From: Acidobacteriota bacterium
GTDB taxonomy: Bacteria; Acidobacteriota; UBA890; WLXD01
Direction of reading: 5' to 3'
DNA: 64,000 nt
Assembly: GCA_963666055.2 (NCBI GenBank)
Contig: CAXWPH010000011.1
Coordinates: 1-64,000 of the forward strand
In this document: positions 1 through 64,000 of the stretch, piece by piece
How positions within the stretch are numbered: the stretch's first letter is position 1
Layout of the letters: every line of letters starts with the position of its first letter
Program-made: the position numbers and the translations under genes
Notes under the pieces: generated by a model
What the model was told of the DNA's origin: nothing
The model's input: the letters and a program-made list of their open reading frames with translations, nothing else
The model's database searches: none

Positions 1-997
1 CAGCTAGTAGGGCCTCCTCGAACCAGTCGAGATTGATGTGGTGGTCATCGGCCAGAGCGATCCTCTCCGCAGCCTGCATGAAGCCGGCCGGTTCGCTAGC
101 GACGAGCCCGTTAAACTCAGCGAACGCGCCGTCTGTGACGTTCTGGAGAGTCCCGAAACCGTAGGCAAGAACTCCAACAAGGTCCGAGCGAGCGACTTCA
201 CCGGATTCAATGGTTAAAGCGGCTAACAAGACGTCAGCCACGTCGTCCAGAGAAACGATTGGTTCCAGTAGTGCCGCGAGTTCCTCATCCAAATCGCGGT
301 CTTGCCGCCCCGAAGTCCGCAGTTTGTCTACTACTGCGAGCCCTAATGCAAGTGTCAAGCCGTCATCCCGAAGGGAGTAGCGAGTAGGGTCGCCGGGAAT
401 CTCGTCTGGATCGGAGCCCCAACTCGGACCAGCCGCGGCCACTGTCGCGTCCGCGATGGACATCGCATTCTGGGCTGGTTCTTGGTACAGCCGAAGGAGT
501 CGGTCGAACTTCTCGACCAACTGCTCGAGGGGCGGCTCGTGCACGACCTGGAGGAGGGCGATGGGCCGTGCCATATGCCTAATCTCCTCGGGATCTCTCC
601 CTCGCTCGCTAAGACACTTGATTAGCTTCGCGAGTTCGATTGGCCCCAACGCCCGAAACGCCTTGTCGCTCTCCTGAAGTCGCCCGTGGAGCTCCTGCAT
701 CTCCTCCTTTGATGAGTCCGTCTGAATCGCCGCATAGACGATGAGACTCTCTTTCTGCATGGCGAGGCGGATGGACCATCCGATGAAGCCAAGCACGTTC
801 GCGACCATGAGAATCGCTACGCCCAGCCATCCAAGGGACGCAATCGACCCTACCAGCAGAAGAAGCTCGGCTACCCAGATCGCAGCTTCGGCCCGGACGA
901 AAGGTCGATGCGATTCAGACCGAGCCAAAGCAAAGCGAGCGCGAGCAGTACACTGGCTGCTTCGAGGACGATTTCCATTGACGTCAATCTCGAACAT
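1..997 (-). CDS. hypothetical membrane protein (cassette gene), runs off left edge
   Basis: Absent from the ORF track because it has no stop in the window. Manual translation gives a stop-free frame from ATG 997 to base 1 with a hydrophobic stretch (AIWVAELLLLVGSIASLGWLGVAILMVANVLGFIGW). An alternative start in another frame at 978 (MEIVLEAASVLLALALLWLG) suggests a frameshift near 900. Lies just downstream of attC 1097-1152. Confidence 0.6.
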   Translation of the reverse strand, partial: MFEIDVNGNRPRSSQCTARARFALARSESHRPFVRAEAAIWVAELLLLVGSIASLGWLGVAILMVANVLGFIGWSIRLAMQKESLIVYAAIQTDSSKEEMQELHGRLQESDKAFRALGPIELAKLIKCLSERGRDPEEIRHMARPIALLQVVHEPPLEQLVEKFDRLLRLYQEPAQNAMSIADATVAAAGPSWGSDPDEIPGDPTRYSLRDDGLTLALGLAVVDKLRTSGRQDRDLDEELAALLEPIVSLDDVADVLLAALTIESGEVARSDLVGVLAYGFGTLQNVTDGAFAEFNGLVASEPAGFMQAAERIALADDHHINLDWFEEALLA

Positions 998-1096
998 CAC
1001 GCCGGTGATCGCCAGTCCACCAGCAACGCTTCGATGGCCGATCTGGTTACTGAGGGCGATCACTCGAGGACAGGCTCGAATCGCCGTGCGCAGTAG

Positions 1097-1152
1097 GAGT
1101 AACGGCGCAGAGCTTCAGCTGCGGGTCCGTCAGCTGCTGGCTCCTGTTACGT
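1097..1152 (-). repeat. attC-like integron recombination site (short, 56 bp)
   Basis: Minus strand reads ACGTAAC-aggagccagcagctgacggacccgcagctgaagctctgcgcc-GTTACTC: R''/R' cores with inverted CAGCTG L boxes. The TAA stop of the upstream gene lies in R''. Confidence 0.75.
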
Positions 1153-1581
1153 GCCTATTCCGGTTGGGCATCTGCCGATACGCTCACCGCTGATCGATAG
1201 TTCGCTCGGCTCATTGCTCGACTTCTCGGCATTCTCACCGCGAGCCCAAATTGCCCATGACTGAAACGGAGGCAAGAAGAAGTAGCCTCCGACTGAATCG
1301 CCGACAGCGGTGTATGACCCCTTCGCAACCGCGGCGGCAGTAAGGAGACAAACGAGCGCCGCACGTTCGTCGTGATCTTGATTCGACGCAATCGTGCGAG
1401 CGAGGCCAGCAAAGCCCCCAAGATCGAGGGCGTGCAACAGCGGGCCGAAGAGCCCCTGGTTAAGACACTGATCGTAGAGCCAGTCGAACTTGGCGCCGCG
1501 GCGGAGTCGGGGCTTCTGGTTGGGCCTCCCCCGATTTCCCGGACACCTTTGGAAGCCCGATAATGGGCTCGGAGGTGAAGC

Positions 1582-1875
1582 ATGGGGTCACGACGGCGGT
1601 ACAGTCGCGAGTTCAAGATTGAGGCAGTGAGGATGGTGACGCAGCTGGGCCATCCGGTGTCTGAGGTGGCCCGGGATCTGGGTGTTGGCCGCGGCATGTT
1701 GACCAAGTGGCGCAAACAGCTCCAGGAGCAGGGGGTCACGGCGTTTCCGGGCGCGGGGAAGATGCCCGACCAGGACCTGGACGGGCAACAGCTACGGCGG
1801 GACCTGCGGCGAGTACGGCAGGAGCGCGACATTCTAAAAAAAGCGTTGGCGATCTTCTCGGAACGCCCGCGATGA
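1582..1875 (+). CDS. IS3 transposase OrfA (HTH)
   Basis: RRRYSREFKIEAVRMV..VARDLGV..ERDILKKALAIF; A7 slippery run at ~1836-1842. Confidence 0.93.
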   Translation: MGSRRRYSREFKIEAVRMVTQLGHPVSEVARDLGVGRGMLTKWRKQLQEQGVTAFPGAGKMPDQDLDGQQLRRDLRRVRQERDILKKALAIFSERPR

Positions 1876-2867
1876 AGTACCCGATCATCAAGCAACTGTC
1901 CGGCAAGTTCCCGGTGCGGCGGTTGTGCAAGATGCTCGAGGTGTCTCACGGCGGTTACTACGAGTGGCGAGGACGGGCACCGAGTCCGAGAGCGCGAGAA
2001 GATCGCCGTCTACGTGTGCAGATCAGAGCTGCATTCCGAGAGAGTCGCGACCGTTACGGAAGTCCGCGCATCCACAAGCAACTTCGGCAACGAGGGATCC
2101 GCTGCTCTCGCAAGCGGGTAGCTCGGCTGATGCGCCAGGAAGGACTTCGAGCTCGCCAACCCCGTCGGTTCCGGGTGACAACACGGCCCACACCTGGGCG
2201 GTCAGCGGCGCCCAACGTGCTGGCACGGCGCTTCACGGTGGATGCCGTGGACAGCGTCTGGGTGGGCGACCTGACATACCTGTGGACGCAGGAAGGATGC
2301 CTATACCTGGCCGTGCTGATGGATCTGTGCTCGCGACGGATCATCGGCTGGGCGGTGAGCGAGACGATGACGGACGATTTGACGCTGGCGGTCCTGGATC
2401 AGGCCTTGGAGCAACGCCGTCCCGGTTCCGGAGTGCTCCATCACAGCGACCGCGGCAGCCAGTACAGCAGCGACGATTACCTAGACAAGCTGCGTGACCG
2501 TGGCTTCACCATCAGCATGAGCAGGAAAGGAGACTGCTGGGATAACGCGCCGATGGAAAGTTTCTTCTCTACCCTGAAGTTCGAACTCGGTGGCTGCTTC
2601 AGTTCCCGGGCGGCGGCCCGAGCCGAGTTGTTCCACTACATCGAAGTGTTCTACAACCGGGCTCGCATGCACACCTCGATCGGACACCAGAGTCCGGCTC
2701 AGTTGGAGGCGGCAATGCGGCGGCCAGGCCAGAGCGGCCAATCAGCTGTGGAAGCTGACGCGCCCGTGGAAATCGACTCCCGATTTCCACCGTCGCTTGG
2801 ACAACGCTCCGCGTTGCCAACAGCTCCCACAGCCGCTAATACGACTACGACAATGGATCTTAACTAA
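1872..2867 (+). CDS. IS3 transposase OrfB (DDE integrase core)
   Basis: WVGDLTYL, HHSDRGSQY and DNAPMESFFSTLK motifs; ATGA overlap with the orfA stop. Confidence 0.95.
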   Translation: MKYPIIKQLSGKFPVRRLCKMLEVSHGGYYEWRGRAPSPRAREDRRLRVQIRAAFRESRDRYGSPRIHKQLRQRGIRCSRKRVARLMRQEGLRARQPRRFRVTTRPTPGRSAAPNVLARRFTVDAVDSVWVGDLTYLWTQEGCLYLAVLMDLCSRRIIGWAVSETMTDDLTLAVLDQALEQRRPGSGVLHHSDRGSQYSSDDYLDKLRDRGFTISMSRKGDCWDNAPMESFFSTLKFELGGCFSSRAAARAELFHYIEVFYNRARMHTSIGHQSPAQLEAAMRRPGQSGQSAVEADAPVEIDSRFPPSLGQRSALPTAPTAANTTTTMDLN

Positions 2868-3364
2868 GTGTCCGGGAAAGCGGGGCAAGGTCAGGTCGTA
2901 CGCCTCCTCGGGCAGCATCACCCCTAGGAATGCGTTCGGAAAGGCCTCCACCAGGTTCTTGGGGGCTCGAACGCGTGGGAATCCAACGGCAGTTTCGGAG
3001 TCTTGAGTGACGGCTGCCAGCTGATCCGCAGTCTGACTTCCGGCCTCACGCAGCTGCTGTCCAGTCCCCGGGACATGCGAAAGTCCGGGCTTGCACCGAC
3101 GCTGGAACTTCCCGAGTGTGAAGATTCGTTCGCAACTGCGTGGCTCCAGCGACGCTGCGTCCGGCAGAACCGGAGCGTCGATCGCGGTCACGTCCGCCAT
3201 AGGCTGCTCGAGAAGTACGCCCCGCCTGCATTCCCAGGTCGCGTCGGCACGATCGAGGGCAAGGAGTCCGGCGCGGAAATGTGCCACACCGGAGCTGAGA
3301 TCCCGAGACGAGAAACCAACGTCTACACCAATGAGTTCCAAGTTCGCTGTCCTGAGCGTTGTGC

Positions 3365-3480
3365 GCATAGCGGCGCAGAGCTTCAGCTGCGGGCGCGTCC
3401 AGCATCGTCGGCTTGGCGCGGGCCTTGCTCCGCTAGGACCGTGGCAAGAACGATCCATCAGCTGCTGGCTCACGTTAGAT
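3365..3480 (-). repeat. attC-like site (116 bp)
   Basis: Minus strand ATCTAAC-gtgagccagcagctgatgga...cgcccgcagctgaagctctgcgcc-GCTATGC. Ends nearly identical to attC 1097-1152; the next gene's ATG lies in R'. Confidence 0.8.
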
Positions 3481-3487
3481 GGCTTCC

Positions 3488-4122
3488 TCACCAAGCCTCT
3501 CTGTCTATGAGAACCTCCATCTGATCCGCCAAGTCCTTGGCTCGGTCGGCGATTGCCGTGTATAGGTCGTTTATATTTCGCTCTATGCGCCGCCTGTTCT
3601 CTTCCCCGACGGCCGGATCGAAGGTCATCAAATGATACTTCGCTGCTTCGTCAATCTGCTCATTCATGAACTGCAACTGGGACCGTATGGCCAGCAACTC
3701 CCGCTGGGTCGCAGCTGTGTAGGTGCCGAGGTAGGCAACTGAGAGTCCAGATACGGGAGCGTCACCTGGCGTAAAGATTTCCCGCGCGCCGTATCGGCAC
3801 GCCGCCGGGCACCGATCTGCTCGATGTCGGGGTCTGGGCGCCGCAGAAGGCGACTCAGAGCGTCGTGGATGTTGTCACCCTCTGGGGCCCAAGCGGCTAC
3901 GGTGTTTCGGACCCACTCCACTCGTTGTCGATCGAATGCTCCGGCAACCTTCGAGAGATCGTAGACGAGTGCGGCAAGCCGGTATCGACGATCCTGCAAC
4001 TCGACGCGGATGCCTGTTCGGACATCCCGCTTCGTCTTGGCGGTGGTGACTGCGGAGATGATGGCGTGGCTCCCCAGTCCGAGGATCCAGCCAACCAGAA
4101 CGAAAAGAAGTTCGGACCACAC
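3488..4122 (-). pseudogene. membrane-anchored hypothetical cassette gene, frameshifted near 3700-3730
   Basis: Two overlapping ORFs (3664-4122 and 3488-3697) fill the space between two attC sites; N-terminal TM segment LLFVLVGWILGLG. Confidence 0.65.
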
Positions 4123-4247
4123 AGTTTCTTCCGAGCCCGTCTAGTGGCGGGCAGCCTCCAGTTGCGGGCGCGGCCGGCGAAGCCAGGTTGGCGCGAGCGT
4201 TGCGCACGACGCAGCGCCTCATGACAACAGTATCCGTCGGTAGTGGG

Positions 4248-5125
4248 TCACTTTGAGATTGGATTGCCTTCGCTCCAGACTTCGCCGGTCGCTTCGGCAT
4301 GCTCCAGAAGCCGAACGATGTCGGAGATCTCCCACACGGTGCTCGCCACGCCTGCCTCCATTGCCGGGGTGACGCGCAGCGTTCGATGAATGCGGCAGAA
4401 GTTGTAGTGCATGAAGTGCAAGCTGACCGCGTGGGCCAGGTTCTCGACCTTCTTGCTGAATGCGTTCGTCAACCTGGTGAAGCGACGCATCGACATTCTC
4501 ATCGTCAAATTCGCTCTTTCGACGTAGGACGTGCTGATTAGCGCAGCGTCGGGCGAGCCGACCACGGCCAGCTTCTTGGTGCCGTTGCACTTCGCCGGGC
4601 TGTATCGCTTCTGCGGCTCCGGGTCAGCGCCATAGATCTTATGGAGCTGCGCGTAGTCGATCTCATGCGCGAACGCAGCCTCAACCGCTTCCACGTACAT
4701 TCGGTGACCGTCCGTCGTGAGCTGCACCCGATGCGACAGACGACCCGCTAGATCCTGCATGAAGGCAGTATCCGTAGCGAGATCACGCGGCCCGATGCGC
4801 CACGTCGGAACGATCTTGGTGTCCGCGCAGATCGACGTGAACGTCCACACGTCGCCAAAACCAAAGCGGCCGCGCTTGTCGTCGGGAACGTTCTTGGCCT
4901 TCGAGTAGCAGAAAGCCCCCAGATCTCGTCAGCCTCGATCCGCTTGCAGGGAAGGTCGCGCAGTACGGCGTCTTGGTAGGCAGCGCATACGGTGCCGAGA
5001 TCGACCAGCAGCTTGGTGACGGTGTTCTTGGAAACGCTAGTCATCCGGCAGGTGGCGCGGATCGAATTTCCTTCGACCAACGCGCTGACGATCTGCGTCC
5101 GCTTCTCGGTGCTTAGCTTGTTCAT
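4248..5125 (-). pseudogene. IS1-family DDE transposase, frameshifted at ~4915
   Basis: HTH LVEGNSIRATCRM, DEIW, LTTDG and STSYVERANLTMR..RFTRLTNAFSKK motifs. The frame breaks in TGGGGGCTTTCTGC (expected DEIW.FCY). Confidence 0.88.
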
Positions 5126-5135
5126 GGGAGACATT

Positions 5136-5222
5136 ATGCTTGACCGGTCATGAATAGTCAATGTGCTTGCTTAAGGCAAGCATCTTTTTTATACTTACCT
5201 TGTTGCTTGCAGTAAGCAAGCA
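5136..5222. promoter_or_regulatory. three TGCTTG..CAAGCA-type palindromes in the divergent promoter region
   Basis: ATGCTTGACCGGTCATGAAT (5136-5155), TGCTTGCTTAAGGCAAGCA (5164-5182), TGCTTGCAGTAAGCAAGCA (5204-5222). Confidence 0.65.
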
Positions 5223-5242
5223 CCGGACTAGGAGAACAGAAC

Positions 5243-6244
5243 GTGAAAAAGCAGGAACTGAAGAAACGCGCATCCATGGGTGGCAAGGCGAGAGCGGAGA
5301 AGCTGTCGCCAGAAGAGAGGTCCGAGGTCGCCCGTGCTGCTGCCGAGGCGCGACACGGAACCACGACGCCGAGAGCGCTCTGTGGAGCGCCCGACAAGCC
5401 GCTGAAGATAGGGAGCATCGAGATTGCCTGCTACGTCCTCGAAGACGGCACTCGTGTGCTGTCCCAGCGCAGCCTTCAAACCGGTGTCGGCATGTCCGTT
5501 AGCGGCGGCAAAAGCGGCGAGCAGCGGTTAGTCACTTTTCTGCGGTCCATGAAGTCTAAAGGCTTAGAGGTCAGTGACTTAGTGGCGCGCATCCGGAAGC
5601 CCATTTATTTCGTTCCGCCCGGCGGCGGCCGGTCCGCCTACGGCTACGAGGCGACCGTACTTCCGGACCTATGCACCGCAATCTTGGACGCCCGAGACAA
5701 GGGACTACTCCAGCCGCAGCAAATCCATCTGGCCAAGCAATGTGAGATTCTCATCCGCGGATTTGCTCACGTCGGGATTATCGCGCTAGTTGACGAAGCG
5801 ACCGGCTACCAGGACTTAAGGCAGCGCAATGCTCTGGCCGAGATCTTGGAAGCGTTCATTTCCGACGAACTGCACAAATGGGTTCTCACGTTTCCACCAG
5901 ACTTCTACAAGGAGATGTTTCGCTTGTGGGGGTGGAACTACTACGCAGGCTCTGTGAAACGCCCTGCAGTGGTCGGCAAGCTGACGGACCATCTCGTCTA
6001 CGAGCGACTAGCACCCGGCGTGCTGGAAGAGCTTCGACACCAAACTCCACGGAACGACAAAGGGCACCTCAAGACACATCTCCACCGGAGACTAACTCGC
6101 GAAGTTGGACATCCGCGTCTTCGAGAACACTTAGCCGCGGTCGTCGCCCTCATGAAAGCTTCGCCTGACAAGGAATGGTTCATGCGGGCGATCAACGAGG
6201 CGCTGCCCAAGTACCACGAGACTATGCGCTTACCGCTCGGATAA
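5243..6244 (+). CDS. P63C domain protein with N-terminal basic GGKARA motif
   Basis: CYVLEDGTRVLS, AHVGIIALVDEATGYQ, FPPDFYKEMFRL and LVYERLAPGVLEEL are typical of phage P63C proteins. Confidence 0.88.
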   Translation: MKKQELKKRASMGGKARAEKLSPEERSEVARAAAEARHGTTTPRALCGAPDKPLKIGSIEIACYVLEDGTRVLSQRSLQTGVGMSVSGGKSGEQRLVTFLRSMKSKGLEVSDLVARIRKPIYFVPPGGGRSAYGYEATVLPDLCTAILDARDKGLLQPQQIHLAKQCEILIRGFAHVGIIALVDEATGYQDLRQRNALAEILEAFISDELHKWVLTFPPDFYKEMFRLWGWNYYAGSVKRPAVVGKLTDHLVYERLAPGVLEELRHQTPRNDKGHLKTHLHRRLTREVGHPRLREHLAAVVALMKASPDKEWFMRAINEALPKYHETMRLPLG

Positions 6245-6246
6245 CC

Positions 6247-6504
6247 TCAGTCATCGGCTTGACGCTTCCAACGCGCCTCAGCCGCCTTCTTGGCGATCTC
6301 GCTGCGACGCGCCTTCGTCAGTTTCTTCGCCCGCGCTGGGCCACCCTTGAGCCCGCCGAGTCGCCCAAGAAGCTTTGCGGCTTCGCTGCGTAGAGCATCA
6401 TCATCCTGCTGATGATCATCATCGGGTTCGTCCTCCGTAGCCTGCGCTACGATCTGCGCGGCGAGGACGTTGGGGTCAGCGTTGTTGCTTGAGCGTTTAG
6501 GCAT
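6247..6504 (-). CDS. small basic protein (GGLKGGPARAKKL..RRSEIAKKAAEARW)
   Basis: 85-aa ORF, GGAG RBS upstream, convergent with P63C; lies inside the IS. Confidence 0.8.
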   Translation of the reverse strand: MPKRSSNNADPNVLAAQIVAQATEDEPDDDHQQDDDALRSEAAKLLGRLGGLKGGPARAKKLTKARRSEIAKKAAEARWKRQADD

Positions 6505-6609
6505 GACTCCATTGTCGCGAACGCACGTCCTGTTCGCAAGGTGTGGTCAACCGCCGCCAGATTCAAACTGACCCACCACCTATCCGTCAGCTGCTGCTCG
6601 ATTGCAGTG

Positions 6610-6974
6610 GGGCCGATCATCGGAATGAGTTCCCCTCCCTCTGCTCTCGAAAACGTCACACAGCGGCGGGCCTACTCAGGCAAGCCCGCGTTGCCCCGCT
6701 GCGCTATCGCCCGATGGTTGAGGCGCGGTATTCGTCGTGGTCGGTGTCGATCAGGAGGGCAGCGACTTCGGATACAACGAGGCGAGCCCCCATTTGGTCG
6801 GCACAGCCCTGTGCGCTGGAGACGTACCGGAGATCCTTCGACATAAGACGAAGCGAACTTGTGGCGGGGGCAAGAGAGCTGGCTGCCGATACGGTGCGTG
6901 ATCTCTTCTCTCGGTTCCACTTCGAGCCTGGTGAGCAGCCCGTCAGAGAGTGGCAGGCTGAGTTGAGGCCTTAA
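6610..6974 (+). pseudogene. C-terminal remnant of an unknown gene
   Basis: Protein-like tail (ELVAGARELAADTVRDLFSRFHFEP..WQAEL) without a credible start. Confidence 0.35.
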
Positions 6975-7160
6975 CCGCGCTTCGCTAAGGTCCGCTATGG
7001 AATCTGGGGTTGAAGACGGCTCGGGTGGGGAGGCTTCCGGAGCCCACGATTCCCGAGAGGATCCGAATTGCGGCATACACGTGGCATTTCGGCCAGACGC
7101 AGAAAGCCCCGGTGACCAGCACTGGGATGTAAGTTGCTGAGCCACCGGGACTTACGCCAG

Positions 7161-7210
7161 TAGCGGGGGCAGGATTTGAACCTGCGACCTTCGGGTTATG
7201 AGCCCGACGA
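7161..7210 (-). tRNA. 3' fragment of tRNA-fMet(CAT), probable att site
   Basis: TCGTCGGGCTCATAACCCGAAGGTCGCAGGTTCAAATCCTGCCCCCGCTA: GGG/CCC anticodon stem and T arm present; D arm and 5' acceptor strand absent. Confidence 0.88.
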
Positions 7211-7324
7211 AACCCCTTCGCAAGTGCAAGCTGCGTACCTTCCGTCAGCGCACCTACGTCAACTACGATCGTCATGACCTGATGCGATCCGAGCCGCGCA
7301 CTTGATTAGCAGGCACATGATGCT

Positions 7325-8242
7325 TTGAGCGAGAAACTCTCGCGGAGTCTTACGTTCATCGGGCTCCTGGGCTTCGGCTTCAACATCATGATCGGCTCCG
7401 GCATGTTCTTCTTGCCGGGCAGGGCCATGGCCATCATGGGGCCGGCCTCGATACTCGCTGTAATGGCGGCGCTCGCCATCGCGGCGCTGCTGGTGTTCTG
7501 TTTCGCCGAGCTCAGCAACCAGTTCACCCAGACCGGTGGGCCGATTCTGTACACCCACGCGACGCTGGGGCCGGCAGCCGCGTTTGGCGTGGGTTGGCTG
7601 GGCTACCTATCCCGAGTCTCTTCGAACGCGGCGCTCGTGGTGATCTTTGCAACGTCCGCGGTGACGGCGTTCCCAACGCTCAGCGGCCAGGAATCCGTCC
7701 TCATCGCGGCACTTTCTGACAGCCCCGTCGCCGACGCGGCCCTGTCGATCATGGGCCCGGCTGGCCATCTCATCGGCGTAGGCATCCTGCTATCGGTCAT
7801 CGGGGTCAATCTGAGCTGCGCTCTGGCAACACCGCGCTACCTGTATGCGATGTCCCTGGAGGGGTCCTTGCCGCGGGTGTTCGCGCGGGTATCGTTCGGC
7901 GGGCAAGTACCCTATGTTGCTGTGCTCTTGAGTAGCGGCCTGACGTACGTTCTGACGATCGGTAACAGCTACGTAGCTCTGGCCGTGCTCTCGGTCATCG
8001 CCCGGATCGTGCAGTACATGGCGAGCTGCATTGCGTTGCTGATCCTTCGACACCGCCAGGAGCCCGGGGAGATTCGATTCCGTGCGCCGGCGGGCCGTCT
8101 CCTGGCCGCCGCCGCACTGCTCGTTTGTGTTTGGCTTCTCTTGTCTGCTACCAGAAGCCAACTGCTGTGGACAGCTGTCGCATTGCTCGCCGGCTACGTC
8201 CTCTACTACGCCAACAAGGCGCTGGCGCCAGCGCACCCGTGA
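7325..8242 (+). pseudogene. APC-family amino acid permease with in-frame internal deletion
   Basis: IGSGMFFLPG, GGPILY and PRYLYAMSLEGSLP motifs, but only 305 aa; central helices missing at SVLIAAL/SDSPVADAA. Confidence 0.7.
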
Positions 8243-8279
8243 GGGCCCCCCCGAAAACAGGCGCATTTCGGGTGTCACG

Positions 8280-11018
8280 CTACCCTTCGCGCAGGGCGCG
8301 CGACGGCTCGAGGCGAGCCGACCGCCACGCCGGGAAGCAGCAAGCGACCGTCACCACGGCCGCCAGCACGACGGTCACTTCGGCGAGCGTTCGGAGATCG
8401 CGCGCTGCGACGCCGAACAGCATGCTCTGCATTACACCGGCGGTGGCCAGCGAGCCGAGGATGCCGAAAGTCAACCCCAGCGCCGCCAGTCGCGATCCGT
8501 CGCCCAGCACCATACGTATGATGGTGTCGCTGCGGGCGCCCAGCGCCATGCGCACGCCGATCTCGTGCACTCGCTGGCTGACCGAGTAGGCCATCACGCC
8601 GTACACACCGATGCCGGTGAGCAACAACGCCAGACCGCCGAATAGCGACAACAGCGTGAGGCTGAACCGCCGCGGAGCAAGACGGGCCGCGGCGGCAGCG
8701 TGCATTGTCTGTATCTGGAACAGCGGCAGGTTGGGGTTGAGCGCCCGCGCCACGCCGCGGATCTCGGTGGCCACGGACGCTGGCTCCGCCGCGGTACGCA
8801 CCACCAGGTCCATCCCCCAATCGCCAAAGTGGCCGAAGCGCGCCTGCGCCAGCGTCGTGTAGATCACCGGGTCGGCGGGCTGCTCGAGGTCGGTCAGCGG
8901 CACATCGTCGACGACTCCCACGACGGCGTACCACGCGGCCGACGAATCCTCGGGATCCTCCATGGTGATGCGGCGCCCCAGCGGATCCTCGTCGCCGAAG
9001 CCGGCCTCCGCGGCCGAGGCGCTCAGTACCGCGACCCGCTCGGCGCCCAGATCATCGTCGGCGCGGAGCACGCGGCCGCTCAGCAACGGAATGCCGAGGG
9101 TACGAAGGTAACCTGGGACAACGACCCGCGCGGAAGCCGGCGGCAACTCGCCGAGTGCCAACGGCTTGCCTTCGACGTTGAAGCGTGTGCTCCACATGTT
9201 GCTCGCCCCGAAGGGACGCCGGTTGACGATCGCGGCGGAGTGCACCCCGGGCAGCGCGTCGACCCGCTGCAGCAACTGTCGATAGAACTCCCCCACCTCG
9301 ACGCGCTCTGCTTGAAGCCGCGCCATGAATTCGTCCATACCGATTTGCCCGGACGGCGAGAACATCGGCGGCTCGACTCGTAGTGTGAGCAAGTCGCTGG
9401 CGTCGAAGCCCGGGTCGACGGCGACCACGTTGGCGAAGCTACGCACCAGCAGCGCCGCACCGGTGAGCACGATGAAGGCGATCGCTACCTGCCCCACGGC
9501 AAAAACCCGCCGCATGCGTTCCCCACCGGCGCCGACCGCCGACCTGCCGCCCTGGCGGAGCGCATCGGCAACATTGCTGCGCGCCGCGCGCCACGCGGGC
9601 GCGACACCGAAGACCACACCGACCACTGTGGAGACCGCGATCGAGAACAACACCACGGTGGCATCCAACGAGACCTCCTGCGAGCGTGGAATCGCCGACT
9701 CGCCGAGCTGAACGATGGGATGCAGCAGCAGCTGGGCTACTGCCAGCCCGATGGCACCACCGAGCATTGCCAGCACCATGCTCTCGGTCATGAGCTGTCG
9801 TACGAGGCGCCCGGTGGAGGCACCCAGGGCAACCCGCAACGCCATCTCGCCGCCGCGCACCGAGGCCCGAGCGAGCAACAGGTTCGAGACATTGGCGGCG
9901 GCAATCAGCAGCACCATGACAACAATCGCCTGAACGATCAGCAGCTGGCGCGGCGCCGAGCCAATAGAGCTATCGAGCAATGGCTCGACGAATCCCTCCA
10001 TGGTTCCGTTGGACTCGGGATACTCCTGCGCCAGCGCCGCCATGATCCGGTCCATATCGTCGCGCGCCTGCTGCAGCGTCACTTCAGGAGCCAAACGCGC
10101 GATGGCGCGCACCCAGTACGAGGCTCGCGGGCCACCGTCGACAGGGCGTATGTCCCAAGGCTTCCACACATGAGTCCCGGCAGGAAACTCGAATCCGGCC
10201 GGCATGACCCCCACCACCGTGAGCGGCCGATCGTCGAGCACGATCTCCTGCCCGAGCGCCGCAATCGGGCCCCCGAAGCGGCGCATCGCCAGGCCGTCGC
10301 TGATCAGCGCCACACCATCCGCACCGGGATGGTCCTCCTCGACCGAGAGATCACGGCCCACCGCCGGCGGTGTCTGTAGCGCTGACAGGAACGGCGACGA
10401 GACCATCGTGTACTGCACGCGCTCGGGCTCGTCGCCACCCGTCAGGTTGCCGGCACGCGTTACGTAGACCGCCATCGACCCGAACACGCGATTGCGCTCT
10501 TGCCAGTCGACAAAGTCGTGCGCCGACACACCGTAGCGCAGCCAGCCCCGTTGCGGCTGGCTGTCCCACAGCGCCACCAAGCGCTCCGACTCCGGATACG
10601 GCAAGGGCCGCAGCCACACTGCGTTGAGCACGCTGAAGATCGCCGCGGTAGCGCCAATGCCAAGCGCCAGCGTCAGAATTGCCGCGACCGTGAACCCGGG
10701 GCTCAGTCGCAGGGCCCGCAGAGCGTACGCGACATCTCGTCCGAGCGCCGTCAGGAGGCGGCTCAATCCTCCTTCGCGGCCGTCGACTCGCCGGCCCGCA
10801 CGCTCGCGCACTGCGAGCAGCAATGTCTCCATGAGCGATCGCACCGCGAACACGAGCGCCGAACCTCGCCCGCGACCACGTGCAGCGGCGTAGCCGTCGC
10901 TGAACGCATCGAGCTGGTCGCGACCGAAGCGAGCGCGAACACGCGCCGGGTACACCAGCAGACACAGTCCGTAGAGTCGCACCGCGAGAGGACGCCAGCC
11001 ACCCGGTGGCCGCGTCAT
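8280..11018 (-). CDS. ADOP-type duplicated ABC permease (MacB/FtsX domains)
   Basis: [32 protein letters not shown] and EIGVRMALGA motifs. Confidence 0.93.
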   Translation of the reverse strand: MTRPPGGWRPLAVRLYGLCLLVYPARVRARFGRDQLDAFSDGYAAARGRGRGSALVFAVRSLMETLLLAVRERAGRRVDGREGGLSRLLTALGRDVAYALRALRLSPGFTVAAILTLALGIGATAAIFSVLNAVWLRPLPYPESERLVALWDSQPQRGWLRYGVSAHDFVDWQERNRVFGSMAVYVTRAGNLTGGDEPERVQYTMVSSPFLSALQTPPAVGRDLSVEEDHPGADGVALISDGLAMRRFGGPIAALGQEIVLDDRPLTVVGVMPAGFEFPAGTHVWKPWDIRPVDGGPRASYWVRAIARLAPEVTLQQARDDMDRIMAALAQEYPESNGTMEGFVEPLLDSSIGSAPRQLLIVQAIVVMVLLIAAANVSNLLLARASVRGGEMALRVALGASTGRLVRQLMTESMVLAMLGGAIGLAVAQLLLHPIVQLGESAIPRSQEVSLDATVVLFSIAVSTVVGVVFGVAPAWRAARSNVADALRQGGRSAVGAGGERMRRVFAVGQVAIAFIVLTGAALLVRSFANVVAVDPGFDASDLLTLRVEPPMFSPSGQIGMDEFMARLQAERVEVGEFYRQLLQRVDALPGVHSAAIVNRRPFGASNMWSTRFNVEGKPLALGELPPASARVVVPGYLRTLGIPLLSGRVLRADDDLGAERVAVLSASAAEAGFGDEDPLGRRITMEDPEDSSAAWYAVVGVVDDVPLTDLEQPADPVIYTTLAQARFGHFGDWGMDLVVRTAAEPASVATEIRGVARALNPNLPLFQIQTMHAAAAARLAPRRFSLTLLSLFGGLALLLTGIGVYGVMAYSVSQRVHEIGVRMALGARSDTIIRMVLGDGSRLAALGLTFGILGSLATAGVMQSMLFGVAARDLRTLAEVTVVLAAVVTVACCFPAWRSARLEPSRALREG

Positions 11019-11380
11019 CCGGACCTTGCCCCCGGGATCAGGTTGCGCCTCCGCGCGGCGCTCACCTGCCGCTCGAGCCGCACCGCCTCGGCCTTTGCGG
11101 CGTCGAGCCCGATCGCAGTGATGCGGTAGATGCGGCGTCGCTGGTCGTCGGCGTCAACGGCCTTCCGATGCTTGATCTCCTCGATCAGCCCGCGCGACAG
11201 CATGCTTCGCAGGTGGCGGTACAGCGTTCCCGGCAGCATGTTCACGGCACCGTCGCTACGTGCCGCCACGTCGCGCATGATCGCGTAGCCGTGGCTGTCG
11301 CCCTCGGTCAGCCGCATCAGAATCTCGAACATTTCGGCCTTCAGGGGAACCGCTGTACCCATATCGTCGTTGTGTGTCAT
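11015..11380 (-). CDS. PadR-family regulator
   Basis: SHGYAIM..PGTLYRHL..RRRIYRIT; stop overlaps the ADOP start. Start could also be 11404. Confidence 0.9.
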   Translation of the reverse strand: MTHNDDMGTAVPLKAEMFEILMRLTEGDSHGYAIMRDVAARSDGAVNMLPGTLYRHLRSMLSRGLIEEIKHRKAVDADDQRRRIYRITAIGLDAAKAEAVRLERQVSAARRRNLIPGARSG

Positions 11381-11479
11381 CGCTGTATTAGAGTCCACAT
11401 CCATACGAAACGTTTATACACGATTTATGTCTAGTGGGTCGAAGGCGGCGCTGCAAGACACTGGACCTCACCGCCTTCC

Positions 11480-11710
11480 GTGTCGATCTCGCCGTCGGCA
11501 ACTCGCGCTGCCGAGAGCGAGGTATCGATACCGTTCGAGTACGGGCCGCCGTTGATCGTCAAGCCCACCTTCGAGCTGCTCGGCGAGGAGCTTCTGCTGC
11601 TCGGTCGACGCGAGGAGGCAACTGCGGCATTCCAGCGCGCCGCGGAGCGGGCTCCAGGCCGAGCCGCGGCGGTTCGCGGACTGGCCCGGTCGCGTACCTC
11701 GGCGCGGTGA
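11480..11710 (+). pseudogene. C-terminal TPR remnant
   Basis: GPPLIVKPTFELLGEELL..AFQRAAERAPGR; no N-terminus. Confidence 0.55.
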
Positions 11711-11770
11711 CAGCGATGGTCCAAGGCAGCCACGACGCGCGCCGACGCGACGGCCTCTGCGGCGGCGTGG

Positions 11771-12595
11771 CTACAAACTCGGAGAGACGCGCCTCGCCGC
11801 GACCATGACCTCCGGATCGAGCACGGTCATCGCTGTGGCCCGGTCGCCCTCAACGGCAAAGCGGATACGGACCGCCGACGCGCCGGCCGGACGGAACTGA
11901 TGATCTCCAACGTACGAAAGCCCACGACCCGATCCCTTGCCCCGCCGGATCATCAGGTTGCCGCGGTCGTTGATATACACCTCGAGCCAATCCTCCTCGC
12001 CAGCTCCGAACGTGTAGCGCCCGAGATAGGCATCGCGATCTGCATCCGAGAGCGACTCGCGCGCTGCACCGGTATCGGCATCGCCGAGCGACTCGAGGTA
12101 GGCCAACACCGGCCGGGCAAGCTCGCCGCCGGCGCGAGCATGCGACAGCAACGTGATGCCGTGTGGACCGGGGATGCGCTGCACACCCGGTGAAGCATCG
12201 ACGAACGCCTGCACGACCTCGAGGTGACCGAGCATGACGGCGGAAAACAGCGATGGGCGCGCGCCGTATTCGATCAACAGCTCGGCGATGTCGCGGCGAC
12301 CCATGTGGGCCGCCGCACCGAGGCCGCTCTCCCAGTCGCCGAAGCCCCAATCCTGACTCGCCTTGGCCAGTGCCGGGCTCTCCTCGACCAGCTGCCCCAC
12401 ACGGGCGAGATTTCCATGCGACACCCCGACGATCTCGCGCACGCGCGCAGGATCCTGCGACGGAAACGCATCGTACACGTCGGCGGCGGCCGCCGGCAGA
12501 TGCGGCTGCGGTGTTGAGATCAGCTCCGCCCAGGTGAGGGCGCCTAGCGCTGGGACTGCCGACAGAACGTAGCGACGCGGGATAAGTGGTTGCAT
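11771..12595 (-). CDS. exported ankyrin-like hypothetical protein
   Basis: RR-containing N-terminus; DWGFGDWESGLGAAAHMGRRDIAELLIEYGA and GPHGITLLSHA. Confidence 0.75.
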   Translation of the reverse strand: MQPLIPRRYVLSAVPALGALTWAELISTPQPHLPAAAADVYDAFPSQDPARVREIVGVSHGNLARVGQLVEESPALAKASQDWGFGDWESGLGAAAHMGRRDIAELLIEYGARPSLFSAVMLGHLEVVQAFVDASPGVQRIPGPHGITLLSHARAGGELARPVLAYLESLGDADTGAARESLSDADRDAYLGRYTFGAGEEDWLEVYINDRGNLMIRRGKGSGRGLSYVGDHQFRPAGASAVRIRFAVEGDRATAMTVLDPEVMVAARRVSPSL

Positions 12596-12724
12596 CGAAT
12601 TCCCTGCTCGGGGATTGCGGGGTTGCTGAAGATATTAACTTACTCTTGTTTAATATCTCAGTCTAGCCGCGCTGCGCCACCTCCCCTAGCGCGAATCGCC
12701 GTGCTGGAAGTGTTGCCTCATACC

Positions 12725-12820
12725 TCATATAAGGTGCCGTAACAGCAGGCCAGCGAGCAGTACGAGCGGCGTTATCAGGATCAGTACGGGCGTAATCTCG
12801 ACGATATCAGGACGTCGCAT
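12725..12820 (-). CDS. candidate 31-aa single-TM small protein
   Basis: GAGGA RBS then MRRPDIVEITPVLILITPLVLLAGLLLRHLI*. Confidence 0.4.
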   Translation of the reverse strand: MRRPDIVEITPVLILITPLVLLAGLLLRHLI

Positions 12821-12965
12821 GGTCAGCGTTTCCTCAAGGGGATCGTTCGTTGGCTTGTTTGCGCGTCGGTCGCTCGACGCTCCGCCCCATGTGACCGGCG
12901 TGTAAGGACAATCACACCGGATCGTCGTGCGCCACGTCGTCCCTACTGGAGCCAGACACTGGCGC

Positions 12966-15416
12966 TCACTCGCGCAACACCACCATCGGATCGACACGTG
13001 TCGCGCGGCGAGCCGGCAGCAAGCATGCGACCGTCGCCACTGCCAGCAGCAACAACGGCACGACAACGAAAGTGGTCGCGTCGGTTGCACCAATGCCGTA
13101 CAGCAGCGAGCTCATGAACCGCGTCAGGAAGAATGCGGCGCCAACCCCCAGTGCCAGGCCCAGACTAGCGACACGCAGCCCCTGGCCCAGCACCATGCGC
13201 AGCACTCCGCCGGCCTCGGCGCCAAGAGCCATGCGGATACCGAGCTCGCGATAGCGCTCCGCCACCGAGTACGACATGACGCCGTAGGTTCCTACCGTGG
13301 CGAGCACGAGCGCCACCGAACCGAAGATCCCCAGGAGCAGCGTCATGAACCGCGGCCGCGCCACCGCCGAATACAGCGCGCTGCTCATGGTCTGCACATC
13401 GGCCAGCGGCAACGTCGGGTCGAGCGACCATACCGCCTGGCGCGCCTGCCCCGCCACCTGGATCGGCGGCACCGTGGTACGCATGACGACGTTCATGCTG
13501 CGCGGCGCGAAGTTCAGCGACGCCGCTACTTGCGGCGTATAGAAGTACAGTTCGGTGCCGGTTTCGTTCTCGACTCCGTCCTGCTTGACGTCTGCCATCA
13601 CCCCGACGATCGACATCCAGGGGTTGTCGTCGCCGCAGCACGGTCGCAGACGGCGTCCAATGGCACTCTCGCCCGGGAAGAATACCGACGCCAAGGTCTC
13701 GTTGACGACGGTAACGGGCTGAGCTCCTTCGCCCATATCCTGATCGCCGAACGGTCGACCCTCCACCAAATCGATTGCCATGGTAGTGAAATACCCGTCG
13801 GTCACCCACTGGTAGAAGTCGACATTGTGCGGCGGGCCGTCCTCGGTTCGTTCGACTCCCTCGAACTCGGTGTCGTTGGCGTCGAGACGACGGCGCGGGG
13901 GCAACCCACTCATCGCCGTCGCGGCGGCAACACCCGGTATCGCGCCGAGCTTGTCGACCAACTCGTTGAAAAAAGCGATCTGGGCGCGCCCGTCGGCGTA
14001 CTCTGCGCTCGGCAAGTACAACCGGAAGGTCAGCAGCGCTTCGGGATCGAATCCCGGATCGACGCTTTGGAGCTCGTCAAAGCTGCGCAGCATGAGCCCG
14101 GCGCCGATCACCAGCACCACCGCCAGCGCGATCTCGCTGACCACGAGCAGACGCCTCAGCCGCAGCTTTCCGAACCCGCTGGTGGATCGCTCGCCCCCCT
14201 CGCGCAGCGAGTTGGACAGGTTACGCACCGTCATGTGCATCATCGGCGCCAATCCGAACAGCAGACCGGTGAGCAACGACATCGCGGTAGTAAAGACCAG
14301 CACCGAAGCATCGAGCGAGATGTCGTTGATACGCGGCAGGGAGTCGGGGCTGGTGGCGAGCAGCGCCCGCAATCCCCAGTTGCCGAGCAAGAGGCCAGCG
14401 GCCCCGCCGGCGAGTGCCAGTAGGCCGCTCTCGGTGAGGAACTGGCGCACCAGCCGGCCGCGACTGGCGCCCAGGGCCGTGCGCACGGCGATCTCCTTCT
14501 GCCGCGCTTCGGATCGCGCCAGCAGCAGGTTGCCGACGTTGGCGCAGGCGATCAGCAACACGAACCCGACGGCGCCGAGCAACAGCAAGAGCGCCGGCCG
14601 CACCTCGCCGACAACCTCGTCGCGCAGCTCCGTCAGATGCAACGGATGCCCGTCGAGACTGGGCACGTGGCCGTCAGGAACACGATCGCGCCACTGGTCC
14701 AGCAGACCGACAAGCTCCGCTTCTGCGGCGCCCGGGGTGACACCGGGCGCTAGCCTGCCCACCGCAAACAGGAAGTGGTTGCCGCGCGGGCGCGGCGCTG
14801 CCGCGTTCAGCTGCAGCGGCGCCCACACTTCCGTACCGTTGTCGTTGATATCGAAACCGGCCGGCATGACGCCGACGATGGCGCTCGTCTGGCCGTTGAT
14901 CTCGACGGTCTCTCCAACCGCCGCATCACGACCGCCGAAGGCCCGCTGCCACAGCTCCCACGACAACACCACCGCCAGCGGCCCGCCGGGCGCGTCCTCC
15001 TCGGCGGTGAAGACGCGGCCGACCGCCGGTTCGACGCCCAGCACCGTGAAGAACGAACGCGTCACGGTGGCGGAGCTCACGCGCACTGGCGATTGCCCGC
15101 CGGTGATGCTGATCTCCCCGGTGTTGTACGCCCCGAGATCGACGATCGCATCACCCCACTCGGCATACTCCTGGTATTCCGGCTGCGACATCCAGAACTT
15201 GTCGAAGCCCATCGTCGGAAACGCTGTCGTAACGAATACGAGCCGCTCCGGATCCTGGTACGGAAGCGGCTTGAGGACCACGCCGTTGACGACGCTGAAG
15301 ATGGCGGAGTTGGCGCCGATGCCAAGCGCCAACGTCAATACCGCCACCACCACGAACCCCGGCGTCTGCACGAGCGAGCGCGCGGCGAACTTGAGGTCTT
15401 GCAGGACATCTTGCAT
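12966..15416 (-). CDS. ADOP-type duplicated ABC permease
   Basis: [44 protein letters not shown] and [13 protein letters not shown]. Confidence 0.94.
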
Positions 15417-15656
15417 GGCGGCCAACTTGGGGAGTTTGTGCTCTCGGCGAGAACCCGCTGTCTCTAGGACGCACGAGCAGGGCGGCGGGTTCCGAAGGTG
15501 CTGTAAGAAAGGCACGTGCGGGAGGCTCGCCGCTTACAGGTGAACACACGCGAAGCCTGGCGGTACGCCGGAGATCGGCTCGCGTGCTGGCAAGCCATCG
15601 GGCACAGTAGGCGCGGGCGCCACCGGCGCTCACGCAACGGCAATCAGGAGACCCGC

Positions 15657-16814
15657 ATGGCCGACCGCACCACCAGCATCGATACCAAGCTCATCCATGC
15701 CGGCGAGCCCGAGCCCCGCATCGGCGATGCGGTGGTGCCGCCCATCTTCCAGTCGTCGACATACGAGTACAACGGCAGCGACTCGTATGACGATATCCGC
15801 TATGTGCGGCTGAGCAACACCCCGAGCCACACTGTCCTGCACGCCAAGCTGGCGGCGCTCGAGAACGCCGACGCCGCGCTGGTCGCCAGCAGCGGAATGT
15901 CGGCGATCACCAGTGCGCTGCTGTCGGTTCTGCGCCAGGGGGACCACCTGCTCGTGCAGGATTGCCTCTACGGCGGCACCCACTCGTTCGTGTTCGACGA
16001 CCTACCCGGCTGGGGGATCACCGTCGATACCTTCGACCCCACCGAGCCTGACTCGTGGGGCGACCTAGTACGCCCCTCAACCAAGGTGATCTACGCCGAG
16101 ACGATCACCAACCCGCTGGTTCAGGTCGGAGAGCTAGAGGCGGTCGCGGCGTTTGCCAAAGAACGCGGCCTGGTGTCGATGATCGACAACACCTTCGCCA
16201 GCCCGTTCAATTTCCGACCGGCGGAATGGGGGTTCGATCTGTCAATACACTCGGCCACCAAGTATCTGAACGGCCACACCGACCTCGCCGCCGGCGCCGT
16301 CATCGGCAGCGGCAAGCTCGTCGAGGACGTACGCCGGACGGCCAACCACCTCGGGGGATCGCTGGACCCTCACGCCTGCTTTCTGTTGCATCGGGGCATG
16401 AAGACACTCGCGGTGCGGGTGCGGCAGCAAAACCACAACGCGGCACGCATCGCCGTGTTTCTCGAAGGGCATGCGGGGGTGGCGTCGGTCAACTACCCGG
16501 GGCTGCCGAGCAACCGCGATCATGAGCGCGCCGGCCGCTTTCTGGACGGCTTTGGCGGCATGCTCAGCTTCGAGGTGAATGGCGGCGTCGAAGCTGCCCG
16601 ACGGGTCGTAAAGGAGGTGCGCTTACCGATTGAAGCACCCAGCCTTGGCGGCGTGGAGACCCTGATCACTCGACCTTCGACCACCTCCCACGCCGGTATG
16701 CCGCCGCAGGCGCGCGCCGCCGCCGGGGTTACCGACAGCCTGATCCGTCTTTCCGTGGGAATCGAGGCGGCCGACGACCTGATCGCCGACCTGGATCAGG
16801 CGCTGGGCGCCTAG
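15657..16814 (+). CDS. PLP-dependent cystathionine gamma-lyase/synthase family enzyme
   Basis: PPIFQSST, SGMSA, YGGT, DNTFASP, HSATKYLNGH and IRLSVGIE; AGGAG RBS. Confidence 0.93.
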   Translation: MADRTTSIDTKLIHAGEPEPRIGDAVVPPIFQSSTYEYNGSDSYDDIRYVRLSNTPSHTVLHAKLAALENADAALVASSGMSAITSALLSVLRQGDHLLVQDCLYGGTHSFVFDDLPGWGITVDTFDPTEPDSWGDLVRPSTKVIYAETITNPLVQVGELEAVAAFAKERGLVSMIDNTFASPFNFRPAEWGFDLSIHSATKYLNGHTDLAAGAVIGSGKLVEDVRRTANHLGGSLDPHACFLLHRGMKTLAVRVRQQNHNAARIAVFLEGHAGVASVNYPGLPSNRDHERAGRFLDGFGGMLSFEVNGGVEAARRVVKEVRLPIEAPSLGGVETLITRPSTTSHAGMPPQARAAAGVTDSLIRLSVGIEAADDLIADLDQALGA

Positions 16815-16861
16815 GTCCGCGGCGGGAAGTAGCGCCTCGATGGCGTTCGGCCGCTCCTCGT

Positions 16862-17338
16862 TCAGTCGCCCCGGCGCTGCCGCAGCACCTCGAAGCACGC
16901 CAGCGCCACGCAGTTGGCAAGGTTGAGCGAGCGCACGCCCGGATCCGCGATGGGGAATCGCAGGAGACGATCCTGGTAGCGGCTACGTATCGCCGGCGGC
17001 AGGCCGACCGACTCACGGCCGAAGACCAACGTCACCGGGCGCCGGTACTCGGCGTCCCAGTACTCGTGCTCGGCTTCGGCGGAAAAGAAATATGCCGTAC
17101 CCAGACTCGGCAGGAGTGGCTCCAGATCGGACCAGCTGTCCCACATTTGCGGCGCCACCCGGGGCCAGTAGTCCAGACCCGCACGCCGCACCTTGGCATC
17201 GTCGAGCCCGAAACCAAGGGGTGCGACGAGATGCAGTTGCGCGCCCACCGCCAGGCAAGTGCGTCCGGCGTTGCCCGTGTTGCCATGGATCTCGGGCTCG
17301 ACCAGCACCACCTGCAAATTGTCGCGTGTCGTCTTCAC
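16862..17338 (-). CDS. trmL: tRNA (cytidine/uridine34-2'-O)-methyltransferase
   Basis: PEIHGNTGN..RRAGLDYW..FGRESVGLP..RSLNLAN SPOUT motifs; GTG start overlaps the MATE stop. Confidence 0.92.
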   Translation of the reverse strand: MKTTRDNLQVVLVEPEIHGNTGNAGRTCLAVGAQLHLVAPLGFGLDDAKVRRAGLDYWPRVAPQMWDSWSDLEPLLPSLGTAYFFSAEAEHEYWDAEYRRPVTLVFGRESVGLPPAIRSRYQDRLLRFPIADPGVRSLNLANCVALACFEVLRQRRGD

Positions 17339-18657
17339 CGCGAGCTTTCCATTCGACCGAGCACACGGCGCTCTGCGACCCACATCGTGATGACACGGCC
17401 GATCATGAAGAGCGCCATCGCAGCCCACAGCAAGTGGTTGTCCTTTCGACGTACCGCCACCCAGGCGATCGGCAGGAAGAACACCAGGGTGCTGACAACC
17501 ATCTGGTTGCGCAGTACCTTGCCCTCGGTAATGCCGATGAAGAAGCCATCGTAGATGTAGGCAATCGACCCGAACATGAGCACCGGAATCAGCCACGGAG
17601 CGTAGCGCCCCGCCGCCGCTATGACGCCAACGTGCGACGTCATGATGCCGAACATGGTCGCAGGGGCGAACAACATCACCCCAATCACCGGCACCACGAA
17701 CGCAAAGCCGGTGATCATGGCGAGCCGCAGGACACGCCGCAGCCGGTCGACATCGCGCTGACCGTAGTAGATACCCGCCAGGCTCTCGGTAGCAAACGCG
17801 GCTCCGTCGATCAGGTAGGCGGCCACCATCTGGAGCCTGATCAGGATGGCGTTGGCGGCCAGGACGGTGGTGCTGATGCGGGCACTGAAATTCGTGAACA
17901 GCGCCAACGTGGTCATCAGCGCCAGCGTGCGAACCACGATGTCGCGATTGAGCCGGAACAACTCGGCCAGCCGCTGGCGATCGAACACGCCGGCGCCGGA
18001 TAGCGGCGCCAGCGGGCCCAGGCGATAGACGAACGCGGCGCCCATCGCCAACATCAAGTACTGGCTGATCGTGGTCGCGACGCCGGCCCCGGTGGCGGCC
18101 CAACCGAGCTCGACGATGAACAGGTAGTCGAGCGCCACGTTCGCCAGGTTGCCTGCGACGGTGATCAGCAGGGCCTCGCGCGCCCGCTCCCGTCCCAACA
18201 GCCAGCCCAGCAACACGTAGTTGCTCAGCGTCGCCGGGGCGCCCCAAATACGGGCGTTGAAATAGTCTGTCCCGGCCTGCTCCACGCCAGACGAGCCCGA
18301 CAGCATCGCGAAGCCGACATCGCGGATCAGGTGGCGCGCCAACAACAGCACCACAGCCACCATAAGCGCTACCGCGAGCGACCGGTACAGGATGTGGCAG
18401 ACCTCGCGATAGTCGTCGCGACCCACCGCCTGCGCCGTCGTTCCGGTGGTGCCCATGCGCAAGAACCCGAAGGTCCAATAGGCGTAGTCGAAGATCACCG
18501 CGCCGAGTGCCACGCCGGCGAGATAGTCGATGTTGGACAGGTGTCCCAAGAAGGCGGTATCGACCAGACCCACCAGCGGCACAGTGACGTTGGAGAGGAT
18601 GTTGGGGACGGCCAGCCTAAAAAAGCGGCGGCGGAGCGAGATCGGCGACGGCGTCAT
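17335..18657 (-). CDS. dinF: MATE family efflux transporter (DinF-like)
   Basis: LAVPNILSNVTVPLVGLVDTAFLGHL..FGFLRMGTTG. Confidence 0.9.
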   Translation of the reverse strand: MTPSPISLRRRFFRLAVPNILSNVTVPLVGLVDTAFLGHLSNIDYLAGVALGAVIFDYAYWTFGFLRMGTTGTTAQAVGRDDYREVCHILYRSLAVALMVAVVLLLARHLIRDVGFAMLSGSSGVEQAGTDYFNARIWGAPATLSNYVLLGWLLGRERAREALLITVAGNLANVALDYLFIVELGWAATGAGVATTISQYLMLAMGAAFVYRLGPLAPLSGAGVFDRQRLAELFRLNRDIVVRTLALMTTLALFTNFSARISTTVLAANAILIRLQMVAAYLIDGAAFATESLAGIYYGQRDVDRLRRVLRLAMITGFAFVVPVIGVMLFAPATMFGIMTSHVGVIAAAGRYAPWLIPVLMFGSIAYIYDGFFIGITEGKVLRNQMVVSTLVFFLPIAWVAVRRKDNHLLWAAMALFMIGRVITMWVAERRVLGRMESSR

Positions 18658-18838
18658 GCGACCCCGTATACACCGCGACGCTCCCGAACGTCGTCGGCGC
18701 AGCGTTGACAGGCAGCCGGCAAACCGTTGCACGAGCGACGGCCCGGACCGAGGGAGAACGTTTCGGGCCGGGCCGTCTGCGACGTTTGGCGTCGCCTAGC
18801 AGACCTCTATAAGCAGGCCTTCTATGTCTCGGTTTGGA

Positions 18839-19825
18839 TCAGAAGAGGGCGCGAACGCCGACGCCCAAGGCGCCGGACGCGCCAGCACTCGTCTTCACCT
18901 CGCCGTCCTTGTCTTCATCGTCGCCCTCGTGCTCGTGCCAGTCCTCGTCGTCGTCCTGCCACTCGTGCAAGCGCCAGAGCCCGAACGGCATGTCCTCGCC
19001 CAACTCGAAGTCGAAGTCGAAGTCGTTCAGCCACTCTTCATGCAGGAAGTCGTCGGCATCGAAGTTCAACATGAAGTCATCGCCTGAGAGAGACCAACCG
19101 CGCGGGCCATCGCCGCGTAGGAAGAAGGCGTTGTGGCGCCCATCCTGGAGCTGGTCGCGCTGTTCGGCGGTGAGCGTTCCCCATGCCTGCTGATTCAGGC
19201 GCAGATCGGCGACGCGGCTCTCGACGCGCAACGTGCCAATTGCCTGCGTCTGCTGCTCGACGGCACCCAGGTCGGCGGTGTGTGGATCCTCCATCAGCTC
19301 TTCGAGATCAAGCTGGGCGACGTCGATCGCCGCCTCGCGCTCGATCGACGCTCGACGATGTTGCCGCCGCGCGTCGCGGATATCGCTTTCCTGCTGCTCA
19401 GTGAGCTCGAGATCCTCGGCCATGCGCAAGACTCGCTCGGCGATTCCGCCGCCGCCGGGGCCACGACGACGGATCGAGATATGCGGGGCACCACGCATCC
19501 GGCCGCGGGCGCTCTGCATCGCCTCGCGAATGGCTTCGGCGCCGTGACGCCGCGCCTCGGTCCACTGTTCCCTGGCCTGCGCCAGGTGCTCGGCCAGGCG
19601 CAAGTGACCGGCCTCCGTAGCCCGCCTGGCAGCTTGCGCCGCGTTTCGCATGTGCTGGCTGTAGACCTCCTTGGCTTGCGCCATCTCTGCAGCCTGCTTC
19701 GCTTCTTCTTCGGTCTGCACCGCACCCGCCTGCACGGCGCCTACCGACACCGCCATCAGACCCACCACGGCACACAGCCCCACCACCGCCACACCGGTGC
19801 GGGAGCGTAGGTTCACAGCAAACAT
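18839..19825 (-). CDS. exported Spy/CpxP-like (LTxxQ) protein with acidic C-tail
   Basis: Signal peptide; LELTEQQ and LTAEQR motifs; GGAGG RBS. Confidence 0.7.
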   Translation of the reverse strand: MFAVNLRSRTGVAVVGLCAVVGLMAVSVGAVQAGAVQTEEEAKQAAEMAQAKEVYSQHMRNAAQAARRATEAGHLRLAEHLAQAREQWTEARRHGAEAIREAMQSARGRMRGAPHISIRRRGPGGGGIAERVLRMAEDLELTEQQESDIRDARRQHRRASIEREAAIDVAQLDLEELMEDPHTADLGAVEQQTQAIGTLRVESRVADLRLNQQAWGTLTAEQRDQLQDGRHNAFFLRGDGPRGWSLSGDDFMLNFDADDFLHEEWLNDFDFDFELGEDMPFGLWRLHEWQDDDEDWHEHEGDDEDKDGEVKTSAGASGALGVGVRALF

Positions 19826-19924
19826 CACCAACCTCCAGTCGCTGGGGAACAACGATCACTCGAGTACCTAGTTAGAACCGCCGGGCGCGTCAAAAGTCGC
19901 ATCTACCGCGGGTGCGAGACATTT

Positions 19925-20479
19925 ATGTACGCCCATCTCGAAACGACAGCTGCCGTTTTCTCCGGCCGGACTCGCCGGCAGCGGCCCGAATCGGATGGCC
20001 GGGCGGCTTCGGCGCCGGGAACCGTCCAGGTGGAGTTCGCCGATCACGACCTCGCGATCGACCGTCCGGCCAACTGGCACGACTCCAGGATCCGCGGCGG
20101 AGACGTTCAGGTGCATTTGGCGGGAGGCGCCAACGGCTTCCCCCATTTCACGGTGCAAAGCGATGCGGGGGCGGGGCTGCCGGCCAACGTCTCGGCCGCC
20201 GCGGAGCGCCAGATGGTGGAGGAGCTGTTCAGCGCGTTGGTGGAGTCTGTCAGTGGTACCACCGTGCTCAGCGCCGCGTGGTCGGGAATCAACGGCCGGC
20301 GCGTGCACGGCTCCATGAGCTTACGCCCGAGCGTCGCCGGACCCATCAAGGTCCGCCGCCTGCTCTTCCTGCATGCAGGGATCCCGTACGTGATCAGCTG
20401 GGGAGCTCCGGCCGATGAGTACGAGGCGATTGCCGAGCTGGTGGAGCGCTTTGCCAGCAGCCTGCGCCGCACGGACTGA
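19925..20479 (+). CDS. hypothetical protein (PsbP/DcrB-like fold possible)
   Basis: 184-aa ORF with high-GC codon bias; IDRPANW..FASSL pattern. Confidence 0.5.
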   Translation: MYAHLETTAAVFSGRTRRQRPESDGRAASAPGTVQVEFADHDLAIDRPANWHDSRIRGGDVQVHLAGGANGFPHFTVQSDAGAGLPANVSAAAERQMVEELFSALVESVSGTTVLSAAWSGINGRRVHGSMSLRPSVAGPIKVRRLLFLHAGIPYVISWGAPADEYEAIAELVERFASSLRRTD

Positions 20480-20542
20480 CCTGGCGGTTTCAACTGACCT
20501 GGCGGTTTCTGGCGCTGTCGAGCGCTTGCGCCCCCGCCTCGC

Positions 20543-22057
20543 CTACTCCCTTGGATCCTCGCCCGCTCCGGCGATAGGGTTCAGGCGCTCAACCGACGTG
20601 GTCGGTGCAGCTGCCTCCAGACGCTGTCGCCGCAACTTGCCGTTGGCGTACAGGCCAACCCCGACGATCGTCAGCACTGCCAACGTCCCGAAGACGGTGA
20701 TGTAGAAGAACGTCGGGTCGGCGACGCTCTCGCCCGGGATGAGGGCGAACACCAGCGCCGCGGCGGTTACTACGAAGCCCGTACCGCCGGCGAAGTAGGC
20801 ACCACAAGGCGCCAGCGGCGCACGCTGGACGCCCTCCGCCACCGGGTGCCGCTGCATGACGAGCAGCGCCGCGAACATGTACAGGTATGGGATGAAGTAG
20901 ACGACGATCTCGAGGCTGACGAAGATGCGATAGATCTGCTGCGCCGTGCCTCCCATGCTGCCAAGGATGATCAATGCCGCAGTGGCGACGCCGAGCGTGA
21001 TCACCGACACGTGCGGGGTGGCGTACTTCGGGTGCAGCCTTCCGAACGCGGCTGGTAGGTAGCCGTCGAGCCCGGCCGCGAACGGCACCCGCGCGCAGGT
21101 CGCCATCCAGGCGCTCACCGTTCCGAACGCCGCGAGGCAGAGGCAGAGTGCAACCAGCGAGCCCAATACGCCGCCCATCGTGGCGCCGACCAGCCTCGTT
21201 CCGCCAACTCGAGCGGTGTCGGTCAGCCCGGTCAGGCCGGTGACCTGATCCGCCGGGAGCACTGTCAGCATCGTCCAGGAGATCAGCATGTACATGCCGA
21301 GCACCAGCACGCCGGCGATGGCGAGCGCGCGGGGGACGTTGCGCTTGGGGTCCTGCACCTCTTCGCTCAACACCGATGCCGCCTCGAGGCCAGCGAACGC
21401 GTAGGCGACCGCCGCCAGCAGGATGACATCGGAGAGTCCGCCGAAGGTGGGGGTCACGGTGCGCAGCGAGAATTCGGTTGCCGAGCCGTAGTTGACCCAT
21501 GTGAGGAAGCCCAACCCCACGACCATCAGGCCGGGTACCCCGATGTTCAGATATCCGCTGACATTGTGGAGACGTTTGGCGACGTCGAGACCGAGAACGT
21601 TGACCACGACGACGATGGTGACCCCGACCAGCGAGGCCGCCAACAGGTACCCCGGACGCTCGGCGAGATACGACCAACGCGGGATGATGAACGCCGCGTT
21701 GGTGGCAGAGAACATCAGCGCGGCGGGGAAGTAGACGAGGATAGTGACCCAGTAGAACCACGCCGTGATGAAGCCATGGAAGTCGCCGAAGGCGCGCTGT
21801 ACCCAGATGTAGATGCCGCCCTCATGTGGGTGCCGAGCGGTGAGCTCGACCGACGCGAACGCCTGCGGAACATAGAAGAGGACGAAGCCCAGCACCCAGA
21901 GCACCAGCACACTCGGGCCGTTTTCGGTCGATATCGCCACGACGCGCATGGAAGCGGTGCAGGCGATATAGAAGAGCACCAGGTCGCGGGGCCCCATGAC
22001 CTTCTTGAGCTTGCTCTTCTCGGCGCGCGCCTGCGCGGCGATCGTTTGCTCGGTCAC
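20543..22057 (-). CDS. APC-family amino acid/polyamine permease
   Basis: PHEGGIYIWVQRAFG, AFAGLE and LPAAFGRLHPKYATP; about 12 TM segments. Confidence 0.92.
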   Translation of the reverse strand: MTEQTIAAQARAEKSKLKKVMGPRDLVLFYIACTASMRVVAISTENGPSVLVLWVLGFVLFYVPQAFASVELTARHPHEGGIYIWVQRAFGDFHGFITAWFYWVTILVYFPAALMFSATNAAFIIPRWSYLAERPGYLLAASLVGVTIVVVVNVLGLDVAKRLHNVSGYLNIGVPGLMVVGLGFLTWVNYGSATEFSLRTVTPTFGGLSDVILLAAVAYAFAGLEAASVLSEEVQDPKRNVPRALAIAGVLVLGMYMLISWTMLTVLPADQVTGLTGLTDTARVGGTRLVGATMGGVLGSLVALCLCLAAFGTVSAWMATCARVPFAAGLDGYLPAAFGRLHPKYATPHVSVITLGVATAALIILGSMGGTAQQIYRIFVSLEIVVYFIPYLYMFAALLVMQRHPVAEGVQRAPLAPCGAYFAGGTGFVVTAAALVFALIPGESVADPTFFYITVFGTLAVLTIVGVGLYANGKLRRQRLEAAAPTTSVERLNPIAGAGEDPRE

Positions 22058-22341
22058 CCGGCACTCTCGCGGCCGACCAACTTCTCGTCGATATAGTGCG
22101 CGGTGGCCTCGGGGCCGTTGAGGTATCCGACCATTAGCCTGCTGCCAAGTCGGCGCGTAGTGTCGTCGCCCTCTCTTCTGGATCTCGCCCCTGGACTACT
22201 CTACGATGTTTTTCTGCGCTCCACATTGAGCAGCAGGGTGGCTGCGGCAGGCGGTCGTTGTTTGCCGCCAAGTCGGTCATGCCCCGGCTTTGGTTTCCTG
22301 CTCGAATCCCCTCGTCCCGTCAGAGTCTTCTGGAGTGAACC

Positions 22342-23802
22342 ATGTTCAGATCTAGCTTCGCGACGCTGAAGATGTCGGTCGTAGTACTGCTGACACTCCC
22401 ACTCACCGTGGCGTCTGTGAATGCACAGAGCCCGAACCCCGGGGACGACCCTGACGTCCAGGGAGCGATCAGATTGTTCTCCGCCTGGATGGATGGTCAG
22501 GTCAGGTGGCGTGAGCTTCCGGGCGTGGCAGTGGGTGTGGTCGCAGACCAGGAGCTGGTGTGGGCTCAGGGATTCGGCTTTGCTGACATCGCCACCGAAC
22601 GGCCCATGACGCCCGATACCAAGTTCCGCATGGCGTCGCACAGCAAGCTGTTTACCGCCACCGCGATCATGCAGCTGCGCGAGCAGGGCAAGCTCCAGCT
22701 CGACGATCCGGTGTCGAAGTATCTACCGTGGTTCCAGGTCAAGTCGGCGCAGCCGGATGATCCACCGATCACCATCGAACAGTTGCTGACCCACGGCTCG
22801 GGACTCCAACGTGAGGCAGGCCCCCACTGGACCACAAGAGAATTCCCCACCCGGGAAGAGCTCAAGGGGCTGATTCCCGAGCGACAGGCGGTCTTCTCTC
22901 CCGAAGTACGCTTCAAGTACTCCAACCTGGCGTTCTCGATTGCCGGAATGGTGGTGGAAGCGGTGAGCGGCCGGACGTGGGCCGACTACCTGCAGGCCAA
23001 CATCTTCGATCCGCTCGCAATGACCTCCTCCAGCGTCGACCTCGCGGTCGAGGGGTTGGCCACCGGCTACACCATGCGGTTGCTCGACGGGTCGAGGGAA
23101 ACGATCGGGTTCGTAGACGCCCGCGGTATGGCGGCGGCGACCGGACTCACCTCGACCGTCGAGGACATGGCGGAGTTCGTGTCGGCGCAGTTTCGAAAGG
23201 GCCAAAGGGGCGGTGAACGGATCCTCAGCACCGCGTCGCTTCGGGAGATGCATCGGGTCCGGTTCCTGGAGAACGACTGGACCAACGGACGCGGCATTGC
23301 GTTCTCGGTCCAGAGAGTGGACGGCACGTTGTATGTCGGTCACGGGGGCGGGTATCCGGGGTACACGACAAACACCAAGATCCAGCTCGACTCGAAGGTG
23401 GGCGTGATCGTGCTCACCAATACGAACGACTCGAACCCGAGCCAGATCGCCGAGCAGCTCATGAACACGGTGGGCTCCGCGGTTGCCCAAGCCATCAAGG
23501 TCGAGCCCGATGAGGTTGCCTGGGACCCGTCCTGGGCCCGGTTTGCGGGTCTGTATCGGAGGCCGGGAAGAGGCAGCGAATCACAGGTGGTGCTGTTGAA
23601 CGAGCGCCTCGTGATCATGAGTCCGAGGGCGCGGAGCGTCGACAGTCCGATCCGACTCGAGGCGCTCGGCGACGGTGTCTTCCGCTATACCGCTCCGAGA
23701 GGCGGCGGCGTCGTCGGCGAGGAGGTTCGCTTCCTCGAAGAGAACGGCGAAGTCATTCGGATGTTCGTGGGGGACTCGTTCATGGACCGCGTGCGGGACT
23801 AG
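22342..23802 (+). CDS. secreted serine hydrolase (beta-lactamase class C family)
   Basis: ASHSK (SxxK), YSN, LLTHGSGL and HGGG; signal peptide. Confidence 0.93.
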   Translation: MFRSSFATLKMSVVVLLTLPLTVASVNAQSPNPGDDPDVQGAIRLFSAWMDGQVRWRELPGVAVGVVADQELVWAQGFGFADIATERPMTPDTKFRMASHSKLFTATAIMQLREQGKLQLDDPVSKYLPWFQVKSAQPDDPPITIEQLLTHGSGLQREAGPHWTTREFPTREELKGLIPERQAVFSPEVRFKYSNLAFSIAGMVVEAVSGRTWADYLQANIFDPLAMTSSSVDLAVEGLATGYTMRLLDGSRETIGFVDARGMAAATGLTSTVEDMAEFVSAQFRKGQRGGERILSTASLREMHRVRFLENDWTNGRGIAFSVQRVDGTLYVGHGGGYPGYTTNTKIQLDSKVGVIVLTNTNDSNPSQIAEQLMNTVGSAVAQAIKVEPDEVAWDPSWARFAGLYRRPGRGSESQVVLLNERLVIMSPRARSVDSPIRLEALGDGVFRYTAPRGGGVVGEEVRFLEENGEVIRMFVGDSFMDRVRD

Positions 23803-23898
23803 TGGCCTGTAGGACGAACCTGTGCTGCCCGATCAAGAGGCGGCGGCCCGCCGGCCGGTATCTCTTCGTCTAGCAGGCCGTGCTGAAGAGGATCGACG

Positions 23899-25263
23899 AT
23901 GAGTGACGACGTCCAGGAGTACATCGGAGATGGGCTGCAGCGCTTTACAGACGAGATCTTCGAATTCCTACGGATCCCCTCGGTAAGCGCCAAGTCGGAC
24001 CACAACGCCGACACCCGCCGTGCAGCCGAGTGGCTACAGGCGAAGCTGGTTGACGCGGGACTCGAGGCCGAGGTCATCAATACGCCCGGTCATCCCATCG
24101 TGTTGGGAGAATGGCGAGGGGCCGGTGAAGATGCCCCTACGATCCTCGTTTACGGTCACTACGACGTGCAGCCTGCCGAACCTTTGGAGCTCTGGGATTC
24201 TCCACCTTTCGAACCGGAGTTCCGGGAGGGTCGTCTCTACGCCCGTGGCTCCGCCGACGACAAGGGGCAGCTCTACCTTCACGTGAAGGCAGCCGAAGCG
24301 CATCTGAAGGCCGGCGGCGGGCTACCGGTGAATCTCATCATCTTGGCTGAGGGTGAGGAGGAGGTGGGCTCGCAAAACCTGGTGCCCTTCGTCGAGGCGA
24401 ACAGCGGCCGGTTGGCGTGCGACGGCGTCGTCATCTCAGATACCGCCATGTTCGCACCGGGGCTGCCGTGTCTCCTCTTTTCGCTACGCGGCCTCGCCTA
24501 CTGTGAGATCCACGTGGACGGCCCATCCAGCGATCTGCATTCGGGCAGCTACGGCGGGGCGGTGGTCAACCCCGCCATGGCCCTCTCGCAGATCCTGGCC
24601 ACTCTGTTCGATGACGACGGCCGCATTGCCATCGATGGCTTCTACGATAACGTCCTCGATTGGGACGACGAAACGCGGGCTGGCATCCGCAGCCTGCCCT
24701 TCGACGAAGGGGAGTTCGCGGCGTCGGTCGGAGCTACTCCCGCCGCCGGCGAGAAGGCGTATTCGGTCCTCGAGAGGCTCTGGACCCGGCCAGCCTGCGA
24801 CGTCAACGGGATCCTTTCGGGCTACACCGGCGAAGGCGCCAAGACCGTGCTTCCAGGAAAGGCCATGGCCAAAGTGAGCTTCCGCCTGGTAGCGGACCAG
24901 GATCCCGAGCGCGTCTACGAGCTGGTGCGAGCGCATGTCGCCAAGGTCGCCCCTGCGGGCGTCACGGTTCGGGTCGAGGAGCTCCACGGTGGCATGCCCT
25001 GGCGAGCCCACCTCAGCGGCAAGCTCGAGAAGGCTGCGACGGCAGCCTTGATGAAAGCCTTCGGTGCGGCACCCGTGCTGGCCGGCGAGGGCGGAAGCAT
25101 ACCCATCGTCAGTGAGTTCGAACGGGTTTTAGGCGCGCCCGCGCTGCTCGTCGGCTTTTCCCTACCAGGGGCGAATGAGCATGCGCCGAACGAGTGGTTC
25201 CCCCAGGAGAACATCGAGAAGGGTATCCGCGCCCTGGCCTATCTCTACGAGGAGCTCTGCTAG
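23899..25263 (+). CDS. M20 family dipeptidase
   Basis: YGHYDVQP, ARGSADDKGQ, EGEEEVGS, DLHSG and HAPNE. Confidence 0.95.
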   Translation: MSDDVQEYIGDGLQRFTDEIFEFLRIPSVSAKSDHNADTRRAAEWLQAKLVDAGLEAEVINTPGHPIVLGEWRGAGEDAPTILVYGHYDVQPAEPLELWDSPPFEPEFREGRLYARGSADDKGQLYLHVKAAEAHLKAGGGLPVNLIILAEGEEEVGSQNLVPFVEANSGRLACDGVVISDTAMFAPGLPCLLFSLRGLAYCEIHVDGPSSDLHSGSYGGAVVNPAMALSQILATLFDDDGRIAIDGFYDNVLDWDDETRAGIRSLPFDEGEFAASVGATPAAGEKAYSVLERLWTRPACDVNGILSGYTGEGAKTVLPGKAMAKVSFRLVADQDPERVYELVRAHVAKVAPAGVTVRVEELHGGMPWRAHLSGKLEKAATAALMKAFGAAPVLAGEGGSIPIVSEFERVLGAPALLVGFSLPGANEHAPNEWFPQENIEKGIRALAYLYEELC

Positions 25264-25434
25264 CGGCCGTGGTGGAGATCGGTCTCAGCCTGCTGGCGGT
25301 CGGTCAGAGCAGCTCCGAGGCCCACCCACGACTGGCTCTTCCCGCTGGCGAGGAAGCGTTACAGGGCCGATCCATGGCGGGCAGGATTTATTGATGATTA
25401 CAGCAACAGCTAGCACCACGCAGAGGAGGCGACT

Positions 25435-26421
25435 GTGAAGCTCTCAATCCAAGAACTGAGAGACCTGTCCCAGCAAGCAATTCTCAAGTATGGCTACTCG
25501 GAAGACGACACCCGCATCATATTAGACATGCTTATGTATGCTCAACTGAGAGGCAATGATCAAGGCATCGTCAAGTTGATTGGCGAAGGAATGCCGAAAC
25601 ATGACAAGGCACGACCACCAACTATCGAAACTGAAACTCCAGCTACGGCCATAATCAATGCCAACTATTCCATGGAGGCTATCGCCATGGAACAAGCCGT
25701 AGCGATGGTTATAGCCAAAGCCAAAGACATGGGTATAGCAATAGTAGGGACACATACGGGCCATGGGTCCTCCGGCGCCATCGGTTACTGGTCACGAAAG
25801 ATTGCGGACGCAGGTTTAGTTGGTATTACCATGTCTAGTTACCCTTACGCGATGGTACCTCCTAGTGGCTCTTATGAGCCCTTGTTTTGTACCAATCCAA
25901 TAGCTTGGGGTATTCCTACTGAACATGAACCTATTGTCTTAGACATGTCATCATCAGGCATCTCCTTTTTTGGTCTGCTAGAGGCGAAAACACAAGGAGC
26001 CCAAGTAGCTGAAGGGCTTGGCTATGACAAAGCCGGGAACGAGACAACAAATCCTGCTGAAATAATGGAAGGGGCGATAAGACCGTTTGATAAAGGATTC
26101 AAGGGCGCCGGGCTTGCCTTGGTGGTTCAGATCATAGGAGGTGCGTTGGTAGGTGGGGATTTCCTCAATAAAAGCGACAATGATGGAAACGTCGTAATCG
26201 CAATTAACCCCGACGCCATGATTGGAATGCAGCGCTTTATAGAAGAAACGACCAAAATGACCAAGGCAATAAAGCAAGCAAAGAGACTCGAAGGAGTCGA
26301 GGAAGTCATGATTCCAGGGGAGCGCGGCGACAAGATCAGATCACGGAGACTTGACAGTGATGAAATCGAAGTAGAAGACAACTTATTGAATAGCTTGAGA
26401 AGTTTCGTGGAAGGCAACTGA
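25435..26421 (+). CDS. Ldh_2 (type-2 malate/L-lactate dehydrogenase-like) oxidoreductase, AT-richer than flanks
   Basis: TNPIAWGIP, VLDMSSS, KGAGL and IPGERG; GAGGAGG RBS. Confidence 0.9.
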   Translation: MKLSIQELRDLSQQAILKYGYSEDDTRIILDMLMYAQLRGNDQGIVKLIGEGMPKHDKARPPTIETETPATAIINANYSMEAIAMEQAVAMVIAKAKDMGIAIVGTHTGHGSSGAIGYWSRKIADAGLVGITMSSYPYAMVPPSGSYEPLFCTNPIAWGIPTEHEPIVLDMSSSGISFFGLLEAKTQGAQVAEGLGYDKAGNETTNPAEIMEGAIRPFDKGFKGAGLALVVQIIGGALVGGDFLNKSDNDGNVVIAINPDAMIGMQRFIEETTKMTKAIKQAKRLEGVEEVMIPGERGDKIRSRRLDSDEIEVEDNLLNSLRSFVEGN

Positions 26422-26582
26422 ACGCCCCACGTCCGTGAGCCCAAACTGTCTCCCCTGTTTCCATCCCAGGTCGACGACAAACTCGATGAGCTGAAGGAGT
26501 TCGGAGCGAGAATCATCAGACACGGAGGGGAACGACCTGGATTTCACCAACAAGCGGGTTCCGGTTACGGGCGGCAGCGGGG

Positions 26583-26610
26583 GGCACTGTCAAGTTAACT
26601 TGACAATGCC
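26583..26610. terminator. palindrome between convergent genes
   Basis: GGCAC-TGTCAAGTTAACTTGACA-ATGCC; perfect 18-bp core at 26588-26605. Confidence 0.45.
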
Positions 26611-26633
26611 TGCCCCCTCCCTCGACGCGCCGC

Positions 26634-27745
26634 TCAGTGGGGCTGCAACACCCAGTTGTTGCTCGTTGGCAACCGCGGGGCACCGGAGGCAATCACCGCC
26701 GGCTCGTCACTATCCAGAATGTAGAGCATCCAGTTACCGCCGGCAGCATGACGCAAGAGCACATCGGCCTTATCGTCGCCGTTGAAATCGACGACTGAGG
26801 CGATCTTGAATCCAGTGTCGGGGCTCATCTCAAGGCTCCCTTCGCTCAGGATCTTGTGTCCATCGAGTGAATATACGTACCAACTCCCATCGGCGTGGCG
26901 GAGCGACGCGTCGGCCTTGCCGTCGCCGTTGAAGTCGGCGTGGGACTCGAGCGTGTAGTCCGTATCCGTCGACATACGGGGCGCAGTCTTCTTGCGGACG
27001 CGTGCACCGTCGAGTAGATAAAGCAACCAGCTGCCCTTCCTGTCGCGCATCAGCACGTCGGTGAAGTCGTCGCCGTCGAAGTCAGCAATGGCCTGGACCG
27101 TGTACCTGGAACTCCTGACGATCTTTGGCTCGGCGGACTGGTAGCCGTCTGATGTGTTGCTTGCGTTCAGCAGCCACGTGCCGTCGGCTCGCTGCAGGAG
27201 GAAGTCCGCGCGGTCGTCGGCATTGAAGTCGGCCGTGCTCACAAGCCTGTCGGTTGGGTGTGTGCCGAGCGAGAGGCGCAGCTCTGACATCACTGTCTGT
27301 CCAGCAAGTCGATAGAGCAGCCAGCTGCCGTCGACCGAATTGCGCAGCAGCACGTCTGCATTGCCGTCGCGGTTGAAGTCGGCGGTCGAGACGACCTCGA
27401 ACTCGGGGTCGGTGGTTAGATCAACGGCACCCTTCGAGGTGATCTTCTTCCCTACCAGGGTCGCCAGGAGCCAGCCGCCGGCCACAGCGGATCCGCTCGC
27501 CTGCTGTGGGAGTGCTCTGCTCGTATCGCGAAGTAGAAGGTCCGGCTCGAGGTCGCCGTCGAAGTCACTTCGGGAGACGACTTCGAAAGCTGCGTTCCGG
27601 GTTGGGCCGACCGGGCCCTTCTGCGTCATTTTCACTGCACCGCCCTCGAATCGGAGCCGGTACGATCGCCAACGGCGGGTGCGAGCGTTCCGCAGTAGGA
27701 CGGGCTTGATCGTTTCGTGGACAGGTGGCGCTGGATGCCTGAGTG
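26634..27745 (-). pseudogene. FG-GAP/VCBS-repeat protein, C-terminal remnant
   Basis: Repeated (A)DFNGDGxADVLLR..GSW units; the 5' end runs into the DUF2182 gene with no own start. Confidence 0.75.
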
Positions 27746-27751
27746 TCCCTC

Positions 27752-28588
27752 TCAGAAAGCGAGCGCCAGCATCGCGGCACCCCAGACGAGCAAAGCGCCG
27801 CCGATCGCGTAGCCGAGCCAGTGGCCGGCGGGGAAGGTCTTTTCGAACAGGACGAGCAGGGCGAGGCCCGCGATCCAGTAGAGATTCATCACGCCGCCGA
27901 AGAACAGGAGCCCCATCAGGAACCAACAGCAACCGACGCAGAAAGCGCCGTGTACGAGGCCCATCCGTAGCGCGCCACGGGCGCCCCGTCGCCAATGGGT
28001 GCTAAGGAATTCGAGCGGCGATCTGCAGTGGCGAAGACAGGCATGCTTGATCGCGCTGAACTGATAGGCGCCCGCGACGAGCAGCAAGACGCCGCCAAAG
28101 ATCACGTTGGTCCCCACGAGCGTCGATGAAAGGATACCGGTCCGCGCGAACCCCCACTGCAGGGTCGCCACGACCAGGCTGAAGCCAGCCCAAGCGGCGA
28201 GATAGCCGACCGCGAATATGCTCGTCGCGACGTGTGGATGGCCGGTTTCGTGCTGCTTGCGATTGACCGTCGCGAACAAGAGGATCATCGGCGCGGCGCT
28301 GGGCAGCATCATCGCCACCATCATGACCCACCACATGAGGAACATCAGGACTGCGTAGCCGGGCGTCCAGACCACGGGCGTCATCATCGGCATGCCGACC
28401 ATGCCCTCTTCGGACATTCCCCCCGCCATCCCGAGCCGTGACATGCGGGTCATCTCGAACGCCGACATACCCATGCCGGCACCGGCCAGCAGATACGCCC
28501 ACGACAGGGCGACAACCGCAGTAAGCGCGGTGACGACGACCAGGCGATCGCGCCGGACCACTGCCTCGAGTGTGACGTCGACCGGCAA
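27752..28588 (-). CDS. DUF2182 predicted metal-binding membrane protein
   Basis: MWWVMMVAMMLPS, KHACLRHCRSP and CVGCCWFLM; start approximate. Confidence 0.9.
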   Translation of the reverse strand: MPVDVTLEAVVRRDRLVVVTALTAVVALSWAYLLAGAGMGMSAFEMTRMSRLGMAGGMSEEGMVGMPMMTPVVWTPGYAVLMFLMWWVMMVAMMLPSAAPMILLFATVNRKQHETGHPHVATSIFAVGYLAAWAGFSLVVATLQWGFARTGILSSTLVGTNVIFGGVLLLVAGAYQFSAIKHACLRHCRSPLEFLSTHWRRGARGALRMGLVHGAFCVGCCWFLMGLLFFGGVMNLYWIAGLALLVLFEKTFPAGHWLGYAIGGALLVWGAAMLALAF

Positions 28589-28590
28589 TG

Positions 28591-29262
28591 TCACCACGCG
28601 TCTAGCCACGCGGTGAGCCTTGATCTTTCGCCGACCAGCCCATCCTGATTGAAGTGGTGAACACAATAATGGGCCCATGAATCTTCGAACGCCATCTCCA
28701 TATCACCTGTCACCGAGGTCGTACCTAGTCCGATTTCTGCATAGGTAAACTCGAAGCTGCCACTAGGTCGTGCCAGCGCAACGTGGAACGGTTGGCCATT
28801 AAACTCGTTGATTATCGGCGTGCCTCTGCTCCTCATGATGCCCGGTATGTCAACGCTTGCGGTTCTGAGCTCCAAGTTCGCTTCGAGACCAATCGGCAGG
28901 AACAAAGTCTCGCAGAACTCCGAGCATGTGGACGCGAATACGGAGAACATGTTGCTTAGCGGTTTACATGCTTCGCCCGAGATGATCGTTTCAAGCGCGA
29001 CCCGTTGAGCCTCATCCGCGCGTTCGTCGATAACAATCTGGCGTTTGCCATTCCCCTCCGCGATTTCGCCAGGCCACTTGTACAGCCCCGCCCAATTCAG
29101 ACCCGCGAGCGACTTAGCGTTGAAATGACCGTCAACGACGCTGCCGACAAAGGCCGACTGACAATAGCCATGGGTGCTCGGTAGGTTGAACTGGCAACCA
29201 CAATTCACGGCGCAATTGCAGTTGTCGTAGGTTTCGCTCTTGAATAGCCATTGATCATCCAT
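28591..29262 (-). CDS. DUF1326 protein (copy 2)
   Basis: NCNCAVNCGC..THGYC and IDERADEAQRVALETI. Confidence 0.9.
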   Translation of the reverse strand: MDDQWLFKSETYDNCNCAVNCGCQFNLPSTHGYCQSAFVGSVVDGHFNAKSLAGLNWAGLYKWPGEIAEGNGKRQIVIDERADEAQRVALETIISGEACKPLSNMFSVFASTCSEFCETLFLPIGLEANLELRTASVDIPGIMRSRGTPIINEFNGQPFHVALARPSGSFEFTYAEIGLGTTSVTGDMEMAFEDSWAHYCVHHFNQDGLVGERSRLTAWLDAW

Positions 29263-29302
29263 CTCGCCGATCCTCCCCTACTCTGTTATCTGACTGGAGA
29301 TT

Positions 29303-29365
29303 TCCCATCCCGCCCGCACCGAGCGGCTCAAGGATCTCGTAATGACCGAGTGTCTTGCCGACCAT
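29303..29365 (-). pseudogene. N-terminal remnant of a Hanks-type Ser/Thr kinase
   Basis: MVGKTLGHYEILEPLGAGGMG (Gly-rich loop); similarity stops abruptly. Confidence 0.7.
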
Positions 29366-29479
29366 GGATCGAGCCCGCGTCTGAGGATGAGAAGCGGATC
29401 GAACTTATCCGCGGGCCATTCGGGGAAACAACGTAACATCAGGCTTGACGGGCACACCGCGTCGCCAGGCGGCCGGTGA

Positions 29480-30121
29480 TCACTTGCCACGGGTCAAGCC
29501 ATCCTGGTTGTAGTGGTGGACACAAAATAGCGCCCATGAATCTTCGAACGCCATCTCCAGGTCACCGGTCACCGAGGTCGTGCCGCGTCCGATTTCGCCG
29601 TAGGTAAACTCGAAGCTGCCGGTCGGGCGTGCGATTGCGATGTGGAATGGTTCACCATTGAACTCGTTGATGATCGGTCTGCCGGCACTCTTCACGACAC
29701 CCGGAATGTCGACCTTCGCGGTTCTGAGCTCGAGGTTCACCTCGAGATCGATCGGCAGGAATAGTGTCTCGAAAAACTCCGAGCATAAGGAACCGAAAAC
29801 GGAGAAATGATTGCTGAGGGGCTCGCATGCCTCGCCCGAGATGATCGTTTCGAGAGCAAGCCGTTGAGCCTCGTCCGCGCGCTCGTCGATCACGATCTGG
29901 CGCTTGGCGTTTCCCTCCGCAATCTCACCGGGGAATATGCAAAGCATCGCCCAATTCAGGCCCGCGAGCGGCGTGTCGTTGAAATGACCGTCAACGATGG
30001 TGCCGACGTAGGCGAAATGACAATTGCCATGTGTCGTGGGCTCGTTGAATTGACAACCGCAGCTCACGGAACAATTGCAGTTGTCGTAGGTGTGGCTCTT
30101 GAATTCCCACCGGTCAGACAT
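29480..30121 (-). CDS. DUF1326 protein (copy 1)
   Basis: NCNCSVSCGC..THGNC; clearly paralogous to copy 2; GGGAGG RBS. Confidence 0.9.
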   Translation of the reverse strand: MSDRWEFKSHTYDNCNCSVSCGCQFNEPTTHGNCHFAYVGTIVDGHFNDTPLAGLNWAMLCIFPGEIAEGNAKRQIVIDERADEAQRLALETIISGEACEPLSNHFSVFGSLCSEFFETLFLPIDLEVNLELRTAKVDIPGVVKSAGRPIINEFNGEPFHIAIARPTGSFEFTYGEIGRGTTSVTGDLEMAFEDSWALFCVHHYNQDGLTRGK

Positions 30122-30303
30122 GTTGGCAATCCTCCCAGGGCCGGCACTGCGATTTAGCGCCGAAACCGCACCCACGTCGTGATGCGTCTTTGCGAGACCT
30201 CGGTCCCCGGCGGGAATCTATCCGTTGCTCAGAGAGGGAACAACGGGAGCGCGGCATTGACGGGCAGGATTCGTCGGCACAATTCAGGCACAATCGCCCA
30301 AAG

Positions 30304-30470
30304 TGCGGAGGGGGAATCCCCGCAAGAGTGAAGACGCGCCCGTAAGGGCCGTGAGTCGCTCGTTTCGACCCGACCCGCTCCTGGAACGTCGGCGGGCCTC
30401 TACGCCGTTTACTTTTCGGTAAGTCGGCGCGGTTGCGTCACGAGCGGCGGCCCAGTCAACGGTCCGCTCG
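30304..30470 (+). ncRNA. candidate structured RNA
   Basis: Run of hairpins, including gcccGTAAgggc, in a ~700-bp intergenic region; TTGACG..CACAAT promoter-like pair at 30257-30283. Confidence 0.35.
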
Positions 30471-30817
30471 CGGCCGTGGCGTTGGTGGTCAGTGACCGAC
30501 CTTCACGATTCTGCGCCCTCATCCGTCAAAGGGGATGCTGGAACGCTGCCGACACACGCCCCGTTGGATCTCGGCCCCTCCGCCGATATCTGGGTGCTAG
30601 AGGCCAGCCGCTAATCGATCGGACGCTCCCTCGTACAATTCTGGCCGGAGCCTTCTTGGAACCCGGTACTCGACTAACTCGAAATCGGCCAGAAACACCT
30701 GATCGATCAACCCCAAGTCCCTTGTCCTGCGGGCGTTTCACGTCCGGCCAAGAGGCCTCATCTGCCCATAATCGAGTTAACTTGCCAGTACCACAGCGAG
30801 TACCCACTCTGGCGACG

Positions 30818-31810
30818 TCACGACATCTGTGCGGCCCGGGCAACCTCCTCGTGGGTCGCGAACCAAACACCGGAGAACGATCTCATATACCGCACGAGCT
30901 CCTCGAGCACGACGATACGCGAACGTCGACCGATGATGTGCGGATGGGTGGTCAGAAGGAAGAGCGTCCCTTCTTGGTAGGCGCGGTCGAACTCCAGCTT
31001 CCAGATCTCCAGTACCTCCTCCGGAGTTATGAACGTGCGTAGCGATCCCCCCCCGCTCATCGAGAAGTAGGGCCAGTCGTCGAGGATCCAGGTCACCGGA
31101 AGCTCGACGATCGGAGTGGGATTGCCCTTGTAGACCAGCTGATACGGCCGGTCGTCCGCCATCAAGCTGCTGTCGTAGAGCAGGCCGTATTCTTCGATCA
31201 GCTTCGGAGTGTTGGCGCTGTAATCCCATGAGGGGGTGCGGATGCCGACGATCTTCTTGGAGGTCAGCTCTTCGATCGTCCGGATCGCGCGCCCCATCAA
31301 CTCGCGCTCCTCGGCTTCGCTAAGCTCGGAGTTGGCCTCGTGGATCCAGCCGTGAAGCCCGATCTCGTGCCCCGCATCGACAATGCCACGAATCGCGTCA
31401 GGGTTGAGGCGGGCGATCACGGCCGGGATAAAGAAGCTGGCTGGAATCTCGTAGCGCTCGAGCACGTCCAGAATCCGCGGCAGACCCACACGACTGCCAT
31501 ACGCCCCTTCGGCCATCAATGCCGGCGAGGTCTGACCGCTGCTGAGGAACAGCGTCTCGTTGTCCATGTCAAAGCTCAACGCCACGGCAACACGGTTGCC
31601 GCCCGGCCAGGGATCCGGAGTGAGATCCTTACCTGCCGTTGCTTGGCCGACGGCGTCTTCGATTCTCTCCCATGGCCATTGCCACGCGGGTAGCTCGGGA
31701 CTTTGGTCCTGGGAGCCTCTCGAGCCATGACCCAAAGAGGCCCAGGTCGACGGGATTCCGAGGCCCAATAGAGCGAGGAGCACAAGCAGCAGACCGCTTC
31801 TGAGGTTCAT
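30818..31810 (-). CDS. exported polysaccharide deacetylase family protein (PgdA/PuuE-like)
   Basis: SFDMD, HEIGLHGWIHE, RTPSW, YDSSLMADDRPY and HPHIIG. Confidence 0.9.
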   Translation of the reverse strand: MNLRSGLLLVLLALLGLGIPSTWASLGHGSRGSQDQSPELPAWQWPWERIEDAVGQATAGKDLTPDPWPGGNRVAVALSFDMDNETLFLSSGQTSPALMAEGAYGSRVGLPRILDVLERYEIPASFFIPAVIARLNPDAIRGIVDAGHEIGLHGWIHEANSELSEAEERELMGRAIRTIEELTSKKIVGIRTPSWDYSANTPKLIEEYGLLYDSSLMADDRPYQLVYKGNPTPIVELPVTWILDDWPYFSMSGGGSLRTFITPEEVLEIWKLEFDRAYQEGTLFLLTTHPHIIGRRSRIVVLEELVRYMRSFSGVWFATHEEVARAAQMS

Positions 31811-31936
31811 CTGGTTTCACCTCCGGATTGGTTTCCCGAACGTTGTTTGGCAGTCGTTCCCTGTATCCGAATTCACGCTCGCGTCGTTCACCAGGTACCG
31901 AGCAAGTCATGGGATCGTTCCCCTTGCTTCGCGACG

Positions 31937-32165
31937 CTAGTGGGAGCGCGGGAACCCCAGATCGACGCCGCGCTGAGACGGGTCGGCCCAGCGAGTCGTC
32001 ACGACCTTCGGTCGCGTGTAGAAGTGCACACCTTCTGGACCGTAGATCGAACACGCGCCGAACAGCGAGCTCTTCCAACCCCCGAACGAGTAATAGGCCA
32101 TCGGTACGGGTATCGGCACGTTGATGCCCACCATGCCCACCTGAATCTCCTCCAGGTCGGCGAGA
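31937..32165 (-). pseudogene. mmsA: mmsA C-terminal remnant (high GC)
   Basis: [42 protein letters not shown]. Confidence 0.85.
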
Positions 32166-32318
32166 GGACCGTAGAAAGAGATACCCATGCAGCTGAGGGC
32201 TCTACCGATCCGTCCTCACGTACCGCGCCACGTCAAACCTGCCGGTCGTATTGCTGCTGCAGCATATATGAAACGTCAACGAAACGAGATTACCTGACCA
32301 ACGCCACATCTTAGGAGC

Positions 32319-33902
32319 TCAGTCGTTCGACCCAACATCGATGGTTCCGTCCCAGGTATTGACCTTGTCCGAGGCCATGTCTTCCGTAAACCAGGTAGTG
32401 GTGACACACTTTAGTTCGGTAAAGAACCTTACACCGTCCTTTCCCATGGTATGTAAATCACCAAAGAATGATTTCTTCTGTCCAGTGAAACCAAAGATTC
32501 CCAGAGGGACTGGAATACCAACGTTCACACCGACCATGCCACCATCAGTTCGTTTGGCAAACTCACGGGCGTAATAGCCGCTTTGAGTATAGATCGACGA
32601 ACCATTGGCAAACTCACTGTTGTTCATAATGGCCAGGCCTTCTTCAAAGTCTTGGATGCGTTTTATGCAGATAACAGGCCCGAAGACTTCATCCCGCCCA
32701 ACCGTCATATCTTCAGTCACGTGATCAAAGATGGTTGGTCCAACATAAAAGCCACTGTCATAACCCGGCACGTCAGGGTTGCGGCCATCAAGAACGAGTG
32801 TAGCCCCTTCGTCAACACCCGTTTGAATCCAATCAGTGACGTACTTCAAATGGCCCTTGTTCACTACCGGTCCAAGGCCAGTGCTTCGTTCATAGGCCGG
32901 TCCCAATGTCAATTCGGAGCAGAGTCGCACCAGAGATTCAACCAACCTGTCGGCAATACTCTCTTCAACACAAATAACCGGAAGCGCCATGCACCGTTGG
33001 CCGGCACACCCGCAGAACGCGTTGACAATTCCTCTAGCTGTCCTTTCCAGGACACAGTCTTTCAAGACCAGGGCGTGGTTCTTGGCTTCAGTCAGAGCTT
33101 GAACCCGTTTGCCATTGGCGGCGGCGGTCGAGTAAATATGCTGGCCGACTTTGGTTGAGCCAACAAAAGTAACACCAGCGATATCAGGATGCTCGAGTAG
33201 CAGTTCCGCTTCATTCCGGCTGGTGGTTACTATGTTCAAAACGCCTTTGGGGAGCCCGGCCTCATACCATAGTTCCGTGATTCGCATTGATGTTTGAGGA
33301 ACAAAACTAGCGGCTTTCAGTACGAAACAATTTCCCGCGGCGATACAAATCGGAGCCATCCAACCCTGGGGGATCATTGCGGGAAAATTCCAGGGGGCGA
33401 TTCCAGCAAAAACACCCACTGGATGATGATACATAGTCGTATCATAACCCGTGCTGCAATCCATCAGGGATTCCCCTTTCATGAGATGCGGCATACCACA
33501 GGCAAAGTCGACGACTTCAATTACTTTTAGGATGTCTCCCTTTGCCTCTTCCCAAGCCTTTCCCATTTCTCGGGCGAGAATCTCAGTCAACCCATCCAGA
33601 TGTTGTTCGAGTAGTGTCTTGAGTTTGAACAAGATCTGAACACGTCGGACCACAGGGGTATTAGACCATCCCGGATAAGCGGCCTTGGCTGCCGCGACTG
33701 CTGAGTTCACTTCTTCTGCTGTGCATTGTGGAGCCTGAGCAATGATCTCGCCCGTGGATGGGTTGTAGCAGTCCATATAAGTCTCGGTGCTGGATGTAAG
33801 CCACTCACCATTCACGCAATATTTTAGTTGCTTGGGTTGTTCTGCCAGTGATGTGAGGCTCTCACCGTCGGCGCAATACGTTGAAGTAGCTTGTTCTGAC
33901 AT
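32319..33902 (-). CDS. mmsA: CoA-acylating (methyl)malonate-semialdehyde dehydrogenase, AT-richer xenolog
   Basis: PWNFP, FVGST, AKNH, GCAGQRCMA, EVFGPV and GMVGVNVGIPVP; GGAGG RBS. Confidence 0.92.
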   Translation of the reverse strand: MSEQATSTYCADGESLTSLAEQPKQLKYCVNGEWLTSSTETYMDCYNPSTGEIIAQAPQCTAEEVNSAVAAAKAAYPGWSNTPVVRRVQILFKLKTLLEQHLDGLTEILAREMGKAWEEAKGDILKVIEVVDFACGMPHLMKGESLMDCSTGYDTTMYHHPVGVFAGIAPWNFPAMIPQGWMAPICIAAGNCFVLKAASFVPQTSMRITELWYEAGLPKGVLNIVTTSRNEAELLLEHPDIAGVTFVGSTKVGQHIYSTAAANGKRVQALTEAKNHALVLKDCVLERTARGIVNAFCGCAGQRCMALPVICVEESIADRLVESLVRLCSELTLGPAYERSTGLGPVVNKGHLKYVTDWIQTGVDEGATLVLDGRNPDVPGYDSGFYVGPTIFDHVTEDMTVGRDEVFGPVICIKRIQDFEEGLAIMNNSEFANGSSIYTQSGYYAREFAKRTDGGMVGVNVGIPVPLGIFGFTGQKKSFFGDLHTMGKDGVRFFTELKCVTTTWFTEDMASDKVNTWDGTIDVGSND

Positions 33903-33930
33903 TATTAACCTCCAAGAGGACGGTATTTAG

Positions 33931-34102
33931 CAGGGTGCTGAAAAACTCTGATGGGTCTGGTGGGTGGGTCTTGCTGGCGAGATCAAGGAAGAGCGACGAG
34001 GGCGATGCCAGGGTCATCGTCGAGGAGCTCTAACGCTGAGATCGCCAGCAAGACCCACCCGCCCAACGGGTTACAGACCCACCAGAGTTCTTCAGCACCC
34101 TG
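33931..34102. mobile_element. 172-bp MITE-like palindromic element
   Basis: Ends CAGGGTGCTGAAAAACTCTG / CAGAGTTCTTCAGCACCCTG; internal IR GGGTGGGTCTTGCTGGCGA / TCGCCAGCAAGACCCACCC; flanked by TTAG and CTAG. Confidence 0.75.
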
Positions 34103-34189
34103 CTAGATGTAACCGGGCGGAAATTATAGCCGATCTCATAGTGTGGCCCAATCGAGTGCCGGGTTCCATGGCACTCCCAGACAGGGGTG

Positions 34190-34557
34190 GGTGAGTTTGA
34201 GCAGCTGCGAGATCCCGCACGCGAAGTCCACGGTTTCGAGCCCGGGTTGGATCTCTCCGCGCGCGTCCGGCTTGGTCTTGCCGTGCTCGCCGGCGATGAT
34301 CGCCGCGAGCTCGTCGGTGGCCTCATCGAGTAGGCTGCGGAAGCGGAACAGAATCCGTGTTCGGTTTGCGAGCGACGTGACGCGCCAGTCGGAGAATGCT
34401 GCGGCGGCTACTGACACGGCTCGGTCGACGTCCGCGGCACTCGCAAAGGCTACGCGGGCGCGTTCCTGCCCGGTGGCGGGGTTGAACACCGTGCCGGAGC
34501 GATCTGACTCCCCGCCCTGAAGTGAGCCGCCGATCCAGGTTCGATGCTCTCTGCCAT
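34190..34557 (-). pseudogene. mmsA: mmsA N-terminal remnant (high GC)
   Basis: VFNPATGQ..WRVTSLANRTRILFRF..EHGKTKPDARGEI..FACGISQLLK, then similarity ends. Confidence 0.85.
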
Positions 34558-34937
34558 GCTGATCTCCCTGAGAATGCCCGGCATCGACACGGCTGGCCCA
34601 AGCGGGCGCCGTTGCCGACACCTGCGTTCGAAAGTGTTGTTCTGTTGAGCTCGTTCAACAAATTCAAACTGCGAGTGTTCTCGAATTATCGATTCAGACG
34701 CGTTTGTTAGCAGTCATGTTGAGCATAGTGAAGCATGCTGACCGACGTAGCCTCCCGACGGCGCGAACTCCGCCTCAACTACAAGGTGTCGTAGCGCTCT
34801 TCGGCCCGAAGTGGAATCAGCAACGCCACGATCTCGTTGATCGAATCGGCCAGACTAAACCCATTATGGCCGCACTCTGCGATGATCTCCGCTACGTTGA
34901 CCGTATCCTCCCGCGCGCCAAATCAAGGAGACCCACC

Positions 34938-37900
34938 ATGCGTCGCGTTCTCGCAGTCGTTGCGGTGTTGCTGTTCTCATCCGCTGCCTGGTCGCAAGAG
35001 GGCAGGCAGGGGTACTACCGCTATCCGACGCTGCACGGCGACACGTTGGTGTTCGCTGCCGAAGGTGACCTGTGGAAGGTCGGCGCGACTGGCGGGCTGG
35101 CGCAGCGGCTGACTACTCACGCGGCGGAAGAGAGCCACCCGACGATCTCGCCGAACGGCCGCACGCTCGCCTATGGCGGCAACTACGAAGGCGTCACCGA
35201 GGTGTACACGATGGCGCTGGCGGGCGGGCTGCCGAAGCGGCAGACCTATGAGGCTGACGCCTCGATCCCCGTCGGTTGGACCCCGTCCGGCGAGCTCGTG
35301 TACACGACCGCTAGCTACTCCACGTTGCCGACGCGCCAGTTGGTCGAGCTCGACTTGGCCGCGAACAGGCGCACCGTCGTGCCGCTGGCTGATGCCAGCG
35401 AGGCCGCCTACGGCGACGATGGCGCAACCCTCTTCTTCGTTCGCCCGGGCTTCCACGGCAACGTGACCAAGCGCTACACGGGCGGAACGGCGCGCAACAT
35501 CTGGAAGTACGCGTCCGGTTCGGCCGAGGCTGAGCCGCTCACCGACGACTACGACGGCGAGAGCCACACGCCGATGTGGTGGAACGACCGCGTGTACTTC
35601 GTGACTCCACGCGACGGCACGATGAACATCTGGTCGATGAGCCCGTCGGGCGGCGATCTACAGCAGTACACGCAGCACAGTGGCTGGGACGTGAAGGAAG
35701 CGGCGCTCTCCGAAGGGCATATTGCCTACCAGGTCGGCGCCGACATCTGGACCTACGACATCGCCGCGGACTCGTATGCGCTGGTGCCGATCAGTCTCGC
35801 TTCCGACTTTGATCAGTTGCGTGAAAAGTGGGTCACCGAGCCGATGGACTACCTGAGCTCGGTCCACATTCACCCAGACGGTCAGAGCGTCGTGCTGACC
35901 TCGCGCGGTCGTGTGTTCGTGGCGCCTGCCGGTTCGGGTCGACTCGTTCGCGCCTCACATCGCGAAGGCGTGCGCTATCGCGACGTCGTGTTCATGCCCG
36001 ATGGCGACACCTTGCTCGGCCTCACGGACGCCAGCGGCGAACTCGAATTCGCCACCATCCCGGCTAACGGCGTTGGCGATGAGACGCCGATCACCGATGA
36101 CGGTGCGGTCCTGCGCTTCCAGGGCACGCCGTCGCCGGATGGCTCCTGGGTCGTATATGGCGACAACAGCAACGATCTGTGGCTGCTCGAGGTGGCCACC
36201 GGTCAGCAGCGGCTGGTGTCGACGAACCGCGAAGGGGTCCTCGACGTTGCCTGGTCACCGGACAGCGGTTGGCTAGCCTTTGCACAGGCCGCGATGAATA
36301 CCTACGCGCAGCTGTGGCTGTACGAAGTGGCAACCGAGGCGCGGACGGCGCTGACCTCGGACCGCGTCAACAGCGTCAGCCCGACCTTCAGCCCTGACGG
36401 CGATTGGTTGTACTTTCTGTCGGACCGCAACCTGCGCACATCGGTCGGCAGCCCGTGGGGGCCGCGTGCTCCCGAGCCGTACTTCGAGCGCACAATGAAG
36501 ATCTACCAGATCTCCATGCGGGCCGGCCGGCGCTCGCCGTTCACCGCAGCTGACGAAATCAGCCGCGCGCTCCGGGCGGCCGACGACGCGGCGGCGGCGG
36601 ACTCGTCAGACAGCGATGACGAGACTGAAGACTCGAGTGACAGCGGCATGTCCGTCGACCTCGGCAACATCGCACGGCGCGTCAAGGAAGTGCCGGTCGA
36701 GCCCGGCAACTACGCGGATCTGTCGGTAACCAAAGACGCCCTGTTCTGGCGGGCGCGCGAGTCCGGCAGCTCCCGCTGGCATCTGATGGGCATGACCATC
36801 GGCAATGACGATCCTGAGCCTGAGCAGGTTCTCGAGGGAATCGGCAGCTATGAGATGTCGGCCGACGGCAAGAAACTGATGGTGCGGCGTGGCAGCGATA
36901 TTTACGTCATCGATGCCAGGCCGAGTAGTGCGAGCAGCAGTCTTGCCGACCACCAGGTGGACCTCAGCGGGTGGACCTTCTCGATCGATGTCGCGGCGGA
37001 CTGGCGGCAGATCTTCATCGATGCGTGGCGTCTCGAACGCGACTATTTCTACGACCCGGGCATGCATGGGCTTGCCTGGGACGTGGTGTTGGAGAAATAC
37101 CTCGAGCTCGTCGGCCGCGTCACCACCCGCGCTGAGCTGAACCAGCTGATCGGCCGCGTAATCGGAGAACTGTCGGCGTTGCACACCAGCGTTCGTGGCG
37201 GCGACACTCGCGAGGGCGAGGGCGACGTCGCGGTCGCCAGCCTCGGCGCTCGCCTGGTCCGCGACCCCGACGCCGGGGGATACCGCATCGACCACATTTA
37301 CGAGGGTGACCCGGACTACCCGGACGAGCTGTCGCCCCTGGCGGATCCCGATCTGGGCATTGCCGACGGTGACGTCATCGAAGCGGTCAACGGCGTCGCC
37401 GCGCTGTCGGTAGGCCACATCGGCGCGTTGCTCCGAAACCAGCAGGGTCAGCAGGTGCTGCTGCGTGTGCGATCCGGAGGTGGCGGGGAGGGCCACGATG
37501 TCATCGTCGTGCCCGCCGCCAACGAGCTGAACCTACGCTACACCGACTGGGAAGTACTCGCGGCGGCTGGAGGTCGAAGACGCGGCCGCTGGCCAGATCG
37601 GCTACGTCCATCTGCGGGCTATGGGATCCAACGACATCAACGCCTGGTATCGGCAGTTCTACCCAGTTCACGATCGGCCGGGCTTGATCGTCGACGTGCG
37701 CCGCAACGGCGGCGGCAACATCGACAGCGTCATCCTCGAGAAGCTCATGCGACCGGCCTGGTTTTACTGGAAGAGTCGCGTCGGTCGGCCGACCTGGAAC
37801 ATGCAGTACGCCTTCCGCGGCCACATGGTGGTGCTGGTCGATGAGAACACCGCCTCGGACGGTGAGGCTTTTGCCGAGGGGTTCCGTCGCCTGGGTATGG

Positions 37901-38220
37901 GCCCGGTGATTGGCGCCCGCACCTGGGGCGGTGAGATCTGGCTCTCGTCGTCGAATCGTCTCAGCGACGGCGGCTTGGCCCAAGCCCCGATGAGCGGCGT
38001 GTACGGCCCCGAGGGCGAGTGGCTGATCGAGCAGTGGGGCGTGGTGCCCGACATAGAGGTGATCAACCTGCCGCACGCCACCTTCAACGGTGAGGATGCC
38101 CAGCTCGACACCGCCATCGAGTACCTGTTGCAGAAGATCGCCGAGGACCCACGCGCGATTCCGACACCGCCCGACTATCCGGATCTCCGGTTCGCGTACC
38201 CTCGCGATCAGCAGCAGTAG
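34938..38220 (+). pseudogene. tricorn-type S41 protease, +1 frameshift at ~37553
   Basis: Propeller repeats, LSALHT, PDZ, IGYVHL, DVRRNGGG, ASDGE and RTWGG; TGGGAAGTACTCG carries one extra base. Confidence 0.88.
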
Positions 38221-38309
38221 CTCGCTAGCAGGCCGTGGTTTCCTCGAGAGCCTAGTCTTGATGACAACAGGGGCAGCGATGGAGTCCAGCCTCATCGAAA
38301 GGAACCAAC

Positions 38310-39125
38310 ATGCCAAACACCATTCTCATCACTGGCTCGAGCTCCGGCATCGGCAAGACAACGGCGAAGTATTTCCAGGAAGAGGGCTGGAACGTTGTTG
38401 CGACCATGCGAACGCCCGAAAAGGAGGCGGAGCTGTCTGGGCTCGAGAACGTCCTCGTAACCCGACTCGACGTTCAAGATCCGGATTCGATCGCCCGAGC
38501 CGTGCAGCTGGGTATCGAGACCTTCGGAAGAATTGACGTGCTACTGAACAACGCCGGCTACGGTGCCTTCGGAGTCCTCGAGGCCACACCAATGGAGAAG
38601 GTTCGGCATCAGTTCGACGTCAATGTCATCGGCCTTCTCGAAACGACCAAGGCGGTTGTGCCGCACTTTCGTGCCAACCGAAGTGGCACCATCATCAACG
38701 TCTCGTCTGTCGGCGGGAAGATTACCTTTCCACTTGGAAGCCTCTATCACGGAACGAAATTCGCGGTCGAAGGTCTCTCCGAGGCGTTGAGCTTCGAGAT
38801 GGGGCCTATTGGGGTCAAGGTAAAGATCGTAGAGCCGGGCGTGATCAAGACTGACTTCTCTGGTCGGTCTTTCGATTTCAGCAACGATGAGGCTCTCGAA
38901 GAGTACCAGGGCATTGTTGGCGCGCTCTTTGACTCCATGAGCCGGCTTACCGAGTCAGGTTCAGACGCTCGCGTGGTCGCCGAGGTCATCTATCGGGCTG
39001 CAACCGATGGCACGTCGCAGCTCCGCTACATTGCCGGTGAGGATGCAAAGCAGATGATCGCAAGTCGAAAATCCGCCGACGACGAGACCTTCATTGGCGG
39101 CATGAAGCAGCAATTTGGTCTTTGA
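38310..39125 (+). CDS. SDR family oxidoreductase
   Basis: TGSSSGIG, NNAGYG and YHGTK. Confidence 0.95.
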   Translation: MPNTILITGSSSGIGKTTAKYFQEEGWNVVATMRTPEKEAELSGLENVLVTRLDVQDPDSIARAVQLGIETFGRIDVLLNNAGYGAFGVLEATPMEKVRHQFDVNVIGLLETTKAVVPHFRANRSGTIINVSSVGGKITFPLGSLYHGTKFAVEGLSEALSFEMGPIGVKVKIVEPGVIKTDFSGRSFDFSNDEALEEYQGIVGALFDSMSRLTESGSDARVVAEVIYRAATDGTSQLRYIAGEDAKQMIASRKSADDETFIGGMKQQFGL

Positions 39126-39227
39126 CAGGCCGTGGTGAAAGTGTGGCGGGCCTGGTTACGGCGATAGGAGGGGGTTGCGCGCGTATGCTGCGTCGTTCCT
39201 CGTCAACGATGGGGACACGTGGCTGTA

Positions 39228-41794
39228 TCACCAGCATGCGGCGTCGGCGGGTAAGAGTACGTCGAGCATCGAGCCGAGCGGCGGCAGGCCGGTGCTCATG
39301 AGCGCTGGGTCAAGCCACGAAGGTGCCGGCTGTCCGATCGGCGCGCCGGGTGGCGTGGTTTGCTGACGAGCGCGGGAGTAGGCTGCAGCCGGGCGCGTCA
39401 GAAACCGGTCCATGTCGCGCTTCAGCAGAGCGAAATGCGCCTGGCTGGGTCCGATCATCTCGTCGGCTTGTCCGATCCGGGCCGCAATGCGCCTGCTCAT
39501 CGCGGTCAGCCGGGAGGTGGCGATCGCCCGCACCTGGGGCATGGGCGCGTTGGCTGCTAGCGACATCACCTGTTCGACGACGGCGCGCTGAACGGCGCGA
39601 ATGATCTCCTGCTCGTAGCCGTCGTCGCTGTCCATACTGAACACCGCCTGGAAGCTGCGATCGAGGACGTCGTCGAGACCCGGCAGCGAGCTGTCGAGGG
39701 CGTGCTGCTCGACCATCCGCGCGGCGCGAGCCGCGTCGAAGATATTTGCCGCCACGTGCTGAGCGGCCACCACCGCCGGTGTAATCGCGTCGAACGTCAT
39801 CCCTGTGTAGCGGGGAAACAGCTCGCGGTGGTGCCGGTAGCCCGGCGGCCTCGGCGGCAGCTGTGCGAGGACCGAGCGCGGCACGGCCAGCTCCGCGGGT
39901 TGCAGCGTTGCCAGCAGCGCTTCGAGTGCCGCCATCTGCTCGCTGCCCGGCACCGCCCCGGTGGCGTTGCCGTGGCCGTCGCCACGTAGCGCGTAGTGGG
40001 AGTTCGTACCGCCGATGGCGGAGGCGGTCGCTTCGACCTGATAGCGATGATGCAGGTACAGCGGCACCAGTGCTTCTTCGATCGTCGCCAGCGGCGCGCC
40101 GAGCCTGATGGCGTTGTCGCCGAAGCGATCGAGCGCGTGCCGGCGAACCGCCATCATCCGGTTGAGCTCAGCGGCCGGATCATCGCCGTTGGCCCATTGG
40201 TGCACGCGTCGAGGATGGCGCGGAGCTCCTCGGCCTCGTCGGCCCCAGGCGGGAAATCCTGGTAAGCGTACGTTACGGCGACCTTGTCCCAGTCGCCGAT
40301 CTTGTCGTCGTAGACGGCCGAATAGTCGAGCTCGCCGTCATCGGTGAGCTCGATCAGCGGATGCGGGTAATCCATCACCGAGATGCGCCCCAGGCTGCTG
40401 GCGTAGTAGTTGTGGCCGAAGCCAAGCGTGTGGCCGACCTCGTGCGCCGACAGCTGGCGCAATCGAGCAAGCGCCCACTCAGCCAACTCCGGAGGGGTCT
40501 CGGTGCCGTTCTCATAGGGCGACAGCAGGCCCTCTGCGATCAGGTAGTCCTGGCGTACGCGCAGCGACCCGAGCGTTACCCGACCTTTGATGATCTCGCC
40601 GGTGCGCGGGTCGCTGACCGATCCCCCGTAGCTCCAGCCGCGCGTCGAGCGATGCACCCACTGAATGATGTTGTAGCGCACGTCCATGTTGTCGGCGCCC
40701 TCGGGCAGCATCTCCACTTGGAAGGCATTGCGATAGCCGGCCGCCTCGTACGCTTGGTTCCACCAGCGTGCTCCATCCAGCAGTGCTGAGCGGATGGGCT
40801 CGGGGGTGCCCCGGTCCAGGTAGTAGACGATGGGCTCGACGGCGTCGGAGATCGCGGCGCTGGGGTCGACCTTCTGCAGCCGGTGGCGGTTGACGAACCG
40901 CTTGGTCAACGCCGTACCGAGCGGCACCGCGTAGTCCTCGTAGGTGAGCCCGAAGGCGCCGGATCGCGGGTCGAAGGCGCGTGGCTCGTAGCCATCATCC
41001 GGTAGCTCCACGAACTGGTGATGTGTTCGAACGGTGATCGCCTCGGTGCTCGGGGTCACCGCCGATAGCGAGCCTCGCCCGAAGCCACCGCCCGGCCCGG
41101 GCTGCGTGCCGAATCCGCCGAAACCTCCACGTCCACCGCCCTGAGTGGTGAATGTGAGGGTGGCGTTCATGATGATGTTCTTCGGGAAGGCCTTGGTGTG
41201 TTCCCTCGAGATAGCGCTGCGCGAGCTGTCGAGCTGATAATGGGCCGGCTGCAGGCTGACCGCCACACGGTGGGTGTCGCGCAACAGAAACTCGGTCATG
41301 TCGACCAACGCGCGGCCGTCGGTCTCGGCGGCGACCGTGAAGCCCCACAGCACCGACTGTGCGAACGCTTCCTGGACCGCCGCGTGCTCATCGGCGTTGT
41401 CGCTGTCGGCCCGGTATCTCAGGTTGGGCTGCAGCATCAGGATCTTGGGGCCGACGCGCTCGAACCTGACGAGATTACTGCCGCCGCCCTGTCCTCGATC
41501 GAGTCCGATGTCGTTGGAGCCCAGCCCCGCCGCCAGCCCGCGGACGTAGAGGACGTCTTGGTCGAACCTGGCGATCTCCATGTAGAGCGTGCCCGCGGCG
41601 GCATCCCAATAGAGTGGGAAGAGGCCGTCGAGCTTCTCCATCGTGGCGACCTTCTCCTCGATCGAGAGCGGTGAGTCGGAAGCAGCCGCGGTGGGATCGC
41701 CGGGCTGCTGGGCCATGGCAGGCGCTGCGGCGCTCATCAGCACGGCAAGCAGGCAAGCGATGCGGCGGGCGCCCAGCCATCGACATTCGATCAA
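39228..41794 (-). pseudogene. zinc metalloprotease (DUF5117/DUF4953, EcxA-like), frameshifted at ~40205
   Basis: HEVGHTLGFGHN and SVMDYP; the frame breaks at ILDA/VHQWANG, apparently with a deletion; TTG start after GGAGG. Confidence 0.85.
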
Positions 41795-42153
41795 GGTGAA
41801 CCTCCGGCGAAACGGGTCCCGAGGGCACCTGGCTACCGGCCGGCGGGGTCGGGCCAGGCGCTCGGGAAGGATGTCAGTGAGCGGAAGTCGCCAGTGTGCC
41901 AAGAGTGGCGCCAATCACCAAGTAGGGGCCGAGGTTGCCATGGAGAGCGCCGCGATGATGCCAGCAGGCCGGTGCTATTCAGCGGGCCCCGGGACGGTGA
42001 GATAGACCGACCCATATTCTCTTTATACGCTCCCGATGCGAAGAGGGCGCCCAGGGAATACAGGCGCCGATGTTCCAGTCTCCCTACCTCGCGAACAATC
42101 CGTCCGCGGCGGCGAGTCGGACAGGAGTCCGACCACTTGAACCTCGAGGATCC

Positions 42154-42481
42154 CATGATTCAGCTGGCGCTGTCTCTCGCAAGCGGGTGCGCCGCCTGAT
42201 GCGGCGGCGCCGACCCGGGTCTGCGCCGCTACACCGGTCTCTACACTACGGTGGCCTGGGGGGAGGCGGCGGTGGTGATCTGGGGCGACCAGCTAGCGAC
42301 CGTTTCGCTTCCGACGGCGGACCCCATGGCGAGTCTCACCAAGCTCGAGAAGACGGCTGAGCATCGCTTTCGTCGGGTCCGTGACGATGGTGAGCTCGGA
42401 GAGGAGTGGGTCTTCGAGCTCGAGAACGACACCGTCGTCCGTATGTGGCGAAACAGCCAGTACTCCACCAAGGTGCGCTGA
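42154..42481 (+). pseudogene. serine hydrolase remnant (short N-terminus plus C-terminal domain)
   Basis: YTGLY..WGEAAVV..FRRVRDDGELGEEWVFE resembles the C-domain of 22342-23802. Confidence 0.6.
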
Positions 42482-42491
42482 CGTGGGTTTC

Positions 42492-43511
42492 CTACTCGAT
42501 CTCCCCGCCGGCCGCTAGCCAGCGCGGATTGCCGTCGTTCGCGTCGTTGCTCGTCAGGCGCGTCTCGTTCGTCCCGTCGGCGCCGATCACATAGATCTCG
42601 CTCGGTCCGTGCCGTTCCGAAACGAACACGATCCACTCGCCGTCGGGCGACCAGGCCGGGGCGAGATCGGGGGCGTCGTTGGTGGTCAGCCGGACGAGAT
42701 TCGATCCGTCCGTGTTCATGACGTAGATCTCGGCGTTGCCGTCGCGATCGGAGCTGAAGGTGATGCGGCTACCGTCGGGGGACCAGGATGGATAACGGTC
42801 GTCGGCCGGATGGTCGGTAAGTCGCCGGACGTTCGATCCATCGGCGGCCATCACGTAGATGTCCATCGCCTCGCCGGCGGGGTTGTCGCGGTCCGAGTAG
42901 AAGGCGATGTCCTCACCGCCGGGCGACCAGAACGGGTGGCTGTCGACGACCTCGTTGTCGGTCAGCCGAGCGGGATTCGATCCGTCGGCGTTCATGACGT
43001 AGATCTCGACGTCGCCGTCGCGATCCGTGTCGAACGCGATTCGCGAGCCATCAGGCGAGAACGACGGGTCGATGTCCATCGCCGCGTTGGAGGTCAGGTT
43101 GATCTGGTTCGATCCATCGGCGTCCATCGCAAAAACATCGGGGTTGCCGTCACGATCCGATCGGAACGCGATACGCGCCCCATCAGCCGAGCCCGTTGGA
43201 TGCCGGTCGTTGAAATCGCGCTCGCCGTTGTTCGTCAAGTTCCTTGCATCGGAGCCGTCGGCGTTCATCACCCAGACGTCGATTCCGGCTCCATGTTCCG
43301 ACTGGAAAACGACTTGGTGGGGCGAGTCGATGGCCGCGGCACTGTCGGGGACGGCCTCGGGTGGAGCATCGCCCGGCGGCTCGACCGGTGTGCCGCAGCC
43401 GAAGGCGCCCGTCGCCGCAATCAGCAGCGACACCAGCCTGCATGGAGCTCCGCCGCGCCAGGCCGCGGGGATCTCGGCGCGCTGTGCGCTTCGGAGTGTC
43501 TTGTCGATCAT
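42492..43511 (-). CDS. TolB-like PD40-repeat lipoprotein
   Basis: Repeated PxWSPDGxRIxFxSDRDGxxEIYVMNADGS; lipobox AFGC. Confidence 0.9.
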   Translation of the reverse strand: MIDKTLRSAQRAEIPAAWRGGAPCRLVSLLIAATGAFGCGTPVEPPGDAPPEAVPDSAAAIDSPHQVVFQSEHGAGIDVWVMNADGSDARNLTNNGERDFNDRHPTGSADGARIAFRSDRDGNPDVFAMDADGSNQINLTSNAAMDIDPSFSPDGSRIAFDTDRDGDVEIYVMNADGSNPARLTDNEVVDSHPFWSPGGEDIAFYSDRDNPAGEAMDIYVMAADGSNVRRLTDHPADDRYPSWSPDGSRITFSSDRDGNAEIYVMNTDGSNLVRLTTNDAPDLAPAWSPDGEWIVFVSERHGPSEIYVIGADGTNETRLTSNDANDGNPRWLAAGGEIE

Positions 43512-43639
43512 GGCGGTCCACCAGCCCGAGGAAACGCCAGACAGACTCTTGGGCGAGTAGACCTCCTCTGTCAAGGGAGGCGCCATCCGCCACGCGGTAA
43601 TTGGAGCCGCCTCTGGCACCGGCTGCACACGCCCTGGTC

Positions 43640-45646
43640 CTACCGGGGCAGCATCTTGTCCGTAGTGGAGGTCCTTCGCCGGGCGCGGCTTCGAACGAGG
43701 AGCTGCTCCCGGACCGCTCGATGTGCCTCGTCGAAGGCCGAGTCGGTGTGCGTGGAGGCAGCAGCATCGGAGTTGGCGATGGAAATCCGACCGAATCGCC
43801 GCCTGCCGACGACGCACGGCCGATCGTCGGGGGTGAACAGCGCCCACTCGATCGGATCGTCCAGGGTGTTGTAGCTATAGGCATAGCCGTGCGGCCAGCG
43901 ATTCACGGTAATCGCTTCGATGTCGCGGGCCGGGTCGAAGCCCCCACCCTCCAGGGTTCGACCGAGCTGGTCGCGGATGTTGCGCTCGAAGGTCTCGAAG
44001 GTGGTGGCCAGCAGATCCTCTCGCCCGATGCGATGTTGCTCCTTCTTCGGGTGTCCGGGAGCGCAAGGCATCCTGGACATGTGCAGGATCATCGGGTCGT
44101 CAGACGATCTGGAGGGTTGGTAGTCACCGAACTGGATGGAGCGGCCCAGGTTCACCCCGGTGTGGTACATCCCCGGAGCGGTCACCCGTGAGATACCCAG
44201 GTTCGTGAAGGCCGTCCAATTTCGGATGAGAACGTTGGTGTACACGAGCGGCATCTTGACGCCATACATGAGCGCCACCTTCTGCTCGTCGGACATCTCG
44301 GGGCACAGGTGCGGGATGACCCCGTTGTAGCACCCCATCACACAGTGAGCCGCCCGTACCTTCTCGGCCTTGCCGCCGCGCACATAGGTGATCTCGACCT
44401 CGCGGGCGGTGTCGGGATGGCCCAGGTGCCGGACAGATACGGCCATGCTGTTGAGACGAATCCGGGCGTCGGAGCCCTCGCGGTCGATGCGGTCGTACCG
44501 GAGGCGCGACGTCATCGAGTCGTCCAGCGAGGTGCCCGGAAGCGCGTCGGGGATCATCGCGCGCACCATCAGCCGGGCCACCGTCGCGTTGCCGTCGGGA
44601 AACACGATGTTCGGTCCTTCGTCCCACTCGTTCTCGCGACCGTGTTGTCCGCCGCCGATGTGGGCGAGGGGGCCCACCGGGGAGAGGGGCTCGAGGTTCA
44701 TCCCCTGGAAGCCGGGATAGCCCTGCACCCATCCATAGAGCGCCGGATGGCCGTCGATGCCCACACAGAAGCTGCCCTTCGGGCGGTCATCGAAGAAGGC
44801 GATCACATCGGGGTGCACCTTGGCTAGATCGAGCAGGAAGTCCCGATAGCTGATCCGCGCCAGGCGCTCCTTCTTGTCCGCATCCGACAATCCGGGCATG
44901 TAGTCCGGGTTCGCCCCGTCGTCGTAGAGCCGCGCGATGTCCCGCTGTGCCTCTGGAGACATCGGGGTCTGGGCGAGCCAATCGGCCCATCCACCGGATT
45001 GCCCTCCGCGTCCCATCACCAGCCGATCCTCGCCGAACACCTCTTTGGCGAAGAACGTGGCGCTACCGAGGCCCAGCGATCTGTAGAACCTCCCACCCGC
45101 GGTGCTGGTGGCATCCGCACTGTCGATGTCGATGCCGATCGCGGCGAGGAGCGTCCTGGAGACGGCGCTGTAGTGACCCACGGACTCCATGTACGACGTG
45201 CCGCCGTTGAGCATCAGCGTACGGCCTCGATAGGTCATCTCGTTGCGCTTGGCATGGCCGCCGAAGTCATCGTGGTTGTCGAGCACCAGCACCCGTGCGC
45301 CGCGGCCCGCCGAGGTCAGGAAGAAATAGGCCGCCGAGAGTCCGCTCAGCCCCCCTCCGACAACCACCATGTCGTAGCTCTCGCGCGTGTCGGTGGCATC
45401 GGTCCAGCTATTGCCGTCACGGAGCGCATGGCCGGCCTCGAAGGAACCGGGGTGACTGCCGCGCATTCCAGTCAGGGCCGGTGGGTAGTAGTCCTGCCCC
45501 AGGGACGGGTAGGGCACACCTTCTCGCGCCGACAGCCAGCCAGGGGCGATGAGCGATCCGCCGATTGCAACCCCCACACCATTGATGAAGTCGCGCCGGC
45601 TGATATCCCGGTGCATCCCTAGATCACGATCCTCACGCCTGGACAT
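43640..45646 (-). CDS. Tat-exported FAD oxidoreductase, spermidine dehydrogenase (SpdH)-like
   Basis: SRRDFING, YYPPALTGMRGSHPGSFE, GGGLSG, DNHDDFGGHAKRNE and TVNRWPHGYAY. Confidence 0.85.
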   Translation of the reverse strand: MSRREDRDLGMHRDISRRDFINGVGVAIGGSLIAPGWLSAREGVPYPSLGQDYYPPALTGMRGSHPGSFEAGHALRDGNSWTDATDTRESYDMVVVGGGLSGLSAAYFFLTSAGRGARVLVLDNHDDFGGHAKRNEMTYRGRTLMLNGGTSYMESVGHYSAVSRTLLAAIGIDIDSADATSTAGGRFYRSLGLGSATFFAKEVFGEDRLVMGRGGQSGGWADWLAQTPMSPEAQRDIARLYDDGANPDYMPGLSDADKKERLARISYRDFLLDLAKVHPDVIAFFDDRPKGSFCVGIDGHPALYGWVQGYPGFQGMNLEPLSPVGPLAHIGGGQHGRENEWDEGPNIVFPDGNATVARLMVRAMIPDALPGTSLDDSMTSRLRYDRIDREGSDARIRLNSMAVSVRHLGHPDTAREVEITYVRGGKAEKVRAAHCVMGCYNGVIPHLCPEMSDEQKVALMYGVKMPLVYTNVLIRNWTAFTNLGISRVTAPGMYHTGVNLGRSIQFGDYQPSRSSDDPMILHMSRMPCAPGHPKKEQHRIGREDLLATTFETFERNIRDQLGRTLEGGGFDPARDIEAITVNRWPHGYAYSYNTLDDPIEWALFTPDDRPCVVGRRRFGRISIANSDAAASTHTDSAFDEAHRAVREQLLVRSRARRRTSTTDKMLPR

Positions 45647-45929
45647 CGCCCCTCCGAATTCTCTAACGCCGAAACTTCGCGGAACGCCGACTCTCCTCAA
45701 GTCCGACGCATGTACAGATTGTATCCAAACAGCACTGCCGCGTTGACCGCCCGAGCCTGCCGGTCTACTCGACAGTATCCCCGGAGCGCGGTTGGTCCCT
45801 GGACGGCGCAGCGTCGGTACATATAATCACCCGAACTGCCCAGTCGGTATTGTGATCAGCTGTCTCCATTGAAGTAGAGGAGATCCCGGCGACCAGGATA
45901 GCGGCCCCACCAACTGCGGAGGTTCAACC

Positions 45930-47249
45930 GTGACAAAGAGTGCAATCAACCGCCGGGCTTTCTTGGGCTCGTCCGCCGCAGCAGCGATGGCGGCCGGCTG
46001 TGGAGATTCGGGGGCCGTCGGTGGGCAGGCCGCAGCGGGGCAATCGCGCAACCCGGTGGGGGTCGATGAGCTGCACCCCGCGTTCTCGGAAGCCGAGTAC
46101 CAAGATCGCCTACGACGGGTGCGCGAGCGCATGGCGCAGGACAACATCGATCTCCTGTGGGTGATGCTGCCGGAGGGAATGTGCTACCTGCACGGCATGA
46201 TCCTGAACTGGTACCAGGGTAACTCGCCGAAGGGGTGGCTGCCGCGCTCGGGGACTGCCGTACATGTGGACCACGACAAGCTGATTCACTTCGACAGCGG
46301 CGCCCATCAAGGCACGATGGACGCCATCACGGTGGTCAAGGACTTCCGTGTGCTGCGCGGCGGCATGGAGTTCGTCATCGCTGAGCTACAGGCAGAAGGA
46401 TGGCTCGGAGGCACGGTGGGCATCGACCGGTGGAGCTACAGGCCCCCGCCGGTGCTTGCGGAGCCACTCGAGGCAGCCTTCACCAATGCTGGCTGTACGG
46501 TTGTCGACAGCAGCGATGTGATGCGCGACGTTCGACTCGTCAAGTCGCCCGAGGAGATCGCCGTCATGGATGACGCGGGGCGGATCTGCGACGCCGGCCA
46601 TGAGGCGATCCGTGAAGCCCTGCACCCGGGGGTCACCGAGCTAGAGATGTACGGCGAGGCACTGCGGGGGATGTTTGCGGCGGGAGGAGGGACGCCGGCG
46701 TTGATCTGCGGGGTCAGAAACCCCAGAGGCTCGCATGCGTGTCCATCCCGCAAGGTGCTCAAGCAAGGCGATGCGCTGTTCGCCGACCTTTGCGGGGTTG
46801 CGCACCGCTATCATGCCAACACTTCTCGAACCTACTGGCTGGGAGAGCCGCCCGCCGAGGCGGTCGATGCGTATGCGAAGAACGCCGGTTCTTTCGCAGT
46901 GATCAGCGAACACGGCCGCGCCGGCACCCCGATTGCGGACGTCTGCACAGCGCTCAGGGAATACTACGACGACGTCGGCTTGGACCCGCGGGGCTTTGGC
47001 TACGACCTGGGCATCAGCTTCCCACCCGACTGGGTCGGCCCCTTCGTCTGGTCGTTTGGCCGCCGCAACGACGGTGACACCTTCAGCGTCATCGGCTTGG
47101 GCGACGATCCGGATAGCTGGGTGTTCCAGGACGGCATGGTCACCAACTACGAGAGCCTCATGGGGCAGTCGCTGATGCAGTCCTTCGTCTTCGAGCCAGA
47201 GGGGGCTCGCTTGCTCTCTGAGTTGCCGATCGAGATCTCCGTGGTGTGA
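45930..47249 (+). CDS. Tat lipoprotein, M24 fold, ectoine hydrolase/creatinase-like
   Basis: NRRAFL..AAGC; RLVKSPEEI; GYDLGISFPPDW. Confidence 0.8.
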   Translation: MTKSAINRRAFLGSSAAAAMAAGCGDSGAVGGQAAAGQSRNPVGVDELHPAFSEAEYQDRLRRVRERMAQDNIDLLWVMLPEGMCYLHGMILNWYQGNSPKGWLPRSGTAVHVDHDKLIHFDSGAHQGTMDAITVVKDFRVLRGGMEFVIAELQAEGWLGGTVGIDRWSYRPPPVLAEPLEAAFTNAGCTVVDSSDVMRDVRLVKSPEEIAVMDDAGRICDAGHEAIREALHPGVTELEMYGEALRGMFAAGGGTPALICGVRNPRGSHACPSRKVLKQGDALFADLCGVAHRYHANTSRTYWLGEPPAEAVDAYAKNAGSFAVISEHGRAGTPIADVCTALREYYDDVGLDPRGFGYDLGISFPPDWVGPFVWSFGRRNDGDTFSVIGLGDDPDSWVFQDGMVTNYESLMGQSLMQSFVFEPEGARLLSELPIEISVV

Positions 47250-47284
47250 CGGTCGGCGACTTCCCGGCCCGAGACAATGTGGCG

Positions 47285-48976
47285 ATGCCCTTGACTGCTC
47301 TTGGTAGAGGCGCTGGACGGGCGCTGCTCCTGCTGTCCCTCGTCGGCAGCGCCTGCACCGCGGGTCAACAGATCGTCCCGCGTGCCGACCTCGTGCTGCG
47401 TGGTGGCAACGTCATCACCGTGGACGCGCAGGGAAGCCTCCACGAGACGGTGGCGATCGTCGGCAACCGGATCGCCGCGGTGGGCTCCAGCCAGGATATC
47501 GAGCCCTGGATCGGGCCGTCGACCGAGGTCTTCGAGCTCGACGGCAAGAGCCTGCTGCCCGGCTTTATCGATGCCCACAATCACGTCGAGCACACGGCGC
47601 GCTCCGAGCATCTGTTGCTGCGTGTCCACAGTCCGCCGCTTGCCTCCAGCGCCGACGTACTCCAGAAGGTGGAGGCAAAGGCAGCCGAGCTTGCGGCCGG
47701 ATCCTGGATCCTGGGTCAAGGAACCTATGGCCAGGAGATGCCCAGCAAGCAGGAGCTGGATCGCGTCGCGCCGGACCACCCGGTGGTGCTGCGCTGGAGC
47801 ATGCACCGCCAAATCGCCAACCAGAAAGCGCTGGAGGCCAGCGGTGTCGACGCGCGGTTCCCCGATCCGCCGGGAGGCAGAATCGATCGCGGAGCCGACG
47901 GGCTTCCTACCGGAGTGTTTCGCGAATCCTTCGATGTCTTCCCGATCCCGCCCTTCCCCTACGACGAGTTGCGAGAAGCAATCCGTGAAACGCTGGCGGA
48001 GATCTGGATGAAGCAGGGGGTGACGACCGTTTACGCCCTACCGGCATCGACCGACGCGGTTCGCGCCTTCCAGCAGCTCAGAGACGAAGACCGCCTCCCC
48101 GTACGGATACAGCTGAGCTTCACGGCGGCCCCCGGTCACCAGGCCCTCGGCGACATGGCAACCATCCTGGCGCTCGGCATTCGATCGGGGATGGGCGATG
48201 ACTGGCTGCGGATCGGCGCCATCAAGATCTTCGTCGACGGTGACGGGGAGGCAGCCGCAACCTATCGTCGCGAGCGCGAGGGAGCAGCAAACTTCGGGCT
48301 GACTCGCAGCGTCGCGCAGCTCAACAGCGATGTCGTAGCGGCCCACCGCGCCGGCTGGCAGCTCTGGCTGCACGCCATCGGTGACAAGGCCCAGGACCTT
48401 GCTCTGGACGCCTTCGAGGCGGCGCTCGAAGCTCGCCCAGACGATGATCACCGCCATCGCATGGAGCACCTTGGCAACTACCTGGCGGACGAGGCTGGTG
48501 AAGCGACCTTGGCGCGCGCCCGGGAGTTGGGTGTGATCCCGGTCCCAACGGCGGCCTTCATGTGGGGCAGCCGGCCACGACGACCCGACTCGCCCTCTAC
48601 TGGCAGCCGCTACCCCTTTGCAAAGCTGCTGGAGATGGGGTTTCGGCCGCCGGGCAACGCCGACTCGGCAGGTACTCAGACCTTCTCGATCAACCCCCTC
48701 TTCAGCCTCACTCGAGAGGTGCTTCGTACCAACCGCGATGGCGAGCCGATCGATCCCGAACAGGCGATCTCGCCGCTGGATGCGATCCGCATGCACACGA
48801 TCTGGGCTGCCCGGGCCGGATTCGAAGACGACATCAAGGGCTCGATCGAGCCAGGCAAACTGGCGGATCTGGTGGTCTTGACAGAAGATCCGCTTACCGC
48901 GCCCGAACGCCTCATGGAGATGCGCGTCGACGCCACCATCATCGATGGAGTCATCCGCTACCGACGAGCGGAGTAG
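47285..48976 (+). CDS. amidohydrolase_3 (YtcJ-like) lipoprotein
   Basis: PGFIDAHNH, KIFVDG, HAIGD, RMEH and GSIEPGKLADLVVL; start could be 47246. Confidence 0.9.
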   Translation: MPLTALGRGAGRALLLLSLVGSACTAGQQIVPRADLVLRGGNVITVDAQGSLHETVAIVGNRIAAVGSSQDIEPWIGPSTEVFELDGKSLLPGFIDAHNHVEHTARSEHLLLRVHSPPLASSADVLQKVEAKAAELAAGSWILGQGTYGQEMPSKQELDRVAPDHPVVLRWSMHRQIANQKALEASGVDARFPDPPGGRIDRGADGLPTGVFRESFDVFPIPPFPYDELREAIRETLAEIWMKQGVTTVYALPASTDAVRAFQQLRDEDRLPVRIQLSFTAAPGHQALGDMATILALGIRSGMGDDWLRIGAIKIFVDGDGEAAATYRREREGAANFGLTRSVAQLNSDVVAAHRAGWQLWLHAIGDKAQDLALDAFEAALEARPDDDHRHRMEHLGNYLADEAGEATLARARELGVIPVPTAAFMWGSRPRRPDSPSTGSRYPFAKLLEMGFRPPGNADSAGTQTFSINPLFSLTREVLRTNRDGEPIDPEQAISPLDAIRMHTIWAARAGFEDDIKGSIEPGKLADLVVLTEDPLTAPERLMEMRVDATIIDGVIRYRRAE

Positions 48977-48994
48977 CTGTCCGGGTCAGCGCTT

Positions 48995-49879
48995 TCAGAC
49001 GCGCTTCAGCGACTGCTCGACGCGTTCTGCAGCAGCGATCAACGATTGCGGCAGGTGCATGCCAGGAATCTGGGGTGCGTCGCGGCGCGTCAACACGGAC
49101 CCGCCGACAAATAGCTGCGACTGCAGTCGGCTGCCCACCAGCGCGCGGGCGCAACGGTTGAGAACGCCGGGACTGGCGCGGCGCGTACCGATGATGCAGA
49201 TGGCTTGCGGTTTCACCTGCATTGCCGCCTGAATGAGGTCGTGGCATGGAACGAAACGGCCCAGGTACATGACCGGAAGATCGACGAGGCGCAACAGCAG
49301 CGCAAGCGACATGGCCGCGACGTCGTACTCGTCATCTTCCACGCACGTCAGCATCACGACTGGGCCCGGATCCTCCGGTTGACCGAGTCTGACGAGCTCG
49401 GCGGCAATCTCGAAGCGAATCAACTCGTGCGTGAAGCGCACGTGCGCCAGCGTCGTTCGCGCCTCACCCCAGTACCGGGTCAGGCGGCTCAGCGCCGGAA
49501 AGACGACCCGTTCCATGGTGGGTGCCCAGCCAGTGGAGAAAACCGAGTCGTGTACGATCCGCGACACCCAGCCGCCATCGAGATCGAGCGCCTTCTGTAC
49601 GAGCAGATCCACGAGCGGGTGGGCGCGCTTGGGGGTAACGGGCTCCGGAGCCTCCGCCGACCCCTCCGTGAGGACGACTTCGGCGGCGTCGGAGGCGCGG
49701 ACGCCGGAATTGATCAGCACCGACATGCGCCGGATAACCATCAGGTCGGCGTCGTCGAACTGCCGCTGACCCTTCGCGGACCGCTCTGGGCGCGGGACTC
49801 CGTAGCGTCGTTCCCAGGTCCGAAGGCGGCTCTCGTTGACGCCGGTCGCCATCGCCGCACCCTTGATCGAGTAGTTCAT
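48995..49879 (-). CDS. MerR-family regulator with CarH/LitR-like (B12-binding-fold) domains
   Basis: YSIK..LRTWERRYG..PERSAKGQRQF HTH, then a helical bundle and Rossmann domain (YLG..VP, FVGG). Confidence 0.85.
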   Translation of the reverse strand: MNYSIKGAAMATGVNESRLRTWERRYGVPRPERSAKGQRQFDDADLMVIRRMSVLINSGVRASDAAEVVLTEGSAEAPEPVTPKRAHPLVDLLVQKALDLDGGWVSRIVHDSVFSTGWAPTMERVVFPALSRLTRYWGEARTTLAHVRFTHELIRFEIAAELVRLGQPEDPGPVVMLTCVEDDEYDVAAMSLALLLRLVDLPVMYLGRFVPCHDLIQAAMQVKPQAICIIGTRRASPGVLNRCARALVGSRLQSQLFVGGSVLTRRDAPQIPGMHLPQSLIAAAERVEQSLKRV

Positions 49880-49898
49880 CACCACCACAGCGTAATTC

Positions 49899-49987
49899 TT
49901 GCGCAAAAATTGCGCAACGGGGGTTGTTTTCTTCTGCAGATGCTTTGTATAACTAAAGAATCACATTTGTACAATCTTTGGAAAAGT
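49899..49987. promoter_or_regulatory. AT-rich divergent promoter with 11-bp-phased repeats
   Basis: TTTGTATAA (49944), TTTGTACAA (49966), TTTGGAAAA (49977); TTGCGCAA twice at 49899-49917. Confidence 0.5.
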
Positions 49988-49998
49988 GAGTAGAGTCG

Positions 49999-50352
49999 AT
50001 GGCTACGATCACAGCCGAGTTTCTCAAGGGCCAGAGTAGGGAAGAGATTCTCGGTCTCGCGTCTGCAGAAATCGAAGAATACGATGTCGATTCCTGCCGG
50101 CAGCTGTACCTCTCGATGATCGAGCTGGCCGTGCATGACTACCGATTCCTTCAACGCATGAGGGAACAGGCACAGACTTCACGCTACGATCGCAAGAAGC
50201 TGCGCCAGATGACCGAGGATGGCGACCCGCGCGACTTCTTCGACAGCGGCTGGTTCGAGGAGGTCTGCGACTATGTCGGCGTGACACCGACGCTCATCCG
50301 TGAGCGCCTCGAGCAGGAGGACGGCGAGATCGTCATCGCCCAAGTCGCCTAA
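49999..50352 (+). CDS. hypothetical protein, 117 aa
   Basis: Good codon bias, divergent from the MerR gene, followed by a hairpin. Confidence 0.75.
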   Translation: MATITAEFLKGQSREEILGLASAEIEEYDVDSCRQLYLSMIELAVHDYRFLQRMREQAQTSRYDRKKLRQMTEDGDPRDFFDSGWFEEVCDYVGVTPTLIRERLEQEDGEIVIAQVA

Positions 50353-50374
50353 CCGCTACCTGATCTGTCGAGCC

Positions 50375-50408
50375 AACGCCCCGGGACGCCTCAACGTCTC
50401 GGGGCGTT
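50375..50408 (+). terminator. hairpin, probable terminator
   Basis: AACGCCCCGGGACG-cctcaa-CGTCTCGGGGCGTT. Confidence 0.65.
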
Positions 50409-50679
50409 GTCCGTTTCCGACCGTCTCTCCTGATCGCCGCGTCGCTGGTCCGCATCCGCCATCTTCCAGGCAAGCCTCGCCGCCTTGGCGCGCCAGGATC
50501 TCCGCGCGAGTGGGCTCATCTGGTGTCTTGGGCGGTTCTCCTTCGATCGCGGTTGGGAACATGAAACCAAACCGTGGCAGCCCCGTCATTAGGTGTACCT
50601 AGCGGAATCGGCGGCCGGTGCCCCCGCAAACGCTGCAACAAACGACATCGGATTTCTATCAAGCCACGAGGAGACGGCA

Positions 50680-51240
50680 ATGAATCGTAGATTGATCGCG
50701 CTGACAGCCGCAGTCATAGTGCTGACCGGTTCAGCCGCAGTCGTACAGGCACAGGAGAGCTCCTGGATCCACATTCGTGTCGATGAAGCCGACGGCGTCA
50801 AGGTCAACGTCAACCTGCCGATGTCGCTAGTCGAGATAGCGATGGAGGTCGCCCAGGATCATGTCTTCGGCGACCACCACGGCATCGATATCGGCCGCCA
50901 TCACGACCTGGAGCTCGCCGATCTGCGGCGCATGTGGGAAGAGCTTCGCCTGGCTGGTGACGCCGAGTACGTCGTCGTGGACGATGACGATGAGCACGTC
51001 CGCATCTATCGCCAGGACGACACCGTCCACATCGAGGTCGACGACAACGACGGCGACGAGAAGGTCCGTTTGCAGATACCGTTCTCGGTAGTCGACGTGC
51101 TGCTCGAGGGCGAGGGTGATGAGCTCAACCTGGCCGCGGCGCTACGCGAAATGGCCAACGCCAACGACGGCCAGATCCTCCAGGTGCAGGACGGCGACAC
51201 CGACGTCAACATCTGGATCGACACGAACCCGCAGGGCTAG
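50680..51240 (+). CDS. secreted hypothetical protein
   Basis: GAGGAG RBS, signal peptide, and two VxVxLP/IP repeat units. Confidence 0.8.
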   Translation: MNRRLIALTAAVIVLTGSAAVVQAQESSWIHIRVDEADGVKVNVNLPMSLVEIAMEVAQDHVFGDHHGIDIGRHHDLELADLRRMWEELRLAGDAEYVVVDDDDEHVRIYRQDDTVHIEVDDNDGDEKVRLQIPFSVVDVLLEGEGDELNLAAALREMANANDGQILQVQDGDTDVNIWIDTNPQG

Positions 51241-51243
51241 ACC

Positions 51244-51765
51244 ATGCTGATCAAGCTTGCCGCCTTGACGATGTTGCCCATGCTGATGGTGGGTGGCGTG
51301 GTAATGAACTCGTCGATCATGCTGGTCGACGTCGACACCGACGACATTCGGATCGTAGTACCAGTACCGCTGGCGCTGGTGCAGGTCGTGCTGGCGTTTG
51401 CGCCGGACGAGGTCAAGTACGTTCACGTGCCCGAGATCGCCGAGTACTTGCCGTACTTCGATCGTATCGTCGAGGAGCTGCGAGCGGTGCCCGACGCGTT
51501 GTTGGTGCAGGTGCAGGACCACGGTGAACACGTCAAGATCTTCAAACGCGGCGACGTGCTGCGGATCGAGGTCGACGAGCGCGGCGACCAGATGGTGCGA
51601 GTTTCCGTACCCCTTGCTGCGCTCGCCGCGATGGTTGACGCGTACGACCCGGACACCCAGACGATTCGCACCAGCCGCCTCATCCGTGCCCTCAAAGCGG
51701 CGCCGAGCGGCGAGCTGGTGCACGTGATCGACGACGATGAGGAAGTTCGAATCCGCATGTGGTAA
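51244..51765 (+). CDS. membrane-anchored hypothetical protein, related to upstream gene
   Basis: Same pattern (IVVPVPLALV..VRVSVPL..EVRIRMW). Confidence 0.8.
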   Translation: MLIKLAALTMLPMLMVGGVVMNSSIMLVDVDTDDIRIVVPVPLALVQVVLAFAPDEVKYVHVPEIAEYLPYFDRIVEELRAVPDALLVQVQDHGEHVKIFKRGDVLRIEVDERGDQMVRVSVPLAALAAMVDAYDPDTQTIRTSRLIRALKAAPSGELVHVIDDDEEVRIRMW

Positions 51766-51807
51766 CGGGTCGGTTCGATCGTTCAGCATCATTCACCGCG
51801 CTTCGTC

Positions 51808-51835
51808 AGCGCCCCGGGCATCTCCCCGGGGCGCT
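51808..51835 (+). terminator. hairpin
   Basis: AGCGCCCCGGG-catctc-CCCGGGGCGCT. Confidence 0.55.
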
Positions 51836-51908
51836 CTCGCTTTGTGGCAGGTGCGCGAGGGTCGCGCCGGGGGGTTCGAATTGCACCTAGCCCGGCGGCG
51901 TGGCTACG

Positions 51909-52854
51909 ATGTCGCATGCTGCGAAGCTCCAGATGCTGCAGGCCCGCCGGGGTCGCCTGCGGCCTATTGTTGCTGGCTGGATGCAGGGCGGAGCCTACCG
52001 TCGAGCTCACCACGCTCTTCGAGCAGTCGGAGATCTTCGTCGAGACCGGGACCATCGACATCGGCGACCACGCCGTACGCCGCCATTTGACGGATGGCTG
52101 GTCACCTATCGATGAGCGCTGGGCGCAGCGCGAGGACGAGACCTTCGTCTGGGCTCGCGGCACGCAGGCCTCGCTGCGCTTCTATCAGATCGAATCCCGG
52201 TTGCAGCGCGTCCGGTTCCGCGGCCGCCCCAACGCACCGGATGGGAACCCCTTGGTATCGACGATCTACCTACGACTCAACGGCGTGACGCTGCCGACGG
52301 CAGTCGATGTGGTAGCCGGCTGGCAAGATTACATCGTACCGCTGCCGGCGCGGCTGCTGCGCGTCGGTGTCAACCATCTGACCTTCGGCTTCGATCGTCC
52401 ACCCGGCAACGCCCCGTCGCGGGGCACATCGTTACAGTTCGCCTTCGATGATGTGCGGTTCTTCGATGCCACCGTAACCGCGCTGCCACGGCTGGAGCGA
52501 CCGAGCAGTGAGCATAGTCTGATCCTCCCCTACCTGTCGGGTATCAACTTCGAACTCGATCTGATGCCCGGCGCGATCGTGCGAATCCGCCAGATCCAGG
52601 CATACGGCCGCCCCTTGCCAGAGGAAGGAGCGCTGCACATCTATATCGACGCCGCGGGCCGACTGGAGCACAGCGTCGTGGAGGTGCCTGCCAACAGCCT
52701 CGAGATCCCGATCCACATCGACGCGCCGACGCGGGTGCGCCTGTCGATGATGTCGCTGCCACCGCCGTCGTTCTACGGCCTGCAAGGACACGCCGCCGAA
52801 CAAGACGTCGGGCTGCGCCTATACTGGCCGACTGTCAGCCGGCCGCAATCCTAG
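51909..52854 (+). CDS. hypothetical lipoprotein
   Basis: Lipobox LLAGC; GWS..E..FVWA beta-sandwich-like motif; start approximate. Confidence 0.7.
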
Positions 52855-52938
52855 TGGTCTGTAACAGGGCCGTGGCAGGAGTGCGGCGGGCCTGCTAGGG
52901 GAACCTGTGCAGGGCATCGGCCACCCGGAACAATCCCG

Positions 52939-55266
52939 CTACAGCCGGAAGAGCTGGGTGAACTTGACGATGATCGAGCGGTCGATCAGCGTTGGGTCCT
53001 CGGTAAGCCTGCGCTCGTTGTACACGACGAACAGGTCGGCGCCCGGCGTATGGATGAAGTTCAGCCGCACGTTGGTGAGGAACTGATCGGTGATGTTGTC
53101 GTACTGCAACAGCCCCGAAAGAAACAGCCGCGTGTTGAAGTCGTAGGCGATTCGGGCGCGCCAGATATCGGCCACGAAGTCACCGGCGGGCAATTCGATG
53201 TCGTTGCGATCTAGCGACAACGAGGCGGCGAACCTGGCACCGGTGCGCAATCCGGCCTGGAATCTCCAGACCTTTTGTTTGCCGTCCCAGAAGTCGCCGA
53301 TGTCGAGCCAAACTAGGCCCCAGACCGGTCGACTTTGATCGGACTGCGCCTCGAGCTTGATGGCGTTGAACTCGTATTCACCCGGCGGAATGAGCACCCC
53401 CGGTACGATCTCGAACGGGAGGTCAAGCCGCTCGAATCGGCGGTTGCTCTCGATACTGAGCTTGTCGCCGCGGCGCAGAAACAGATCGAAGTCGTAGTGC
53501 TCACGGCGCGTCAACAACCGATTGTCGCGGTCGGTAACGTACGACAGCGAAACGTGAGGCGCTAAGTTGCGAACCCACGGGGACTGCGGAAAGAACGGTG
53601 TCCACATCACGTTGCTGTCGTAGGAGCGCAGACCGACCCGGTTAACGAACCCCAACCCGGGGTTGAACGCCTCGCCCACGTCCATCGCCGACCCGGTCGC
53701 CGAGAATCTCGAGTTGGCCCATGCGAACTTGACGGCACCGGCCGAATCGGAGCCCTCTTCGGTCCCCGGGTCATCCGTCTTCATCCACCATCCATCAAGC
53801 GTGGCGCCGCCATGGGCCCAGCGCCCGTCGAAACCCAGCGATCGGTTGTATTGCGAGCCGCTCTCCTGTCGGTTGGTGAATAGCATGCCGATGTTCGAGC
53901 GGCTGCCGAGCTCGCGGCGGATGCGAAGCACGCTGTTGTTCTGCGATCCCAGGTCGACGCCCGCGACGCCGCCCGTCTGCATGTTCAAAGCACCGATGTT
54001 CCACCCGCCAGACTTTCCGGTCAGCCTCGCACCAACGAGGATCGGTACTTCGCCGCCATCGAAGATGCCTATCTGACGCGAATGGAAACCGATGACCCGG
54101 GGACCATTTCGACCGCTGCTGCTTCCGAACTGGAACAGGCCGGCGTTCTCCAGAAAGAACTCGCGCTTCTCGGGGAAGAACAGCGGGAAGCGGGTCAGGT
54201 TGACCTGCACATCGTCGGCTTCGACCTGCGCAAAATCGGTATTGATCGTGCCATCGAAGGTCAGGTTGGGGGTCATGATCCACTTGATGTCGCCGCCGAG
54301 ATCAGCCGACGACCGCGTCGCATGGCTGGAATACGGGGAGGCCTCAGGGCCCACCGGAATCTGCCCGATATCACCCAGCGCGAACGGCTTGACCTGTAGG
54401 TTCCTGGACCGCCCCACCGACTGCATCCCCACCAGCATTCCGGACAACGATAAGCGCGTGGCGTTGAACTGTCGTGGGATGGGCGCCCAGAAATCCTGCT
54501 CCGCGTTTCGCTTCAGCGTACGTCGAAAGTTAATGCCCCAGGCATCCATGTTCGCTCGATCAAAGCGCAGCACCCAGAACGGGATGGCGATCTCGACCGA
54601 CCAGCCATCGGCATGAACGTGGCCAGCCGAACGCCAAACCGCGTCCCAGTCGGCGTTGAAGGTGGCGCCGAACCCTTGCCGTGAAGTTCCACCCTCGCCG
54701 ATGATCTGCGCGTCGAAGCGAGCGCCCAGGGCGTTGGTCTCGAAAAAGTACCCGTTGCGGTGGTCGTGATAGGTATCGAGCGTCACCGCAAACGCATCGT
54801 TGTTGTTGTGAGACTCGTCGCGCCGCAATACCGACGATACTGCCGCAGCCGGATTCGAGTCCCACATGCGCGCGCTGATGTAGATGGCCTCGGTGTCATA
54901 CAGAAGGCGTACCTCGGTGCGCTCGGTCGCCGCGGCGCCCTCATCGGGCTGCGATTGCAGGAACATCGTGAGCGGCTCCGCTTCGGCCCAGACCGCGTCG
55001 TCGAGGAGGCCATCAAGTTCCGGCGGCGTCGAGACCCGCACCGCCACCAGCTGGTGTTGGCGATCGGCTTCGGTAACGGCCAGCTTGTCCCAACGATCGG
55101 GATCCACGGCTGTGCTAGCGGCCCCAGTCGCTGCAACCTCGTCGGACTGTGCCGGCGGCGCCTGAGCGTGCGCCGGAGATGGCAACGCCAAGGCGACGGT
55201 CGACACCAGGGTCAGGGTGCACCCAAGCAGCTGGTGGCGTAGATGAAGGGCAAATCTCGGAATCAC
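52939..55266 (-). CDS. CBM9-like + DUF5916 outer-membrane protein
   Basis: LDGLLDDAVW, TINTDFAQVEAD and FPLFFPEKREFFLE. Confidence 0.9.
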   Translation of the reverse strand: MIPRFALHLRHQLLGCTLTLVSTVALALPSPAHAQAPPAQSDEVAATGAASTAVDPDRWDKLAVTEADRQHQLVAVRVSTPPELDGLLDDAVWAEAEPLTMFLQSQPDEGAAATERTEVRLLYDTEAIYISARMWDSNPAAAVSSVLRRDESHNNNDAFAVTLDTYHDHRNGYFFETNALGARFDAQIIGEGGTSRQGFGATFNADWDAVWRSAGHVHADGWSVEIAIPFWVLRFDRANMDAWGINFRRTLKRNAEQDFWAPIPRQFNATRLSLSGMLVGMQSVGRSRNLQVKPFALGDIGQIPVGPEASPYSSHATRSSADLGGDIKWIMTPNLTFDGTINTDFAQVEADDVQVNLTRFPLFFPEKREFFLENAGLFQFGSSSGRNGPRVIGFHSRQIGIFDGGEVPILVGARLTGKSGGWNIGALNMQTGGVAGVDLGSQNNSVLRIRRELGSRSNIGMLFTNRQESGSQYNRSLGFDGRWAHGGATLDGWWMKTDDPGTEEGSDSAGAVKFAWANSRFSATGSAMDVGEAFNPGLGFVNRVGLRSYDSNVMWTPFFPQSPWVRNLAPHVSLSYVTDRDNRLLTRREHYDFDLFLRRGDKLSIESNRRFERLDLPFEIVPGVLIPPGEYEFNAIKLEAQSDQSRPVWGLVWLDIGDFWDGKQKVWRFQAGLRTGARFAASLSLDRNDIELPAGDFVADIWRARIAYDFNTRLFLSGLLQYDNITDQFLTNVRLNFIHTPGADLFVVYNERRLTEDPTLIDRSIIVKFTQLFRL

Positions 55267-55357
55267 GGGAACCTGCCAAAGGCGCTAGAGGAGTCTGAAT
55301 AAGCTAACTCATCGCTGCCGCCGACCCAGGCAGCGGACGTGGAGTGAACCTCCCCCG

Positions 55358-56119
55358 CTACTCGGTGGCGCCTTCGGACTTGCGGAACTTCAGCAACATT
55401 CGATCGGTCATGTAACGCGTCTTGCCCGGCTGAATGAACGCCGCATAGTCGTCGTCGTCGCGCTTCAAGATATCCGACTCGCCAACGTACTCGAACCCTG
55501 CCGCTTCGAGGTCGGCGATGACGGTTCCCTCGCCGACACGATGCGACGCCATGTCGTGACCTTCGGCCTGATTCAGGCGTACCTCGACCACGCCGAAGAC
55601 CCCTCCCGGCACCAGGGCGCGGTGTAGCTCGGCCAGGGTCGCGGGCACGTCCGGGAAGAGATGGTACGCACGAACGGCAACCACGGCATCGAGGCTGCCG
55701 TCCTCCAGGCCGGCAAGGTCGTCGACGAAGCGGATGTTGCCCGCCGCCGCCAGATCACCGCCCTCATCGAAGCGAGCTCGGAACTCCTCGCTGCCGCCTT
55801 CGGCCACGACAACGCCTGTTTCTCCCACCAGGTGAGCAAGGCGCTCGGCGTTGTAGCCGCCCCCCGACATGACATCGACAACGCGATCCCCGGCACCGAT
55901 ACCCAGGAAAGCGTAAACCTCGTCGGGCTTGGAGAAATGATCGCGGTCCGTTCTGCCGTCGCCGTGGTGATCGTCGTCTGCGACGCCGTCTCCGTCACCG
56001 TGCTCCGGTTCCGCCATCGCGTCATCGCTCCCGACGGTCGCGGCGTCTTGATCTTGCTTGGAGCATCCGAAGAGAGCGACGACAAGTACCAGCGGCAGAA
56101 CGGCAAGGCGCAACTTCAT
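55358..56119 (-). CDS. class I SAM-dependent methyltransferase with lipoprotein signal
   Basis: LFGC lipobox; VVDVMSGGGY; LVPGG. Confidence 0.8.
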   Translation of the reverse strand: MKLRLAVLPLVLVVALFGCSKQDQDAATVGSDDAMAEPEHGDGDGVADDDHHGDGRTDRDHFSKPDEVYAFLGIGAGDRVVDVMSGGGYNAERLAHLVGETGVVVAEGGSEEFRARFDEGGDLAAAGNIRFVDDLAGLEDGSLDAVVAVRAYHLFPDVPATLAELHRALVPGGVFGVVEVRLNQAEGHDMASHRVGEGTVIADLEAAGFEYVGESDILKRDDDDYAAFIQPGKTRYMTDRMLLKFRKSEGATE

Positions 56120-56177
56120 CGGTGGAACTCCTAGCAGGCCGTGGTAGAAGTGATCGTGGGAACTGTACCCTGCTTGC

Positions 56178-57529
56178 ATGCAGCTGGACAGCGTATTGAC
56201 CAGCTCCCGGGTCGCATTGCCGGGCGGCGTTCAAGCAGCCGACGTCGGGGTACGAAACGGGTGCGTTCAGACCATCGCCGATGCCGGTAGCCTTGCGGCG
56301 GCCCAACGGCACGATCTCGACGATCTGTGGCTGCTCCCCGGGCTGGTCGATCCGCACGTACACGTCAACGAGCCTGGCCGCACCCACTGGGAGGGCTTCG
56401 AGACCGCCTCGATGGCAGCGGCGGCGGGCGGTGTGACCACCATCATCGACATGCCGCTCAACAGCTCGCCCGTAACCACCACCGCGCAGGCGCTGCGAGC
56501 CAAAGTCGAGGCCGCCACGAGCAAGTGTAGCGTCGACTACGGCTTCTGGGGCGGGGTCGTGCCGGGGAACCAGGATCACATCGAGGATCTGCTCGATGCC
56601 GGGGTGCGCGGGCTCAAGTGCTTTCTGTGCTCTTCCGGCCTCGACGACTTTCCCGCTGTGTCCAATGCAGACCTCGAGCGGGCCGCCGAATTCCTGGTAC
56701 CACGGGGCAAGCCACTTCTGGTGCACGCGGAAGACCCGGGCGATCTGCAGCGCGCCGCCGCTTCGTGCGGCCTGGAGGATGAGCCGCGCTCCTACAGCAG
56801 CTATCTCGCATCCAGGCCGGAGACCGCGGAGCGCTCACTGAGCGCCTGATCGCGCTCAGTGAGCGCTCTCGTTGCCATACCCACGTAGTGCACCTATCGG
56901 CCGCCAGCTGTGTACCCCTGTTGGCCGCAGCGCGACGCTCGGGCACACCGATCACGGTCGAGACCTGCCCCCACTACTTGACGCTCGCAGCGGAGGACGT
57001 GCCTGACGGAGCCACCCAGTTCAAGTGCGCACCGCCGATCCGCGGGAGAGCCAACGGCGAGGCACTCTGGCGGGCGCTGGGCGCAGGCACCATCGACCTC
57101 ATCGCTTCGGATCACTCACCCTGCCCTGCTGAATTGAGGTGTCTGGACAGCGGCAACTTCCGCCGCGCCTGGGGCGGCATAGCCGGCCTGCAGCTCGGAC
57201 TCACGCTGGTATGGACGGAGGCGCGTCAGCGCGGGCATGACCTCGACCGGGTTCGTGCTTGGATGTGCACAGAGCCCGCCCGCCTGGCCGGGATCGAGCA
57301 TCGCAAGGGCTCGATCGCCCCGGGTCTCGACGCCGACTTCGTGGTCTTCGACCCGGACGCATCATTCCGTGTCGACCCCGCCGCGCTGTTGCACCGGCAC
57401 CCGGACACTCCCTATGCGGGAATGGCACTGCGTGGCAGGGTAGTCGCCACATTTCTGCGTGGCCGCTGCATCTACGACAATGGGGAAGTCGACGGCGTGC
57501 ACGGCCAGTGGATCGACGCACCACGATGA
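56178..57529 (+). pseudogene. allB: allantoinase, frameshifted at ~56840
   Basis: DPHVHVNEPGRTHWEGF, DMPLNS, VHAE / HLS, ETCPHYL, KCAPPIR and SDHSP, in two frames. Confidence 0.92.
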
Positions 57530-58518
57530 GCGACACCTTCGACAACAACGACTTCGCGCGACTCACCGATCTGGCGGCGACCCGGCTCGGCGGCCGCGCC
57601 GTCCTGGCCAACGACGAGTTCTTCGCCGGCAAGGAGAATCTGGTGAAGGACGAGGCTCCGGTGTTCTTGCCCGGCAAGTACACGGACCGGGGTAAGTGGA
57701 TGGACGGTTGGGAGTCACGACGTCGGCGAACGCCTGGTAACGACTGGTGCATCGTACGGCTCGGAATCTCCGGTCGGATCGTCGGCGTGGGCGTCGAGAC
57801 GACCCACTTCAGCGGTAACCACCCGGAGAGCTGCTCGATCGACGCTTGCCATTGCGCCGACGAGATCCCGCCAGACGGAACCGAATGGCACGAAATCCTG
57901 GCGCGCGCGCCGCTCAACGGCGACTCCGTGAACCGGTTCGCGCTGGCGTCGTTCGACACGTTCACCCACGTCCGCCTCAACATCTATCCGGACGGTGGGG
58001 TGGCGCGCCTCCGCCTGTACGGCGTCGCCACTCCCGGCCCGGACAAGCACCCCGATGCGCCGTTCGATCTCGGTGCGGCGATAGGCGGCGGAAACATCGT
58101 CGACTGCAGCGACATGTATTTTTCGGACCCGCAGAACCTCATTGCCCCAGGCGCCTCGAGCGGCATGCACGACGGCTGGGAAACGCGTCGGCGACGTGGC
58201 CCAGGACACGATTGGTGCGTCGTCAGGCTGGGGCAGCGTGGCTCCGTGGAGACGATCGCGGTCGAGACCTCCCACTTCAAGGGCAACTATCCGGACCGCT
58301 GCAGCGTGGACATTGCGGACATGATGCCTGTCGGTGATCCGCTCGCCCCGGTCATGGCGAGCGACTGGCGACCGTTGGTCCCCAAATCGAAGCTCGAGGC
58401 CGACCGCAGCCATCGCTTCGAGCTCGACGACGCCGTGACCGGTACCCACGTACGGCTGAACATCTTTCCCGATGGCGGCGTGGCCCGACTTCGCGTGCTC
58501 GGGCGCCCCGCCGAGTGA
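57526..58518 (+). CDS. alc: allantoicase
   Basis: Two repeats with DGWE(S/T)RRRR and PDGGVARLR. Confidence 0.96.
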   Translation: MSDTFDNNDFARLTDLAATRLGGRAVLANDEFFAGKENLVKDEAPVFLPGKYTDRGKWMDGWESRRRRTPGNDWCIVRLGISGRIVGVGVETTHFSGNHPESCSIDACHCADEIPPDGTEWHEILARAPLNGDSVNRFALASFDTFTHVRLNIYPDGGVARLRLYGVATPGPDKHPDAPFDLGAAIGGGNIVDCSDMYFSDPQNLIAPGASSGMHDGWETRRRRGPGHDWCVVRLGQRGSVETIAVETSHFKGNYPDRCSVDIADMMPVGDPLAPVMASDWRPLVPKSKLEADRSHRFELDDAVTGTHVRLNIFPDGGVARLRVLGRPAE

Positions 58519-59030
58519 TGCAGTCGCGCTTGGAGTGGCTGAACCGGCTACCCCCCGGCATCGCGGTATGCGAGCTTCTGCGCTGCTGCGGCTCGCGCCG
58601 CTGGAGCGACAGCATGGTCGCCCGGCGCCCGTTCGCCAACCTCGACGAGCTGCTCGCCGCCGCCGCCGAGGTTTGGGCAGCGCTCGGGCGTGACGACTGG
58701 CTCGAGGCGTTCAGCCACCATCCGCCCATCGGCAGCGACGACTCACAGCAGGATCAGTTCCGATCCACGCGCCACTGGTCGAGCAGCGAGCAGTCCAGCG
58801 TGGACTCGGCCGACGCATCGGTGCGTCAACGCTTGCGCACCGCCAACGACCGCTACTACGAGCGCTTCGGGTACATCTTCTTGATCTGCGCCACCGGCAA
58901 GAGCGCCGCCGAGATGCTGTTACAAGCCGAGAGCCGGCTGCTCAACGAGCCCGACGCCGAGATCGGAATCGCCGGCGAGGAGCAGCGTCGCATCACCCGC
59001 CTGCGATTGGGTAAGCTGTTGAGCCCATGA
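58515..59030 (+). CDS. uraD: OHCU decarboxylase
   Basis: EAFSHHPPIG, SEQS, YYERFGYIFLICA and EQRRITRLRL. Confidence 0.95.
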   Translation: MMQSRLEWLNRLPPGIAVCELLRCCGSRRWSDSMVARRPFANLDELLAAAAEVWAALGRDDWLEAFSHHPPIGSDDSQQDQFRSTRHWSSSEQSSVDSADASVRQRLRTANDRYYERFGYIFLICATGKSAAEMLLQAESRLLNEPDAEIGIAGEEQRRITRLRLGKLLSP

Positions 59031-59368
59031 GCACCGTTAGCACCCACGTTCTCGATACCGCGATAGGTGGCCCGGCCGCTGATATACGCGTAGCCTTGTA
59101 TCGGCGCCAGGAGGACGGGTGGGAGCATCTTGTCACGAACACTACGGACAGCGACGGGCGCGCCGCGGGCTTACTGCAAGACGGTGAGGAACTGGCGCCG
59201 GGCACCTATCGCCTGCGATTCGCCACCGGCGCCTACTACGCGTCGAAGGGAACCCCGTGTTTCTATCCTCGCGTCGACATCGTGTTCGCGATCGAGGCGC
59301 GAAACGACCACTATCACGTACCGCTGCTATTGAGCCCGTTCGGCTTCTCGACCTATCGCGGCAGCTAA
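59027..59368 (+). CDS. uraH: 5-hydroxyisourate hydrolase
   Basis: STHVLD, HYHVPLLLSP and C-terminal YRGS. Confidence 0.97.
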   Translation: MSTVSTHVLDTAIGGPAADIRVALYRRQEDGWEHLVTNTTDSDGRAAGLLQDGEELAPGTYRLRFATGAYYASKGTPCFYPRVDIVFAIEARNDHYHVPLLLSPFGFSTYRGS

Positions 59369-59376
59369 CGGCAGCG

Positions 59377-60741
59377 CTAGCTTTCTGGCGTTTCGCTGCT
59401 ACGGCCCGCCAGGATCTTAGCGAACGAGCGGCTTCGCAGCTCTTCCAGTGAGAGCCCAGTCTCGAGCACCTCACGCTCGCTCAAAGCACCGCAGCCGAGG
59501 CCCCGCAAGAAGAAGTTCAACAGGCCCTGTCCGGTAGCGGCGTCGTCGAAAACCTGGCCCACGAGGGTGGCTTGCGCCGCCACCGATACGAAATTTCGCA
59601 AACGCTGGCTCGCGGCATCGACGTTCTCGAGAAAGAACGCGTATACCGCCGCATATCGAGTCGGCAACTGGGCGGGATTCAGGTCCCAGCCTTGATAAAA
59701 GCCGTGTCGCAGCGAGTGACGTACGTGCTCGTAGTGCAGCCGCCAAGCGGAGTGGAAGGAGCGTTGATTCTCTTCTATCTGCACCTGCGTAAGCTCGGTA
59801 CCCGCGCCGGCCCGGTGAACCGGAACCGGGATCACGTTGGTGGCCCCGTCAGAGAGCATCACGCCCGTTCCGGCCAGGGCAACCTTCATCATGTGACGGG
59901 CGAAGTCGCATGCGGGATGATCCATTACCTGATATTGGGCGCTGATTCCCGCCGCAGCGGTGTAGTCATAGACACCGAAGTGTGCCCCCACACAGCGTCC
60001 ACGCGCCGCCTTGACGAGCGCCGGCAACATCGATGACCCATCACTGGCGATAATCGACTGGGGCGTTTCGATCATGAGCTCCAGCCGCAAAGCCCCGGTC
60101 TCGAGGCCGACAGCAAGCTCGAGTTGCTCGAGTACGTCGACGAAGAGCGTTACCTCCTCTGGGTCCATTATCTTCGGCAGCGTCACCGCGAAACCGTCGG
60201 GAAGTAGCCCACCGGTTCGGTCCAGCAGCGTCGAAACGAAGATATCGAGCGTCGACACGCTACGGCGATACGACTCCCTGTCCAGCGACTTGACGCGAAT
60301 GCCGATGAACGGCGGCAGCGCGGCGGTGGCCAAACCTTCGGCGACCGCCTCGGCGGCAGCGACGGCGCAAGCGTCTTCTTCATCATCCGGGCGGTTTCCG
60401 TACCCGTCTTCGAAGTCGATTCGAAAGTCCTCGACGGGCTCGGTCTCGAGCTTGGTGCGGACGCGCTCGTAGATCATCTGGCGTAGCCCGTCGTCTGCCC
60501 CCAGGCCGATCGCATCGCCGAACGTCGCCGCGTCAGGCGCATACGTATCGAGCTCACGCAACGCCAGGTCTCCCAAGCGCCGCGCAGTGCCGGCGCGGAA
60601 CAGCTGGGCGCCGCCGTAGACGGTGTGTACCGGCTGTCGATCGGACGACTCGCCGGGATAACGTTCGGCAATGTCATCGGCCAGAGGTCGAATACGTTGC
60701 CCGAGGTCATCGAGCACGTGATCGTCGAAGGAACGCTTCAT
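59377..60741 (-). CDS. DUF6986-like CitE/malate-synthase superfamily lyase
   Basis: RQPVHTVYGGA, RIDFEDGYG, TLPK, MIETP, HFGVYDY and GFYQGWDL. Confidence 0.8.
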   Translation of the reverse strand: MKRSFDDHVLDDLGQRIRPLADDIAERYPGESSDRQPVHTVYGGAQLFRAGTARRLGDLALRELDTYAPDAATFGDAIGLGADDGLRQMIYERVRTKLETEPVEDFRIDFEDGYGNRPDDEEDACAVAAAEAVAEGLATAALPPFIGIRVKSLDRESYRRSVSTLDIFVSTLLDRTGGLLPDGFAVTLPKIMDPEEVTLFVDVLEQLELAVGLETGALRLELMIETPQSIIASDGSSMLPALVKAARGRCVGAHFGVYDYTAAAGISAQYQVMDHPACDFARHMMKVALAGTGVMLSDGATNVIPVPVHRAGAGTELTQVQIEENQRSFHSAWRLHYEHVRHSLRHGFYQGWDLNPAQLPTRYAAVYAFFLENVDAASQRLRNFVSVAAQATLVGQVFDDAATGQGLLNFFLRGLGCGALSEREVLETGLSLEELRSRSFAKILAGRSSETPES

Positions 60742-60760
60742 GGGGCGCGAACCGGGTCGA

Positions 60761-61595
60761 TTAATGGACCCACGCGCACTCGGCGCGAAGGGAGTGGTAG
60801 ACGACGCGACTCATCACCTTTTGGCGATAGCGCGCCGTCGAGCGGATGTCATCGATCGGCGACACGTCGCCGCGGATCGCGTCCAGCAGGTCGGCTGGCG
60901 AGCTCACCTCGACCTCGTCGTCGAGCATGCGCTCCAGTCGCGGGCACCGGCAGACCGTCGCTGCCATGCTGTTGGCGACCACACGCCAGCCCTCGTCTGA
61001 ACAGGCAATCGCGACACCCACCTTGGTGATTGCCTGAGCACGGCGCGCCCCGACCTTGATGAACTCCTCGAAGCGATGCTCGCGGCGCGGCAACCACACC
61101 CGCGTGATGAGCTCATCAGGTCGCATTTCGAGCTGCTTATACCCATGGTAGAAGCCGCTTAACGGAATCCGCCGCGTACTCTCCATGCATGCCAACTCGA
61201 CCTCGGCGCCGTAGGCCATCAGCACCGGCACCCCATCGGCCGCCGGCGACCCGTTGGCAATGTTCCCCGCCCACGTGCCGCGCGTTTGGATCTGCACTGC
61301 GCCGACCGTGCGCGCCGCTGCCTGCAACATGGGAAGCTCGGTGCCGGCGCGCGGGTCGCTGAGCACGTCCCAGTAGGTGGTCAATGCGCCGATGCCCAGC
61401 GAGCGGTCGTCCCAGACGAGCGACTTCAGCCCGCCGACGCCGCTCAGGTCGAGAAAGACACGATCATGCAGATCGAGGTGCTCCGGCCAGTCGACCATCA
61501 AGTCGGTACCACCGGCGATAGGCAGCGCATCGGTCTCCAATGCCCTCATCTCCAACGCCCGGTCAAGCGTATCCGGCATCAGCACGCGCATCGGA

Positions 61596-61624
<29 letters not shown>
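60761..61624 (-). CDS. xanthine dehydrogenase family FAD subunit
   Basis: AGGTDL, GNIANGSPAAD and PIDDIRSTARYR; start may be slightly downstream. Confidence 0.92.
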
Positions 61625-62077
<453 letters not shown>

Positions 62078-62081
<4 letters not shown>

Positions 62082-64000
62082 GATGCATCCTCGAGCATGT
62101 CGAAGAGACGTTCCGGGGTGAGCGGGATCGACGTGGGCTGCCGCCCCAGGGCAGCGGCGACGGCATTGATTACGGCCGGGGCTGGGCCGTCGATCGGCAT
62201 CTCCCCGATGCCCTTGGCGCCCCCCGGCCCCGGTGCACCGGCCTTCTGCAAGAAGAAGACACGCACCGGCGGCACATCAACGCTGGTGGGAATGATGTAG
62301 TTGGTGAGCTGATTATTGCGCGTTGCGCCAGCCTCCAGCTTGCACTCCTCCATCAGCGCCCATCCGATCCCCTGCACCACACCGCCCTGGACCTGGCCTC
62401 GCGCCAGCGTCTCGTTCATCACCCGGCCGACTTCCTGCACGGCGACGAAGTCGGTCACACGAGTGTTGCAGGTGCGCAGGTCGACCTCGACCTCGGCGAT
62501 GTAGGTGGCCCATGAGAAGGCCGCATAGGCATCGCCGCAGTAGGCCTCATCGTCCCACTCCACCCATTCGGGCTTGTGGTATTCGGCCTCGACTTGAAGA
62601 GATCCTCCGGGATGGTCTGCATACCACTGACGTATCGCCGTCTTGAGCTCGTCTCCGGTGCCGTCGGCTGCGACCTCGAGACGGGCCCTGAGGTTGTCAC
62701 AGGCGCGTTCAACCAAGTGTCCGACAACCATCACGGTCCGCGAGGCAACGGTCGGACCGCTGTCGGGGACCACTGCGGTGTCGGGCTCGACGATCGACAC
62801 GTCACCGTCCGCATAGCCCAGCCGTTCGGCGGCAATCTGTGTGAACACGGTGGTGGTGCCCTGCCCCATCTCGGTGGACGCCGCCAACACCGCTACGCTG
62901 CCATCGGGCCGTGCCGCCAGGCCAACGCGAGATTTCAAGTACACCTCGCCGGCGCCGGTAAAGCCAGCGCCGTGATAGAAGCTCGCGAGCCCGATGCCGC
63001 GTCGCAGATACGGGTGCTCGGCGTTGAACGCGACGTGCCGTTCCTGGCGCTTGGCGTACTCGGCGTGGCGCAGTGCTGCGTCGAGCACTTCGATGCGATC
63101 TGCCCCGTCGCTGATCACCTGGCCCGTAGAGGTGGTTTCTCCCTCGCGGAGCAGGTTGATACGCCTGAGCTCGGCAGGGTCCATCCCGATCCGCGACGCG
63201 ACGATGTCCATGTGGCGCTCGTTGGCAAATTGCGACTGTGGTGCCCCGAAACCACGAAACGCCCCGTAGGGTACGGAGTTGGTGAGCATGGCCCGACCGA
63301 CGATGCGAACGTTGTCGCAGGAGTACGGACCGGCAGCATGGATGATGGCGCGGCTCAGCACCACGGGTGACAGGGTCACGTACGCGCCACCGTCGAGATC
63401 GACCTCGATGTCCTGCGCCAGCAGCCGGCCCTCGGCATCGAGCCCGGTGCGGTGGCGCACCTGGGCCGGATGGCGCTTCGTAGTGGCGGCCATATCCTCG
63501 CCGCGGTCGTAGATTATTTTTACCGGCCGGCCGGCCTTGAGCGCCAGCAATGCGGCATGCGCGGCAATTGTCGACGGATACTCCTCCTTACCACCGAAAC
63601 CGCCACCTGTCGGGGCATGAATGACGCGCACCCCATCATCGTCGCGACCGAGCGCATGCGTGAGGGCGGCATGGATGTAGTAGGGGCACTGCATGCTGCC
63701 CTTGACCACCACCGCGCCGTCGTCCTCGACCCAGGCGACCATACCCTGAGTCTCGAGGTACACGTGCTCTTGGGCGCCGGTCTCGTATGCGCCCTCCACG
63801 ACGTAGGTCGCCGCAGCAAGCGCCGCTTCCACGTCGCCTTTTACGATGCTGAGTCGCTTGAGCACGTTGTCGCTGCCGTGCTGAATCTGATCCGGGGTCG
63901 GCGACAGCCGGAAATCGAAGATCGGATCCTCAGACTCGACTACGATCTCGACGGCCGCCACTCCACGGCGACACATCTCACGCGACTCGTGTGCTAACAA
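62078..64000 (-). CDS. xanthine dehydrogenase family molybdopterin subunit (5' end outside window)
   Basis: QEHVYLE, GGGFGGKE, AFRGFG, EMGQG, SGPTVASR and AKGIGE. Confidence 0.95.

Follow-up and report, generated by a model that had tools for sequence, protein, structure and literature searches.

Positions 1 to 6610 of the window, the whole 64,000-nucleotide stretch of Acidobacteriota DNA analysed here, very probably hold a CALIN (a cluster of attC sites without an integrase), with at least two cassettes that have been cut off from their integrase and are eroding. The array is an unremarkable remnant of a type already known, broken by two insertion sequences, frameshifts and deletions, and its cassettes were likely captured by the chromosomal integron system of this lineage. 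CALINs are common and already described, and the array matters little as a system. It provides a well-resolved case of cassette-array loss, with three haplotypes across studies, and offers one candidate, a cassette-borne DUF429-like nuclease that exists uninterrupted in nature.

Two sites, attC1 and attC2, lie 2.2 kb apart on the same minus strand, within the CALIN spacing rule, which asks for two or more attC sites under 4 kb from each other, and every cassette gene in the array is on that strand. Position 1 of the window is also position 1 of its contig, C11, and the array, which reaches the contig end 1.1 kb from attC1, may run on past it; the leading 3 kb of C11 showed no overlap with any other contig end of the genome and no continuation of the array.

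Recombination sites

A preliminary description of this DNA proposed a decaying cassette array marked by three related imperfect palindromes, with a TAA inside one R'' (1147) and an ATG inside one R' (3368). The palindrome coordinates and both overlaps agree with the sequence:

1097..1152, minus strand: attC1, 56 bp, short; GTT/AAC core intact, outer R' bases ACTC non-canonical
3365..3480, minus strand: attC2, 116 bp, long form; R' GCTATGC (core GCT, not GTT), with the ATG at 3368 inside it
4139..4238, minus strand: right part of attC3, L' and R' ACTAGAC, degenerate (by alignment)
6581..~6612, minus strand: left part of attC3, L'' kept, R'' lost (by alignment)

By covariance model, attC1 scores 50.4 bits (E 3.8e-11) and attC2 40.9 bits (E 1.4e-8), values inflated by a self-built model (not that of IntegronFinder) in which 6 of the 20 training sites, all from outside the window, are members of the window's subfamily, picked up by patterns derived from the window. 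The model gave five matches in the window, the third-best at 14.2 bits. Thus, the reading of the palindromes as attC sites stands for the first two, whereas the split third site gave no model match. In general, attC sites have an L''/L' stem whose R''-L'' arm bears extrahelical bases, and a central spacer that stays unpaired (PMC2727003). The training alignment covaries well above its shuffled version (0.291 versus 0.087), with 87% of its cells paired, compared with 20-37% after sliding, and this family covariation backs a structure with two extrahelical positions that fits attC1 and attC2. On the bottom strand, the family has C as its first extrahelical base, a position usually held by G, and the adjoining pair is mismatched in 11 of the 20 training sites.

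All three sites are homologous to sites of a relative's intI-linked array; attC2 aligns over its full length with sites of genomes G016, G019 and G008, and the left part of attC3 has a half-site score of 17.5 against a background maximum of 12.9. The motif GCAGCTGAAGCTCTGCGCC occurs in two exact copies in the window (0.06 expected by chance), besides one unrelated match with three mismatches, and a two-arm pattern gave one match in metagenomes, a canonical attC. Same-family sites elsewhere, as the preliminary description anticipated, sit between co-oriented single genes, both in an array on contig C15 of this genome and in the G019 integron beside intI. With model matches obtained and same-family sites so placed, the attC reading holds. 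Stray attC half-sites were also seen at C8:2947 and C15:1034664. Rfam gave no match across the region apart from a tRNA fragment.

The R boxes have fared less well. In attC1, R'' (ACGTAAC, 1152-1146) holds the TAA at 1149-1147 and pairs with R' (GTTACTC, 1103-1097) on the bottom strand with a probability of ~0.67. The same probability is ~0.01 in attC2, versus 0.3-0.9 in three intact relatives, and attC3 has an ACT core and no recognisable R'' (no AAC), so that both of its R boxes are lost; neither site retains a paired core, and the empty-site allele of attC3 folds no better than shuffles (z -0.09). The R' cores had been described as diverged throughout, which is true of GCT in attC2 and ACT in attC3, but only the outer bases are off in attC1. 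Each window cassette's R' still mirrors its own R'', transitions aside: 6 of 9 bases agree in the DUF429 cassette and in cassette 3, with all differences transitions, compared with 8-9 of 9 in seven G019 cassettes.

Integrase and tRNA fragment

In classical and reverse layouts alike, intI is expected upstream (right) of the array, and downstream of the array the contig breaks off. As noted earlier, no intI lies to the right; a tRNA fragment is there instead:

7049..7210, minus strand: tRNA fragment, made up of the 3' half of tRNA-fMet (7210-7160) and ~110 bp that match sequence lying behind the intact tRNA-fMet gene

The fragment scores 34.5 bits with the Rfam tRNA model and matches C14:334194-334355 at 93% over 162 bp, and it is likely an island att scar at the place where intI would be expected. 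One search of the interval 6610-7050 returned no protein relative. The neighbouring permease has a deletion of ~350 bp relative to three relatives.

None of the genome's 29 PF00589 and 23 TIGR02249 matches is on C11. The best IntI match of the genome, at C10:50422-50736, away from the array, reaches 149 bits against a cut-off of 265, contains one TAG and lacks ~530 bp present in G019. As C11 is without intI and the only intI of the genome is this deleted remnant, the array is a CALIN; the adjoining intI and attI of a complete integron are missing, with no attI found. A promoter scan returned one site against 1.2 expected, placed before the transposase of an IS1-family element, and detected no cassette promoter.

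G019, of the same genus, encodes an intI of 350 bits, above the TIGR02249 cut-off, with the first ~41 model positions missing, followed by an array with three sites of the window's attC subfamily that have GTTAGGC cores. Each of the three intI copies examined for the genus (in this genome, G000, in G019 and in G020) is truncated. Of 26 genomes in the order, 8 contain the left-arm motif, this one included.

Cassette and neighbouring genes

The genes between and beside the sites are as follows:

2..400, minus strand: ATPase-like fragment, an internal piece of a ~1,530-aa gene (residues ~520-657), running off the contig end
401..978, minus strand: broken gene for a ~212-aa protein with an N-terminal membrane segment; ATG at 978
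1147..1517, minus strand: 3' half of the DUF429-like gene, TAA inside attC1 R''; 50% to P0004 residues 170-280
2894..3368, minus strand: 5' half of the DUF429-like gene, whose ATG falls within attC2 R'; 51% to P0004 residues 13-167
3488..4122, minus strand: cassette 3 gene, a ~210-aa protein with an N-terminal membrane segment, function without assignment

The proposed co-orientation holds for all cassette genes, but the cassette status of the leftmost gene, whose end is lost, is unsupported. The DUF429 nuclease-like assignment stands, with the addition of an IS3-family element that cuts the gene, but ORF 2-1063, previously taken as one membrane protein, is on its alignments a chimera of two broken genes and not a clean cassette.

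Among the 158 relatives of the DUF429-like protein, several bear the name DUF429 or RNase H-like nuclease. PF04250 is carried by two relatives among the matches listed, and the 5' half alone gave no Pfam match at E 0.001. Residues D16, D64 and E141 and an HxxxAA motif are common, by alignment, to the cassette protein and eight full-length relatives, and the gene is predicted to encode an RNase H-fold nuclease. The alignment matched one of 401 genomes in a sample of the phylum, this one only. Earlier emphasis on defence content was overstated, as the array offers just a weak match to PDC-S44, a PADLOC candidate system (E 0.0039 with the 5' half; E 7e-6 to 2e-12 for all three full-length relatives tested). 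A defence role for the predicted nuclease is plausible, and phage-defence genes are reported to come from integron cassettes, among other sources (bioRxiv 10.1101/2024.07.02.601719, as far as its available text goes). That the cassette is a stand-alone anti-phage nuclease of an uncultured lineage's reverse-type integron system, switched on and off in populations by the IS3-family element, is a specific reading that we consider unlikely; if true, an RNase H-fold family described as non-mobile would gain a function. In 20 of the 38 papers naming DUF429, mostly on DUF4297, titles and abstract openings draw no tie to integrons, and supplementary cassette lists of defence papers may include DUF429.

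Within the chimera, the reading frame runs on from the end of the upstream gene into the ATPase-like fragment. Query residues 179-354 match P0122 at 77%, and residues 220-353 have many matches of 1,500-1,550 aa. This ~1,530-aa family, which may be Avs-like, gave no PDB or NCBIfam match; its member P0134 has just a sub-threshold AAA_16 match, and one of five long members scanned has an N-terminal LmuA match, outside the part present in the window. No other pieces of the gene were found in this genome. The gene at 401..978 has a 1-bp frameshift near 888 and an 18-codon in-frame deletion near 450, and lost its stop codon at the fusion; tblastn with P0121 recovers residues 1-31 and 31-211 in two frames. 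Relatives of its product have weak PhageMin_Tail matches, and P0121 matched this genome only, among 401 genomes. Cassette 3 is frameshifted near 3700-3730 (ORFs 4122-3664 and 3697-3488), and its protein has Atlas look-alikes of 120, 212 and 213 aa and no Pfam family. In a search for cassette context among relatives of the cargo genes, viral contigs gave none and plasmids three distant matches.

Insertions and strain alleles

Two insertion sequences interrupt the array:

1521..2893, plus strand: IS3-family element, 1,373 bp, with a 3-bp target duplication GGT (1518-1520 / 2894-2896), splitting the DUF429-like gene
4239..6580: IS1-family element with passengers, 2,342 bp, with 18-bp terminal inverted repeats and an 8-bp target duplication TATCCGTC, splitting attC3
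5125-4248, minus strand: IS1 transposase, frameshifted near 4917
5243-6244, plus strand: P63C-domain passenger gene
6504-6247, minus strand: small basic ORF

The IS3-family element (NF033516, 347 bits) is multi-copy in the genome by blastn. The IS1-family element fills the gap in attC3, which was correctly recognised as a split site in the earlier account with this element omitted. We do not give it the subgroup name ISMhu11; no literature pairing ISMhu11 with 'passenger' was found. The suggested decay is borne out, and is worse than claimed, with two insertion sequences, frameshifts, deletions and lost R boxes.

Strain alleles were read from contigs of four runs (X1, X2, X3 and X5) from three studies, and include arrays without the IS3-family element, without the IS1-family element, or with an inversion through attC2. 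The IS3 empty-site joint (1517>2894) occurs in three of the four runs, so that the DUF429-like gene is uninterrupted there and not all cargo is dead; the IS1 empty-site joint (4230>6581) occurs in two of the four, and likewise in protein P0271. The inversion, in two runs, destroys attC2. Runs X2, X3 and X5 have a second branch beyond position 987.

These alleles bear on whether the array is a live cassette reservoir, in which an IntI acting in trans recombines non-GTT cores and the DUF429 cassette is excised and moved, a reading that we consider quite improbable. In its favour, core and stem are kept in attC1, the bottom strand of attC2 has a G-T wobble rather than a true mismatch from its GCT change, and CALIN cassettes can be mobilised in trans, as Cury et al. 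suggest (available text of PMC4889954). Core position 2 also tolerates compensated changes, with a ~6-fold drop for GCT; an uncompensated change, however, lowers recombination from 2.2e-3 to 6e-6 (both from the available text of PMC2811028). Against a live reservoir also stand the near absence of R-box pairing in attC2, the truncation of the three genus intI copies examined, the inversion, and the absence of any attC-to-attC cassette-excision joint among the 15 joints listed of 21.

Some IS110-family elements and group II introns target attC sites, and the IS1-family element lies inside attC3, 4 bp from the L'' arm. Specific targeting of attC sites by this element is nonetheless very improbable: across 29 related elements from other genomes, 17 with a locatable end, no flank exceeded the background 95th percentile (highest 9.7 versus 9.9), in a test of one flank per element that the window's own degenerate right flank (8.2) would escape. 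The covariance model found one site over these 29 loci, ~370 bp from the element end, and copies on contig C2 of this genome lie outside attC sites.

It is scarcely credible that the palindromes arose by chance or are REP-like repeats, or that faulty assembly produced the lesions at a contig start where two frameshifts fall at short homopolymers: the exact 19-nt motif, searched in one genome per species, did give seven matches in other species, none in attC context and read as chance, but covariance-model matches and full-length homology to intI-linked sites contradict the former reading, and recurrence of the lesions in contigs of four runs and three studies rules out the latter for the frameshifts and chimera. 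In all four runs the contigs span the chimera, the frameshift near 888 and that of cassette 3 gap-free, with no indel relative to the window in the 401..978 gene or cassette 3, and X1 and X2 also cover the transposase frameshift.

Discussion

For an eroding CALIN, we suggest that the cassettes were put together by IntI recombination at G/TT points, and that the block then either parted from its platform through a rearrangement in or close to the tRNA-fMet att scar or entered a secondary site. The R boxes would have ceased to be under selection once the integrase and a detectable cassette promoter were absent. Excision would now need an incoming IntI and would be inefficient, as only attC1 keeps a paired GTT/AAC core.

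In a reverse integron, intI and cassettes run in the same direction (available text of PMC7691350). The genus platform in G019 is of this kind, with a peptidase, a TA pair, intI and then same-strand cassettes, and reverse-integron-like remains persist on C10 of this genome and in G020. The platform and the window array use the same attC subfamily, from which descent of the array may be read; in contrast to the platform, the window has no intI or attI, and could be at most a detached product of one. Secondary-site insertion at attG (SALIN) is a second comparison, since the last R' (GTTACTC) fits GWT and not GTTRRRY (bioRxiv 10.1101/2022.09.11.507474, available text), and the DNA past it has no established cassette identity. 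However, GWT occurs too often to serve as a diagnostic mark, and an empty site was not observed.

The DUF429-like protein shares conserved acidic residues with the DUF429/PF04250 RNase H-like predicted nucleases of Majorek et al. 2014 (PMC3985635), whose available text calls such genes unlikely to be mobile, whereas the window copy is an integron cassette. The closest counterparts of the array as a whole are the 279 CALINs counted by Cury et al. 2016 (PMC4889954). As in the available text of that work, it has two or more same-strand attC sites within 4 kb and no intI beside them, together with cassettes of unknown function, IS insertions and an intI pseudogene elsewhere in the genome. It differs in nothing of kind, being a small array whose decay is traceable across strains.

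Results

The attC array at the left end of the window lies on the minus strand and comprises the following features.

2-1063, minus: chimeric open reading frame, in which the gene of a 212-aa membrane protein runs into the middle part of a ~1,530-aa ATPase-like gene
1097-1152, minus: attC1
3368-1147, minus: DUF429-like gene, cut by an IS3 element
1521-2893: IS3 element in the DUF429-like gene, GGT duplication
3365-3480, minus: attC2
4122-3488, minus: frameshifted gene for a membrane-anchored protein of ~210 aa
4139-4238 and 6581-~6612, minus: attC3, in two parts
4239-6580: IS1-family element cutting attC3, flanked by an 8-bp duplication and ending in 18-bp inverted repeats; its transposase is frameshifted and its passenger is a P63C gene

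A 19-mer shared by the palindromes occurs exactly twice in the window (0.06 expected), and 8 of the 26 genomes from this order, own genome counted, contain a left-arm motif derived from the window. In the same-genus genome G019, three motif matches fall within one array whose start is ~170 bp past the stop codon of the integrase gene (intI), which scores above the TIGR02249 cut-off. The attC sites there terminate in GTTAGGC, and R' mirrors R'' at 8-9 of 9 bases in each cassette. A covariance model built on the textbook attC structure, which is backed by covariation in the training alignment (0.291 versus 0.087 shuffled), matched the window five times at E ≤ 1: attC1 (50.4 bits), attC2 (40.9 bits) and three of at most 14.2 bits. 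This model is not IntegronFinder's, and 6 of its 20 aligned non-window training sites belong to the window's subfamily and were found through window-derived patterns. Its sites are present in 13 of the 26 genomes. Independently of the model, attC2 and both parts of attC3 align at full length with long sites of three relatives (G016, G019 and G008). The preliminary description, which had placed three attC-like palindromes here with a TAA stop in R'' of attC1 and an ATG in R' of attC2, was correct in position and identity.

The same description reported no intI to the right of the array, and none of the genome's 29 PF00589 and 23 TIGR02249 matches lies on this contig, C11. Its expected position holds a tRNA-fMet 3' half with a 110-bp island-type arm (7049-7210). 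The sole IntI-like match in the genome, on contig C10 (50422-50736; 149 bits; one TAG), is a remnant without ~530 bp present in G019. Remnant and G019 platform share a locus of peptidase, toxin-antitoxin pair, intI and then same-strand cassettes, a layout named a reverse integron (described in PMC7691350). The G019 intI misses the first ~41 model positions, and that of G020 is also truncated. At the genus level, this fixed locus, with a MazEF-like pair, was seen at L053/L054 (G019:C8:1206890-1215181), L060 (own genome, G000:C10 ~49,200-50,740) and L140 (G020), with intI truncated differently in each of the three genomes examined.

A second, better-kept CALIN (a cluster of attC sites without integrase) lies at G000:C15:773819-780907 (L030), with six attC model matches, all training sites. 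A truncated IS3 copy precedes it, and it holds part of a cassette common to G019's first cassette. Stray attC sites or half-sites occur on C3, C8 and C15.

The two halves of the DUF429-like gene match one relative end to end (51% and 50% identity) and retain the conserved acidic residues. DUF429 is described as a family of predicted nucleases with an RNase H fold (PMC3985635). The sole defence signal of this cassette is the PADLOC candidate PDC-S44. Protein-family searches found no family for the ~210-aa protein. The 212-aa gene has its true start at 978, a frameshift near 888 and an 18-codon deletion. The ATPase-like fragment (2-400) belongs to the family of database protein P0134, which gave no Pfam match over the cut-off and no NCBIfam or PDB match, and is possibly an uncharacterised defence family. 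One member has an LmuA-like N-terminal part.

Among 24 listed sequencing runs, 12 contain 50% or more of the sequence words from 1-1500, and four of these, from three studies, were compared, all as contigs. Run X1 agrees with the window, carries both insertion sequences and may be its source. Run X2 has the IS1-family element and lacks IS3 (30 letters on the joint's short side). Runs X3 and X5, from two studies, lack both, and 3394-3968 is inverted, breaking attC2 and cassette 3; in X5 all three changes lie on one 2,400-nt contig. The inversion has weak microhomology alone at its ends. Both listed substitutions in the DUF429-like gene (1196, 1232) read as missense changes. No run of the four has an indel at 888 or at the cassette-3 frameshifts, so these frameshifts are real. 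No attC-to-attC excision joint was seen among the 15 of 21 joints listed, from contigs, which lose rare variants. In X2, X3 and X5, 1-987 falls on contigs of its own, whose depth is ~1.5 to 2.4 times that of the adjoining piece; it therefore has a second context bounded at 987 rather than by an attC1 crossover, which makes it less likely that the leftmost gene is a cassette that moved cleanly. Database protein P0271 runs through an empty attC3 and has a further deletion.

The sites differ in condition. attC1 keeps GTT/AAC, with an R-box pairing probability of ~0.67 in the bottom-strand fold; attC2 has GCT opposite AAC and a probability of ~0.01. GTT is retained in 8 of the 10 subfamily right arms listed; attC2 and one site of G025, a relative, have lost it. 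In the IntI1 assays described in PMC2811028, recombination fell from 2.2e-3 to 6e-6 when core position 2 was changed without compensation, and ~6-fold with a compensated GCT. By analogy, attC2 is likely impaired. In its empty-site form, attC3 folds no differently from shuffled DNA, and this site is likely dead. For each of the window's two complete cassettes, R' agrees with R'' at 6 of 9 bases and all mismatches are transitions, a pattern that fits drift from true cassette ends. Two unrelated degenerate subfamily sites, at window 6603-6612 and L139:5735-5750 (G018:C32), both read CCACTGCA in place of R'' (..CTAAC), possibly by chance.

The window starts at the first base of contig C11 (genome of 5.7 Mb, 15 contigs) and takes in 64 kb of it, so the array may extend further in the downstream (left) direction. 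Besides the intact gene, the genome carries 10 tRNA-fMet 3'-half fragments: the one in the window and those at C7:130098, C7:13071, C14:493156, C15:481222, C10:20357, C15:898251, C2:327793, C5:65846 and C15:351987. Related island-type arms lie behind most of the ten, an integrase adjoins only some, a second tRNA-like fragment lies ~200 bp beyond three, and G018, G019 and G020 have several fragments of this kind too. This scatter suggests repeated movement of islands, and rearrangement, at a single tRNA. The permease neighbouring the window's piece is ~350 bp longer in three relatives and adjoins no such fragment there; thus this region has been rearranged. Low-GC stretches at 25000-27000 and 32000-34000 (51-55% versus ~64%) are possibly foreign DNA.

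In raw counts, 3 of 8 inspected own-genome IS3 copies (window 1521-2893, C15:1034644, C15:773240) and one G018 site (C32:8893) lie in or beside cassette DNA. Relatives of the IS1-family element showed no attC preference among the 17 of 29 elements testable, at limited sensitivity. At the start of contig C2 (907-8566), a related element stands three times head-to-tail (period 2,555 bp, 8-bp spacer joints) with intact transposase frames, reflecting either tandem amplification or an assembly effect.

Discussion

We consider it very probable that IntI-assembled cassettes lost contact with their platform and then underwent R-box drift and strain-specific lesions. Assembly by IntI is suggested by R'/R'' complementarity and by the start and stop overlaps. 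Either a rearrangement or an insertion at a secondary site would have separated the block; both routes are known (as described in PMC4889954 and bioRxiv 2022.09.11.507474) and inseparable here. With the integrase gone, the R boxes would have drifted, and IS insertions, deletions and the inversion would have built up differently from strain to strain. The decay proposed earlier is evident in R-box drift, IS insertions, frameshifts, deletions and the inversion.

The CALIN definition described by Cury et al. asks for two attC sites within 4 kb and no intI, and 279 were counted (PMC4889954). With two attC sites <4 kb apart and no intI, the window array fits this definition; it was rightly called an integrase-less, CALIN-like array, and is an ordinary CALIN.

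Follow-up and report, generated by a model that had tools for sequence, protein, structure and literature searches.

The window analysed, a 64,000-nt stretch of DNA taken whole, contains an IS1-like insertion of 2,342 bp framed by an 8-bp target duplication, as read directly from the sequence. ARAGORN predicts no tRNA in the window. Between its terminal inverted repeats the element carries a transposase, a P63C-domain gene and a gene for a small basic protein, arranged as follows.

4231..4238: left copy of the target-site duplication, TATCCGTC (from sequence and the empty-site contig)
4239..4256: terminal inverted repeat at the 3' end of the transposase gene, whose stop codon it contains
4248..4916, minus strand: IS1-like DDE transposase, C-terminal part, in the frame after the shift (83% identity with the transposase of an intact sibling element, positions 907-3461 of contig C2)
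4916..4920: C5 run that breaks the transposase frame (one uninterrupted ORF in the C2 sibling)
4919..5125, minus strand: transposase N-terminal part, with helix-turn-helix
5133..5161, minus strand: predicted sigma-70-type transposase promoter, TTGACT-17-CATAAT, likely leaderless (ATG 7 nt past the -10 box)
5136..5155: predicted small-protein operator within that promoter; ATGCTTGA-N4-TCAAGCAT in the family, here with 2 mismatches in one arm
5164..5182: predicted P63C operator 1, TGCTTGC-N5-GCAAGCA, covering the candidate P63C -35 box and lying 2 nt off that of the transposase
5167..5195, plus strand: candidate P63C promoter, TTGCTT-17-TATACT, picked out by eye and below the promoter-prediction threshold
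5204..5222: predicted P63C operator 2, directly past the candidate start site
5243..6244, plus strand: P63C cargo gene, 333 aa (Pfam P63C E 4.7e-31), with AGGAGA at 5230-5235
5276..5359, plus strand: 28-residue motif at P63C residues 12-39, with V29 and A34 as predicted specificity positions
6247..6504, minus strand: gene for the 85-aa small basic protein, a predicted repressor and standing equipment of the element family
6265..6348, minus strand: 28-residue motif at small-protein residues 53-80, with I70 and A75 as predicted specificity positions
6485..6504: predicted operator across small-gene codons 1-7, encoding MPKRSS (from silent-position constraint and a codon-6 switch)
6511..6539, minus strand: candidate leaderless small-gene promoter, TTGCGA-17-GACAAT, identified by eye and ending 6 nt short of the ATG
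6563..6580: the other terminal inverted repeat, on the small-gene side
6581..6588: right copy of the target-site duplication, TATCCGTC

The terminal inverted repeats (4239-4256 and 6563-6580) are complementary at 16 of 18 positions, and both begin with GGT (GGTAGTGGGTCACTTTGA and GGTGGTGGGTCAGTTTGA). The first-pass annotation had delimited the element by inverted repeats and an 8-bp duplication; the coordinates read directly bear this out, as does an empty site in one run, X6, where a contig joins 4230 to 6581. Eight-bp duplications also occur in 24 of the 32 relatives with both ends found. A transposase had been listed as well, and a transposase gene is indeed present, but the break in its frame at the C5 run had been overlooked. 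The frameshift letters are identical in contigs of runs X1, X2, X3 and X6 (X1 and X2 are possibly the source of this DNA), and a long-read error is ruled out because short-read contigs have the same letters. The break is peculiar to this copy; relatives have a single ORF.

IS1 is the best family in Pfam and NCBIfam for all 47 intact relatives. DDE_Tnp_IS1 is matched by all 47 and by the sibling transposase (26.7 bits vs a cut-off of 24.1), and D66, D138 and E202 are invariant in the family. The C2 sibling scores 53 bits with the NCBIfam IS1 transposase equivalog NF033558, vs a cut-off of 100, which suggests a divergent subgroup. The palindrome at 5136-5155 occupies the spacer of the predicted transposase promoter, and the -10 box lies 6-8 nt from the ATG in 43 of 52 relatives.

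The cargo protein begins with the motif, continues into a weakly supported KilA-N/Bro-N-like middle domain and ends with the P63C domain (Pfam PF10546, residues 201-293, 107.7 bits vs a gathering score of 26.1). Its structural model matches Mx8 p63 and shows weak resemblance to antirepressor, Bro-N and KilA-N proteins (Foldseek E 0.005-0.1); no PDB entry matches the model at E ≤0.001, and the best E of the core profile against PDB sequences is 0.14. PHROG 2384 matches the protein at E 8e-102 and covers the motif in both passengers, in agreement with the earlier observation that they share a stretch of ~30 aa. PADLOC has no match for the cargo P63C of 5243-6244, and the literature searched (PMC6536676, in its available part) gives no function for P63C-domain proteins. 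All four palindromes initially picked out lie at the positions listed above. The two ahead of P63C, TGCTTG-N7-CAAGCA, are the only two in the 5.73-Mb genome, where half-site frequency predicts ~0.25.

The small-protein gene is present in 74 of 102 elements selected by transposase. AlphaFold places helices at residues 56-61 and 64-83, which span the motif, and D10 and A15 are invariant in an N-terminal helix. Structure searches with this protein return generic helical matches alone (best Z 5.8), and its matches to PDB sequences are artificial HEAT-like repeats outside the motif, so neither fold nor sequence identifies a solved relative. Across relatives, a -10-like hexamer lies 6 nt before the ATG in 31 of 49 small genes, and SD-like sequence is found in 3 of 49. 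Silent codon positions preserve the predicted operator across the gene start: Ser5 is encoded by TCA in 46 of 49 (background 10%), Ser6 by AGC in 39 of 40 (29%) and Pro2 by CCT in 28 of 42 (15%).

So, do motif and site go together? The association proposed at the outset is strong: TGCTTG precedes 103 of the 138 P63C genes that have the motif (19% in shuffles) and, as also anticipated, none of the 21 motif-less ones (Fisher p 1.6e-11). On the P63C-core tree, 11 independent pairs compare motif with TGCTTG, 10.2 in the same direction and 0 opposite (median p 0.002). Many of the 35 motif-bearing genes without TGCTTG show the code variants described below. Twelve of the motif-less genes lack a promoter of their own because coding DNA lies upstream, often the tail of an IS1595-type transposase; the other nine are also without a site, and some look broken. 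Transposase promoters carry TGCTTG in 90 of 121 elements with the small gene vs 1 of 23 without it (shuffles 5%; 9 pairs on the transposase tree, median p 0.06), although TGCTTGA can overlap the -35 TTGAC and TCAAGCAT overlaps the -10 box, and these promoter counts are therefore inflated. In favour of a real palindrome, the left arm of the transposase operator has ≤2 mismatches in 21 of 52 promoters at the symmetric position, vs 0-3 of 52 if shifted by 1-2 nt.

P63C and small-protein sites differ in their seventh base (TGCTTGC vs TGCTTGA), and P63C has several half-sites. Among elements with a divergent motif-bearing P63C gene, 23 of 24 have the P63C-type TRCTTGC ahead of the transposase, vs 9 of 121 with other cargo. 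Spacing had initially been read as the distinguishing rule. N7 occurs in only 2 of 138 P63C genes and is ruled out as a P63C signature. The N6 assigned to small-protein sites holds in one class of these proteins, but a second class has N4: there the palindrome has moved to the -35 box with spacing 2 nt shorter in 9 of 14, and TCAAG[CT]A is kept in 0 of 14.

Two residues of the motif appear to predict the site, judging from sequence covariation: a change from I/V to S/A at motif column 17 goes with TGCGTG, and TACTTG accompanies the replacement of A by V/I at column 22. In the P63C set, from which both rules were derived, T[GA]CGTG accompanies S/A at column 17 in 9 of 11 cases vs 23 of 126 otherwise, and TAC[TG]TG accompanies V/I at column 22 in 12 of 16 vs 20 of 121. 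By mutual information, these columns rank first among 311 and 308 columns (0.32 vs 0.10 and 0.28 vs 0.13, respectively). The column-17 rule extends to transposase promoters, a separate gene set (8 of 9 vs 6 of 113), and to the small gene itself, where codon 6 becomes CGN in 6 of 6 vs 1 of 28; column 22 in trans, at transposase promoters, gives 2 of 4 vs 24 of 132, not significant. After tree correction, p is 0.03-0.125 for column 17 and 0.25-0.5 for column 22 in P63C, and 0.25 (3 pairs) for column 17 in trans, several of these tests being low in power. Two annotated phages fit the code: Kuwabara has V22 and two copies of TACTTG, and 933W has S17, V22 and TACGTG. Phage Barco, with a canonical motif, two TGCGTG and one TGCTTG, is an exception, as is L037, with a canonical motif and TCACGCA.

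The locus belongs to a widespread family of IS1-like cargo elements and holds a copy with a frameshift. We consider it probable, on comparative sequence evidence, that the two-helix, 28-residue motif is a sequence-specific DNA-binding module that reads TGCTTG half-sites. On this reading, the small protein would act as repressor of its own gene and of the transposase gene, and the motif-bearing P63C protein as its own repressor. The long helix (small-protein residues 64-83) is predicted to sit in the major groove, where column 17 (I70/V29) may set half-site base 4 and column 22 (A75/A34) base 2; the remainder of each protein likely fixes oligomer state and half-site spacing. Occupancy between the -35 and -10 boxes, or across a leaderless start, would block RNA polymerase, and transposition would be held low. 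One repressor pool would act on every copy sharing its code, and the motif would let a cargo gene bring its own dose control into any slot. The literature searched, a set that stops short of the original P63C paper, the IS1 subgroup review and ISfinder, contains no description of the circuit or of the motif-site link.

An unlikely alternative is that the motif binds these sites without acting as a plain repressor, either as an activator or with the small protein mainly a transposition accessory that contacts the transposase, for example, through its conserved N-terminal helix. The invariance of D10 and A15 is unexplained by DNA reading, and the left arm of the transposase operator is often decayed, with >2 mismatches in 31 of 52 promoters. 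Repressor sites typically lie between the -35 and -10 boxes or across a start codon, however, as they do here, and stand-alone P63C genes without a transposase have the same sites.

It is more doubtful still that another domain reads the sites, the transposase helix-turn-helix at element promoters and the middle domain in P63C, with the motif reduced to a non-specific basic tail. The InsA protein of IS1 is a repressor of its own promoter, and the weakly Bro-N-, KilA-N- and antirepressor-like part of P63C is a second candidate DNA-binding domain. But motif-less P63C genes retain the middle domain and have no sites, and motif-less elements retain the transposase and mostly have none. Moreover, site bases are best predicted by motif columns 17 and 22 rather than core columns, and the transposase-promoter base tracks a residue of a gene 0.2-2 kb distant. 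Least credible is that no protein reads the palindromes and that they arise from promoter sequence, the codons required for MPKRSS and common descent. TTGA and CATAAT do belong to the -35 and -10 boxes, the relatives cannot be counted as independent, and some tree-corrected tests fall short of significance. But silent positions at the small-gene start are constrained, the second small-protein class shifts its palindrome to the -35 box with spacing 2 nt shorter, no tree-based test runs in the opposite direction, and the presence/absence association in P63C genes is significant after tree correction.

The autorepressor reading may extend well beyond this locus. At least 7,841 clusters contain the small protein and at least 7,938 the P63C protein; their labels read hypothetical or histone H1. 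In a sample of 301 genomes from Acidobacteriota, 50 have a member of the transposase family. The cargo slot, earlier suggested to be exchangeable, is indeed variable across relatives and often defence-like, and guilt by association hints at an anti-phage role for P63C. We tentatively propose that the motif, ~28 residues long, represents a hitherto undescribed type of minimal DNA-binding domain in which residues map onto bases by a near-modular code. It may serve as a plug-in autorepressor in thousands of cases, spanning IS elements, accessory genes of prophages and fusions. Code variants would stop cross-repression of co-resident elements, and the motif would dose BstA-like abortive-infection cargo such as P63C on defence-shuttling insertion sequences. 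If true, the hypothetical and histone H1-labelled clusters would gain a function, IS1-family biology a dedicated repressor, and DNA-binding proteins a very small module with single-residue specificity switches. The operator logic predicts which elements and prophage genes within one cell regulate each other, and the genes of the variable slot, P63C included, can be taken directly as candidates for defence functions.

The motif is short, basic, Gly-rich and helical, like KGG and LEA_5 (GsiB, Em) repeats and NUMOD3, and one small-protein cluster bears the Atlas label 'histone H1 family protein'. With matches of E ≤1 admitted, none of 90 small proteins matches any of these three profiles, and among 65 P63C proteins LEA_5 matches 3 (best E 0.009) and KGG 1 (E 0.44), all sub-threshold; short motifs escape HMMER filters. 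The element resembles the IS1 family (E. coli IS1) in its GGT-start terminal repeats, 8-bp duplication and transposase with helix-turn-helix and DDE domains. Unlike IS1 sensu stricto, where insA and insB are joined by a programmed A6C frameshift, its relatives have one ORF, and we take single-ORF ISMhu11-type members to be the IS1 subgroup with which it should be compared. Control here is likely by a separate small protein on predicted operators outside the terminal repeats, not by InsA on the repeats.

By its domain, PHROG and structural matches, the cargo belongs with P63C-domain proteins (PF10546; Mx8 p63; PHROG 2384). It differs from those described in its N-terminal motif, which has no Pfam family, and in the link of motif to upstream site, not found in print in the literature searched. 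BstA, as presented in the available part of its report, is an abortive-infection protein with a KilA-N-like N-terminal domain, encoded by a prophage accessory gene behind a repressor gene; a cognate DNA element overlaps the bstA start, and aba is a direct-repeat immunity element (10.1101/2020.07.13.199331). P63C has counterparts of these features in a weakly supported KilA-N-like domain, a predicted DNA element at its start and the prophage location, lying behind a repressor gene in SPN9CC, Si3, Midgardsormr38 and Kuwabara. However, BstA as described there lacks a P63C domain, and aba has direct repeats where the predicted operators here are palindromic. Similarity to BstA is marginal, and membership of P63C in the BstA family was rejected (hhalign probability 2.6-22%, N-terminal part only, 114 columns at 22%). 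PADLOC matches of 65 P63C proteins include no BstA model, and a BstA-P63C Atlas score of 0.86 is a lead only.

Transporter IS (tIS) are IS derivatives with passenger genes (PMC9330008), and the available part of that account mentions no comparable regulator. As in tIS, the terminal repeats enclose passenger genes that are mobilised along with the element. Unlike in tIS as described there, one passenger is fixed here, in 74 of 102 elements and with matching predicted operators, and the second slot is variable.

The window carries an IS1-like element whose limits and genes can be placed as follows:

4231-4238 and 6581-6588, target duplication TATCCGTC, read in the sequence
4239-4256 and 6563-6580, terminal repeats of 18 bp, read in the sequence
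5125-4248, minus strand, transposase, frame broken
5243-6244, plus strand, P63C gene
6504-6247, minus strand, 85-aa gene

This bears out the first-pass annotation, which had described an 8-bp duplication, inverted repeats and three genes. The empty site exists, because a contig from one sequencing run (X6) connects 4230 with 6581, the same 8 letters fitting both flanks. The transposase frame breaks at a run of five C (4916-4920), and contigs of four runs (at most 3 samples from two studies; two runs may be the assembly's own source) have identical letters there, so the window's copy is probably non-autonomous. An intact sibling in the same genome, in three tandem copies, shares the small gene, has a transposase 83-84% identical and carries an ATPase cargo gene, and its products could act in trans on the broken copy. 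The three copies lie head-to-tail on another contig, C2 (L001:899-8574), with a 2,555-bp period, parted by single 8-bp duplications; as cargo they have a 399-aa AAA+/STAND-like ATPase, which lacks P63C-type sites and the 28-residue motif that the 85-aa protein (hereafter small protein) and P63C share. Short-read contigs of the sibling feature a tail-to-head joint, a depth ~2-4x that of the flank and an empty-site end, which fit tandem amplification or circle intermediates. Elsewhere in the window, the 3' half of a tRNA-Met gene and downstream DNA (7050-7211; a 162-nt match at 93% identity with the intact locus of contig C14) is likely an attachment-site remnant bounding an island that holds the element, and close to the contig start is an IS3-family element (1582-2867; an HTH_Tnp_1 ORF, then an rve ORF).

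When about 8,000 candidates were scored for each protein, at least 7,841 relatives were counted for the small protein and at least 7,938 for P63C; loci (L numbers) were drawn from metagenome, viral and genome collections. The usual order runs from one repeat through the small gene, the variable slot and the transposase to the other repeat. Among 102 non-redundant elements chosen by transposase alone, 74 have the small gene and 3 a divergent P63C gene. The slot has a median length of 1.2 kb (131 elements), and 8-bp duplications flank 24 of the 32 elements with both ends located. Comparison of the slot across related copies, as the first-pass annotation had proposed, revealed varied contents, with matches to PADLOC defence-gene models below 1e-30 in 36 of the 101 loci scanned, a sample that leans to viral contigs (146 of 161 slot ORFs; 10 P63C proteins and 5 short ORFs were left out). 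By locus, these are PD-Lambda-2 B (16), RmrA (13), HEC-04 (2), and SoFic, IetA, PDC-S13, PD-Lambda-5 and type I RM (one each). Lone HTH/M78-type components account for 29 of the 36 loci, and five hold complete pairs. P63C itself had no PADLOC match. A two-gene cargo recurs in the slots of L047, L071, L085, L115 and 12 more loci: an HTH/M78-peptidase protein like PD-Lambda-2 B and a partner of 110-200 aa that matches neither Pfam nor PADLOC; together they are a candidate toxin-antitoxin or defence pair.

The motif and the half-site TGCTTG occur together before P63C genes, the association that the first-pass annotation had put forward for checking. Of 180 rows, 171 remained once four loci whose motifs were degenerate or truncated and rows with <200 nt upstream had been removed, and 159 genes once near-duplicates had been taken out as well. 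TGCTTG is present at -200 to -15 in 103 of 138 motif-bearing genes vs 0 of 21 motif-less genes (Fisher p 1.6e-11; shuffled controls 19% and 6%, respectively), where 12 of the 21 are preceded by coding DNA and the other 9, some seemingly broken, likewise have no site. A search without prior returned ATGCTTG and TGCTTGC as the top upstream 7-mers. On a FastTree phylogeny of the P63C core minus the motif, 10.2 of 11 independent pairs run in the same direction and 0 in the opposite one (median p 0.002). Most motif-bearing genes have at least two half-sites, in varied arrangement; the N7 palindrome noted at first pass is present in the window's element, but this spacing is local (2 of 138 P63C genes). 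Seven motif-less P63C genes (L201, L230, L233, L236, L242, L273, L276) lie directly 3' of the tail of a transposase-like gene, presumably of the IS1595 family; this looks like a second IS family with P63C cargo, under read-through control.

The transposase palindrome occupies the spacer of a TTGACT-17-CATAAT promoter. When 52 relatives are aligned on the right arm, 43 have 6-8 nt between the -10 box and the ATG, and the left arm is found within two mismatches at the symmetric position in 21 of the 52, vs 0-3 at shifted positions. Of 121 elements with the small gene as sole motif gene, 90 have TGCTTG no more than 62 nt from the transposase start, vs 1 of 23 in which no motif gene was found (excluding 4 short loci; L375, one of the 23, later proved to hold a diverged motif). 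Corrected for the tree, this link has 9 pairs, none opposite (median p 0.06). At the small-gene start, 49 genes begin M-x-x-R-S-[SR], and codon 5 is TCA in 46 (background 10%), Ser6 is AGC in 39 of 40 (29%) and Pro2 is CCT in 28 of 42 (15%); this bias indicates that a DNA word is kept, not the peptide alone. In a second small-protein class (GPKG type), the palindrome is 2 nt tighter and centred on the -35 (9 of 14, vs 0 of 33 in the first class). The P63C-type word TRCTTGC precedes the transposase in 23 of 24 elements that have a divergent motif-bearing P63C gene vs 9 of 121 others. At P63C sites TGCTTG is usually followed by C (256 of 285), and at transposase sites by A (99 of 113), the latter helped by -35 overlap.

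When P63C genes are sorted by their commonest half-site, half-site variants are tied to residues at two motif columns:

Column 17, V29 in the window's P63C and I70 in the small protein
Column 22, A34 in the window's P63C and A75 in the small protein

Both proteins have the canonical code (I/V at 17, A at 22). In P63C genes, with the rules read from the same set, S/A17 goes with T[GA]CGTG (9/11 vs 23/126), N/Q17 with TGCT[AG]G (6/7 vs 24/130) and V/I22 with TAC[TG]TG (12/16 vs 20/121). Ranked by information on base 4, column 17 comes first of 311 protein columns (0.32 bits vs 0.10 for the next; only 7 variant genes); for base 2, column 22 leads 308 columns (0.28 vs 0.13; only 8 variant genes). 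Column 17 changes 10 times on the P63C tree (pairs p 0.03-0.125), and the tree-corrected test for column 22 was not significant. Further motif variants were noted at L226, L258, L261, L266 and L488: one with Arg17 has repeated TAGATA/ATCTTGC sites in place of TGCTTG, and another, whose motif begins with AGK, has TGCTA[TA]C sites (4/4); each set may be one clade.

The code was also checked on other gene sets. Where the small protein has S/A17, T[GA]CGT occurs in the transposase promoter 0.2-2 kb away in 9/9 cases vs 13/127 (62 nt), and in the last 45 nt before the transposase in 8/9 vs 6/113; the tree has 6 changes but supports just 3 pairs (p 0.25), and L023 and L402 are closely related. Column 22 in trans was not significant (2/4 vs 24/132). 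Codon 6 of the small gene is CGN in 6/6 with S/A17 vs 1/28. Across 235 non-P63C motif genes, which overlap the other code sets, TGCTTG accompanies 105/209 canonical vs 3/26 variant motifs. Double variants with S17 and V22 (L029, L342, L407, phage 933W) have TACGT sites. Among 13 phage records chosen from 40 listed, five canonical genes have 2-6 TGCTTG each, Kuwabara (V22) has two TACTTG, and Barco fits the code poorly. Of three genes that lack the motif, two have no TGCTTG and the third has 1; the annotated start of SPN9CC places its upstream region outside the count.

AlphaFold predicts helices at 11-23, 30-49, 56-61 and 64-83 of the small protein (mean pLDDT 74, pTM 0.41), and at 3-20 and 23-38 of P63C, followed by an alpha/beta domain. 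The long helix bears both columns 17 and 22, five residues apart. The motif is not covered by any Pfam family, and searches by sequence and by fold found no solved relative. In L059, L090, L091, L097, L152 and L304, the motif is doubled, or fused to HTH or another domain, and several of these genes have related palindromes before them.

We consider it likely, from the anatomy, the co-occurrence, the constraint at silent positions and the covariation observed here, that the motif helix reads the half-site, that flanking protein parts fix half-site spacing, and that occupied sites block polymerase at the probably leaderless small-gene and transposase promoters and at the P63C promoter. As both window proteins have the canonical code and 2 nt separate the end of predicted P63C operator 1 from the transposase -35, cross-talk is possible.

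In IS1, InsA represses its own promoter, and the IS1 family includes an ISMhu11 subgroup. The literature searched, a library with few subscription journals covered at the level of titles and abstract openings, contained no description of the motif, its site or the circuit, in line with the novelty suggested at first pass. The element carries a probably undescribed, predicted DNA-binding module, and IS elements with passenger genes are themselves a known kind, as described in PMC9330008. The P63C middle domain weakly resembles Bro-N, KilA-N and antirepressor models. An anti-phage role for P63C is possible, though less likely than not. BstA, described in 10.1101/2020.07.13.199331 as an abortive-infection protein that is KilA-N-like and has a cognate DNA element, has a marginal likeness to this domain (probability 22%, Atlas cluster resource 0.86). 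In four phages (L494-L497; Kuwabara, Midgardsormr38, SPN9CC and Si3), P63C genes lie directly 3' of a phage repressor or regulator gene, as bstA does in BTP1.
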